In this document: positions 1 to 33,590 of the stretch, piece after piece
Position numbering within the stretch: position 1 is the first letter of the stretch
Layout: each line of letters opens with the position of its first letter
Source: a virus
Direction: 5' to 3' (one strand)
Length of the DNA stretch: 33,590 nucleotides
Virus record (IMG/VR): IMGVR_UViG_3300029932_000006
Made by a program: the position numbers and the translations under genes
The notes under the pieces: model-generated
The model's input: the letters and a program-made list of their open reading frames with translations, nothing else
Database searches by the model: none
Told to the model about the DNA's origin: nothing

Positions 1-77
1 GCGGCCCACACAGCCCTTGGATAGAGCCTTCCACCGTCTTCATCTCTGCGATAGGACTGGATGTATATCACGCCTGG
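1..77. repeat. Exact 77-bp direct duplication of 33514..33590. This is the overlap of a circular or terminally redundant contig.
   Basis: Bases 1-77 (gcggcccacacagccc...atcacgcctgg) are identical to the last 77 bases of the window. A reverse-strand ORF reads through the join in frame. Confidence 0.9.
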
Positions 78-218
78 TTTCTTTTGGCGTGTGGAGCCTA
101 TAAAGCTCCTAATGCGATCTAGATCAATCCTCAGTTGGTCTGCGATTTCTCTCATGGTCATCGGGCCTAGTTCTTTGAGTAGGTCCACGATCTGCTGTCT
201 GCTGATTGATTTCTTCAA
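1..218 (-). CDS. Winged-helix DNA-binding protein, 5' part of a junction-spanning CDS that continues at 33513..33318
   Basis: The reverse frame is open below the TAA at 228-230. Candidate starts are TTG 218, GTG 188 and ATG 161. It reads SRQQIVDLLKELGPMTMREIADQLRIDLDRIRSFIG..., an HTH/wing pattern. From TTG 218 the CDS totals 414 nt once the duplicate is collapsed. Confidence 0.6.
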   Translation of the reverse strand, partial: MKKSISRQQIVDLLKELGPMTMREIADQLRIDLDRIRSFIGSTRQKKPGVIYIQSYRRDEDGGRLYPRAVWA

Positions 219-321
219 GGATGGCCTTTAAGACTTCTTCTTTTGTTGGAGAGCGGTTTCCTTCAGGGGAGTGGATTGTGGCCCCTATGAGGTAGGCATG
301 AGCCAGGACGAGTGCTTTCAT
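124..321 (-). CDS. Hypothetical protein (65 aa)
   Basis: Track ORF. Its ATG (321-319) overlaps the stop of the upstream micro-ORF as ATGA. The C-terminal ~25 aa are low complexity and overlap the winged-helix frame, so the true end is uncertain. Confidence 0.4.
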   Translation of the reverse strand: MKALVLAHAYLIGATIHSPEGNRSPTKEEVLKAILEEINQQTADRGPTQRTRPDDHERNRRPTED

Positions 322-428
322 TGGATGAGGAATTTAATCATCAAGATGAGAGTGACGAATGGCCCAAGAAAGATCACCGCTAAAAGGCAAATAGCCCATA
401 AAGTGGCGAAAAACTCTCCGAGCTTCAT
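318..428 (-). CDS. Micro-ORF, 36-aa hydrophobic membrane peptide (MKLGEFFATLWAICLLAVIFLGPFVTLILMIKFLIQ)
   Basis: Not in the track because it is under 60 aa. It fills the gap between mazG and the 124..321 ORF exactly. ATGA overlaps occur at both ends (428/425 and 321/318). It has one clear transmembrane stretch. Confidence 0.5.
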   Translation of the reverse strand: MKLGEFFATLWAICLLAVIFLGPFVTLILMIKFLIQ

Positions 429-727
429 GTTTCCCTCACAAAGATGCCTTCTTTGGTCAGCGTTCCCTTGCGGTCTTTGATCTCCTCATAAGCCCGTTTG
501 AGACAGGCCACGAGGTCTAAACCGGCCAGGTCAGCCGCCAGGATCAGAGTCACCAGGACATCTCCAAAGCCATCAATCTGGGCCTCTCGGTTTCCTTTTA
601 GAGTGGCCCCAACAAGCTCTCCGAGTTCCTCTACGCACTTGAGGAGTTGCTTCTCTGTGGTGGAGTTAGGGATAATCTGACGGGCCTCAGCCCAGCGCAG
701 GATTTCAATTTCTAGATTGCGGTACAT
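425..727 (-). CDS. mazG: MazG-like nucleoside triphosphate pyrophosphohydrolase
   Basis: 100 aa. The motif KCVEELGELVGATLKGNREAQIDGFGDVLVTLILAA is the typical all-alpha MazG EExxE/D metal-binding helix pattern of small phage MazG proteins. Confidence 0.85.
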   Translation of the reverse strand: MYRNLEIEILRWAEARQIIPNSTTEKQLLKCVEELGELVGATLKGNREAQIDGFGDVLVTLILAADLAGLDLVACLKRAYEEIKDRKGTLTKEGIFVRET

Positions 728-948
728 AGTTTCTTTCGATGCTTCAATAATTCTTTCTTACCCATCTCGCTCAGTTTGGGGATGCAGACTGGCTTTCCTG
801 CATGGGTGACTGTCTTGCGATCACAGATCAACTTCCTGCGAACGAGTGACCAGTAGGTACACCAACTGCCAGGCCGGTCGTTGAACAACTTAAATCCCCA
901 TCCCTTCTCAAACATCGCGAGCATCTGTGCTTGCTGATGAGAGATCAC
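712..948 (-). CDS. Hypothetical protein (78 aa)
   Basis: Track ORF. The GTG start at 948 overlaps the upstream stop as GTGA. No recognisable motif. Confidence 0.55.
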   Translation of the reverse strand: MISHQQAQMLAMFEKGWGFKLFNDRPGSWCTYWSLVRRKLICDRKTVTHAGKPVCIPKLSEMGKKELLKHRKKLCTAI

Positions 949-1412
949 AGCCGATCCCCCAGCCTGCGACCGATGTTCGCCAGTTGGTCTTTGATCTCAT
1001 TGATGGACTTGCGGCCCATGTTGGGAATCCGCAAAAGCTCCCGCTCCGTTCGGCTGCAGAGATCATCAATGGTGTAGATTTCCTCAAACCTCAGGCAGTT
1101 TGATGCCCTCAGTGGAAGATCAAGGATTTGCCAGGCAGTGGCGTTCTTGGCAATCAGCGATTCAAGAGTTGAGCGTGTTTCGTTTCGCTTCAACTCCTCC
1201 TGCCGGGACTTCTCATCTTCTTGTAATGCTTGCTCCAGGCTTCGATAGTGGCTGATCGCCTGCTGCGCCAGCACTTGAGGTTTCCACGTTCCGTTTGCCT
1301 CTAAGAGTCTCAGATAAATCTCGAAAATCTTGTCGTTCACTTCGATCTCCCGGCCCACTTGGGTTCTTTCTTCTCTTGGAACACGGGCCTCCCCTCGCTT
1401 GGAGGAGTCCAT
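945..1412 (-). CDS. RNA polymerase alpha-subunit C-terminal domain (alpha-CTD)-like protein with a coiled-coil N-terminal half
   Basis: The C-terminal 60 aa are ILDLPLRASNCLRFEEIYTIDDLCSRTERELLRIPNMGRKSINEIKDQLANIGRRLGDRL. These align along their full length with the RpoA alpha-CTD helix-hairpin-helix (E. coli [60 protein letters not shown]). I chose ATG 1412, which has GGAG 9-10 nt upstream. The track's longer ORF to 1550 would overlap the upstream gene. Confidence 0.8.
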   Translation of the reverse strand: MDSSKRGEARVPREERTQVGREIEVNDKIFEIYLRLLEANGTWKPQVLAQQAISHYRSLEQALQEDEKSRQEELKRNETRSTLESLIAKNATAWQILDLPLRASNCLRFEEIYTIDDLCSRTERELLRIPNMGRKSINEIKDQLANIGRRLGDRL

Positions 1413-1500
1413 CCATACTTTCTCCAGGTGGCCTGAACATCGGCCCCCGAGGTCCATTTGAAATCTGGATGCCCCACCGGGATGCGCGGCATCGTCTTTT

Positions 1501-1935
1501 TCACTTGATGTTCCATCTTGCCTCCAACTCTCTAATAAGAGACACCACATCCATTGCCCAGGCTGTTTTCCCAGTCATATACTTGGTGTGCCGAGCCGCG
1601 ATTTGGAGGATCTCCTTTTCCTCCAGCTTTTTCGTTTTCACTGGCTCTGGAATAATCTCCTTGGCAGCGGCCCACACGATTCGGGACCGCCCAGAGGCTC
1701 CGTTCCTCCTTAGCCCTGAATCAAAGATGTACCCCTTCCTCCGCAGAGGAGCGATCCTTGGGGTAATTGACTGCAGAGACCTGTTCAGCGCAAAAGCGAT
1801 CTCTTCTGCTGTCGAAGGCTTGAACCTCAAGAGTTCATACACCCTCGCCTCTAAGTGGCTCACATCTAGCTTTGCGGCTTCCTTAGCGGTGTCAGGGTCA
1901 TCTTTACGGTGTGCTCCGTGCATCATTGGCTCCAT
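1501..1935 (-). CDS. Winged-helix (MarR-like) DNA-binding protein
   Basis: 144 aa. VYELLRFKPSTAEEIAFALNRSLQSITPRIAPLRRKGYIFDSG...GRSRIVW shows an HTH followed by a beta-wing. The start could instead be ATG 1926 or 1923. Confidence 0.7.
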   Translation of the reverse strand: MEPMMHGAHRKDDPDTAKEAAKLDVSHLEARVYELLRFKPSTAEEIAFALNRSLQSITPRIAPLRRKGYIFDSGLRRNGASGRSRIVWAAAKEIIPEPVKTKKLEEKEILQIAARHTKYMTGKTAWAMDVVSLIRELEARWNIK

Positions 1936-1962
1936 TCGTTCAAGTACGGATGATAAGGTGGC

Positions 1963-2193
1963 TTAGAACTCAATGTCTCGGGGATTTCCCTTCTTCGGCT
2001 CTTCCCGAGGCGCGTTCATGTAGGCCCATCCATCCCATCCGCCCTCTTTGAAGGGTGAGCAGTCCAGCTTCAGCATAGGACCGTTTTTCGTATCAATGAC
2101 TGACCCGATGCGCAGGTAACGCTTCTTTTCTTCGCCGTCTTTGTTGGTGTAGGTGCCAACGATGGCGGTGACTTCGTACAAAACTTTGCTCAT
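1963..2193 (-). CDS. Hypothetical small protein (76 aa). It may be an OB-fold or ssDNA-binding partner of the recombination module, which is speculative.
   Basis: Track ORF, ATGA-coupled to the exonuclease stop. It is beta-rich (YEVTAIVGTYTNKDGEEKKRYLRIGSVIDTKNGPMLKLD). The function is suggested only by its position next to exo and erf. Confidence 0.55.
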   Translation of the reverse strand: MSKVLYEVTAIVGTYTNKDGEEKKRYLRIGSVIDTKNGPMLKLDCSPFKEGGWDGWAYMNAPREEPKKGNPRDIEF

Positions 2194-2792
2194 ATTGCTT
2201 CCAGTTTTTTCACTTTCTCATCGACTTCAGCCAGGAACTTGATGATCTCGGCCTCCATCTCCCCAATCAGCTTCTCATCTCGCTCCACGCGAATGATTAA
2301 AAGCTGAAGTCTTTGTGGCATCCTCGGGTCGAAACACACGAAGTCGCACCACTTTTTATCTGTGCAGCGCATCTGAAGTTGCATCTGCTTCAGATACTTG
2401 TCAGGGATCTTTCGGTTGAGCTGCATCTCAATCATGGTTGCCGTTTCAGGACACTTAATCTCGATGAGTCCCTCACCAACGATCCCGTCTGGGCTGGCCC
2501 CACACATCTCAATAGAGGGGTGAGGAATAAACCCCACCTCCTCCACGAGATTTCCTGTTTGGGCCTCGTATGCTGCTCTGGCGTTGGCTTCTTGTTCTAC
2601 GCCCCACTCCATCGCTGCGTTGGAGTAGGTCTTTGCTGGCTGACCAGTCATCCTTTCCACGACCAGTTGTGCTTGGTAGTTCTCCCGATCCGCTGAGTAT
2701 CCGGTCTTGGTCTTGGCCATGACCTTGTAAACAGAGGATGCGGTGACCTTACCGGCTCGTTGAGCGAACCATTCTGGTGTGCGTTGTTCCAT
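2190..2792 (-). CDS. YqaJ-like viral recombinase exonuclease (lambda Exo-type PD-(D/E)XK)
   Basis: 200 aa. It has the N-terminal RTPEWFAQRAGKVTASS motif, then GASPDG and LIEIKCP, which match the YqaJ family catalytic signature. Confidence 0.9.
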   Translation of the reverse strand: MEQRTPEWFAQRAGKVTASSVYKVMAKTKTGYSADRENYQAQLVVERMTGQPAKTYSNAAMEWGVEQEANARAAYEAQTGNLVEEVGFIPHPSIEMCGASPDGIVGEGLIEIKCPETATMIEMQLNRKIPDKYLKQMQLQMRCTDKKWCDFVCFDPRMPQRLQLLIIRVERDEKLIGEMEAEIIKFLAEVDEKVKKLEAI

Positions 2793-3007
2793 TACGCTTC
2801 ATCCTCGTCTTTTCCAGCAACATCAATTTGCAACTCTGATCCAAAAATCAATGCTATTTCGTCAAATCCAACTTTGGCATCGCGCAAAGTTTTAAGAATC
2901 TCGTTGCATCTATCGGCCATCGGGGTTATTTCTTCCCACAACTTACGACCACGCTCTACGGTTTCGTTGTATTCACGCTCAAGCTCACGAGCTTCTTTGA
3001 TTTTCAC
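2792..3007 (-). CDS. Hypothetical acidic coiled-coil protein (71 aa)
   Basis: Track ORF packed tightly between erf and exo with overlapping start and stop codons. Confidence 0.55.
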   Translation of the reverse strand: MKIKEARELEREYNETVERGRKLWEEITPMADRCNEILKTLRDAKVGFDEIALIFGSELQIDVAGKDEDEA

Positions 3008-3618
3008 TTTGCGGCTCCTTTCATTGCTGCGTCTTTCAGGCTCTTCTGGTTACGAGTCCAGAACCTTGCCTTAGCTGCAGACACTGGGATCTTCTTGAAC
3101 TCTGCCTCTAGAACAGAAAGGCCTTCCATCGCTGCGCCACGAAGGTTGTCCAGGTGCTCATCTTCAAACGCCTGGTCTTCGCTTGGCAGGACTTCGTGCG
3201 TATGGTTCTCGGTGTCGTTATCGCCTTCTGTTGGGATTGCGAAGGCCTGGAACGCTGCGTACTTATATGCCGCACTCATGGCCTTGTTTGTGGCCTTGTC
3301 GCCTGAGTCCATCGCCTCACCAAAGGTTTTGATGGTGTGCTTCGACCCGTCCTCAGATGAGACCAGATCGAACTCCATCTCTACAGTGATGAAGAACAGA
3401 TTCCCACCGCTGTTTGACTTGCGCTCTACACACTGCCGTGAGAGCACTCGAGGGAGGATACACAGACCATGCTTCGCCAGAAGCGGAGAGATGGTGTTGT
3501 AGACATCATCAATGCCTCGGAAGTTGTATCCGTTGCCCTGAGTGTTTCTTCGGCTCTTGGTGATGCCGATGGAGGCCAGTTCAGCTTGGACTGCGTTGAT
3601 TGCTTTGTAGACGATCAT
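3004..3618 (-). CDS. erf: ERF-family single-strand annealing protein
   Basis: 204 aa. YNFRGIDDVYNTISPLLAKHGL and GEAMDSGDKATNKAMSAAYKYAAFQAFAIPTEG are hallmark ERF superfamily blocks. Confidence 0.9.
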   Translation of the reverse strand: MIVYKAINAVQAELASIGITKSRRNTQGNGYNFRGIDDVYNTISPLLAKHGLCILPRVLSRQCVERKSNSGGNLFFITVEMEFDLVSSEDGSKHTIKTFGEAMDSGDKATNKAMSAAYKYAAFQAFAIPTEGDNDTENHTHEVLPSEDQAFEDEHLDNLRGAAMEGLSVLEAEFKKIPVSAAKARFWTRNQKSLKDAAMKGAAK

Positions 3619-3737
3619 AGGTAGAAGAAAAAGAAGGTTGCGCCACAGAGACCGAGAGCTACCGCAGTCAATACATCCATTGCTGCAGAACGGCGAGCTT
3701 CGATCTCTTCTTCACGGGGACGGTATGCGTATCTCAT
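3615..3737 (-). CDS. Micro-ORF, 40-aa membrane peptide (MRYAYRPREEEIEARRSAAMDVLTAVALGLCGATFFFFYL)
   Basis: Not in the track. It fills the 3619..3733 gap and has ATGA overlaps at both ends (3737/3734 and 3618/3615). The C-terminal segment is hydrophobic. Confidence 0.5.
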   Translation of the reverse strand: MRYAYRPREEEIEARRSAAMDVLTAVALGLCGATFFFFYL

Positions 3738-3916
3738 TGCGGACCTTTCACGACTGCCCAGTAATCTGCCGATTCGACAAGACCGGTGTAGGCATCACAA
3801 AAGTCTTGCCCATCCCAGTCACCCCAAAACACCTCACCCTTGTAATAGAGGAGAAGCCCAATCTCTTCAGGAGGATCAGCTTCTGTGAGCTTGTTCCACA
3901 CAATAGTCTCGTTCAT
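3734..3916 (-). CDS. Hypothetical protein (60 aa), possibly DUF551-like
   Basis: Track ORF 3734..3925. I prefer ATG 3916, which is ATGA-coupled to the upstream stop and has GGAG upstream. The W..L.E..PPEE...LL pattern resembles phage DUF551, from memory. Confidence 0.6.
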   Translation of the reverse strand: MNETIVWNKLTEADPPEEIGLLLYYKGEVFWGDWDGQDFCDAYTGLVESADYWAVVKGPQ

Positions 3917-4143
3917 GCTTCCCACTCCTGAACAGGAGGAAAGGCATCGTCATAGGCCCACAGCTTTCCTTCAGGACCGCAGCGGCCATGAAGTGCTCGG
4001 ACGGTGGTGCAGAACATAGGATTGGTCTGCCCCGTCACGAAGTCGATCTTTTGGGTGTCTGGGTGGCCGCACTGAGAGAACGCTGACGGCTCTCTCTCGC
4101 TGTGGATGTAGTGCTGGCACCGATTGCAGGGAAGGATCTTCAT
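3913..4143 (-). CDS. Cys-rich putative zinc-binding protein (76 aa), first gene of the leftward operon
   Basis: The internal ATG at 4143 of track ORF 3913..4299 has GGAG 6 nt upstream. The protein reads MKILPCNRCQHY...QCGHP...FCTTVRALHGRCGPEGKLW. It is a paralogue of 33101..33361. Confidence 0.65.
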   Translation of the reverse strand: MKILPCNRCQHYIHSEREPSAFSQCGHPDTQKIDFVTGQTNPMFCTTVRALHGRCGPEGKLWAYDDAFPPVQEWEA

Positions 4144-4357
4144 TTGTCGCTCCAGAGACCGCGAACTAGCGGCATGGGTGTAACTGTAAGCGATCTTATG
4201 GGCATGAGAACTAGGACTTTCCCTAAGTGCCCTTATGTAAACCTGCCTTACACTCAAGCGGGGCCAGGAACGGGTTAGCTCCGTGCGGCCTGGTATCACG
4301 AATTATCAGCAGGCAGCCACTCTGCTTTATGAGAGCTGGCCCCACCCAAGGAAAGAC
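4144..4357. promoter_or_regulatory. Divergent early control region between the leftward and rightward operons
   Basis: This is the only sizeable non-coding stretch in the genome and is flanked by divergent first genes. It holds three TGTAA pentamers (4179, 4185, 4236) and one TTACA (4248). I could not call -35/-10 boxes with confidence. Confidence 0.55.
4236..4252. promoter_or_regulatory. Operator-like palindrome TGTAA-N7-TTACA
   Basis: A perfect 5-bp inverted repeat with a 7-bp spacer lies inside the divergent region. Two more TGTAA direct copies sit at 4179-4189. Confidence 0.3.
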
Positions 4358-4528
4358 ATGGACAAGAAGGAACTCATCGAGAAGGCCGGTGGTGTTACGG
4401 CTCTGGCGAAGTTGCTCAACATCAAGCCTCCCGCTATTTACCAATGGAAGAAGGTGCCCCAGCTCAGGCTGCTGCAGCTCAAGGAAATGCGTCCTGAGTG
4501 GTTTGCGGTGGAGAACAGTGATGTGTAA
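4358..4528 (+). CDS. Cro-like / YdaS-family HTH regulator
   Basis: The internal ATG at 4358 has AAGGAAAG upstream. The protein reads MDKKELIEKAGGVTALAKLLNIKPPAIYQWKKVPQLRLLQLKEMRPEWF. That is the YdaS/Cro-type HTH pattern, and it is the first gene of the rightward operon. Confidence 0.8.
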   Translation: MDKKELIEKAGGVTALAKLLNIKPPAIYQWKKVPQLRLLQLKEMRPEWFAVENSDV

Positions 4529-4664
4529 GTGCGGCGGCATCTTGGACATCGTTGAGCTGACTCGCAATCGCTGGCGCTACAAATGCCTGAGTTGTGGACG
4601 GTATGAAATCATGCCCCCGCACAATCAACGCAGAACACTTGTCAAGCCAAAAGAACCGCGTTAA
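4521..4664 (+). CDS. Small zinc-ribbon protein (47 aa)
   Basis: ATG 4521 has GGAGAA 6 nt upstream. It has paired CxC/CxxC motifs (MCKCGG ... CLSCG). It lies inside the longer spurious track ORF 4227..4664. Confidence 0.5.
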   Translation: MCKCGGILDIVELTRNRWRYKCLSCGRYEIMPPHNQRRTLVKPKEPR

Positions 4665-4695
4665 AGTGCTGCGAAACCCGGCTAGGGAGGAAGTC

Positions 4696-5544
4696 ATGAG
4701 CCTCCCGAAAAGCGTTAGACCCCGCCTGCCGATGGTTTCCTTTAGGGTCTGCAAAAGGGTCGAAATGCGTTACTACCAGTTCCACATCGGGGACTATGCG
4801 TCCCACACACGCCACCTCAACCACACCGAGGATCTGGCCTACCGGCGACTGCTGGACTTCTACTACCTGCACGAACAACCGATAAAGCAGCGCGAAATCG
4901 CAAGGCAGATCGGGATGCGCGATTGCGAGCAGGAGGTACTGTCTGTCCTTGAAGAATTCTTCGTGTCCACGGATGTCGGGTACATCAACCCCCGCGCAGA
5001 CCGCGAGATCGAGGCTTACAAGGCCATGAAGGACGCTGGCAAGCGCGGCGCTGAAAAGAGGTGGGGACAAGACAAATCAACCACTTCTGATGCCCACCCT
5101 ATAGCCACCCCATACCCACCCCATAGCCACCCTAATGACACCCCAATAGCAACCATAAACCATGAACCAGTAACCAGTAATAAAGAAGAAGCTAAAGCTT
5201 CTTTGTCGGGAACCGGGTTCCCGCCCTGTCCACATGGTCAAGTCTTAGAGCTTTGGAAGCAAAGACTCCCGCATCTGTCACAGCCAAGAACCTGGGAAGG
5301 TGCTAGGCAGTCGGCCCTGAAGGGAAGGTGGAATCAGGCTGCAAAAAAATCCACCTGGTCTGACGGGTACTCAACGCAAGAAGAAGGTCTGAAGTGGTGG
5401 GATTCCTTCTTCACATACATCGCAAACGACACTAAGCTTGCTTCAGGCTTTGAGACAAGCGGAAGAGTATGGAGACCAGATCTGCCTTGGATTCTCAACG
5501 CCACGAACTTTGCCAAGATCATTGATGGGAAGTATCAGAAATGA
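4696..5544 (+). CDS. DUF1376 (YdaU-like) phage replication-associated protein
   Basis: MRYYQFHIGDYASHTRHLNHTEDLAYRRLLDFYYLHEQPI is the DUF1376 signature. Start ATG 4696 follows a strong GGGAGG (4685-4690). ATG 4765, directly at the domain start, is an alternative. Confidence 0.8.
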   Translation: MSLPKSVRPRLPMVSFRVCKRVEMRYYQFHIGDYASHTRHLNHTEDLAYRRLLDFYYLHEQPIKQREIARQIGMRDCEQEVLSVLEEFFVSTDVGYINPRADREIEAYKAMKDAGKRGAEKRWGQDKSTTSDAHPIATPYPPHSHPNDTPIATINHEPVTSNKEEAKASLSGTGFPPCPHGQVLELWKQRLPHLSQPRTWEGARQSALKGRWNQAAKKSTWSDGYSTQEEGLKWWDSFFTYIANDTKLASGFETSGRVWRPDLPWILNATNFAKIIDGKYQK

Positions 5545-5849
5545 CTTTCAAAAAAGCAGAAACAACCGAAGAGATCCAAACGCTCAAGTGCGCGATGCCT
5601 GGCTGCTTCAATGTTTGGACTGTCGATCTGGGCCGGGGAATGTGTTCTGTCCACCAGTGGGAGCCGAGGCAAGAGATCCGACAAAACGCCAAGATCTCAG
5701 ACTCTGACAGGTCGGCAGTCCTGAGAAAGATTCGAGAGATCGGTCACGGCGGCGATAAGGCCTGGGCGTACCAGCTTAAAGCCAGAGATGAGGCAGGTGA
5801 AACTCTTACGCCACATCAGCGCAAGTTATACAAGGAGGCGCTGAAGTGA
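5541..5849 (+). CDS. Hypothetical Cys/His-containing protein (102 aa)
   Basis: Track ORF, ATGA-coupled to the upstream gene. It has a CAMPGC...CSVH motif. Confidence 0.65.
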   Translation: MTFKKAETTEEIQTLKCAMPGCFNVWTVDLGRGMCSVHQWEPRQEIRQNAKISDSDRSAVLRKIREIGHGGDKAWAYQLKARDEAGETLTPHQRKLYKEALK

Positions 5850-6052
5850 ACTACTTTGAAGCCCACAAACTTCTGAATGAGGTCAAAGATGGAATCAACC
5901 ACCCAACCGAACTCATCACCCATGCCCTATACCTCACAGGAGACCTGGAGGATGGAATGCGAAGCGCGGGAGTGGATTCGGATGTTCAACGACATCAAAG
6001 CCACGAAAGGACTCGAAGCAGCGGCTGGATGGTGGGGCCGAACAATATCTAA
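5846..6052 (+). CDS. Hypothetical protein. The N-terminal ~35 aa look genuine and the 3' end is uncertain.
   Basis: The GTG start at 5846 overlaps the upstream stop as GTGA, with GGAGG 7 nt upstream. The sequence MNYFEAHKLLNEVKDGINHPTELITHALYLTGDL looks protein-like. After ~5950 the frame becomes S/R-rich and overlaps 5952..6131. Confidence 0.5.
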   Translation: MNYFEAHKLLNEVKDGINHPTELITHALYLTGDLEDGMRSAGVDSDVQRHQSHERTRSSGWMVGPNNI

Positions 6053-6131
6053 TATTGAGAAAAGACGAGGCAAAGATTCAGCCGAGAAGTTACGGAGAAA
6101 AATGAATGAGCTTCGTAGTATTCACCGTTGA
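5952..6131 (+). CDS. Hypothetical protein (59 aa) in the +1 frame relative to 5846..6052
   Basis: ATG 5952 has GGAGA upstream. MECEAREWIRMFNDIKATKGLEAAAGWWGRTISNIEKRRGKDSAEKLRRKMNEL looks protein-like. The first 25 codons of track ORF 5877..6131 look out of frame. Confidence 0.5.
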   Translation: MECEAREWIRMFNDIKATKGLEAAAGWWGRTISNIEKRRGKDSAEKLRRKMNELRSIHR

Positions 6132-6525
6132 AGGCCCACCTCAAGGCAAAGGACGGCCCCGGTTCCGAAGGGCTGGAAACTTCGTCACTACCTACACCGA
6201 TCAGAAGACCAAGACCTACGAACAGACCATCAAGGCCTGGGCACAGCGAGCAATAGGCTCAGGAAGCCCCCTAGAAGGGCCTGTATCGGTCGATCTCTAC
6301 ATCAGGATAGGTGTACCTGCATCCACTACAAAGAAGCTCACAGAGGCCTGCATCCGAAACGAGAAGCTGCCCACCAAGAAGCCCGATATAGATAACATAA
6401 TCAAGGCATATTTAGACGCAATGAATGGAATTGTATATATAGACGATACCCAGGTCGTGAGATTATCTGCAAAGAAGGTATATTCTCTTGTGCCTGGTGT
6501 AGATGTTTGCGTGGTGCAAATATGA
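6106..6525 (+). CDS. rusA: RusA-family Holliday junction resolvase
   Basis: 139 aa. It has PPQGKGRPRF near the N-terminus and KKPDIDNIIKAYLDAMNGIVYIDDTQV, the canonical RusA catalytic Asp block. Confidence 0.9.
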   Translation: MSFVVFTVEGPPQGKGRPRFRRAGNFVTTYTDQKTKTYEQTIKAWAQRAIGSGSPLEGPVSVDLYIRIGVPASTTKKLTEACIRNEKLPTKKPDIDNIIKAYLDAMNGIVYIDDTQVVRLSAKKVYSLVPGVDVCVVQI

Positions 6526-6848
6526 ATGCCAATGCTGCGGTAGATTTTATTATTCGCAACGCAGGGGATTACTCCAAAGCCAAAGCGCAAAGGGTTTACT
6601 TAGAAGAATTCAGAAAGACCAAGAAAGCCTTACTGATGAAAGACGCAATGGCGAAATACGAAGCTGCCAATGCTCAAGAGCGAGAGGCTTACGCTCACCC
6701 GGAGTACCAAGAACTCCTCAAAGGCCTGCAGGAGGCCATAGAGATTGAGGAAGAACTGAAGTGGAAGCTGGAGGCCGCAAGGATGAGGGTTGACATCTGG
6801 AGGTCAGAGGAAGCCTCCGCACGAATGCAAGTAAGGGCCACAGAATGA
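6522..6848 (+). CDS. Hypothetical coiled-coil protein (108 aa)
   Basis: ATG 6522 is ATGA-coupled to the rusA stop. The protein is helical and rich in K, E and A. Confidence 0.6.
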   Translation: MNANAAVDFIIRNAGDYSKAKAQRVYLEEFRKTKKALLMKDAMAKYEAANAQEREAYAHPEYQELLKGLQEAIEIEEELKWKLEAARMRVDIWRSEEASARMQVRATE

Positions 6849-7579
6849 TCCACTATCACGGGACTCCAGTAGGAGGAAAGAGAGAAGATTCGGCTAGGTT
6901 TCTTCCAGGAAGACACGCACTTGTGTCTTTTGCTTACCCAGAGGACATCTCAATCGTGGCTGATGTCTGTCAGTCTTTTGTGCTGGATAACGGGGCGTTT
7001 ACCACTTGGAAGCAGGGCAAGCCTTTAGATGTGGATGGGTATATCAAGTGGGTCCACGAGTGGTATCGCCATCCAGGGTTTGATTGGGCACTGATTCCTG
7101 ATGTGATTGACGGGTCAGACCGTGAAAATGACTACTTGGTGGAGAACTGGCCGAAGGCACTTCCTGGGGTTCCTGTGTGGCATATGCACGAGCCAACAGT
7201 AAGACTTACATGGCTGGCGCGTAAGTTCCGCACCGTGGCTTTGGGTTCTTCTGGCGAGTTTGCCTCTGTCGGCACTCAGCAATGGTGGGAGCGTATGGCC
7301 CGAGCCATGAAAGCCATCTGTGACGATCAGGGAAGGCCGATGTGCAAGCTCCACGGACTAAGGATGCTTGACCCCAACATCTTTACAAAACTTCCACTCT
7401 CAAGCGCGGACTCCACGAACGCAGCAGTCAATTCTGGGAGTCTTTCAAGATTCGGGATGTATCTCCCGCCAACGGCAGGCCAAAGGGCCACAGTGATCGC
7501 AGACCGGATCGAGACTTACAACTCAAGTCCAGTCTTCATTCAGCAGCAACAGGAGGAATTGTGCTTATCTTCGCAGTGA
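6845..7579 (+). CDS. dpdA: DpdA-like / tRNA-guanine-transglycosylase-like DNA 7-deazaguanine transglycosylase (putative)
   Basis: 244 aa. FVLDNGAF resembles the TGT catalytic-Asp motif (LTDSGGFQ). There is a later C-x9-C-KLHGL segment. It is ATGA-coupled upstream and overlaps the downstream YhhQ-like transporter gene. The assignment rests on memory of the family plus this context. Confidence 0.6.
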   Translation: MIHYHGTPVGGKREDSARFLPGRHALVSFAYPEDISIVADVCQSFVLDNGAFTTWKQGKPLDVDGYIKWVHEWYRHPGFDWALIPDVIDGSDRENDYLVENWPKALPGVPVWHMHEPTVRLTWLARKFRTVALGSSGEFASVGTQQWWERMARAMKAICDDQGRPMCKLHGLRMLDPNIFTKLPLSSADSTNAAVNSGSLSRFGMYLPPTAGQRATVIADRIETYNSSPVFIQQQQEELCLSSQ

Positions 7580-8064
7580 TCGTTTATGCGCTGGCAATGA
7601 CCATCGCCAACTTATCAATCGCAGAGTTTGGGCCAAAAGTAAGCCCAATCAATGCGTTTTTCCTCATCGGCTTAGACCTGGCATTGCGGGATTGGCTGCA
7701 GGTCAAACTCAAAACCAGAGAAATGGGCCTGTTGATTCTTGCGTCTGGGGGAATTACTTATCTACTAAATCCCTCAGCCGATATGATCGCCATTGCCTCG
7801 GCGATAGCTTTCACGGGGGCAGCGGTGGTGGATTGGGCCGTTTTCACTAAGGTCACCGGCTCGTGGTTCAAACGCGCAAACACATCCAATGTTGCTGGTG
7901 CTGCGGTTGATTCGCTTCTGTTCCCAACCATTGCGTTTGGTTCTCTTATGCCGCACATTGTCCTGATGCAGTTCGTTGCAAAGGTCTGCGGCGGTTATGT
8001 CTGGGCACTCCTTCTGAATCATGTATCAAAAGCAAACTTACATCCGAAGCCCGAAGCTCCTTAA
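7561..8064 (+). CDS. yhhQ: YhhQ / Vut_1-family queuosine-precursor (preQ0/preQ1) transporter
   Basis: 167 aa and polytopic. AAVVDWAVFTKV...RANTSNVAGAAVDSLLFPTIAF parallels E. coli YhhQ LDVHVFNRL...APTASTLFGNVSDTLAFFFIAF. The GTG start follows AGGAGGAA (7551-7558). Confidence 0.75.
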   Translation: MLIFAVIVYALAMTIANLSIAEFGPKVSPINAFFLIGLDLALRDWLQVKLKTREMGLLILASGGITYLLNPSADMIAIASAIAFTGAAVVDWAVFTKVTGSWFKRANTSNVAGAAVDSLLFPTIAFGSLMPHIVLMQFVAKVCGGYVWALLLNHVSKANLHPKPEAP

Positions 8065-8341
8065 AGCCGTTGCGGGGCTGCAGTGTCAATGCTGTGGGCA
8101 TGAGAACTCCCAAGCCGCACACTCGAACTGGTCAGGCGGGAAGGGTAAGGGGATCAAGGCTTGCGACACCCACATCGCTGCCTTATGCCTCAAGTGCCAC
8201 TGGGAGATCGACCAAGGGAATAAGTTGACAAAAGACGAGCGAAAGCAGAAGTGGCTCGCCGCTCATAAGCGGACGGTACAGGAGCTTCAGAAGCAGGGAA
8301 AATGGCCTATTGACATTCCAGTTCCCGATATAGAATTCTGA
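8021..8341 (+). CDS. DUF1364 (YbcO-like) putative nuclease
   Basis: 106 aa. RSPKLLKAVAGLQCQCCG...AHSNWSGGKGKGIKACDTHIAALCLKCHWEID matches my recollection of the DUF1364/YbcO prophage family. It overlaps the yhhQ-like 3' end by 44 nt. Confidence 0.65.
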   Translation: MYQKQTYIRSPKLLKAVAGLQCQCCGHENSQAAHSNWSGGKGKGIKACDTHIAALCLKCHWEIDQGNKLTKDERKQKWLAAHKRTVQELQKQGKWPIDIPVPDIEF

Positions 8342-8365
8342 TACCCACATCGCAGTTGTCGGGTT

Positions 8366-8388
8366 GGGGCTTCGGCCCCTCTTTTTTG
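8366..8388 (+). terminator. Rho-independent terminator
   Basis: A GGGGC-TTCG-GCCCC hairpin is followed by TCTTTTTT, 25 nt after the DUF1364 stop. Confidence 0.65.
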
Positions 8389-8396
8389 GAGCACTC

Positions 8397-8552
8397 ATGT
8401 TCACCAAAGCCAAAGCCAAAGAGATGCAGGAGTATCTCAACCGCAACAAGCGCAAGTACCACGAGACCAAGCCAATGAAGGCTTACAAGATGGCCGATGA
8501 GTTTGGTAAGGGGTACGAGGCCATCGAGATGCAGAAGGTCAAGAAGAAATGA
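8397..8552 (+). CDS. Hypothetical small lysine-rich protein (51 aa)
   Basis: The internal ATG at 8397 has GGAG 5 nt upstream. It sits just after the terminator and is ATGA-coupled to the next gene. Confidence 0.5.
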   Translation: MFTKAKAKEMQEYLNRNKRKYHETKPMKAYKMADEFGKGYEAIEMQKVKKK

Positions 8553-9028
8553 AGTGCCCCATCGCCACCCAGGACATCGAGGTCAACCTTGAGAACCGCG
8601 ATCACGCATTCAAGGAGTACGGCTACGGGCCTGCAAATCCCGAGCTGGACAACGAGGAGTTCTGGGCAGAGCGAGCGGTAGAGTGGAACACTTCTCCTGA
8701 CAATGCAAAGACAATGCGTTGCGGGAACTGCGCTGCGTTCATTCAAACGCCTGAGATGATGGGCTGCATCATTGGCGGGATTCAGAAAGAGGAATCCGAT
8801 GATGAGACCTACGCTCCCGAGGTTGTAGAGGCAGCGAATCTGGGTTACTGTGAGCTGTTTGAATTCAAGTGCGCCGCAGACCGGACCTGCAGTGCATGGC
8901 TGACGGGTGGCCCGATCACGAAGATGACTGACAAGCGCAAGCAGATGCTTGCAATCGCTAAATACGAGGCCAGAAAGGGCGAGTATGAAGACGAAAGCGG
9001 AGAAGAAGATCTCAAAGGTGATGACTGA
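8549..9028 (+). CDS. Cys-rich protein with a HiPIP-like Cys spacing and an acidic C-terminal tail
   Basis: 159 aa. CGNCAAF ... GYCELFEFKCAADRTCSAW compares with HiPIP C-x2-C ... C-x12/13-C-[AS]-W. Confidence 0.6.
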   Translation: MKCPIATQDIEVNLENRDHAFKEYGYGPANPELDNEEFWAERAVEWNTSPDNAKTMRCGNCAAFIQTPEMMGCIIGGIQKEESDDETYAPEVVEAANLGYCELFEFKCAADRTCSAWLTGGPITKMTDKRKQMLAIAKYEARKGEYEDESGEEDLKGDD

Positions 9029-9131
9029 GTACGGCAAGGGCAAGCTCAAGAGCAGCTCAGGCCAGAAGGTCACCAACCCGAAGCAGGCAATCGCCATTGC
9101 TCTTTCCGAAGCAAAAAGGAAAAAGAAATGA
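8985..9131 (+). CDS. Small basic protein (48 aa), DUF6496-like
   Basis: The internal ATG at 8985 starts MKTKAEKKISKVMTEYGKGKLKSSSGQKVTNPKQAIAIALSEAKRKKK. This fits the remembered DUF6496 pattern (VMhEfK.G.LkS.sG.kV....QAIAIaLSEA). Confidence 0.6.
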   Translation: MKTKAEKKISKVMTEYGKGKLKSSSGQKVTNPKQAIAIALSEAKRKKK

Positions 9132-9283
9132 AAGGCCTGTACGCAAACATCCACGCCAAGCGTGAGCGGATCGAAAAGCAAAAGGCCGCAGGCAAGACTC
9201 CTGAGCGCATGAGGAAGCCCGGGGCGAAGGGCGCCCCGACTGCTGCTGCTTTCAAAGCCGCTGCTAAGACCGCAAAGAAATGA
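9128..9283 (+). CDS. Small basic protein (51 aa): MKGLYANIHAKRERIEKQKAAGKTPERMRKPGAKGAPTAAAFKAAAKTAKK
   Basis: Not in the track because it is under 60 aa. It fills the gap exactly and has ATGA overlaps at both ends (9128-9131 and 9280-9283). Confidence 0.55.
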   Translation: MKGLYANIHAKRERIEKQKAAGKTPERMRKPGAKGAPTAAAFKAAAKTAKK

Positions 9284-9552
9284 TTAAGCGCGGCAAAGAG
9301 TCTTTCCAGGGCTACAACAAGCCCAAGCGGACACCAAGCCACCCCACTAAGAGCCACGCAGTCCTGGCAAAGAGTGGGGATGAGGTCAAGCTGATCCGAT
9401 TCGGCCAGCAGGGTGTAAGCGGAAGCCCGAAGAAGGAAGGCGAGTCAGAAGCTGACAGGAAGCGAAGGGAATCCTTCAAAGCCCGACACGCCGAGAACAT
9501 CCAAAAAGGAAAGATGAGCGCCGCTTACTGGGCAAATAAGGTAAAGTGGTAA
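9280..9552 (+). CDS. Conserved small basic phage protein (90 aa)
   Basis: Track ORF. Motifs are PKRTPSHPTKSHAV, IRFGQQG, SFKARH and SAAYWA. Its function is unknown to me. Confidence 0.65.
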   Translation: MIKRGKESFQGYNKPKRTPSHPTKSHAVLAKSGDEVKLIRFGQQGVSGSPKKEGESEADRKRRESFKARHAENIQKGKMSAAYWANKVKW

Positions 9553-9588
9553 GTTAGATTAACTACCGATGGCCCGAAAGGAATCGGA

Positions 9589-10845
9589 TTGAAACCTCAA
9601 ATCGAAACGCTGGACATTAACTCGCTCATCCCATACGCGAGGAACGCCAGAACACACTCAGAAGCCCAGATCGCCCAGATCGCGGGTTCCATCAAGGAAT
9701 TCGGCTTCACCAATCCCGTCCTGATCGACAAGGACAACGGGATCATCGCTGGTCATGGCCGAGTAGCTGCAGCGAGAAAGCTAAACCTTACAGAAGTACC
9801 CTGCATCCGTCTAGAGCATCTCTCAGAGACTCAGCGCAAGGCTTACATCCTGGCAGACAACAGGATAGCTCTTAACTCCGGGTGGGAGGCCGACCTCTTA
9901 TCCACAGAGCTTGAGGAGCTGAAAGACTTAGGGGTCAGCCTCGAGAGCCTGGGTTTTGACTCAGACGAGATTGACGCGCTCCTGAACAAGATCGAACCCA
10001 CCGCGGGACTTACGGACGAGGACGAAGCCCCAGAGGTTCAAGAGCAGGCTGTTACTAAGCCTGGGGATATTTGGGTGATGGGCAACCATCGGCTTATGTG
10101 CGGGGACTCCACAAGCATTGACGCTGTGGATAAGCTGATGCCAGAGACCGCGGATATGGCGTTTACTGATCCGCCTTACCTGATGGACTTTACCGGAGGG
10201 ATTCATGCGGATGGATCAAAGTCCTTTAACGCCAAGCATGGGCGCATTGCTAACGACAAAATGAGCGAGCAGGAAGGAGACGACTTTCTAGACGCCATCA
10301 ATACGATCATTGCCTCTAAAGTTCGCGGTGCTTTTTACATAACCTTTTATCGACTAGGAATTGATCGGTACTACGCATCAATGCAACGGACGGGTCTTCA
10401 GTGCCGGTCGCTGATTATTTGGGATAAAGGAAACCACACCCTAAGCAATAGCGACTACATGAGCATGTATGAGCCAATGTTTTATGGCTGGGTAAAGGAT
10501 CACACCTTTTATGGCGGAAACAATGGCATGGACATTTGGCGCATTGAACGAACAAAAAAGAACGATTTGCATCCCACCATGAAGCCGGTGGCCTTAGTAG
10601 AAAAGGCGCTTACTGATGGAAGTAAAGCAAAAGAGGTGGTCCTTGATCTTTTTGGAGGATCAGGGTCAACCCTAATCGCTGCAGAGAAGAACGGACGAGT
10701 AAGCCGCCTGATGGAGCTAGACCCAAAGTATTGCGATGTGATCGTAAAGAGATGGCAGCAGTTCACCGGCAAGAAAGCCATACTGGAGCAAACGGGCCAA
10801 ACTTACGAAGAACTTACACAACCTTCGGGATTACAAAATGAGTAA
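9589..10845 (+). CDS. ParB-like nuclease domain fused to an N6/N4 DNA methyltransferase (beta-class)
   Basis: 418 aa with a TTG start after AAGGAA. The N-terminus has a ParB/Srx block (PYARNARTH...FGFTNPVLID...IIAGHGRVAAARKL). DPPY (motif IV) precedes FGGSGST (motif I). Confidence 0.9.
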   Translation: MKPQIETLDINSLIPYARNARTHSEAQIAQIAGSIKEFGFTNPVLIDKDNGIIAGHGRVAAARKLNLTEVPCIRLEHLSETQRKAYILADNRIALNSGWEADLLSTELEELKDLGVSLESLGFDSDEIDALLNKIEPTAGLTDEDEAPEVQEQAVTKPGDIWVMGNHRLMCGDSTSIDAVDKLMPETADMAFTDPPYLMDFTGGIHADGSKSFNAKHGRIANDKMSEQEGDDFLDAINTIIASKVRGAFYITFYRLGIDRYYASMQRTGLQCRSLIIWDKGNHTLSNSDYMSMYEPMFYGWVKDHTFYGGNNGMDIWRIERTKKNDLHPTMKPVALVEKALTDGSKAKEVVLDLFGGSGSTLIAAEKNGRVSRLMELDPKYCDVIVKRWQQFTGKKAILEQTGQTYEELTQPSGLQNE

Positions 10846-11191
10846 GACCTCGGGGCAGGGCGTAGCCCATAAGCCCAATGATGAAAGCCGAAAGATCGTC
10901 AAGATGCTCAGTGCGGTAGGAACCAGGCACGAGGACATCGCCACTAAGCTGGACATAACTGACGATACTCTTCGCAAGCACTACCGTAAGGAGCTAGACG
11001 AGGGAAGGATCGAGGCCAATGCTTCTGTTGCCCAGACTCTTTATCAGCAAGCCAAGAACGGAAACACCACCGCGGCGATCTTCTGGCTCAAGACCCGAGC
11101 ACAGTGGAGGGAGAATGACCGCCTGGAGGTTACTGGGGCTGATGGCACTCCGCTGCAGATGGTTGTCTCATGGGCAAGCGAGAAATCATAA
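10838..11191 (+). CDS. terS: Terminase small subunit
   Basis: 117 aa immediately upstream of and overlapping terL. It has an HTH-like DIATKLDITDDTLRKHY and the AAIFWLKTRAQWRE motif typical of this TerS family. Confidence 0.8.
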   Translation: MSKTSGQGVAHKPNDESRKIVKMLSAVGTRHEDIATKLDITDDTLRKHYRKELDEGRIEANASVAQTLYQQAKNGNTTAAIFWLKTRAQWRENDRLEVTGADGTPLQMVVSWASEKS

Positions 11192-12432
11192 TTCCCTACG
11201 CTCCTAGAGAGCCGCAGTTCGCCATCCATAAGATGATGGCCGAGAAACGCTTTTCGGTAGTAGTGGCTCACCGAAGAATGGGAAAGACAGTCGCTGCCCT
11301 GAACCACATCATCAAGGAAGCAATCCAGAACCAAAGAGAGGCTCCTCGGTACGCTTACATCGCCCCGACTTATGGTCAGGCAAAGCGGGTGGCCTGGGAC
11401 TACCTTCTCAAATACACAATGCCTCTACAGGCAACCCCGAACATCTCGGAGCTTAGGACCGATTTCTGGGGGCGCAGAATCCAGCTTTACGGATCAGACA
11501 ACCCTGACAGTCTACGGGGCCAATACTTTGATGGCGTGATCCTGGACGAGATCGGCGACCAAGACCCAAAGATTTGGACCGACATCATCCGTCCCGCGCT
11601 ATCGGACAGACTGGGCTGGGCGCTGTTTCTGGGGACTCCGAAGGGAAACAACCACTTCAAGGCTCTGAGGGACCAGGCCGAGGATGAAGAGGACTGGGGA
11701 CTGCTGGAGTTCAAGGCCAGCCAGACCAAGCTCATAGACGAGAACGAACTCAAAGCTGCCCGTAAGGAGATGGGCGAGGACAAATACAACCAAGAGTTTG
11801 AGTGCTCCTTCAATGCTGCGGTGGAGGGGTCTTACTACGGTTCCCTGATAAACGACCTTGAAGAAAAGGGCCGTTTGTGTCACATTGACCGGGACGATCT
11901 CTGTAGAACTTACACGGCCTGGGACTTAGGTGTTTCTGATTCAACTGCTATCTGGGTGATCCAAGCGGTAAATCAGGAATACAGAGTGCTAGATTTCGTG
12001 GAAAATCACGGGGTCGGATTGGATTGGTATGTCAACTGGATTCGAGAGAACAAGTGGCATACCGCCGAGCACATCCTTCCTCACGATGTGGAGGTCAGGG
12101 AACTCGGAACGGGACGCAGCCGCAAGGAAATGCTCCAAGAGGCTGGCCTACAGATCACTGTCGCACCGAGACTATCGGTAGCAGACGGGATTCAGGCAGT
12201 CAGGCGCATCTTGCCAAAGTGCTGGTTCAATGTCCCTCAAGTACGGCAGGGTTTGGACGCACTCAGGAACTACCGAAGAGAGTTTGACGAGAAGCGGAAT
12301 GTCTTTTACGACAAGCCACTTCACGACTGGGCCAGCCACGCATCGGATGCTTTCCGGTACTTGGCTGTTGGAATGAGCGAGACTTCCCAATGGGACAAAC
12401 CGCTCAGGGCTAATACTCGGTGGATCGTGTAA
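11170..12432 (+). CDS. terL: Terminase large subunit
   Basis: 420 aa. It has a Walker A-like AHRRMGKT, Walker B VILDEIGD, the nuclease-domain block WDLGVSDSTAIW, and a C-terminal HDWASHASDAFRYLA. Confidence 0.93.
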   Translation: MGKREIIIPYAPREPQFAIHKMMAEKRFSVVVAHRRMGKTVAALNHIIKEAIQNQREAPRYAYIAPTYGQAKRVAWDYLLKYTMPLQATPNISELRTDFWGRRIQLYGSDNPDSLRGQYFDGVILDEIGDQDPKIWTDIIRPALSDRLGWALFLGTPKGNNHFKALRDQAEDEEDWGLLEFKASQTKLIDENELKAARKEMGEDKYNQEFECSFNAAVEGSYYGSLINDLEEKGRLCHIDRDDLCRTYTAWDLGVSDSTAIWVIQAVNQEYRVLDFVENHGVGLDWYVNWIRENKWHTAEHILPHDVEVRELGTGRSRKEMLQEAGLQITVAPRLSVADGIQAVRRILPKCWFNVPQVRQGLDALRNYRREFDEKRNVFYDKPLHDWASHASDAFRYLAVGMSETSQWDKPLRANTRWIV

Positions 12433-12510
12433 TGTGGATCTCAACCCAAGGAAATCTCCCGCAGCGGATAGCTGAACTTGAACGCCGCATTAAGGCGTTA
12501 GAGGAACGAC

Positions 12511-14556
12511 ATGAACGAGAACGCGCTGAAAGCACAACTCGAGGCCGAAATAGACGGAGCAATCGGCTATCTCCAGACGGAGACAACCGAACAACGCACG
12601 AGGGCGCTGGAGTATTACCTTCGCTATCCGTACGGGAATGAGGTCGAGGGCCGCTCCCAGATCGTCACGGGAGAGGTTGCCGAGGTCATTGATGGGGCGC
12701 TTCCTCAGCTAATCCGCATCTTCACCGCATCTGATGATGTGGTGAGGTTTGAGCCTGTTTCTCCTGGTGATGAGCGCGGGGCCAAGCAAGCAACTGATTA
12801 CGCGAACTGGGTGTTCTACAAGGACAACCGTGGGTTTGCGATCATGCACGACTGGTTCAAGGACGCACTCCTTGAGAAGGTCGGAGTCATTAAGGCTTAC
12901 TGGGACGATTCAGTCTCGGTAATCAAAGAGACCTACGAGGGTCTAAGTGATGATGAGCTGGTGATGCTGATGGCAGACCAGACACAAGAGATCATCGCCC
13001 AGGACACGGTGAGTTATCAGGTATTCGATCCCAACGGTCAGCCAATGATCGGGATGGATGGGATGCCGATGATGAACACGACCCACACCGTTCAGGTCAA
13101 GAAGAAGAACAAGGTCGGGTCGGTCAAGATCGTCAATGTCCCGCCCGAGGAGTTCTTGATCTCCAAGCACGCCAGGACGATTGAGGACTCTCCCTTTACG
13201 GCTCACCGCCGTCTGATCCCGCGCTCTGATCTGGTTGCGATGGGATTCGATTGGGAGACCGTTCAAAACTTGCCGACTTACGATGATTTGTCATTCAGCC
13301 CTGAGCGAGTGGCGCGATTCTCTGAAGGCGAGCAGCCATCCGAGCAGGAGTCATACGATCCTTCTATGCAGGAGGTCGAGGTATACGAGTGCTATGTCCG
13401 TGCAGACATGGACAACGATGGCCTGGCCGAGTTGATTCAAGTCTGGTATGCAGGCTCGAAGATTCTCGAGGTCCGCGAGACGGATTACATCCCGTTCCAT
13501 GCTCTGTGCCCGATTCCTGTTCCTCACAAGTTCTATGGTCTGTCTCTCGCAGATAAGACGATGGATCTTCAACTCCAGAAGTCCACGATCACTCGGCAGA
13601 TGTTGGATAACTTGTATCTGACGAATAACGCACGAGTCGGCGCTGTGGAGGGGCAGGTCAATCTGGACGATCTCTCGACCATGACTCCTGGCGGGATCGT
13701 ACGGATGAAGAACCCCAATGCAGTGGTTCCGATGTCCGTGCAGCCGGTGGCTCAACAGGCCTTCCCGATGTTGGAGTATCTGGATCAAGTCCAAGCCAAG
13801 CGAACTGGTGTTTCTGACGCAAGCCAAGGTCTGGACCCGAACATCCTTCAGAATGTCACGGCCACTGCGGTTGCTGCATTCCAAAGTGCTTCGTCAGGAA
13901 AGCTGGAACTCATCGCTCGGATCTTCGCTGAGACTGGTGTTAAGACTCTGTTCAAGGGAATCTTGCATCTTCTGTGCAAGTACCAAGACAAGCCACGCCT
14001 GATTCGGATGCGCGGTGAGTATGTGCCGATGGACCCCCGTGAGTGGTCGAATCAATACGATGTGAGCATCTCTGTCGGGTTGGGAACGGGCAACCGTCAA
14101 GAGCAGATGGCTATGCTTGCGATGATCCTCGACAAGCAAGAGAAGATCCTGCAGCAGTTTGGACCGGCTAATCCTTTGGTCTCTGTAGCTCAGTACCGTG
14201 AGACTCTTGGAAGGATGATTGAGGCAGCGGGGTTCAAGGACTCGGCGACCTTCTTCAAGCCGATCACGCCTGAGATTGACCAGGCTCTCAGTAATCCTCC
14301 TCCGCAGCAACAGCAACCTGATCCAGCCATCCAAGCGATGATGATGCAGGCCCAGGCTCAACTGGAGATTGACCGTCAGAAGGCATTGGCGGATATTCAG
14401 GCTAAACGGGAGAAGGCTGCTGCAGAGATCCAACTGGCACGAGAGAAGGCGGCGGCTGAACTGGAGCTGAAGCGCCAAGAGTTCGAGGCCGAGGTCCAAC
14501 TCAAAGCGGCCAAGCTCGGCGCAGGCATTTCCTCCAATGTAGAGATTCCGGGGTAA
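12511..14556 (+). CDS. Portal protein
   Basis: 681 aa directly after terL, with GAGGAA 4 nt upstream. It has an N-terminal RALEYYLRYPYGNEVEGRSQIVTGEV portal-type block and a Q/A/E-rich coiled-coil C-terminal tail. Confidence 0.88.
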   Translation: MNENALKAQLEAEIDGAIGYLQTETTEQRTRALEYYLRYPYGNEVEGRSQIVTGEVAEVIDGALPQLIRIFTASDDVVRFEPVSPGDERGAKQATDYANWVFYKDNRGFAIMHDWFKDALLEKVGVIKAYWDDSVSVIKETYEGLSDDELVMLMADQTQEIIAQDTVSYQVFDPNGQPMIGMDGMPMMNTTHTVQVKKKNKVGSVKIVNVPPEEFLISKHARTIEDSPFTAHRRLIPRSDLVAMGFDWETVQNLPTYDDLSFSPERVARFSEGEQPSEQESYDPSMQEVEVYECYVRADMDNDGLAELIQVWYAGSKILEVRETDYIPFHALCPIPVPHKFYGLSLADKTMDLQLQKSTITRQMLDNLYLTNNARVGAVEGQVNLDDLSTMTPGGIVRMKNPNAVVPMSVQPVAQQAFPMLEYLDQVQAKRTGVSDASQGLDPNILQNVTATAVAAFQSASSGKLELIARIFAETGVKTLFKGILHLLCKYQDKPRLIRMRGEYVPMDPREWSNQYDVSISVGLGTGNRQEQMAMLAMILDKQEKILQQFGPANPLVSVAQYRETLGRMIEAAGFKDSATFFKPITPEIDQALSNPPPQQQQPDPAIQAMMMQAQAQLEIDRQKALADIQAKREKAAAEIQLAREKAAAELELKRQEFEAEVQLKAAKLGAGISSNVEIPG

Positions 14557-14559
14557 GCA

Positions 14560-16044
14560 ATGGCAACCAAAGCACAAATCACTCAGCTTTACCGCACTTA
14601 TCTCGGGCGTGAGCCTGATGCTGCTGGGCTGGAGTTCTATTCAAATCCAGATTTCAGCTTGAGTCTGATTGCTGACGACATCGCAAACTCTGCTGAGGCA
14701 AGGCAGTTTGCTGCGCAGGCCGCTGAGAATGAGGCAATTAGTGCTCGACAATACGCCACAGGCAATGCCGCAACAGAAGCAGATGTTCGAGCGGCTTACC
14801 AGGACATTCTGGGCCGAGAGGCAGATGAGGCTGGTCTGAACTTTTACCTAGAGTCAGACTTTTCTCCTGAGCAGATCCGCGAGGTTCTTCTGGCCTCCCC
14901 TGAGCGCCAGGGTATGGCTGCTCGTGAATACGCTACCGGAACACCAGCCACCGAAGCAGAGGTGCGGCAGATTTATCGTGATGTTCTTGGACGCGAAGCA
15001 GACAAGGCTGGGCTTCAGTTTTATCTGGGTTCAAACTTCTCTGCAGACCAAATCCGGGCCAATATCTTAGGTTCGCCAGAGAGTATGGAGTTGGCCACGA
15101 ACCCTGCTCAACGGGCTGGATTCACACCTGGAACGCAGCCAGCTTTTACGCCTGGAACGCAGCCTGGATTTACTGGTGTCATGCCAATGACGACTAGCGA
15201 GTACCTATCACGGTATTTCAACCCTCAAGGGCCGTATGGTGCTGGTCGGTTCTTGGCCACGGTAAATCCTCTGCTTTTCTCTGCCCCTGATGGGATGCAG
15301 CGACTTCCAGCGGCTCCGACCCGCCAGGCCGCACTTGGCTCCATCGGTTCTAACATTGAGAACACCGGAGGCGGTGGCGTAACGAATACCGTTGGCGGCG
15401 GCTCTGTTGGGGTCGGTCCTGTTGGCGGCACAGGCCTTTTGAGTACCAATCAAACCACCGGAAACACCGCCACTTTCGATCCGAATACGGGCGGCGTGTA
15501 TGTCGGCAGCAATATCGTTGATCCGATCAGCGGTTCAGTGATTGGCAATACTCAGGGCACATTTGATCGGGCAACTGGTGGCGTAATCCAGGGTGGAGAC
15601 ATCGTTGATCCGATCAGCGGTGCAGTCATCGGTGTGGCACCCGGCATGGGGTATGACTTGGGCACTGGTGGAGTGGTGCAGGGCCGAGACATCATTGATC
15701 CGATTAGTGGTGCTGTAATCGGTCAGGCGACCAATCCTCTCGCCAACCAAGCCCAGCCTGGGTTTGATCTGAACACCGGCGGCGTGATCCAAGGAACCTC
15801 AATTGTTGATCCGATTAGCGGGACGGTCATTGGCAGGGATTACTCTGGGTCAATGACCGGAGGCCTTATCCCTGGATTGGTTGATATGTCCATCGGAAGC
15901 ACATTCGGCCAAATTGGAGACGCAAACTTCATCCCGGTCTTTGGGCGGGGCAATGGGATGCTCTTGGATTTCGCTGACATCCCCGCATTCGGCCAAGGCG
16001 GTGGGATGCTGCTTGATTATGTAGATTCAACAACCGGCAAATGA
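14560..16044 (+). CDS. Repeat protein with three DUF4214-like units followed by four DPISG-type repeats. Putative virion-associated protein.
   Basis: 494 aa. The DUF4214-like units are LYRTYLGREPDAAGLEFY, YQDILGREADEAGLNFY and YRDVLGREADKAGLQFY. Four copies of TGGV.QG.DI(V/I)DPISG.VIG follow. It lies between the portal and scaffold genes. Confidence 0.75.
   Translation: MATKAQITQLYRTYLGREPDAAGLEFYSNPDFSLSLIADDIANSAEARQFAAQAAENEAISARQYATGNAATEADVRAAYQDILGREADEAGLNFYLESDFSPEQIREVLLASPERQGMAAREYATGTPATEAEVRQIYRDVLGREADKAGLQFYLGSNFSADQIRANILGSPESMELATNPAQRAGFTPGTQPAFTPGTQPGFTGVMPMTTSEYLSRYFNPQGPYGAGRFLATVNPLLFSAPDGMQRLPAAPTRQAALGSIGSNIENTGGGGVTNTVGGGSVGVGPVGGTGLLSTNQTTGNTATFDPNTGGVYVGSNIVDPISGSVIGNTQGTFDRATGGVIQGGDIVDPISGAVIGVAPGMGYDLGTGGVVQGRDIIDPISGAVIGQATNPLANQAQPGFDLNTGGVIQGTSIVDPISGTVIGRDYSGSMTGGLIPGLVDMSIGSTFGQIGDANFIPVFGRGNGMLLDFADIPAFGQGGGMLLDYVDSTTGK
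15475..15834 (+). repeat. In-frame coding tandem repeats (four units of ~28-35 aa with a D-P-I-S-G core)
   Basis: gttgatccgatcagcggt and close variants recur at ~15519, 15604, 15693 and 15805. The peptide units are FDPNTGGVYVGSNIVDPISGSVIG, FDRATGGVIQGGDIVDPISGAVIG, YDLGTGGVVQGRDIIDPISGAVIG and FDLNTGGVIQGTSIVDPISGTVIG. Confidence 0.85.
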
Positions 16045-16271
16045 ACAAAGCAGAACGCGCTCAAACTCTCCTGAACGATGAGTGGTTTCAGGAAGAAATA
16101 GACACTATCAGGAAATCCCTGATAAGTCAGTTAACGAACTCGGATGAGATGGACATTGACATTCGAGAGCGATGCTATTTGAAATTGCGCGTACTTGATG
16201 AAATAATGGGACACTTTTCTTCCATAGCTTCTAGCGACCAGTTGGTCAAGCGGCGATGGAAGATTCTGTAA
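16041..16271 (+). CDS. Hypothetical head-module protein (76 aa)
   Basis: Track ORF, ATGA-coupled to the upstream gene. Confidence 0.65.
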   Translation: MNKAERAQTLLNDEWFQEEIDTIRKSLISQLTNSDEMDIDIRERCYLKLRVLDEIMGHFSSIASSDQLVKRRWKIL

Positions 16272-16309
16272 GCGGCCTGGCGCTCCCAGGTAAAACTTAG
16301 GAAACTCAA

Positions 16310-17254
16310 ATGGCAGACACCGACCCGCAAGGGAGTGTTTCGATGTCGGTGAACGAAGCCGCAGGCGCGTTTCTCGGACTTATGGAGCCAACGGAAGCTG
16401 AACAAGCCACTCCTGAAACTCCAGAACCCGAGGAGCAAGTCGAGGCGTCCGAACCCGAGGAACTGGAAACCCAAGAAGTCGAAGCAGAACCCGAACCGCA
16501 GCGATTCCGTGTGAAAGCCGCAGGCGAGGAAAGGGAAGTCACTTTCGATGAACTGGTGGACGGGTATCAGAAGGGGCTGGACTACACCAAAAAGAGTCAG
16601 TCCGTAGCGGAGCAGCGTAAAGCTGTCGAAGCAGAACGGGCCGCCATTGAACAGGCCAAGCAAGCGAGGGATGCCTACTCGCAGCGACTAAACCTGATCG
16701 AAGAGTTCTTGAGTAAACAGAACGAAGGGGAAGACCTCAATGCGTTGAAAGAGGTTGACCCCATTGGTTACGCAGTCAAGGTAGCAGAGCGGACTGAGCG
16801 AGAGAAGCAGCTTGCGATGGTTCAAGCCGAGCAGCAGCGGATTGCCCAACAGCGATTCGCCGAGCAGCAGGCTCAACTCCAGCAGCGACTCCAGCAGGAA
16901 GCAAGGCGCGTGGCTGAGGTTATTCCTGAATACGGGGATGAGAAGAAGAGCAACGAGGTTAAGAAGCAAATCCGCGACTTTGCAAAAGAAGTGGGTTTCA
17001 CTGACCAAGAGTTAGCTCAGGCTTACGACTCCCGACAGGTTCAGGTGCTGTGGATGGCAGCTCAATATGCGAAGCTCCAGAAGCAGAAGCCCGAGGTAAC
17101 CAAGAAGGTACAAGACGCACCGAAGATGCTCCGTCCAGGCGTTGCGGCAAACCAAAAGAATGCTGCAGACGAGAATGTCAAGAAAGCTCACTCGCAGTTG
17201 AGGAAGTCTGGAAAAGTCTCTGATGCTGCGGCCCTGTTTGAACGAATGCTCTAG
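16310..17254 (+). CDS. Scaffolding protein
   Basis: 314 aa. It has an acidic P/E-rich N-terminus, then a long Q/A/E/K coiled coil. It lies immediately upstream of the major capsid gene. Confidence 0.75.
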   Translation: MADTDPQGSVSMSVNEAAGAFLGLMEPTEAEQATPETPEPEEQVEASEPEELETQEVEAEPEPQRFRVKAAGEEREVTFDELVDGYQKGLDYTKKSQSVAEQRKAVEAERAAIEQAKQARDAYSQRLNLIEEFLSKQNEGEDLNALKEVDPIGYAVKVAERTEREKQLAMVQAEQQRIAQQRFAEQQAQLQQRLQQEARRVAEVIPEYGDEKKSNEVKKQIRDFAKEVGFTDQELAQAYDSRQVQVLWMAAQYAKLQKQKPEVTKKVQDAPKMLRPGVAANQKNAADENVKKAHSQLRKSGKVSDAAALFERML

Positions 17255-17263
17255 GAGTCCAAA

Positions 17264-18211
17264 ATGACCCAATTCCGTACCTACGCTGCCGTTGGTATGC
17301 GTGAAGACCTGTCTGATGTGATCTACAACATCAGCCCGACTGACACCCCGTTTATGAGCACGGTTGGCAAGACCAAGGCCACCGCTGTTTATCACGAGTG
17401 GCAGACCGACTCTCTGGCCGCTGCTGCCGCCAATGCCGCTGTGGAAGGTGCTGACGCATCTACCGCCACCCTGACCGCCACGACCCGTGTTGGCAACCGC
17501 ACCCAGATCAGCCAGAAGACTATCGGTGTTACTGGCACCCTGGAGGCTGTTGACAAGGCTGGCCGTAAGTCTGAGAAGGCTTATCAGCTTGCCAAGGCTT
17601 CGTCCGAAATCAAGCGCGACATGGAGTTCACCTTCCTGAGCAACACCGTCCAGAGCAACGGAACCGCCGGTTCTACCGCTCGTGTGTTGGGTGGTCTGCA
17701 GACCTGGCTGGCAACGAACGGTGACTTCGGCTCGGGTGGCTCTGCTGGTGCTTCTGGCACGACCGCTCGTACGAACGGCACGAACCGCACCTTCACGGAA
17801 GACCTCCTGAAGACGGTTATCAAGGAAGTGTTCGAGTCCGGTGGTTCCCCGAAGATCCTGATGGTCACGCCTGCTCACAAGCAGACCGTCTCGGCCTTCG
17901 CCGGTATCGCTGCTCAGCGCTACATGGCCCCTTCTGATGCCCCCACGACCATTATTGGCGCGGCTGATATTTATTTGAGCGATTTCGGCTCCGTTTCTTG
18001 TGTACCCAACAGGTTCATGGTTTCGGGCAATTCGGCAAATGAAGTGGCCTTCGTGCTGGACCCCGAGTACGCTGCTGTGGCGTATCTGCGTCCCTTCTTC
18101 ACCAACGAACTGGCGAAGAACGGCGACTCGGATCGCACCCAGTTGCTCGTGGAATACACGCTCGAGGTTCGCAACGAGGCCGCCCACGGCATCATCGCTG
18201 ACTTGAGCTAA
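17264..18211 (+). CDS. Major capsid protein (HK97 fold; DUF5309/SU10-type by recollection)
   Basis: 315 aa with AGGAG upstream. It has REDLSDVIYNISPTDTPFMS...YHEWQTDSLA near the N-terminus. A strong intrinsic terminator follows it. Confidence 0.88.
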   Translation: MTQFRTYAAVGMREDLSDVIYNISPTDTPFMSTVGKTKATAVYHEWQTDSLAAAAANAAVEGADASTATLTATTRVGNRTQISQKTIGVTGTLEAVDKAGRKSEKAYQLAKASSEIKRDMEFTFLSNTVQSNGTAGSTARVLGGLQTWLATNGDFGSGGSAGASGTTARTNGTNRTFTEDLLKTVIKEVFESGGSPKILMVTPAHKQTVSAFAGIAAQRYMAPSDAPTTIIGAADIYLSDFGSVSCVPNRFMVSGNSANEVAFVLDPEYAAVAYLRPFFTNELAKNGDSDRTQLLVEYTLEVRNEAAHGIIADLS

Positions 18212-18230
18212 TCTTCGGTAGCAAGTAACT

Positions 18231-18261
18231 AAGGGGGCCGGGGCAACTCAGCCCCCTTTTT
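18231..18261 (+). terminator. Rho-independent terminator after the capsid gene
   Basis: A perfect 8-bp stem (AAGGGGGC / GCCCCCTT) with a 12-nt loop runs into a T tract. It starts 20 nt after the capsid stop. Confidence 0.75.
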
Positions 18262-18264
18262 CAC

Positions 18265-18594
18265 ATGAACATCAACGAATTCTCAAAGACCGCCAAAGTT
18301 GTAGATCGCAAGGCCCATAAGACCGATGACGGTGGGCTGATTATCGAAAGCACCCAAGATGTTTCTGGGATCATTGAATCCAACAAGAAGCAATTCAATG
18401 CTTACGATGAGCGCGCCCGATGGAGCGATCATGTGTTTGGGAATAAGATTGCGTCCATCCCGCTTGCGGTAATTGATGAGCTAAACAAGCAAGGCATCAT
18501 GCGGGGATTCCATGTGTTGGATCAACCTCGTTTCAAGGCCTGGCTGAACCATCCTGACAACAGAGCGTTTCGCACCCGTCCTGGGAGGATTTGA
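18265..18594 (+). CDS. Hypothetical virion-module protein (109 aa)
   Basis: Track ORF. It starts right after the terminator without an obvious SD. Its stop overlaps the next start as TGATG. Confidence 0.6.
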   Translation: MNINEFSKTAKVVDRKAHKTDDGGLIIESTQDVSGIIESNKKQFNAYDERARWSDHVFGNKIASIPLAVIDELNKQGIMRGFHVLDQPRFKAWLNHPDNRAFRTRPGRI

Positions 18595-19214
18595 TGGCTC
18601 TCTCAACATACTCAGACCTCAAGACAACGATTGCGAACTACCTCGCTCGGTCTGATCTGACCTCTCAGATTCCTGACTTCATCACCCTTGCGGAGAATCG
18701 CCTTCGCAGGGATCTGCGTACTCGCAAGATGCTGAAGTTGACCTCGCTGTCTCTGACTGCGAATGACTCGACTGTTTCGATTCCTTCGGACTTTTTGGCT
18801 CTGCGGGATCTGTACCTATCCACGACCCCTGCAACGCCTTTGCAGTTTCTGAACCCGAGTTCGTTTGTGAGGAACGCTCGGATCACAGACACCGGCATTC
18901 CGAAGCAATACACGACACTTGATACAGAGTTCAAGTTCGCGCCGATCCCTGACTCGAACTACTCTGCTCCATTGCTGTATTACGGGGCACCTCCATACCT
19001 AAGTGATTCAAACACCTCGAATGTATTTCTGGTGAACTACCCAGACGCTTTGATCTATGCGTCTTTGGGTGAGGCAGAGCCGTATCTGATGAATGATGAG
19101 CGGCTTGCGACATGGGCTGCGCTCTATCAGCGAGCCATTGACTCCATCACCACATCCGATGATGGAGATGAATACTCTGCCGTACCTCTGACGATGACTC
19201 TTGCCAAGAGATAA
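18594..19214 (+). CDS. Head-tail adaptor / tail tubular A-like protein (putative)
   Basis: ATG 18594 follows GGGAGG. YSDLKTTIANYLARSDLTSQIPDFITLAENRLRRDLR is a pattern I associate with phage adaptor proteins. The position after the capsid gene is consistent. Confidence 0.6.
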   Translation: MALSTYSDLKTTIANYLARSDLTSQIPDFITLAENRLRRDLRTRKMLKLTSLSLTANDSTVSIPSDFLALRDLYLSTTPATPLQFLNPSSFVRNARITDTGIPKQYTTLDTEFKFAPIPDSNYSAPLLYYGAPPYLSDSNTSNVFLVNYPDALIYASLGEAEPYLMNDERLATWAALYQRAIDSITTSDDGDEYSAVPLTMTLAKR

Positions 19215-19216
19215 GC

Positions 19217-20638
19217 ATGGAACAGCGCATTACCTTCGGAGAGTGGCTCCCTGACCAGCCTGGCGTGGTTGGGGCGCTTCAAGATGCCAAGAATGTCATC
19301 GCCCAGACCGTTGGTTATGGGCCGTTCCCTGGGCTTGTGGACTACTCAGCGTCCGCATCCGAGAACCTGACATCGTTCTTCACTGGCGAGTTTGGGGCGA
19401 CTCGTAACATCTTCGCAGGTGGCAATACCAAGCTGTTCAAGTTCGATAACACCGACCTGTCGATGGACAATGTTTCAAAGACAGGTGGATACACGGGGAC
19501 TCAGCCCTGGAAGTTCACCCAGTTCGGCAAGGTTGTAATCGCTGCGAATGGCGCTGAGAAGCTCCAGGCTTGGACGCTGGGTACTTCTACGCAGTTTGCT
19601 GATCTTGCTGCCGCCGCTCCTGTGGCCTCATATGTCTCGGTGGTTCGAGACTTCGTGGTAGCTGCAAATATCTCGAGCTATCCGAATCGAGTCCAATGGT
19701 CTGACATCAATGACGAGACGGATTGGACTTCTGGCCCAACATCTCAGTCCGATTACCAGGACATTCCTGACGGTGGAAACATTGTCGGGATAACGGGTGG
19801 TGAGTTTGGTCTTGTCCTGTTGGATGAAGCAATCGTTCGGATGTCCTATATCGGGGCACCGTTCTTCTTCCAGTTCGACACCATCTCTCGCTCTTTGGGG
19901 TGCTATGAGGCTGGGTCGGTGGCCCAATACGGTCCACTTACCTTCTTCCTGTCTGATGACGGGTTCTATGTCTGCGATGGGCAGTCTGTGAAACCCATTG
20001 GAGCTGAGAAGGTTGATCGGTGGTTCTTTGACGATTTGGACCCCGCCAATGTCTCAAAGATGAGTTCGGCTATTGATCCTGTGCGTAAGGTTGTGGCGTG
20101 GAGCTACCCCAACACCCGCGCAGGGCAGTCAATCCTTATGTATAACTGGCAAGTCCAGCGCTGGACATACGCCGATACCACGGCTAATTTCATCTCCTCA
20201 ATGGCGACCTTTGAGGTGACTCTTGAGGGTTTGGATCTCTACTCTGCCAGCTTGGATGCTTTGGATACCTCTTTGGATTCGCGGATCTGGCTGGGTGGAA
20301 AGTTCGTGTTTGCCGGTCTCCAGGGGGCAAAGATTGTCTCGTTTACTGGGGAATCAACTGCCGCAAACATTGAGACCGGAGACTTCGTGGCCGGTCAGAA
20401 CTCTGTTGTCAGGCTTGCCCGTCCCCAGGTGGACAATGGATCAGCTTCGGTTGCCGCAGCCTCTCGAGATCGCCTGGATGATGCGATCTCTTTTGGGACA
20501 TCTTCAGCAGCAGACTCTGATAACCGAGTGAGCCTGAGAAGTTTCGGCAAGTACCATCGTCTGCGGGTTATCCCTAGCGGCACATGGACCACCATTGTTG
20601 GGGTTGATGTGGATACTGTTCAGGCAGGGCGGCGCTGA
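19217..20638 (+). CDS. Tail nozzle / tail tubular B-like protein (putative)
   Basis: 473 aa. It has an N-terminal FGEWLPDQPG...AKNV motif, and its size and position follow the adaptor as in podovirus tail modules. Confidence 0.55.
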   Translation: MEQRITFGEWLPDQPGVVGALQDAKNVIAQTVGYGPFPGLVDYSASASENLTSFFTGEFGATRNIFAGGNTKLFKFDNTDLSMDNVSKTGGYTGTQPWKFTQFGKVVIAANGAEKLQAWTLGTSTQFADLAAAAPVASYVSVVRDFVVAANISSYPNRVQWSDINDETDWTSGPTSQSDYQDIPDGGNIVGITGGEFGLVLLDEAIVRMSYIGAPFFFQFDTISRSLGCYEAGSVAQYGPLTFFLSDDGFYVCDGQSVKPIGAEKVDRWFFDDLDPANVSKMSSAIDPVRKVVAWSYPNTRAGQSILMYNWQVQRWTYADTTANFISSMATFEVTLEGLDLYSASLDALDTSLDSRIWLGGKFVFAGLQGAKIVSFTGESTAANIETGDFVAGQNSVVRLARPQVDNGSASVAAASRDRLDDAISFGTSSAADSDNRVSLRSFGKYHRLRVIPSGTWTTIVGVDVDTVQAGRR

Positions 20639-21417
20639 TGTTCCGTGTCCTTCCACCATTCGGCTCAGATCCTCGCGGTGTTGCGGAGATCGTCAACGGG
20701 CTTATGAATGGAAAGTCCAACAATACCGGGACAGTAACGCTAAACACGGGTGGGGCATCAACCACCACGATCTATGACGCTCGGATCAGTCCTGAGTCAA
20801 AGATCATTCTGATCCCGTTCTCGGCAAACGCCTTTAATGACAAGGTTCCTTACGGGGCGTTCCAAGACTCCACAGACCAGACTGCGGCCTCAACCACTAC
20901 GGCTTACGCGATCACCTATAACACCACAGATTATTCCAATGGTGTAACGCTATCCAATAGTTCCAGGCTAAATGTCTCAAATCCTGGGGTTTACAACATC
21001 CAGTTCTCGGTCCAGTTCGCCAATGCAGACACCCAGATTCAGGATGTGGACATTTGGTTCAGGAAGAACGGCACGGATGTAGCGGGATCTAACAGTAAGT
21101 TTTCGGTTCCAAACTCCCACGGCGGGACGAATGGTCATCTTATTGCTGCGCTTAATTACTTCATTGAGCTGGCCGCAAACGACTACATCCAGATCATGTG
21201 GGCCACGACTTCCACACTGGTCACGATTGAGCAACTTCCTGCCCAGACAAGCCCAACGAGGCCGTCAACCCCTTCGGTGATCGCCACAATGACTTATGTC
21301 TCGATGGCCTCAATCGCCAATGTGTATGTAAGCTCTCAGTCTCAAGGAAGTGCGGTTATTACGCACTTTGCCAATTCCACGGCTGATAAAACATTTGCTT
21401 ATGTGGTGGTGGGATGA
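20638..21417 (+). CDS. Virion/tail-associated protein with a possible C1q/TNF-like jelly-roll C-terminal domain (speculative)
   Basis: 259 aa. GVYNIQFSVQF...IWFRKNGTDVAGSN...DYIQIMW resembles C1q/BclA-type receptor-binding domains. Confidence 0.5.
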   Translation: MFRVLPPFGSDPRGVAEIVNGLMNGKSNNTGTVTLNTGGASTTTIYDARISPESKIILIPFSANAFNDKVPYGAFQDSTDQTAASTTTAYAITYNTTDYSNGVTLSNSSRLNVSNPGVYNIQFSVQFANADTQIQDVDIWFRKNGTDVAGSNSKFSVPNSHGGTNGHLIAALNYFIELAANDYIQIMWATTSTLVTIEQLPAQTSPTRPSTPSVIATMTYVSMASIANVYVSSQSQGSAVITHFANSTADKTFAYVVVG

Positions 21418-21809
21418 ATGTTCGCTTGATTTCCCCTAACGATCTGAGACAATGGTGGGGATTCGTCAGACCAGGGCTTTTGAAGGTTCTTCAGAAGACC
21501 CCGGAGGGATGGATTCCCGAAGATGTCTATACAGACTGCTATAACGGGAAGTCCATGCTCTGGGTTGGACTGGATGACGCAAGGCCAGTCGGGTTCATGG
21601 TATTGCAACCCAGAGAGTCCTCGCTCCATGTGTGGTGCGCCTATCTGCAAGAGGTAGGTTTCTTTGAGGAAGGCTGGCAGCATCTCCTGAACATCGCCGA
21701 ACACGGTGACGCAAGACGGCTTACATTTGAGTCATGGCGACCTGGTTGGCAACGACAGGCTAAGAAACTTGGATTCAAGCCCAGATCGTGGGCATTGGAG
21801 GTTATATGA
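21414..21809 (+). CDS. GNAT-like acetyltransferase-fold protein (putative)
   Basis: 131 aa, ATGA-coupled on both sides. VGFMVLQP...LHVWCAYL...ARRLTFESWRPGWQRQAKKLGFKP fits the GNAT beta4-alpha3 / C-terminal pattern. I see no clean Q/RxxGxG/A motif. Confidence 0.4.
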   Translation: MNVRLISPNDLRQWWGFVRPGLLKVLQKTPEGWIPEDVYTDCYNGKSMLWVGLDDARPVGFMVLQPRESSLHVWCAYLQEVGFFEEGWQHLLNIAEHGDARRLTFESWRPGWQRQAKKLGFKPRSWALEVI

Positions 21810-22645
21810 GCGGTGGCGGCGGTTCTCAGACTACGACACAAGAGTTAGACCCCACAGTCAAGCCGTATGTGCAATATGGTTTGAGTGAGGCGCAGCGTCT
21901 ATACCAGACACAAACCCCGCAGTATTACCCTGGACAGACCTATGTCGGCCCGAGTACGCAAACACAATCTGCGCTTCAGGCCGCTCAACAACGGGCGGTG
22001 ATGGGTTCTCCCCTTCTGCCTGCTGCTCAAGCGCAGTCTTTGGCAACAATCCAAGGTCAATACCTCGGAGGCAATCCTTTCTTCCAAGGAGCCTTCCAGC
22101 CTGCAGCACAAGCGGCTCAACAACAATACTTTGATGCGCTTGGACAACTGAAGTCCCGAGCATCTCAAGCAGGCCGATATGGTTCTGGTGCGATGGTCAA
22201 CATGGAAGACCGCGCCCGAGGCCAATTCGCTCAGTCTCTGACTGATGCAGCATCTCGATTGGCATACCAGAACTACGAAGCAGAACGCGCTCGCCAACAG
22301 GCGATGCTCGGTGCTGCTCCTGGTCTGGCCGCTGCTGATTACGGTGACATTGAGCGTCTGATGCAAGCTGGTCAGGCGGCAGAGGGCTACCAACAAGCCG
22401 CGCTACAAGCAGACATCAACCGCTTCAACTTTCTTCAAGGACTCCCGCAGAACCAACTCAATCAGTATCTTGGCGCTGTGTATGGATCTCCGCGAGGTTC
22501 TGTCACAACTCAGCCGGTCTACCGCAACCCAGCTACCGGGGCATTGGGTGGCGCACTGGCTGGTGCCCAGTTGGGTAGCGTGATTCCTGGTGTTGGAACA
22601 GCTATCGGGGCTGGTGTTGGTGGACTGCTTGGACTGTTGGGGTAA
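21806..22645 (+). CDS. Internal virion / ejection protein (putative), Q/A-rich with a Gly-zipper C-terminus
   Basis: ATG 21806 follows GGAGG. The protein is 279 aa and ends GALGGALAGAQLGSVIPGVGTAIGAGVGGLLGLLG, which is membrane-active-like. Confidence 0.55.
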   Translation: MSGGGGSQTTTQELDPTVKPYVQYGLSEAQRLYQTQTPQYYPGQTYVGPSTQTQSALQAAQQRAVMGSPLLPAAQAQSLATIQGQYLGGNPFFQGAFQPAAQAAQQQYFDALGQLKSRASQAGRYGSGAMVNMEDRARGQFAQSLTDAASRLAYQNYEAERARQQAMLGAAPGLAAADYGDIERLMQAGQAAEGYQQAALQADINRFNFLQGLPQNQLNQYLGAVYGSPRGSVTTQPVYRNPATGALGGALAGAQLGSVIPGVGTAIGAGVGGLLGLLG

Positions 22646-22648
22646 ACC

Positions 22649-23908
22649 ATGAACGAACTCTTTGCACAGTTGTTCGGACAACAACCTTCATATGCCACGG
22701 CGCTTCTTGGTGAGGAAGAGGCTCGCCGCTTACAACAACAAGCTCAACAGCAGGGATTGTTAAACACGGGGCTTTCTCTCCTTGCCAGTTCTGGCCCATC
22801 GACTCAGCGCCGAGGCATTGGTCAGCTTCTCGCACAAGGCGTTCAAGCTGGTCAGCAGGCCTATCAGGGGGCGTATAACCGCGCCATTCAAGAGCAGGCA
22901 TTGAAAGAACAGATCCAAGAGCGTCAACAGCTGCGTCAAGAACAGATGGCCGCACAACAACTGCTGCCGCAGATTCTCCGTCCTGGCGCACAGACTCCGA
23001 CCTTCTATGGAAGGCCGACTCAAATGCCTCTGCGCGATGACGAAGGCAACATCATGCCTGGTGCTGGTGTGTCTGTTGGTCAGCCGCAGATTGACATGAA
23101 CACGCTTCAACAGCTTCTGACTCGTGCTCCGAGCGTGGCAGGTAAGGTTCTGCCGACTGTTGAGGCTTTCCGCAAGATGACGGCTCCAGAGGCTCCCGTG
23201 GTTGTTGGGGCTGAACAGGCTCTTGTGCGGCCATCTGGTGAGGTTGTTTTCCAAGGCAGGGGTAAACCTGAGAAGCCAACTAGCGATATTCAAGAATATC
23301 AAAAGGCTGTTGAGCAGGGCTTCAAGGGATCATTCCTTGATTACCAGACCCAACTGCGGCAGGCTGGCGCAACTCGTGTGAATGTTGATACCGCCGGTCA
23401 AGGTGAGTTTGCTAAGAAGGCGGGTGGGTTCGCTGCAGAAGGATTCCGAGACCTCTCAAATCAGGGTCAGAACGCAACTCGGTCAGCTATTCAGCTAGAT
23501 CGCTTGGATACGCTTTTGAAGCGCACTGGAAGTGGCCTTGCGACACAAGCCAAGGCTATTGCTGGAAACTTTGGTATTGAAACCAAGGGCTTGAGTGATA
23601 TTCAAGCGGTTGAGGCCATCGTTAACCAGTTGGTGCCACAACAGCGTCCTCCCGGCTCTGGAACGATGTCGGATGCTGACCTTGCTTTGTTCAAGAGATC
23701 TCTGCCTCGCCTGATTAACACCCCTGGCGGCAATCAGCAGATCATTGACACATTGAAGGCCATCAATCAGTACGATCAGCAGATCGGCGCGATTGCGAGA
23801 GAGGCCTTGCGTGGCCGCATCTCTCCAGAAGAAGCTGACGCTAGGATCAATCGTGTTGAGAATCCTCTACGCAGGACTCTGGATGACATTTTTGGGGGTG
23901 GCCGGTAA
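22649..23908 (+). CDS. Internal virion protein (putative)
   Basis: 419 aa and Q-rich. It is the second of three consecutive large genes between the nozzle and the fibre, as with T7-type core proteins. Confidence 0.5.
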   Translation: MNELFAQLFGQQPSYATALLGEEEARRLQQQAQQQGLLNTGLSLLASSGPSTQRRGIGQLLAQGVQAGQQAYQGAYNRAIQEQALKEQIQERQQLRQEQMAAQQLLPQILRPGAQTPTFYGRPTQMPLRDDEGNIMPGAGVSVGQPQIDMNTLQQLLTRAPSVAGKVLPTVEAFRKMTAPEAPVVVGAEQALVRPSGEVVFQGRGKPEKPTSDIQEYQKAVEQGFKGSFLDYQTQLRQAGATRVNVDTAGQGEFAKKAGGFAAEGFRDLSNQGQNATRSAIQLDRLDTLLKRTGSGLATQAKAIAGNFGIETKGLSDIQAVEAIVNQLVPQQRPPGSGTMSDADLALFKRSLPRLINTPGGNQQIIDTLKAINQYDQQIGAIAREALRGRISPEEADARINRVENPLRRTLDDIFGGGR

Positions 23909-25878
23909 TGAGCAAACTCGAAGAGGCTCGCGCAGCTGGTTATTCTGATGACGAGATCAGGGCTTATTTCCTGTCTCGCAATTTGGCGCTTCCTAAAGAA
24001 CTAGAAGTTAAGGAAGAGCAGGTAACTGGTGCTCAGTTGCCTAAAGCCATTCGGATGGGAATGACTGCGCTCCAAGGCCCGACCTTTGGATTTGGCGAAG
24101 AGATCACATCTGCGATTGCTGCGCCGATCATGCGTAGGCCTGGAGAGACTCTTGGCGAGTCTTATGGCCGCATTCGAGACATCCAACGCGCTGGCATTCA
24201 GGCTTATCAAGAAGAGCAGCCGATTGGCTCAATGCTTCTTCAGACTGCTGCATCCCTTCCTGTTGGGCGAATCCTCCCGGCAGCGGGGCAGGGAATCCGT
24301 GGCGCAGTAGTGAGCGGTGGCGTTACAGGCGGCATTGGTGGCGCTGGAGAAGCTCCAAGCATGGCCGACATTCCCGGCGAGATGATCCAGTCTGCCGTGG
24401 CTGGTGCTGGTCTTGGTGGGGCTGTAGAGCAAACCCGCAAGATGGTTGCTCCTGTTGTCAGCACTGCAGCCACTCGAGCCGCCGGGATGGTTCCTGGCGT
24501 GATTCAGGATCTCGTTAGTGCGACCCCAGCCGACTATGCTCGGCGGCGCATTGCTCAGGCGATGATCCGTGATGGGGCCACTACCGAGCAAGTCCAAGCC
24601 CGTCTTTCCAAGTTGGGTGATGAGGCTGTTATCGCTGAGGCAGCAGGAAAGAACCTCAGTGATCTTTTGGACACGATGGCGACCCTTCCTGGCCGCACTA
24701 GGAACCTCACAGAACGCCTTATTCAGAGCAGACAAGCCACTCGAGGCGGCAGGATAGAAGAAGCCTCCAGGCGCGCTCTTGGGGTTGGTGACGAAGGTCT
24801 CGGGGCTACGGTTCGGGGATTGATTGAGCGGCGATCTGCCGAATCTGCTCCTTTCTACCAACAGGTAGACCGGATGGTTGTCAATGCAGACGATGATCTT
24901 GCCGGGATATTGAACTCAGCCAAAGAACTTGGTGCTTTCAGCATGGCTGGAAGGATTGCCAAGGCAGAGCAAAGGCCATTCACACTAAAGAAGATTGAGC
25001 CTGGCTCAGAAGCCTCAATGGTTGATCTGAACTATGTAAAGCAAGGTTTGGATCAGCTTTTGACCAGTAGGCAAGCGGTGAATGAGCGTGGTCAGATGAC
25101 CCCGTTTGGCCGGTCTTTGGTTGGTCTTCAGAATCGGCTTTTGTCAAAGCTGGATGAGGCCACTATTGATCCAAATACGGGCCAATCACTTTATGCCCAA
25201 GCGCGTAATGCTTACGCTGGTCCATCTCGAATGATTGAAGCGGCAGAGTTTGGCCGCACCGTGCTTAATCGCACTCCAGATCAGATCCGCGATCAGCTTA
25301 GTCGCATGGGTGAATCTGAGCTTCAGTCCTTCCGAGTTGGTGCTCAAGAGAATCTCAAGATGATGGCTGGAACCCGCGCTGGGCAGAACAAACTGCTCAA
25401 TATGTGGGTTGAGTCCGATACGCGAGATAAGCTAAAGGAAATCTTCCCAAGCGAGAGGGCTTACCGTGAGTTTGTCTCTCGAGTCACCGCAGAGCGCAAG
25501 ATGAAGGAGATTGAGGCTACTGGTCGAGGATCTCAGACCGCATCAAGAGAAGCCCGGATGGAGGATGTTGCTGCCTCTCAGCTTCAGGATACGGTAAATC
25601 TTGCTGCAGCTGCGAAGTCAATGGACATCGGCAGCCTGATGAATATGTTGACTACTGGAATGCGTAGGACTGCGGTTCCTGAGCCTGTTCGTGATGAGAT
25701 CGGGCGAATCCTATTGAGTCGCGCACAAAGTGGTGATGAAATCCGAATGATCCGAGAGGCTTTGGAAAGAATGCGCCGACAACAGCAAGTTGCTCCCGCC
25801 ACAAGTGGTGTGGTTGGTGGTCAGTTCCAATCAGTCGCCGATCCGTTTATCGAGTCTCTCAAGTCTTTGCTGGACTAA
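23908..25878 (+). CDS. Internal virion protein (putative, largest)
   Basis: 656 aa with a TAATG overlap to the upstream gene. I recognised no lytic transglycosylase motif. Confidence 0.5.
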   Translation: MSKLEEARAAGYSDDEIRAYFLSRNLALPKELEVKEEQVTGAQLPKAIRMGMTALQGPTFGFGEEITSAIAAPIMRRPGETLGESYGRIRDIQRAGIQAYQEEQPIGSMLLQTAASLPVGRILPAAGQGIRGAVVSGGVTGGIGGAGEAPSMADIPGEMIQSAVAGAGLGGAVEQTRKMVAPVVSTAATRAAGMVPGVIQDLVSATPADYARRRIAQAMIRDGATTEQVQARLSKLGDEAVIAEAAGKNLSDLLDTMATLPGRTRNLTERLIQSRQATRGGRIEEASRRALGVGDEGLGATVRGLIERRSAESAPFYQQVDRMVVNADDDLAGILNSAKELGAFSMAGRIAKAEQRPFTLKKIEPGSEASMVDLNYVKQGLDQLLTSRQAVNERGQMTPFGRSLVGLQNRLLSKLDEATIDPNTGQSLYAQARNAYAGPSRMIEAAEFGRTVLNRTPDQIRDQLSRMGESELQSFRVGAQENLKMMAGTRAGQNKLLNMWVESDTRDKLKEIFPSERAYREFVSRVTAERKMKEIEATGRGSQTASREARMEDVAASQLQDTVNLAAAAKSMDIGSLMNMLTTGMRRTAVPEPVRDEIGRILLSRAQSGDEIRMIREALERMRRQQQVAPATSGVVGGQFQSVADPFIESLKSLLD

Positions 25879-25888
25879 GGAATAAATC

Positions 25889-27772
25889 ATGCCCCGTACC
25901 AAAATCTCCGAGTTTTCAGCAACCGCTGGTAATAACACGGATATTGATGGCATCAACATCGCAGAAGGTTGCCCTCCTTCTGGTATCAACGATGCAATTC
26001 GGGAGTTGATGGCGCAGCTCAAAGACTTCCAAACCGGAAGTGCTGGAGACTCTTTCAACGGCCCAATCGGATCTGTCACCCCTGCGGCGGGTGCGTTTAC
26101 GACTCTTTCGGCATCTTCCACGACCACTCTGTCTGGGCTGACCGCTTCGACTGCGCTAGCGTTAGATGCTAGCAAGAACATCGTTTCAGTCACGAATACT
26201 GGAACCGGAAACAATGTCCTGGCGACAAGCCCGACCCTGGTAACGCCGATCCTTGGAACGCCGACCTCTGTCACGCTGACAAACGCGACAGGGCTTCCCC
26301 TCTCGACTGGTGTAACTGGAACCCTTCCGGTAGCAAACGGTGGAACGGGTCAGACAACGGCCAATGCTGCGTTTAACGCTCTTGCACCGTCTCAGACCTC
26401 CAACTCTGGGAAATACCTCAAGACAGACGGGACGAACGCATCCTGGGATGCTTTGGACATTTCCACGGCAGATATCACCGGAACGCTTCCAATTGCAAAC
26501 GGTGGCACGAACGCCACCACAGCCTCTGGTGCCCGTACAAGCCTTGGTCTGGGGACTATCGCCACTCAGGACGCATCCAGCGTAGCGATCACTGGTGGGT
26601 CGATCACGGGGATTACGGACCTTGCTGTTGCCGATGGTGGCACGGGAGCTTCTACGGCTGCTGATGCTCGCACAAACCTCGGCGCTGCGGCTTCTGCTAC
26701 GACCCTCACCGCTGGAACGGGTTTGAGTGGCGGTGGAGACCTGAGTGCAAACCGCACTTTCAGCTTGGCGAACACCGCTGTAACTGCTGGCTCTTACGGG
26801 TCTGCCTCTGCGGTTGCAACCTTCACGGTTGACGCTCAAGGCCGACTGACTGCAGCGGGGAACACGAATATCTCCATCTCCAACTCGGCTGTGTCGGGCC
26901 TGGGCACGATGTCCACTCAGAACGCCTCGAGCGTGTCTATTACTGGTGGGTCAATCACCGGGATCACCGACCTGGCCGTGGCAGACGGTGGAACTGGTTT
27001 GTCCTCTGGAACCTCGGGCGGGGTGCTTTACTTCTCCGCGACAAACACGCTCGCCTCTTCTGGAGCTTTGGCGGCTAATGCCTTGGTGATCGGTGGCGGG
27101 GCTGGTGTGGCTCCTTCAACCACAACCACGGGAACGGGTGTTCTGACTGCTTTGGGCGTGAACACCGGAAGTGCTGGTGCTTTCGTTGTCAATGGCGGCG
27201 CTCTTGGAACTCCCTCATCTGGAACCCTGACAAACGCCACTGGATTGCCTCTTTCCACGGGTGTTACGGGGACTCTGCCTGTTGCCAATGGTGGAACGGG
27301 TTCTTCCTCAACCCCGACTAACGGTCAGTTGCTGATTGGTAACGGAACTGGATTCAGCCTTGCTGCTCTGACCGCAGGATCGAATGTAACGATCACCAAC
27401 AGTGCTGGTGGGATCACGATTGCAGCCACAGGTGGTGGTAGTGGTTCTCCTGGTGGCTCAAACACGCAACTGCAATACAACAACTCTGGCGCGTTTGCTG
27501 GTGCCTCCGGTCTGGTTACTGACGGAACCAATCTGACGCTGAACGGACAAGCTGATCTGCGGTTTGCTGATTCTGATTCATCGAACTGGGTGGCATTCCA
27601 AGCCCCTGCAACGATCTCCACGAACATCACCTGGACTCTGCCGAGCGCAGACGGTACCAACGGACAAGTCCTTCAGACGGACGGCAGCGGCACTCTTAGC
27701 TGGGCCTCTGGTGGCGGGGGTGGAATCTCTGCTGGTAAATCTATTGCATTCGCCCTCGTTTTCGGCGGCTAA
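25889..27772 (+). CDS. Tail fibre protein
   Basis: 627 aa. The N-terminal [42 protein letters not shown] is typical of fibre anchoring domains. The body is G/T/S/A-rich with recurring [12 protein letters not shown] and [20 protein letters not shown] units. Confidence 0.8.
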
Positions 27773-27790
27773 ACAGGAAAGGAATCCATC

Positions 27791-28144
27791 ATGGCAGCCC
27801 CTAATATCGTTAATGTCAGCACAATCACTGGCAAGACCGCTGTTCAAGCAGTTGGAACTTCAGCCACGGCGATTGTGACCAACTCCGCAGCCAGCGGTAA
27901 GGTTTTCAAGATCAATGCTTTGTATGTGTCCAATGTGGATGGCACTAACAACGCAGAGGTCAATGTCGATTTGTTCCGAAGCTCTACGGCATACCACATT
28001 GCCAAGACGGTAGTGGTTCCTGCTGATGCTTCGCTGGATGTGCTGTCAAAGCCCATCTATCTTGAGGAAGGTGACTCGCTTCGGTTGACTGCCAATGCGG
28101 CATCTGACATCGAAGCTGTTTGCTCGTACGAGGAGATTTCCTGA
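27791..28144 (+). CDS. Conserved small beta-rich protein (117 aa) coupled to the glycine-rich protein
   Basis: Track ORF with AGGAAAGGAA upstream. Its stop overlaps the next start (TGATG). Confidence 0.65.
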   Translation: MAAPNIVNVSTITGKTAVQAVGTSATAIVTNSAASGKVFKINALYVSNVDGTNNAEVNVDLFRSSTAYHIAKTVVVPADASLDVLSKPIYLEEGDSLRLTANAASDIEAVCSYEEIS

Positions 28145-29838
28145 TGCAGCGCGGTAACGGTGCCGTAATCGGCAAACAGAATACGCCGACAACGAGTGTC
28201 GCTACCGGCGTATGGGCACTCAATGAGGTGCAAAGGGCTGTGCTGGGGTCTATTTGGCCTCGCCTTCAGCTCACTATCGTGCAGACCTTCACTTCGTCTG
28301 GCACTTGGACTTGCCCTGCTGGGGTCACTGAAGTCGAGTATCTGGTTGTTGCTGGTGGTGGTGGTGGCGCTATTTGGGGTGGCGGTGGTGGAGCAGGAGG
28401 CTTTCGCACCGGAACTGGTTTTGCCGTAACCGCAGGAACTGATTACACGATCACTGTTGGCGCTGGTGGTGGCGCTGGCGCATCAGATGGCCCTGATGGG
28501 TCAAATGGTAGCAACTCGGTGTTCTCAACAATCACTGCTGCTGGTGGTGGCGGTGGTGGTGGCTCAACAAACGCAACCGCGCCTTCTGGCGGTTCTGGAG
28601 GCGGTGGTCGGCGTGACAACCCAAGCACAGGCGGCTCTGGAAATACACCATCAACCTCTCCCGCCCAGGGAAGTAACGGTGGTAATGGCTTTAACAATGG
28701 CACAGTAATCGCTGGGGGCGGCGGTGGTGGTGCTAGTGCAGCAGGTGGCAATGGTGCATCTCCTGCTGGCGCTGGCGCTGGTGGAAATGGAACCGCCTCA
28801 ACCATTACTGGGGCATCAGTCACCTACGCTGGCGGCGGTGGTGGCGGTGAAACACAAAACGATGGTACTGCGGCAGCCGGTGGCACTGGCGGTGGCGGTG
28901 CCGGTGGATATGGAACCGCGCCCAGCACTGCCGTGGCTGGTGTTGCCGGGACTGCAAACACTGGCGGGGGCGGTGGAGGCGGCGGCCGCTTCCAAGGCGG
29001 CGGCTTCCCACTGAGTGCAGCAGGAGCAGGCGGCTCCGGCATCGTCATCCTGAAGTACAACGTTCCATCACAAACCGTATTCACCTTCAAGTCATCGACC
29101 AAGTGGACTTGCCCCACGGGTGTGAGTTCGGTGGATTACCTTGTTGTTGGCGGTGGTGGCGCTGGTGGCGGCAGCAATAATGCGGGCGGGGGTGGCGCAG
29201 GTGGTTTCCGCACTGGCACAGGATTAAGTGTTACCGCAGGCACCGAATACACCGTCACTGTTGGAGCTGGTGGCGCAGGAAGTACAAACGCTTCAGTTGG
29301 AGCTAGCGGATCAAATTCGGTTTTTAGCACGATCACCTCTGCTGGTGGTGGTGGCGGCGGAGCAGGAGGCGGAAGCCCAAATGCCAATGGCGCGAACGGA
29401 GGTTCTGGCGGGGGTGCTGGTTTCGACTCAACCACATTTGGAAACGGAAACACACCCAGCGTTTCTCCTTCACAAGGCAGTAATGGCGGACAAGGCGCAA
29501 ATAGTGCCCCAGGTTATGGCGCTGGTGGTGGTGGCGGTGCGTCTGCTGTTGGTGCGAATGGAGCATCAACAGGAGGTGGAAATGGTGGTAATGGAACCGC
29601 ATCGTCTATTTCTGGCTCCAGCGTAAGTTACGCTGGCGGGGGCGGCGGTGGATCAAATGCAACCCCTGCATCAACAGGTGGATCTGGCGGCGGTGGTGCT
29701 GGTGCTGTAGTAAACGCTTCTACTGCAGCCAATGGAACAGCAAACACCGGCGGCGGCGGTGGAGGGGCAACATCTGGCGCCGGACGGACAACAGGCGGCT
29801 CCGGCGGCTCCGGCATCGTAATCATCAAGCTGAACTAA
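28144..29838 (+). CDS. Glycine-rich repeat protein (putative fibre or adhesin), internally duplicated
   Basis: ATG 28144, 564 aa. It has two tandem units, each with W-T-C-P-x-G-V...Y-L-V-V-(A/G)-G-G-G, then GGGGAGGFRTGTG, TVGAGG, GSNSVFSTIT and GGSGIVI. Confidence 0.8.
   Translation: MQRGNGAVIGKQNTPTTSVATGVWALNEVQRAVLGSIWPRLQLTIVQTFTSSGTWTCPAGVTEVEYLVVAGGGGGAIWGGGGGAGGFRTGTGFAVTAGTDYTITVGAGGGAGASDGPDGSNGSNSVFSTITAAGGGGGGGSTNATAPSGGSGGGGRRDNPSTGGSGNTPSTSPAQGSNGGNGFNNGTVIAGGGGGGASAAGGNGASPAGAGAGGNGTASTITGASVTYAGGGGGGETQNDGTAAAGGTGGGGAGGYGTAPSTAVAGVAGTANTGGGGGGGGRFQGGGFPLSAAGAGGSGIVILKYNVPSQTVFTFKSSTKWTCPTGVSSVDYLVVGGGGAGGGSNNAGGGGAGGFRTGTGLSVTAGTEYTVTVGAGGAGSTNASVGASGSNSVFSTITSAGGGGGGAGGGSPNANGANGGSGGGAGFDSTTFGNGNTPSVSPSQGSNGGQGANSAPGYGAGGGGGASAVGANGASTGGGNGGNGTASSISGSSVSYAGGGGGGSNATPASTGGSGGGGAGAVVNASTAANGTANTGGGGGGATSGAGRTTGGSGGSGIVIIKLN
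28288..29835 (+). repeat. In-frame tandem duplication of a ~250-266-aa glycine-rich module (28288..29085 and 29086..29835)
   Basis: The motif order is collinear in both halves. The copies are diverged, so the duplication is not recent. Confidence 0.8.
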
Positions 29839-29840
29839 CT

Positions 29841-30086
29841 ATGAAGATTTACCAACTCTACGGCATCGACACTGCAATGCACCTGCTGCGCCCTGGCGCG
29901 AAGTGGGAGATCAGCAACACAATGATTACTCGGTGGGAAGATCCTCGGCCATGCCCTACATGGGAGGAGCTGATGGAAACGATGGAGAAGATCAAGTCTT
30001 TTGAGGACTCCATCAATACCATCTTTACTGAGGATCAGATCGAGAAGATCACCGGCTTGCAGAAGCAGATTGAGGAAGTTGCATGA
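29841..30086 (+). CDS. Hypothetical protein (81 aa), XkdW-like pattern
   Basis: Track ORF. LLRPGAKWEISN...WEDPRPCPTWEEL resembles the XkdW-type small phage proteins, from memory. Confidence 0.55.
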   Translation: MKIYQLYGIDTAMHLLRPGAKWEISNTMITRWEDPRPCPTWEELMETMEKIKSFEDSINTIFTEDQIEKITGLQKQIEEVA

Positions 30087-30685
30087 ATATGCACCACCTC
30101 TTTCCTGTCCCGATTGGAATGTTCGACTTAGGCAGGTCGCTGTCTGAGGAAGAGCATTCCTTTATCTTGGGCCAAGACACCCGTCCTAATCAGGGGAACA
30201 CCACCAGTGCAAACCATTTTGTTTTGCGCGATCAGGTGATGACTCCCCTGCGTGGATGGGTGGAGGACTGTGTTGCTGAATACTTCAAAGCCACGACCAA
30301 CCCGAAACATGATGTGAACTTGCGGGTGACGCAATCATGGTTTAACTACTCCAAGCAAGGACAGTTTCACCATAAGCACGCTCACCCAAACTCTTTTATT
30401 TCTGGCGTGTTCTACGCTCAAACCAATCCAAACGACAGGATATATTTCCATCGCTCGGGCTGGCAACAGATCAAGTTTCCTCCTGATAGTTGGAACCTGT
30501 ATAACTCTGAATCTTGGTGGTTTGAGGCTACTGCTGGAAGGCTGATTCTTTTCCCTTCTTCGCTTGAGCACAATGTTCCACCTGTAGAGGGTGAAAACAC
30601 AAGAATCTCGATGTCGTTCAACACCTTCCCTGTGGGGTATGTTGGCGATGAAATGGAACTTACTGGATTGAAACTGGAGGCTTAA
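30083..30685 (+). CDS. 2OG-Fe(II) oxygenase family protein (PF13759-like)
   Basis: 200 aa. It has HKHAHPNSFISGVFYAQ and GRLILFPSSLEHNVPPVEGENTRISMSFN, the H-x-H...H facial triad region of the phage/cyanobacterial 2OG-FeII_Oxy_5 group. Confidence 0.75.
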   Translation: MNMHHLFPVPIGMFDLGRSLSEEEHSFILGQDTRPNQGNTTSANHFVLRDQVMTPLRGWVEDCVAEYFKATTNPKHDVNLRVTQSWFNYSKQGQFHHKHAHPNSFISGVFYAQTNPNDRIYFHRSGWQQIKFPPDSWNLYNSESWWFEATAGRLILFPSSLEHNVPPVEGENTRISMSFNTFPVGYVGDEMELTGLKLEA

Positions 30686-31021
30686 ATGGCTCACTACGCA
30701 CAGATTGACGCAGACGGCACCGTGTTGCGTGTTGTCGTGATTGACAACAAAGACTGCTCTGATGCCTTTGGTGTTGAGAAGGAGCACATCGGCGCGGCTT
30801 TCTGCGAGTCGCTGTTCGGTGGAACTTGGAAGCAAACTTCCTACAACGGACGGATTCGCAAGAACTACGCAGGCATTGGATACACTTTTGATGCCCAGCG
30901 CGATGCTTTCATTCCTCCGAAGCCTCCTGGGAATTACAGCTTGAATGAATCAACCTGCCAGTGGGAAAACAATGATCCAGTAGAGCCGACCATCAATATG
31001 GCCTCTGCAGCACCGGCATAA
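30686..31021 (+). CDS. Conserved phage hypothetical protein (111 aa)
   Basis: GGAGG lies 6 nt upstream. MAHYAQIDADGTVLRVVVI...FGGTWKQTSYNGRIRKNYAGIGYTFDAQRDAFIPPKP is a motif set I recall from many aquatic phages. Confidence 0.65.
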   Translation: MAHYAQIDADGTVLRVVVIDNKDCSDAFGVEKEHIGAAFCESLFGGTWKQTSYNGRIRKNYAGIGYTFDAQRDAFIPPKPPGNYSLNESTCQWENNDPVEPTINMASAAPA

Positions 31022-31037
31022 GTTCTCGAGGTGAGAA

Positions 31038-31196
31038 ATGGTGAGCGAAGTGGAATCTCGTCTAAGCACACACGAGGCCGTCTGCGCTGAAAGATACGCA
31101 GGGATCAATGCTCGGCTGAAACGCCTGGAGCAGATCCTCATAGGGAGTGCAGGCGCGATCATCATTCTTCTTTTAACAGTCACCATAAAACTGTGA
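31038..31196 (+). CDS. Small membrane protein (52 aa), lysis-cassette member
   Basis: Not in the track. ATG 31038 follows GAGGTGA. The protein reads MVSEVESRLSTHEAVCAERYAGINARLKRLEQILIGSAGAIIILLLTVTIKL, with a C-terminal transmembrane segment. Its stop overlaps the next GTG start. Confidence 0.55.
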   Translation: MVSEVESRLSTHEAVCAERYAGINARLKRLEQILIGSAGAIIILLLTVTIKL

Positions 31197-31687
31197 TTGA
31201 TCCGTTGACCGCGCTGGCAGCTGTATCGTCAGCTGTCAACCTAATCAAGAAGGCCTCCAAGACCGTTGATGATGTGCGGTCTCTTGGCCCTCTTTTGGGT
31301 AAATACTTCGATGCAAAACACGAATGCACGAAGGCGGTCAATCACGCAAAGAAGAAGGGCGGCTCCAACATGGGAGCTGCGGTCCAGGCCGAGATGGAGT
31401 TGATGTCGCAGAAGGCTTTTGAGGAAGAGCTGAAGATGCTTTTCTTCCAAAGCGGAAATGCTGATGTCTGGCAGAACATCCAGATCCGTGTGGCCCAGAT
31501 GAACCGGGATGACGCTCACAACGCCCGGAAAGAAAAGGAAGCCGCCGAGAGACGAAGAAAGGCCATTGCCCAAGCCATTGAGACTGGGATCGGTGTCGTT
31601 CTGATCCTGGCCGCTCTAGGAGGTATGGGATACATGGCTTATCTTGGTTATGGTCACTGCAATGGAACCAAAGAATGTGGGTTCTAA
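31193..31687 (+). CDS. Membrane-anchored protein (164 aa, C-terminal transmembrane segment)
   Basis: Track ORF with a GTG start. It has an amphipathic N-terminus, a charged coiled middle, and IGVVLILAALGGMGYMAYLGY near the end. Confidence 0.6.
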   Translation: MIDPLTALAAVSSAVNLIKKASKTVDDVRSLGPLLGKYFDAKHECTKAVNHAKKKGGSNMGAAVQAEMELMSQKAFEEELKMLFFQSGNADVWQNIQIRVAQMNRDDAHNARKEKEAAERRRKAIAQAIETGIGVVLILAALGGMGYMAYLGYGHCNGTKECGF

Positions 31688-32151
31688 AGCCTTCTCCTAC
31701 TGCCTCTAGGTCCGAGAGGGAGGCCTATGTCAAACAGTGGGCTGCTCTGACGATCTCGATCTTTGCTTTGCTCTTAGCAATTAACGGGATGTACGGGTCC
31801 AGCAACTCGAGCAAGGTTCTGAACGGGACCATCGCTGCGAATAACTACTGGGCCTGGTTCCAAGCCAAGAATGTACGGGCGACCATCTATGAGACCTCTG
31901 GCAGAGAAGACAAAGCCGAAAAGCAAAGAGCCGACATGGAGGAGATATCTGAGAAGGCTCGGTCTGCAGAAGCTGCTCGTGATGCCGCGAAATCCCGGTC
32001 ACCATTCTTCTCGTATGCGGGTATGGCGCTCCAGTTGTCAATCGTCCTATCTTCTGCCGCCATTCTTGCAGTGATGATGCCTCTTCTGTATGCGTCTATC
32101 GCTGTTGGAGGGGTTGGGATGGGTCTGTTCATTTACGCGATGGTGATCTGA
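31675..32151 (+). CDS. DUF4337-like membrane protein (158 aa)
   Basis: It has an N-terminal transmembrane segment (WAALTISIFALLLAI), a NYWAWFQAKNVR motif, and two C-terminal hydrophobic helices. The family call is from memory. Confidence 0.55.
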   Translation: MWVLKPSPTASRSEREAYVKQWAALTISIFALLLAINGMYGSSNSSKVLNGTIAANNYWAWFQAKNVRATIYETSGREDKAEKQRADMEEISEKARSAEAARDAAKSRSPFFSYAGMALQLSIVLSSAAILAVMMPLLYASIAVGGVGMGLFIYAMVI

Positions 32152-32654
32152 TGCTAAGTCTTATCTCTACCCTTGGCGGCCTTTTAATCTCTGGCCTTCC
32201 GAAACTCTTAGAGTTTTTCCAGGCTAAAGCGGACCAGGCTCACGAGCGTGATCTGGCGAAGATTTCTGCCGAGCGCGACCTACAGATGGCCGCTCAGGGC
32301 TTTGCTGCTCAACAGCGGATTGAGGAGCTGAAAACCGACCAAGTGGCGATGCAGACCCAGGCCCAGATGACCCAAGCGGCTCTGGACCACGATAAACAGG
32401 TCTTGGAGAAAGCCTCAAGGTGGGTTGCAAATTATGTCGGGACTGTAAGACCTACAGTTACCTACATCTTCATTCTTGAGCTGGTCGCCATCAACGCCGC
32501 GATCACTTATTACGCCTTCACCGATCCGAATCTGATCCGCTCAATGGACGACTTCCTTAAAGTCTCCACGGTGATCTTCAGCGAGGAAGAGATGTCCATG
32601 CTCGGTGGCATTCTCGGGTTCTGGTTTGGTTCGCGGAGCTGGTCCAAGAAGTGA
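32151..32654 (+). CDS. Putative holin (3-TM, GTA-holin-like architecture)
   Basis: 167 aa. It has an N-terminal hydrophobic helix, a long charged linker and two further transmembrane segments. It lies directly upstream of the lysozyme gene and overlaps it (GTGA). Confidence 0.45.
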   Translation: MLSLISTLGGLLISGLPKLLEFFQAKADQAHERDLAKISAERDLQMAAQGFAAQQRIEELKTDQVAMQTQAQMTQAALDHDKQVLEKASRWVANYVGTVRPTVTYIFILELVAINAAITYYAFTDPNLIRSMDDFLKVSTVIFSEEEMSMLGGILGFWFGSRSWSKK

Positions 32655-33163
32655 AGACCTCGGACAGAGGAATTGAGTTGATGCACCACTTCGAGGGGTG
32701 CAGACTCAAGCCTTATTTGTGCCCTGCAACGATCTGGACGATTGGTTATGGTCATGTTCTCTACCAAGACCAAATCAGGCTTCCTGTGGTCCGTAAAGAG
32801 GGCTACACAGGCCAACTAAGGGGTGATTACCCTTTGAGAGCGGAGGACTCCCGTGTCTGGTCCAAGCAAGAAGTGGAAGATTTGTTCCGAGGTGACATCA
32901 TCACTTTTGAACGGGGTGTTCTTCGGCTTATTCCCGGTGTTACTGAGCATCAAGGCGCATTCGATGCTTTGGTCTCTTTTGCTTACAACGCAGGGCTAGG
33001 AAATCTCCAACGCTCCCAGATTCGCATCAAGGCAAACCGAGGAGAGTGGGAGAAAGCCGCCGATCACTTGATGGATTGGACCAAGGGCGGCGGGAAGGTC
33101 TTACCCGGCTTGGTGAAACGCCGCCAAGCTGAGAGAGATTTGTTTCTCTCTGGGATGAAATAA
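32651..33163 (+). CDS. GH24 lysozyme (endolysin)
   Basis: 170 aa with a GTG start. It has ELMHHFEGCRLKPYLCPATIWTIGYGH, then ALVSFAYNAGLGN and LPGLVKRRQAERDLF, the classic phage lysozyme family 24 blocks. There is no N-terminal signal or SAR segment. Confidence 0.92.
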   Translation: MKTSDRGIELMHHFEGCRLKPYLCPATIWTIGYGHVLYQDQIRLPVVRKEGYTGQLRGDYPLRAEDSRVWSKQEVEDLFRGDIITFERGVLRLIPGVTEHQGAFDALVSFAYNAGLGNLQRSQIRIKANRGEWEKAADHLMDWTKGGGKVLPGLVKRRQAERDLFLSGMK

Positions 33164-33361
33164 AGCCCCATCCCTACCGCACGGGCCTCGGTGCCTGTTG
33201 TCGATACAAGAGCCGATTCCACGCCTTCCCTTGGCTGGGTTGGCAGCGCAGCACATCACCACGACTCCCGAGTTGTATCGAGGGTTGTCTAGGTGTTCTC
33301 TGTAATGAGCGCATTTCTTACACAGTTCCCTGTCTTTGTCCCATGTGTACTGCGGAAGCAT
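33101..33361 (-). CDS. Cys-rich putative zinc-binding protein (86 aa), paralogue of 3913..4143 and last gene of the leftward operon
   Basis: Track ORF. LCKKCAHY...MCCAANP...SCIDNRHRGPCGRDGALF shares its Cys architecture with 3913..4143. There is no clear SD. Its 3' end overlaps the lysozyme 3' end convergently by 63 nt. Confidence 0.5.
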   Translation of the reverse strand: MLPQYTWDKDRELCKKCAHYREHLDNPRYNSGVVVMCCAANPAKGRRGIGSCIDNRHRGPCGRDGALFHPREKQISLSLAAFHQAG

Positions 33362-33590
33362 TGAAGGTCTTACTTAGGTTGAGTTTGGCCTGATTGTTTT
33401 CGTGCTTGAGATGAAGATGGAAGATTGAGGCGACTTTCTTCTTCTTACGCGCTCTGCGGTTGTATTCCGGGTGTCCTAACTTTGGAGGCCTTTTAGCGTC
33501 TGGCAGGTTCCCAGCGGCCCACACAGCCCTTGGATAGAGCCTTCCACCGTCTTCATCTCTGCGATAGGACTGGATGTATATCACGCCTGG
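33318..33590 (-). CDS. Winged-helix protein, 3' part of the junction-spanning CDS (see 1..218)
   Basis: Track ORF 33318..33584 is the in-window tail (IYIQSYRRDEDGGRLYPRAVWAAG...). It is in the same frame as 1..218 after the 77-bp duplicate is collapsed. Confidence 0.6.
   Translation of the reverse strand, partial: PGVIYIQSYRRDEDGGRLYPRAVWAAGNLPDAKRPPKLGHPEYNRRARKKKKVASIFHLHLKHENNQAKLNLSKTFNASAVHMGQRQGTV
33514..33590. repeat. Second copy of the 77-bp terminal duplication
   Basis: Identical to 1..77. Confidence 0.9.

Follow-up and report, generated by a model that had tools for sequence, protein, structure and literature searches.

Why would a tailed phage carry the C-terminal domain of the RNA polymerase alpha subunit as a protein of its own? 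In the cellular enzyme the alpha-CTD is the flexible arm with which the polymerase engages UP elements and most class I activators; the residues of its 265 determinant are those by which it enters the minor groove of A/T-rich UP DNA. The stretch of DNA analysed here (33,590 nt, referred to as the window) is a complete phage genome of ~33.5 kb with a 77-bp terminal overlap, and the original prediction placed in it a stand-alone homologue of this domain that might act as a decoy or competitor in host transcription. Neither an RNA polymerase nor a sigma factor of the phage's own was noticed in the window genome, and the host polymerase must therefore serve the phage. Host assignment through the portal protein returned only metagenomic relatives on contigs of up to 36 kb.

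The gene occupies 945..1340 on the minus strand and encodes 131 amino acids, from a GTG start (1340..1338) to a TGA stop (947..945). It had first been given a span of 945..1412, starting at an ATG at 1412, and that span was wrong. The GTG at 1340 is taken as the true start because it is preceded, 6 nt to its 5' side, by a GGAG motif; because it overlaps the TGA of an upstream 59-aa gene (1337..1516, minus) as GTGA; and because homologues of 131-132 aa begin at the same position with a different gene upstream. The substitution pattern agrees, as changes within 1341-1412 are conservative in the frame of the 59-aa gene and non-conservative in the frame of the extension; compared with the relative L167, the 59-aa gene is identical at 55 of 59 residues while 9 of 25 codons are changed in the overlapping frame. 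Finally, JGI calls both the 59-aa gene and an identical 131-aa product (P0122). The 72 nt formerly read as the N-terminus of the alpha-CTD protein (1341..1412, minus) thus encode part of the 59-aa protein, in a different frame; the two genes are translationally coupled. The 59-aa product has no match in Pfam, PHROGs, NCBIfam or PADLOC. On the other side, the GTG of a candidate 78-aa ORF (712..948, minus) overlaps the alpha-CTD stop, again as GTGA; this ORF is uncertain, being uncalled by JGI on the sister contig, absent from L167 and devoid of family matches in Pfam, PHROGs and NCBIfam.

The C-terminal ~62 residues of the protein (residues 70-131; 948..1133, minus) are a true alpha-CTD. The Pfam family PF03118 (RNA_pol_A_CTD) matches residues 72-121 of 131 (E=5.2e-18; 65 bits, gathering cutoff 23.8), and a phmmer search of the PDB finds RpoA chains at E~1e-14 in an ungapped alignment that ends at E. 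coli L318, which anchors the E. coli numbering used below (query end = chain residue 318). Over E. coli alpha 258-318, 33 of 61 positions (54%) are identical without gaps, in line with the claim that about half would be, and identity to betaproteobacterial RpoA CTDs reaches 56-59%. The AlphaFold2 (AF2) model has a pLDDT above 90 across the domain, with helices at 77-85, 91-95, 99-103 and 110-122 that form two helix-hairpin-helix (HhH) motifs; Foldseek superposes it on the solved structures 1lb2_B and 3n4m_B, in which the alpha-CTD is in complex with DNA or CAP, with an rmsd of 0.9-1.1 A over 62-65 columns at 50-56% identity. All six of the DNA-contact residues that had been proposed are present and identical in the window protein: R78 corresponds to R265, N81 to N268, C82 to C269, G109 to G296, K111 to K298 and S112 to S299. 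The profile comparison and the superposition suggested with the original prediction therefore bear out its central claim. The only other HhH family to match is Pfam HHH_5, weakly (18 bits versus 65 for PF03118), and no other HhH family was significant in the PDB or Foldseek searches. PADLOC returned a single 17-bit local match to PglW over the HhH-like segment and no significant defence protein, while PHROGs contains no family for the 131-aa protein.

The protein is equally clearly not an alpha subunit. Pfam detects no alpha N-terminal domain in the 131 residues, and because this assembly domain is missing the protein cannot be a member of the core enzyme or replace RpoA in it, as had been argued. 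The NCBIfam rpoA equivalogs (TIGR02027 and the NF0035xx models) reach 41-73 bits where 228-523 would be required, and they align through their C-terminal part only, at about model positions 200-316; the best of them has 73 bits (cutoff 302), and TIGR02027 has 61.9 (cutoff 227.8). The rpsD-rpoA-rplQ context, in which the true rpoA loci of genome contigs lie, is missing at the phage locus, where the neighbours are small early genes of a complete phage genome. In the genome-contig search every match opened was a true rpoA, mostly from Betaproteobacteria, and no prophage copy was identified. Searching GenBank phage records with tblastn gave 18 matches, of which the last few were left unopened; nearly all were host rpoA, full-length or fragmentary, in mislabelled records. 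No close phage genome was found.

In place of the assembly domain the protein has a family-private N-terminal domain (residues 1-69; 1134..1340, minus), delimited by AF2 models, alignment A4 and a profile search. It is modelled as an amphipathic helical hairpin (helices 2-15 and 21-65) with a Tyr at position 32 that is invariant in the family alignment, and residues ~40-58 form a charged helical spacer rich in E, K and R. On its own the modelled hairpin is unlikely to be stable. When its profile was compared with 1.84 billion representative sequences, just 30 matched, all small family proteins of 45-154 aa, and the window subfamily was recovered among them (P0005, E=4.7e-14); the N-domain was never fused to any other recognised domain. 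In most of the 22 new sequences from this search an alpha-CTD comes after the N-domain; a few others are cut short or diverge past the N-domain. A fold search with the N-domain alone against the PDB gave nothing significant (best E=3), and no similarity to any RNAP-binding module was detectable.

Descent of this part from the end of the alpha-NTD plus the linker was considered and rejected, as the N-part alone finds no RpoA in the PDB. HMMER, tblastn and NCBIfam alignments do reach back to about RpoA position 200 through an 'E-x-N-G-T' resemblance, but the homologues do not keep the motif, and hhalign against a profile of RpoA 190-255 gave P=0.27 for the family and P=0.011 for the subfamily, the latter through a non-collinear match of 15 residues. 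The description of the N-terminal region as an unrelated coiled coil of ~95 aa consequently survives as to the lack of a detectable relation to RpoA; with the start at GTG 1340 the region is ~70 aa long, and it is a helical hairpin.

The window protein is one member of a recurrent phage family, which databases already annotate automatically. Relatives of the alpha-CTD occur on at least 149 IMG/VR viral contigs and the N-domain family comprises ~30 clusters at 50% identity, so the uniqueness implied at first does not hold. In alignments A3 and A4 the family shares a layout of 110-135 aa, two helices with the invariant Tyr and an alpha-CTD directly after, which the window protein fits. Proteins in UniProt labelled automatically as 'RNA polymerase, alpha subunit, C-terminal' of uncultured Caudovirales phage (A0A6J5MNY7, A0A6J7WD60, A0A6J5M7I6 and others), the small phage proteins of 115-124 aa that JGI calls 'DNA-directed RNA polymerase alpha subunit', and small alpha-CTD-containing proteins of Rhodococcus phage Finch and Mycobacterium phage Mithril likewise combine a helical N-terminal part with PF03118. 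The 115-132-aa group among these has the N-domain, the invariant Tyr and the early-operon context in common with the window protein, which differs in belonging to a small subfamily of its own, consisting of five 90%-identity clusters. Helix 2 of this subfamily is longer by 13-14 residues and its CTD is nearer to cellular RpoA; it is the most RpoA-like branch, at 56% identity to betaproteobacterial RpoA CTDs, whereas its median identity to the other family members is 44%. On other viral contigs (L102, L110) the alpha-CTD is fused to sigma-70 region 4. Literature searches yielded no paper on the function of stand-alone phage alpha-CTD proteins, in agreement with the earlier remark that no characterised example was known.

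A CTD that is 56-59% identical to those of betaproteobacterial RpoA might suggest a captured fragment of host rpoA that has no function. That reading is extremely improbable, as the data on selection and on the family all but refute it. Both halves of the protein are under strong purifying selection: relative to L167 and L169, dN/dS is 0.08-0.11 for the whole protein, with values of 0.03-0.13 for the CTD and 0.06-0.10 for the N-domain. A fragment of this kind is also at odds with translational coupling within an operon, with the number of clusters and viral contigs in the family, and with an N-domain that is not derived from rpoA.

What has been selected can be read from the residues that are kept. 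Among 114 family members, R265, N294 and G296 are present in all 114, K298 is K or R in all 114, S299 is found in 112 and C269 in 110; N268, although a DNA contact in E. coli, varies between H, N, R and K. The surfaces that meet protein partners are not kept in the same 114 members. At the sigma contact D259 is variable and E261 is G, N or E, and at the CRP contact V287 is Q, N, D or R, E288 is R in 85, G315 is R or K in 100 and R317 is Q or E in 93. Because the DNA-contact residues are retained across the family and the other surfaces are not, DNA binding appears to be the selected property that its members have in common. Judged by sequence conservation, this favours the DNA-binding half of the decoy or competitor idea and makes it less likely that the family's common function is to titrate CRP-type class I activators.

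The window subfamily nevertheless retains eight of the nine residues of the CRP-contact '287 determinant' (T285, E286, E288, L289, L290, G315, R317 and L318), and a purely protein-directed role has to be weighed, in which the free alpha-CTD would sequester alpha-CTD-docking proteins from RNAP without binding DNA. Class I/II activators, the acidic repeat AR2 of NusA, Spx-like factors and enzymes or sensors that target the alpha-CTD would be candidates. The most RpoA-like character of the subfamily is in keeping with such a role and, as NusA-AR2 binds the basic face of the alpha-CTD, conservation of that face would fit too. However, the ninth residue, V287, a key CRP contact, is R in the window protein itself, and in most of the family V287, E288, G315 and R317 are replaced, often with reversal of charge, while D259 and E261 are not kept. 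The rest of the family has the same N-domain and so presumably the same function, and no partner gene co-occurs among 56 non-redundant IMG/VR loci. Sequestration of proteins alone is thus considered unlikely.

The genomic setting bears on a different possibility. The gene lies in a minus-strand operon that diverges from a cro-like gene and replication genes, three genes 3' of a YqaJ-type exonuclease gene (2190..2792; phrog_149 E=7.5e-49, Pfam YqaJ on the sister contig). Together with a 71-aa ORF and an Erf-like annealing protein (3004..3618; phrog_155 E=8e-36, Pfam ERF on the sister contig), the exonuclease forms an upstream recombination module of the same operon (2190..3618, minus), and downstream the operon contains a MazG-like nucleotide pyrophosphohydrolase (425..727, minus; phrog_1992 E=1.2e-27, Pfam PRA-PH 22.5 bits). 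Placement in an early leftward operon was therefore correctly predicted, but the winged-helix regulators said to adjoin the gene come down to one upstream 144-aa ORF (1501..1935, minus) of weak winged-helix similarity, with phrog_1123, a family of unknown function, at E=1.3e-13 and TrmB/MarR-type matches below threshold (Pfam TrmB E=3.3e-4; 20.9 bits versus a gathering cutoff of 25.6). A consensus scan for promoters and terminators performed at chance level, and tRNA and Rfam scans gave nothing relevant.

An early or recombination-region setting among small genes of tailed-phage contigs recurs in the window, in L088, in L001-L007 and in the 56 non-redundant loci. This raises the prospect that the domain serves as an (HhH)2 module that helps Erf, YqaJ or replication proteins to engage DNA and has no role in transcription. 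In L003, L004 and L005 the gene sits between erf and yqaJ, packed so tightly that start and stop codons overlap, and among the 56 loci ERF is the -1 neighbour in six, YqaJ is the +1 neighbour in six and within six co-directional genes in 10, and RusA is within six genes in 10. The position in one operon with YqaJ in the window and the weak HHH_5 match point the same way. Against this, the linkage is confined to one sublineage; the commonest neighbours in the 56 loci are small uncharacterised proteins, and neighbourhood clustering shows neither a constant partner nor a tie to transcription genes. Furthermore, the contexts are not independent, because the phages are related and share the same 681-aa portal. 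An identity of 50-59% to RpoA CTD, with RpoA-specific residues beyond the generic HhH, would also be needless in a generic DNA clamp, and an accessory role in recombination or replication is accordingly rated as quite unlikely.

The product of the gene probably disturbs the host's recognition of promoters or redirects it. The best explanation, although a tentative one, is a protein, probably oligomeric, that binds the A/T-rich minor groove and competes with the polymerase's own alpha-CTD at UP-type DNA. The 265 determinant of the phage protein would grip A/T-rich DNA, and the N-domain may drive formation of a dimer or higher oligomer; such an oligomer would display two or more alpha-CTDs, like the alpha2 dimer of the polymerase, and so raise the weak affinity of a single domain. 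Occupancy of UP-type DNA would be unproductive, because the protein cannot join the polymerase and has no acidic 261 patch with which to contact sigma region 4 (the equivalents of D258, D259 and E261 in the window protein are Q, I and D). The polymerase's alpha-CTDs would then be outcompeted, which would lower UP-dependent (e.g. rRNA) and alpha-CTD-dependent host transcription and favour phage promoters. A link between phage alpha-CTDs and promoter DNA is suggested by their fusion elsewhere to sigma-70 region 4, which is the other module for recognising upstream promoter DNA. The phage genome is poor in UP-like motifs (one found versus 7.9 +/- 3.5 expected, a deficit of ~2 SD against shuffles that ignore coding constraints), which fits a target in the host, though weakly. 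A broader form of the competitor model is possible but more doubtful, namely that these mimics, free and self-associating, outcompete RNAP alpha-CTDs for UP DNA and, within certain subfamilies, for factors that bind the alpha-CTD, so that both rRNA and activator-dependent host transcription are shut down.

The same DNA-binding domain might instead assist the polymerase, were the N-domain to dock on the host's RNAP or a regulator of the phage and provide an extra DNA arm that activates phage promoters. Conservation of the N-domain under purifying selection is compatible with a protein-protein interface, and the fusions to sigma-70 region 4 could act in this way, since region 4 binds the beta flap. 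Yet the scarcity of UP-like A/T tracts in the phage genome, the lack of detectable resemblance between the N-domain and RNAP-binding modules, and the loss across the family of the 261 patch, through which an alpha-CTD cooperates with sigma region 4, leave such an auxiliary arm with only a slim chance of being correct.

Of the known systems, the RpoA CTD itself (~250-329, PF03118) is the closest, sharing the fold to ~1 A, the identity and the end point of the alignment, and all six minor-groove residues. The phage protein differs from it in having neither alpha-NTD nor linker, the phage-family hairpin preceding the domain instead, and in its replaced sigma-contact and V287 positions. Generic (HhH)2 modules such as RuvA domain II, ComEA and the RadA/Rad51 N-terminal domain also have two HhH motifs that bind the backbone and minor groove, and some alpha-CTD relatives have a recombination gene context in common with them, but the phage sequence is specifically that of an alpha-CTD. 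The functional parallels are phage T4 Alt/ModA, which ADP-ribosylate alpha R265, and gp67 of S. aureus phage G1, which acts by steric block; both disable the interaction between alpha-CTD and UP element (PMC2988021, PMC3694059). If the competitor model holds, the phage protein would strike the same interaction by other means and with the same outcome, less UP-dependent host transcription, a likeness that is functional and hypothetical; no homology to ADP-ribosyltransferases or gp67 was found in Pfam, PHROGs, NCBIfam or the PDB, and there is no sequence or structural relation.

Metagenomic phages carry this family in abundance and annotation pipelines mislabel it as 'RNA polymerase alpha subunit', so that an established function would correct many annotations. 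The 131-aa protein could also serve as a compact natural tool for probing or reducing proteobacterial transcription that depends on UP elements and the alpha-CTD. Whereas T4 Alt/ModA and G1 gp67 act on the polymerase's own alpha-CTD, a phage mimic would act on DNA or on partners, and widespread detached alpha-CTDs in phages would point to mimicry of a polymerase domain, unlike covalent modification or steric block. Should this reading be true, the fusions of sigma region 4 with alpha-CTD would be a more elaborate form of the same trick, and the stand-alone proteins would represent a third, non-enzymatic route to the target of T4 Alt/ModA and G1 gp67.

The sequence observation behind the original prediction, a stand-alone homologue of the C-terminal domain (alpha-CTD) of the RNA polymerase alpha subunit, is correct and strong, though its coordinates and some details of its context needed correcting. 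The PF03118 profile (RNA_pol_A_CTD) matches the C-terminal part of the protein at E=5.2e-18 and 65 bits (gathering score 23.8), and a phmmer search of all PDB sequences matched RpoA chains at E~1e-14. The last ~60 residues align to the PDB chains without gaps, ending exactly at E. coli residue 318, which fixes the residue mapping of the 131-aa protein: R78=R265, N81=N268, C82=C269, G109=G296, K111=K298 and S112=S299. All six of the DNA-contact residues originally named are thus present, and 33/61 positions are identical to E. coli 258-318. A model made by AlphaFold2 from 114 family sequences (mean pLDDT 88.9, >90 within the alpha-CTD domain) bore out the proposed structural comparison, superposing on solved alpha-CTD structures, 1lb2_B and 3n4m_B (alpha-CTD bound to CAP and DNA) among them, with an rmsd of 0.9-1.1 Å over 62-65 columns at 50-56% identity. 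As had also been predicted, the alpha N-terminal domain is absent; none of the NCBIfam rpoA equivalogs scores above 73 bits, where the cutoffs lie at 228-523.

The minus-strand ORF found by ORF search extends from 1550 to 945, and translation had been proposed to start at ATG 1412, but five lines of evidence favour GTG 1340 instead, so that the gene occupies 945..1340 (minus strand) and the non-CTD part amounts to ~70 aa. GGAG precedes this GTG at 6-nt spacing; a 59-aa ORF (1337..1516, minus strand) ends in a TGA that overlaps it as GTGA, and in the relative L169 another upstream gene adjoins this start, with an ATGA overlap; close homologues are 131-132 aa long and start at the equivalent position; between the window and the relative L167 the 59-aa frame is identical at 55/59 positions and 9/25 codons differ in the frame of the supposed N-terminal extension; and JGI calls the 59-aa and 131-aa genes likewise on both the window contig and its sister contig. 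The 72 nt 5' of GTG 1340 are open in two frames, which accounts for the 155-, 165-, 201- and 211-aa products given by some gene callers. A possible 78-aa ORF (712..948, minus strand), uncalled on the sister contig and missing from one relative, has a GTG start overlapping the alpha-CTD stop, hence GTGA overlaps, in which the GTG start and the preceding gene's TGA stop have two bases in common, occur at both junctions of the gene (1337-1340 and 945-948, minus strand).

The N-terminal part is predicted to form a helical hairpin (residues 2-15 and 21-65), in which helix 1 is amphipathic, as is helix 2 in its first half; residues ~40-58 are rich in E, K and R and look like a stiff spacer, and the coiled coil originally suggested is plausible. 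With several aligners the similarity to RpoA reached back to RpoA ~200, but this extension was rejected because the N-terminal part searched alone finds no RpoA match and a profile-profile comparison with RpoA 190-255 was not significant, in agreement with its earlier description as unrelated to RpoA. A fold search with the N-domain alone gave no significant structural neighbours. Its profile returned just 30 matches (45-154 aa) from 1.84 billion representatives; most of the 22 new sequences retrieved have the N-domain plus alpha-CTD layout, a few are truncated or diverge past the N-domain, and none of the 22 carries another recognised domain. On this evidence the N-domain belongs to this family alone, and it offers no hint of function.

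Comparison of the window gene with two relatives gave a dN/dS of 0.08-0.11, low across both halves; together with the family data this rules out a dead gene fragment. Across 114 family sequences R265, N294 and G296 are invariant (114/114 each), C269 is found in 110 and S299 in 112, and position 298 is always K or R; the exception among the DNA-contact positions is N268, which is H, N, R or K. The patch that contacts sigma region 4 is not retained in these sequences (D259 variable, E261 G/N/E), and the CRP-contact patch is mostly replaced: V287 by Q/N/D/R, E288 by R in 85/114, G315 by R/K in 100/114 and R317 by Q/E in 93/114. The window subfamily is the most RpoA-like branch, its CTD sharing 56% identity with betaproteobacterial RpoA and a median of 44% with the rest of the family, and it retains E288, G315, R317 and L318. 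This pattern indicates that what the family shares is the face that binds DNA in the minor groove, and not those that contact activators or sigma. The 287-type surface kept by the window subfamily would suit a protein decoy for alpha-CTD-binding factors, yet the family-wide pattern is contrary and the window protein itself carries V287R, making this an unlikely role.

A word-indexed search gave five close clusters, and a search with a broader alignment gave numerous proteins of 114-132 aa that share this layout, many labelled 'DNA-directed RNA polymerase alpha subunit' by JGI; alpha-CTD relatives occur on at least 149 IMG/VR viral contigs. In BFVD there are UniProt entries (111-135 aa) under the name 'RNA polymerase, alpha subunit, C-terminal [uncultured Caudovirales phage]', as well as proteins with an alpha-CTD from Rhodococcus phage Finch and Mycobacterium phage Mithril. 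Such proteins are therefore already on record via automatic annotation, and the window protein varies a well-known module at the domain level and is neither one of a kind nor new as a category; a literature search found nothing on the function of such phage proteins. Other architectures were also seen. Two viral contigs (L102:5533-6240, 235 aa; L110:5557-6183, 208 aa) encode a fusion of sigma-70 region 4 (Pfam Sigma70_r4, 34.9 and 33.7 bits, cutoff 24.1) with an alpha-CTD at the C-terminus (72 and 69 bits), so that one small protein unites the modules with which the holoenzyme recognises -35 and UP sequences. L090 encodes a 190-aa protein with an HTH-like N-terminus and an alpha-CTD, and L091, L108, L114 and L130 have still other N-terminal parts. 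Tandem double alpha-CTDs, with no N-terminal domain, make up the cellular proteins P0110 (172 aa, WP_410052228.1, Bradyrhizobium) and P0116 (141 aa). Many of the GenBank phage-collection records matched by the query (H1-H17, e.g. CAKLQH020000003.1, AFYI01000003.1, OR851339.1) contain ordinary full-length host rpoA, being contigs or fragments of bacterial origin that were submitted as phage.

Positions 1-77 and 33514-33590 of the window are identical (a 77-bp terminal overlap) and the sister contig L088 spans the junction at 99.9-100% identity, so the window is a complete genome of ~33.5 kb, circularly closed or permuted. It encodes a terminase, a major head protein, RusA, a DUF1376/O-like replication protein and a P22-type portal that has thousands of relatives in metagenomes, on contigs no longer than 36 kb. 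A TGT/DpdA-like protein (phrog_887 'queuine tRNA-ribosyltransferase', E=7e-67) is followed at once by a Vut_1/YhhQ-type queuosine-precursor transporter (6845-8064, plus strand; Pfam on the sister contig), a pair that suggests a 7-deazaguanine-derivative modification of the phage DNA, and an N6/N4 DNA methyltransferase fused to a ParB-like N-terminal domain lies at 9589-10845 (plus strand; phrog_498, E=3.5e-138; ParB_N and N6_N4_Mtase by Pfam on the sister contig). Neither an integrase nor an RNA polymerase nor a sigma factor was noticed in the genome, so the phage must use the host's polymerase.

The alpha-CTD operon, divergent from the cro-like and replication genes, runs in the order three small genes, Erf, 71-aa ORF, YqaJ, 76-aa ORF, 144-aa ORF (weak winged-helix), 59-aa gene, alpha-CTD, the possible 78-aa ORF and MazG. 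The 76-77-aa proteins directly 3' of YqaJ (window 1963-2193, minus strand; L004:7693-7926) have no family matches, and their acidic-hydrophobic tails (…PRDIEF, …DDSEIPF) resemble the SSB C-terminal tip. When co-directional neighbours were clustered for 56 non-redundant viral loci, no constant partner gene emerged: an 82-aa unknown protein lies nearby in 26, a 108-aa unknown protein in 18, YqaJ and RusA in 10 each, and ERF in six, always at -1. A role as a helix-hairpin-helix (HhH) accessory of the Erf/YqaJ recombination module is favoured by the synteny of one sublineage, in which the alpha-CTD gene sits tightly between erf and yqaJ and the stop and start codons overlap, but linkage is not constant elsewhere and such a role is distinctly improbable.

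The original functional idea, a decoy or competitor, was reasonable, and its DNA-competition half fits the conservation pattern. A self-associating protein that competes with RNAP alpha-CTDs at UP-type DNA is the likeliest of the readings considered, albeit a tentative one. An amphipathic two-helix hairpin is unlikely to be stable alone and may self-associate, which would display two or more alpha-CTDs on helical spacers, like the alpha2 dimer, and provide usable affinity for A/T-rich, UP-type DNA. Lacking the assembly domain and the 261 patch, the protein would occupy such DNA without aiding polymerase and so compete; host transcription that depends on UP elements (rRNA) or on alpha-CTD would be expected to fall. 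A/T tracts like those of UP elements (AAAWWTWTTTTNNNAAA, allowing up to 3 mismatches) occur once in the whole window against 7.9 ± 3.5 in dinucleotide shuffles, all 100/100 of which have at least one match; this scarcity weakly supports competition, although it may arise from coding constraints alone. It is very unlikely that the protein is an extra alpha-CTD tethered to polymerase to activate phage promoters. The function is cheap to test, and the protein is an interesting one. Competition for alpha-CTD sites is also backed by the viral sigma-70 region 4 fusions and by known phages that hit the alpha-CTD-UP interaction: T4 Alt/ModA ADP-ribosylate R265 (PMC2988021) and G1 gp67 blocks alpha-CTD-UP binding (PMC3694059), thereby targeting the same interaction, albeit by means other than those of the proposed competitor.

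Follow-up and report, generated by a model that had tools for sequence, protein, structure and literature searches.

Among the described phages that carry homologues of both genes considered here, Escherichia phage CAjan (Queuovirinae) possesses a cluster consisting of dpdA, folE, queD, queE, queC, and yhhQ; 32% of its G is replaced (PMC6884629, PMC7544227). The CAjan DpdA has been validated genetically, its deletion resulting in the loss of dPreQ0; mutants in folE and queC, relying on host preQ0 alone, show an approximately 12-fold lower incorporation, and deletion of yhhQ leaves the modification unchanged, indicating that this gene is dispensable (PMC7544227). In E. coli, the DpdA of phage 9g is by itself sufficient for preQ0 insertion into plasmid DNA (PMC6884629), and a phage DpdA thus works without a partner. 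In the bacterial DpdA of S. Montevideo (bDpdA; PDB 7UI4), D95, together with F99, is the general acid/base and D256 the nucleophile, and D130, H181/G182, G206/G207, and L236 are involved in base recognition (PMC10164549). Besides the self-sufficient groups 1 and 2 (DpdA plus FolE/QueD/QueE/QueC, with or without an amidotransferase), a third group of DpdA-only phages was distinguished by Hutinet 2019, with a singleton cluster represented by, for example, phages 7-11 (of which the protein was entered as DpdA), SPN3UB, BTP1, SfI, and Pectobacterium phage PEAT2 (PMC6884629). DpdA-only phages were proposed to rely on host preQ0 or on the uptake of an exogenous precursor, and the modification status of these 76 phages was called 'difficult to predict' (PMC6884629). 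Virion DNA of phage 7-11 contains 50 dADG per 10^6 nt, corresponding with about 0.02% of G, and no dPreQ0, and the DNA of the DpdA-only Mycobacterium phage Orion carries no modification (PMC6884629). YhhQ showed 'no correlation' to any group and a conserved cassette was not described; DpdA and YhhQ were tabulated together for Clostridium phage CDKM15, halophage eHP-6, and Sinorhizobium phage phiLM21 (Supplementary Data 1; PMC6884629). Phages with DpdA and YhhQ but without synthesis genes, as well as the uptake proposal, are therefore already known from Hutinet 2019.

The viral DNA analysed here (the window; IMG/VR record IMGVR_UViG_3300029932_000006, 33,590 nucleotides) represents a complete genome of approximately 33.5 kb, as the preliminary description had assumed, its first 77 bases being identical to its last 77 (77-bp terminal repeat). 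The structural genes of this phage are SU10-like, it encodes its own ParB-N6 methylase, and a megablast search with positions 6000-9000 gave no nucleotide match among the GenBank phages. Two overlapping genes in its rightward early operon, ORF1 and ORF2, probably constitute a salvage-type 7-deazaguanine DNA-modification cassette (estimated probability about 0.6). The features of this region are the following:

6507..6848, plus strand: upstream 113-aa ORF of the same operon, sharing 4 nt (ATGA) with the start of ORF1
6845..7579, plus strand: ORF1, ATG start, short 'singleton'-type phage DpdA-like protein of 244 aa
7551..7579, plus strand: coupling junction as read from the sequence, with AGGAGGAA at 7551-7558, ORF2 starting (GTG) at 7561, and ORF1 ending in a stop codon at 7577-7579
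7561..8064, plus strand: ORF2, GTG start, short VUT/YhhQ-family polytopic inner-membrane protein of 167 aa
8021..8341, plus strand: HNH endonuclease-like ORF of 106 aa (phrog_131, E 3e-27), overlapping the ORF2 end by 44 nt; last gene of the operon
8366..8389, plus strand: terminator-like hairpin GGGGCTTCGGCCCC followed by TCTTTTTTGG, a pattern match from a consensus scan

Both ORFs were retrieved with the positions, lengths, and 19-nt overlap that had been attributed to them, as was the strong SD of ORF2 inside the 3' end of ORF1, since AGGAGGAA is situated 2 nt before the GTG of ORF2 (4 nt from the end of GGAGG). This supports the view of ORF1 and ORF2 as one translationally coupled unit. 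All neighbouring genes of the operon overlap as well (6507/6845 by 4 nt and 8021/8064 by 44 nt), so that the overlap of ORF1 and ORF2 alone is not specific. The operon consists of, successively, a replication gene, RusA, the 113-aa ORF (for which a PHROG search gave no match), ORF1, ORF2, and the HNH gene, followed by the terminator-like hairpin at 8366..8389, which likely marks the end of the rightward early operon containing the cassette.

Judged by its sequence, ORF1 is a DpdA-family protein, belonging to the short 'singleton' phage subfamily. Its earlier assignment as DpdA-like was borne out by matches with phrog_887 ('queuine tRNA-ribosyltransferase'; PHROG search, E 7.3e-67) and the CAjan DpdA (BLASTP, 26% identity over 190 aa, E 6e-12), the latter being longer (306 aa versus 244 aa). 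Identity with the DpdA of Salmonella phage 7-11 amounted to 36% (E 2e-32), and the short DpdAs (approximately 234-262 aa) of the gamma-proteobacterial singleton cluster are 36-47% identical to ORF1. Among 81 distinct relatives, including the CAjan DpdA, residues D48, G50, A51, F52, G90, H113, G134, H170, D189, and S190 are invariant. The motifs D48-N-G-A-F52 (D-x-G-x-F) and A-D189-S, constant in 81/81 of these, align with LDSGAF and CDSS of the CAjan DpdA, the latter motif being (A/C)DS. H113, G134-G137, and L169 are conserved too, H113 and G134 being invariant and L169 invariant only among closer homologues. The conserved residues occur in the same order and with the same spacing as D95/F99, H181, G206/207, L236, and D256 of bDpdA (residues from PMC10164549), a mapping that reflects order and spacing only and not superposition. 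Candidate base-recognition residues are D86/D89, H113, G134-S-S-G137, and L169/H170, which are conserved and located at predicted beta-strand ends; D86 corresponds with Ser in the CAjan DpdA, in which D89 aligns instead. ORF1 is predicted to exchange guanine in DNA for a 7-deazaguanine base.

The AF2 model of ORF1 (pLDDT 79, pTM 0.79) displayed alternating beta/alpha elements forming a beta/alpha barrel, and a Foldseek search of BFVD with this model retrieved phage models annotated as 'queuine tRNA-ribosyltransferase' (DpdA; E 1e-11 to 1e-6). In the PDB, Foldseek retrieved TGT chains (E 2e-3 to 1e-2, TM about 0.48), with further TIM barrels, among them TrpA, scoring at least as well; TGT being indistinguishable from generic TIM barrels, this match was rejected as decisive evidence. 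No Pfam match was obtained for ORF1 at E<=1, including TGT PF01702, nor any NCBIfam match, so that its link with TGT is indirect. Pfam searches with 11 diverse ORF1 relatives gave zero matches as well; as these relatives include the validated CAjan DpdA, a missing Pfam match is uninformative rather than disqualifying for phage DpdAs. PDB sequence searches with ORF1, a 44-sequence profile, and a diverse 11-sequence profile yielded nothing meaningful, direct alignment with bDpdA included, and the CAjan DpdA likewise lacked a PDB sequence match. Finally, hhalign of the DpdA-like profile against E. coli Tgt gave no alignment, the single-sequence template being too weak.

Like bDpdA and the TGTs, ORF1 is predicted to adopt a TIM barrel with the same order and spacing of catalytic residues. 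It would consist of this core only: the C-terminal Zn subdomain of TGT and bDpdA is absent, and the bacterial Dpd system differs further in its large Ins8/Zn subdomain (approximately 30% of bDpdA) and its DpdB ATPase partner. Indeed, ORF1 contains four cysteines (42, 159, 167, and 240), no CxCxxC...H motif, and approximately 55 residues after D189. Of the peptides quoted in the preliminary description, FVLDNGAF and KLHGL were found in ORF1 and VDWAVF and NVAGAAVDSLLFPTIAF in ORF2; the reported C-x9-C spacing in ORF1 is actually C159-x7-C167. The latter was rejected as a Zn site, as CAjan, PEAT2, and others do not share its second Cys.

For ORF2, the predicted role is the import of preQ0 or preQ1 as a 7-deazaguanine precursor. 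The proposed likeness of this protein to YhhQ was confirmed by the Pfam family Vut_1 (PF02592; E 1.5e-9, 38.8 bits versus a gathering score of 27.2), the match spanning the C-terminal half only (residues 75-143), and by phrog_4899 (E 4e-35). The Vut_1 match, like that of ORF1 with phrog_887, greatly exceeds what chance would produce. PF02592 was carried by all 120 ORF2 homologues among the matches listed. The ORF2 family profile aligned with residues 16-192 of E. coli YhhQ (hhalign, E 1.8e-4 over 138 columns), a member of the same Pfam family that counts 221 aa, the virus-encoded ORF2 being about 55 residues shorter. The 159-aa 'preQ0 transporter' of CAjan is 25% identical to ORF2. A Kyte-Doolittle scan indicated about six hydrophobic segments, and the homologue of mEp021 is annotated with 6 TM. 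ORF2 scored far under the NCBIfam YhhQ equivalog cut-offs (NF008406, 18.7 bits versus 252; TIGR00697, 15.6 versus 50.95), so that membership of the VUT family holds but its substrate may differ from that of YhhQ. Queuosine-related bases of other kinds are carried by further VUT members, as queuine is by the Chlamydia YhhQ. According to tblastn, a short VUT gene is located directly after queC in 10 of 80 bacterial loci; its product is 46-68% identical to ORF2, nine of the ten being 65-68% identical. Similarly, short VUTs on Burkholderiales chromosomes, equal in length to ORF2 and 60-68% identical to it, occur in some cases as queC-VUT pairs. This queC adjacency of cellular homologues points to an independent link of the transporter to preQ0. 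The idea that short VUTs are phage-specific was rejected, since 73/80 genome loci were cellular, without a DpdA-like neighbour.

At least 529 relatives of ORF2 were present in IMG/VR contigs, and in all 90 of those examined for neighbours (90/90) a DpdA-like gene was found directly upstream on the same strand, with DpdA identity dropping to 35% across these loci. The overlap of the ORF1 stop and ORF2 start was kept in 95/99 related pairs. Conversely, a VUT gene was present at only 20/80 of the best-matching DpdA-like loci in viral metagenome contigs. In these viral loci, VUT always accompanies DpdA and DpdA only sometimes accompanies VUT, indicating that in phages it is VUT that depends on DpdA rather than DpdA on VUT. 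The neighbours of the pair vary, the upstream 113-aa ORF occurring in 41/90 viral loci and HNH in 27/90; neither is a constant partner of the cassette. Among isolated phages, the pair was found in at least four, namely PEAT2, AB3P2, Opt-719, and Flyfo Tbat1_6. DpdA precedes VUT in the window and AB3P2, whereas VUT precedes DpdA in PEAT2 (where dpdA and the short VUT gene adjoin as gp18/gp19), Opt-719, and Flyfo; in CAjan, dpdA and yhhQ lie approximately 2.3 kb apart instead of overlapping. By their tabulated content, CDKM15, eHP-6, and phiLM21 resemble the window as well, DpdA and YhhQ having consecutive protein accessions and FolE/QueD/QueE/QueC being absent. The pair is a conserved and widespread cassette that has been tabulated before; given its occurrence in these isolates and contigs, the strategy cannot be called unusual, as had been done. 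Related cassettes adjoin integrases in temperate-looking contigs. The gene adjoining VUT in mEp021 ('cytosine methyltransferase') was considered as a cryptic DpdA and rejected, as it gave no match.

The absence of folE, queD, queE, and queC reported earlier was upheld. Pfam searches covering both strands (97 ORFs, 85 aa or longer) found no member of the QueC, QueD/PTPS, radical-SAM/QueE, GTP cyclohydrolase I, or QueF families, and tblastn of the window with the CAjan FolE, QueD, QueC, and QueE gave no match. Unlike CAjan, which makes its own preQ0, the phage falls in the DpdA-only group 3, outside the self-sufficient groups 1 and 2. Lacking preQ0 synthesis genes, it would depend on the host preQ0 pool and import. 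It shares the absence of preQ0 and G+ synthesis genes with the singleton-cluster phages, most of which (7-11, SPN3UB, BTP1, SfI, and Epa33) lack a transporter, unlike the phage of the window.

The salvage cassette reading is based on the homology of both genes, the conserved catalytic residues, their strict linkage, and the absent synthesis genes, from which we infer the substrate, DNA as the target, the extent of modification, and a protective effect. Early in infection, ORF1 and ORF2 would be translated in a coupled manner. As a compact permease of the VUT/YhhQ type with six segments, ORF2 would insert in the host inner membrane and raise the amount of free 7-deazaguanine base taken up from the medium or after leakage from the host, preQ0 or preQ1 being the likeliest candidates. 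ORF1 would function as a minimal DpdA, consisting of a TIM-barrel core without a Zn or insertion domain and without a DpdB-type partner. With D189 acting as the nucleophile and D48 as the general acid/base, it would swap guanine in double-stranded phage DNA for the imported base after replication, and the modified DNA may be partly shielded from restriction. If active, the cassette would be the smallest known 7-deazaguanine DNA-modification unit, with two genes, approximately 1.2 kb, and no ATPase partner. Phages could then outsource precursor synthesis wholly, investing in import and insertion only, and the cassette would make an appealing minimal tool for modifying DNA in vivo. It is relevant, too, to the question left open by Hutinet 2019 concerning modification of DpdA-only phages (PMC6884629). 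Beyond the literature found, the strict, one-sided linkage of VUT with DpdA and the queC-linked cellular transporter homologues are added here; together, they provide a concrete hypothesis that is testable with the existing isolates PEAT2, AB3P2, and Opt-719.

The extent of modification is the point at which a first alternative has to be weighed, namely that the cassette is active but that modification is trace, sequence-specific, or mostly absent, representing a low-level epigenetic mark or conditional trait without a protective role, and that the short singleton DpdAs may have shifted to another substrate (ADG, CDG, or other). This seems rather unlikely, although phage 7-11, the sole member of the short DpdA subfamily of which virion DNA has been analysed, contains only the 50 dADG per 10^6 nt mentioned above and no dPreQ0, and singleton clusters were flagged as possibly functionally diverged by Hutinet 2019 (PMC6884629). 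Reliance on host preQ0 alone caused the approximately 12-fold drop in the CAjan folE and queC mutants (PMC7544227), and protection may be served by the ParB-N6 methylase of the window. However, phage 7-11 lacks a transporter and is hence an unfair proxy, and an importer coupled to DpdA in 95/99 pairs implies that precursor supply limits the selected function. The claim of the preliminary description that the phage hyper-modifies its DNA is not supported, given the approximately 0.02% of G in phage 7-11, the absence of modification in Orion (PMC6884629), and the lack of effect of the CAjan yhhQ deletion (PMC7544227).

A stronger form of the salvage reading is that the DpdA-VUT cassette enables autonomous, environment-dependent hypermodification, whereby the importer and not host biosynthesis sets the level and possibly the identity of the base (preQ1, queuine, or a base that the host does not make). 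This is doubtful; if true, the same phage would carry heavily modified DNA where the habitat is rich in precursor and unmodified DNA in other habitats, amounting to a nutrient-gated anti-restriction trait in about a quarter of the closest DpdA relatives (20/80 best-matching viral metagenome loci).

It is very improbable that the pair acts on RNA or host physiology, either by ORF1 swapping a tRNA base or by the importer boosting host queuosine salvage and so, in the manner of a moron or auxiliary metabolic gene, adjusting translation while the phage infects or persists as a lysogen. The C-terminal Zn/RNA-binding subdomain that TGTs possess is missing from ORF1, every experimentally tested DpdA relative acts on DNA, and the phage VUT was never without DpdA in 90 loci, which argues against stand-alone salvage. 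These observations stand against the classification of both DpdA families in PHROG as 'moron, auxiliary metabolic gene', under the name tRNA-ribosyltransferase, the suggestion that preQ0-pathway phages without DpdA may raise Q in tRNA (Hutinet 2019; PMC6884629), and the location of related cassettes beside integrases in temperate-looking contigs. Lastly, adjacency without a functional link, due to common descent or to the way in which phage operons are packed and with ORF2 carrying an unrelated vitamin-like compound, would accord with the overlaps of the neighbouring genes, the expansion of VUT as 'vitamin uptake transporter', and a Pfam match confined to the C-terminal half, but is extremely unlikely, as the pair is constant while its flanks vary (113-aa ORF 41/90, HNH 27/90), recurs in unrelated phage types in both gene orders, and has cellular ORF2 homologues that are paired with queC.

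The adjoining genes ORF1 and ORF2 are best read as a salvage cassette. In this cassette, ORF2, an importer of the VUT/YhhQ type, would raise the pool of a 7-deazaguanine base inside the cell, and ORF1, a minimal DpdA, would put the imported base in place of guanine once the phage DNA has been replicated, needing no DpdB-type ATPase. Which base is used, that DNA is the target, how far it is modified, and what benefit follows are all inferred.

6845..7579, + strand: ORF1, ATG start, 244 aa
7561..8064, + strand: ORF2, GTG start, 167 aa

The preliminary description had placed both ORFs at these positions, which was borne out, and every motif quoted there was found in the sequence; the cysteine spacing before KLHGL, given as C-x9-C, is C-x7-C (C159, C167). 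The ORFs overlap by 19 nt, as read from the sequence, and AGGAGGAA occurs at 7551-7558, within ORF1.

ORF1 and ORF2 form a unit. Indeed, a DpdA-like gene was located directly upstream, on the same strand, in each of the 24 close IMG/VR loci and, over the full set, in 90 of 90 viral loci (ORF2 identity 63-98%, DpdA identity down to 35%). The flanks of the pair vary, the 113-aa ORF being present in 41 and an HNH gene in 27 of these 90 loci. The DpdA stop and VUT start overlapped in 95 of 99 pairs, most commonly by 4 nt. Among the best 80 DpdA-like viral loci, VUT was present in 20 and clearly absent in 54; Pseudomonas phage Epa33, the closest GenBank relative (68%), possesses a C5-methylase in its place. 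The phage transporter appears to occur only as an accessory to an ORF1-type DpdA, as predicted by a role in precursor supply. The mEp021 group of lambdoid phages (locus L031, 5956..7223) is an exception, at greater divergence, to the rule that a phage VUT always accompanies DpdA; the VUT homologue of this group, more distant at 31% identity, lacks a DpdA-like gene beside it, and the gene after it carries the annotation DNA cytosine methyltransferase.

Searches with ORF1 against Pfam, NCBIfam, and PDB sequences gave no match. CAjan DpdA lacks a Pfam match too, so that the missing PF01702 (TGT) match of ORF1 is no argument against membership. Among PHROGs, ORF1 matched phrog_887, 'queuine tRNA-ribosyltransferase' (E 7e-67). 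It was 26% identical over 190 residues (BLASTP, E 6e-12) to the DpdA of Escherichia phage CAjan, with the aligned pairs LDNGAF/LDSGAF, KLHGL/KLHAF, and SADSTN/SCDSSS; deletion of dpdA abolishes dPreQ0 in CAjan DNA (PMC7544227). Furthermore, it was 36% identical to the DpdA of Salmonella phage 7-11 (234 aa; E 2e-32) and 38-47% identical to proteins of SPN3UB, BTP1, SfI, and PEAT2. All these phages are classed as DpdA-only in Hutinet 2019 (PMC6884629), which places ORF1 in the gamma-proteobacterial 'singleton DpdA' cluster of that survey. Residues D48, G50, A51, F52, G90, H113, G134, H170, D189, and S190 were invariant in 81 distinct relatives, including CAjan, and L169 among the closer aligned homologues. 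Order and spacing of D48/F52, H113, G134-G137, L169, and D189 match those of D95/F99, H181, G206/207, L236, and D256 of S. Montevideo DpdA, in which D95 acts as general acid/base and D256 as nucleophile (PMC10164549). As judged from this order and spacing, the conserved residues are compatible with a DpdA active site. No Zn-binding motif was found in ORF1, and only about 55 residues follow the putative nucleophile; by prediction, it is a minimal, barrel-only DpdA. AlphaFold (pLDDT 79, pTM 0.79) models it as a barrel of alternating beta and alpha elements, in which the conserved residues lie at the ends of strands. Foldseek retrieved DpdA-annotated phage models from BFVD (E 1e-11 to 1e-6) and TGT chains from PDB (E ~2e-3, TM ~0.48), with which unrelated TIM barrels scored level. 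This structural case for ORF1 as DpdA is supportive but not decisive.

The family membership of ORF2 is established, preQ0/preQ1 as its substrate being a prediction. Its score against Pfam Vut_1 (38.8 bits) was above the gathering score (27.2) and that against NCBIfam YhhQ equivalogs far under the cut-offs. Homologues numbered 4153 at E<=1e-5; among the matches listed, all were 156-174 aa long and carried PF02592. The family profile aligned with residues 16-192 of E. coli YhhQ (E 1.8e-4), and ORF2 has about six hydrophobic segments. The 'preQ0 transporter' of CAjan is a similarly short ORF2 homologue (159 aa, 25% identity). The short VUT is not a virus-specific form, as 73 of 80 genome loci with relatives have no DpdA-like neighbour; in the one Burkholderiales MAG contig inspected, the relative occurs in an ordinary chromosomal setting, with proA adjoining. 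In 10 of the 80 genome loci, mostly of Rubrivivax-like Burkholderiales, the VUT gene comes right after queC, in what looks like a cellular queC-yhhQ pair; identity to ORF2 is 65-68% for nine of these genes and 46% for that of L150.

L105-L112, L117, L118, and L150 (bacterial genome contigs; MAGs of Rubrivivax-like and further Burkholderiales): queC-VUT loci, VUT of ~155-165 aa

This linkage connects the ORF2 subfamily with preQ0 metabolism on grounds that do not involve phages. The Burkholderiales queC-VUT lineage is the likely source of the phage transporter, and the queC-linked homologues hint at a betaproteobacterial host lineage.

A Pfam scan of the window (97 ORFs, each 85 aa or longer; 31 families, the six lowest-ranked all with E >9.5e-4) retrieved no QueC, PTPS/QueD, radical-SAM/QueE, GTP cyclohydrolase I, or QueF, and the CAjan enzymes gave no tblastn match, confirming the earlier claim that the window lacks precursor synthesis genes. 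CAjan-type FolE, QueD, QueC, and QueE were found in none of the 90 viral loci. The DpdA of phage 9g alone suffices for preQ0 in plasmid DNA in E. coli (PMC6884629). The proposed 'hyper-modification' has to be tempered, as DNA of phage 7-11 contains only 0.02% dADG and that of Orion no such modification (PMC6884629), and CAjan, which has the synthesis genes, can do without its yhhQ (PMC7544227).

Both the finding and the annotation hold up, and the first interpretation is partly supported. The idea of a two-gene import-and-insert module was of the correct kind, though published before; Hutinet 2019 defined the DpdA-only group (76 phages) and lists three members with an adjoining YhhQ, namely CDKM15, eHP-6, and phiLM21 (Supplementary Data 1; PMC6884629). 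YhhQ also accompanies ~9% of bacterial dpd islands (PMC11888242). The arrangement, first considered unusual, is common: IMG/VR contigs contain at least 529 relatives of ORF2, and the pair is also present in isolates. Acinetobacter phage AB3P2 carries the pair in the gene order of the window; PEAT2 (Pectobacterium), Flyfo siphovirus Tbat1_6, and Opt-719 (E. coli Rogunavirinae) carry it in the opposite order. The PEAT2 pair is annotated in RefSeq ('VUT family protein' and 'queuine tRNA-ribosyltransferase'), and PEAT2 is listed in Supplementary Data 1 of Hutinet 2019 without its VUT (PMC6884629). Two DpdA-like genes are annotated 'hypothetical protein':

L030, 6543..7286: Escherichia phage Opt-719 gp67 (HMM E 2e-56)
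L029, 6492..7232: Flyfo siphovirus Tbat1_6 gp34 (HMM E 2e-61)

Both adjoin a gene that is annotated as VUT. The 'hypothetical protein' entries show that public records under-annotate the cassette. In the literature searched, no statement was found of the strict linkage in one direction, of translational coupling being conserved, of how prevalent the pair is, or of the queC-linked cellular homologues. The main value lies in a well-defined two-gene hypothesis, testable with existing isolates.

The window (53.5% G+C) is a complete genome, with an exact 77-bp direct terminal repeat (1..77 and 33514..33590); it is either a circular assembly or a genome with short terminal redundancy. No nucleotide similarity of the cassette region to GenBank phages was found.

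Leftward early arm: MazG-like protein, exonuclease, Erf
945..1550, - strand: ORF with RNA polymerase alpha-CTD domain, 201 aa, leftward early operon
4594..5544, rightward arm: DUF1376/replication-O-like protein
6106..6525, rightward arm: RusA
6507..6848, rightward arm: 113-aa ORF, before ORF1
8021..8341, rightward arm: HNH endonuclease, after ORF2
8366-8389: terminator-like hairpin (pattern match), after the HNH gene
9589..10845, + strand: ParB N-terminal domain fused to N6/N4 DNA methyltransferase (phrog_498, E 3e-138; Pfam N6_N4_Mtase and ParB_N)
Downstream of the methylase gene: terminase; SU10-type portal, capsid, adaptor; tail proteins; lysozyme
30083..30685, + strand: 2OG-Fe(II) oxygenase, 200 aa (PF13759, E 3e-22), between glycine-rich tail protein gene and lysis genes

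Gene order and the hairpin point to an early operon of lambdoid, 'nin-like' style, with the cassette at its end. The ParB-N6 methylase gene, 1.5 kb downstream, gives the phage another DNA-modification gene, independent of the cassette; bacterial DpdA has an ATPase partner, DpdB, that is likewise ParB-like (PMC10164549). No integrase Pfam family was retrieved in the scan of all window ORFs. Near related cassettes, an integrase gene occurs directly downstream (L181) or ~3 kb downstream (L179). The ORF at 945..1550 had no PHROG match and carries a C-terminal PF03118 domain (bacterial RNA polymerase alpha-subunit CTD; E 5e-18, residues 142-191); a phage mimic of alpha-CTD could act on host transcription factors or on UP-element binding, by redirecting or titrating them.
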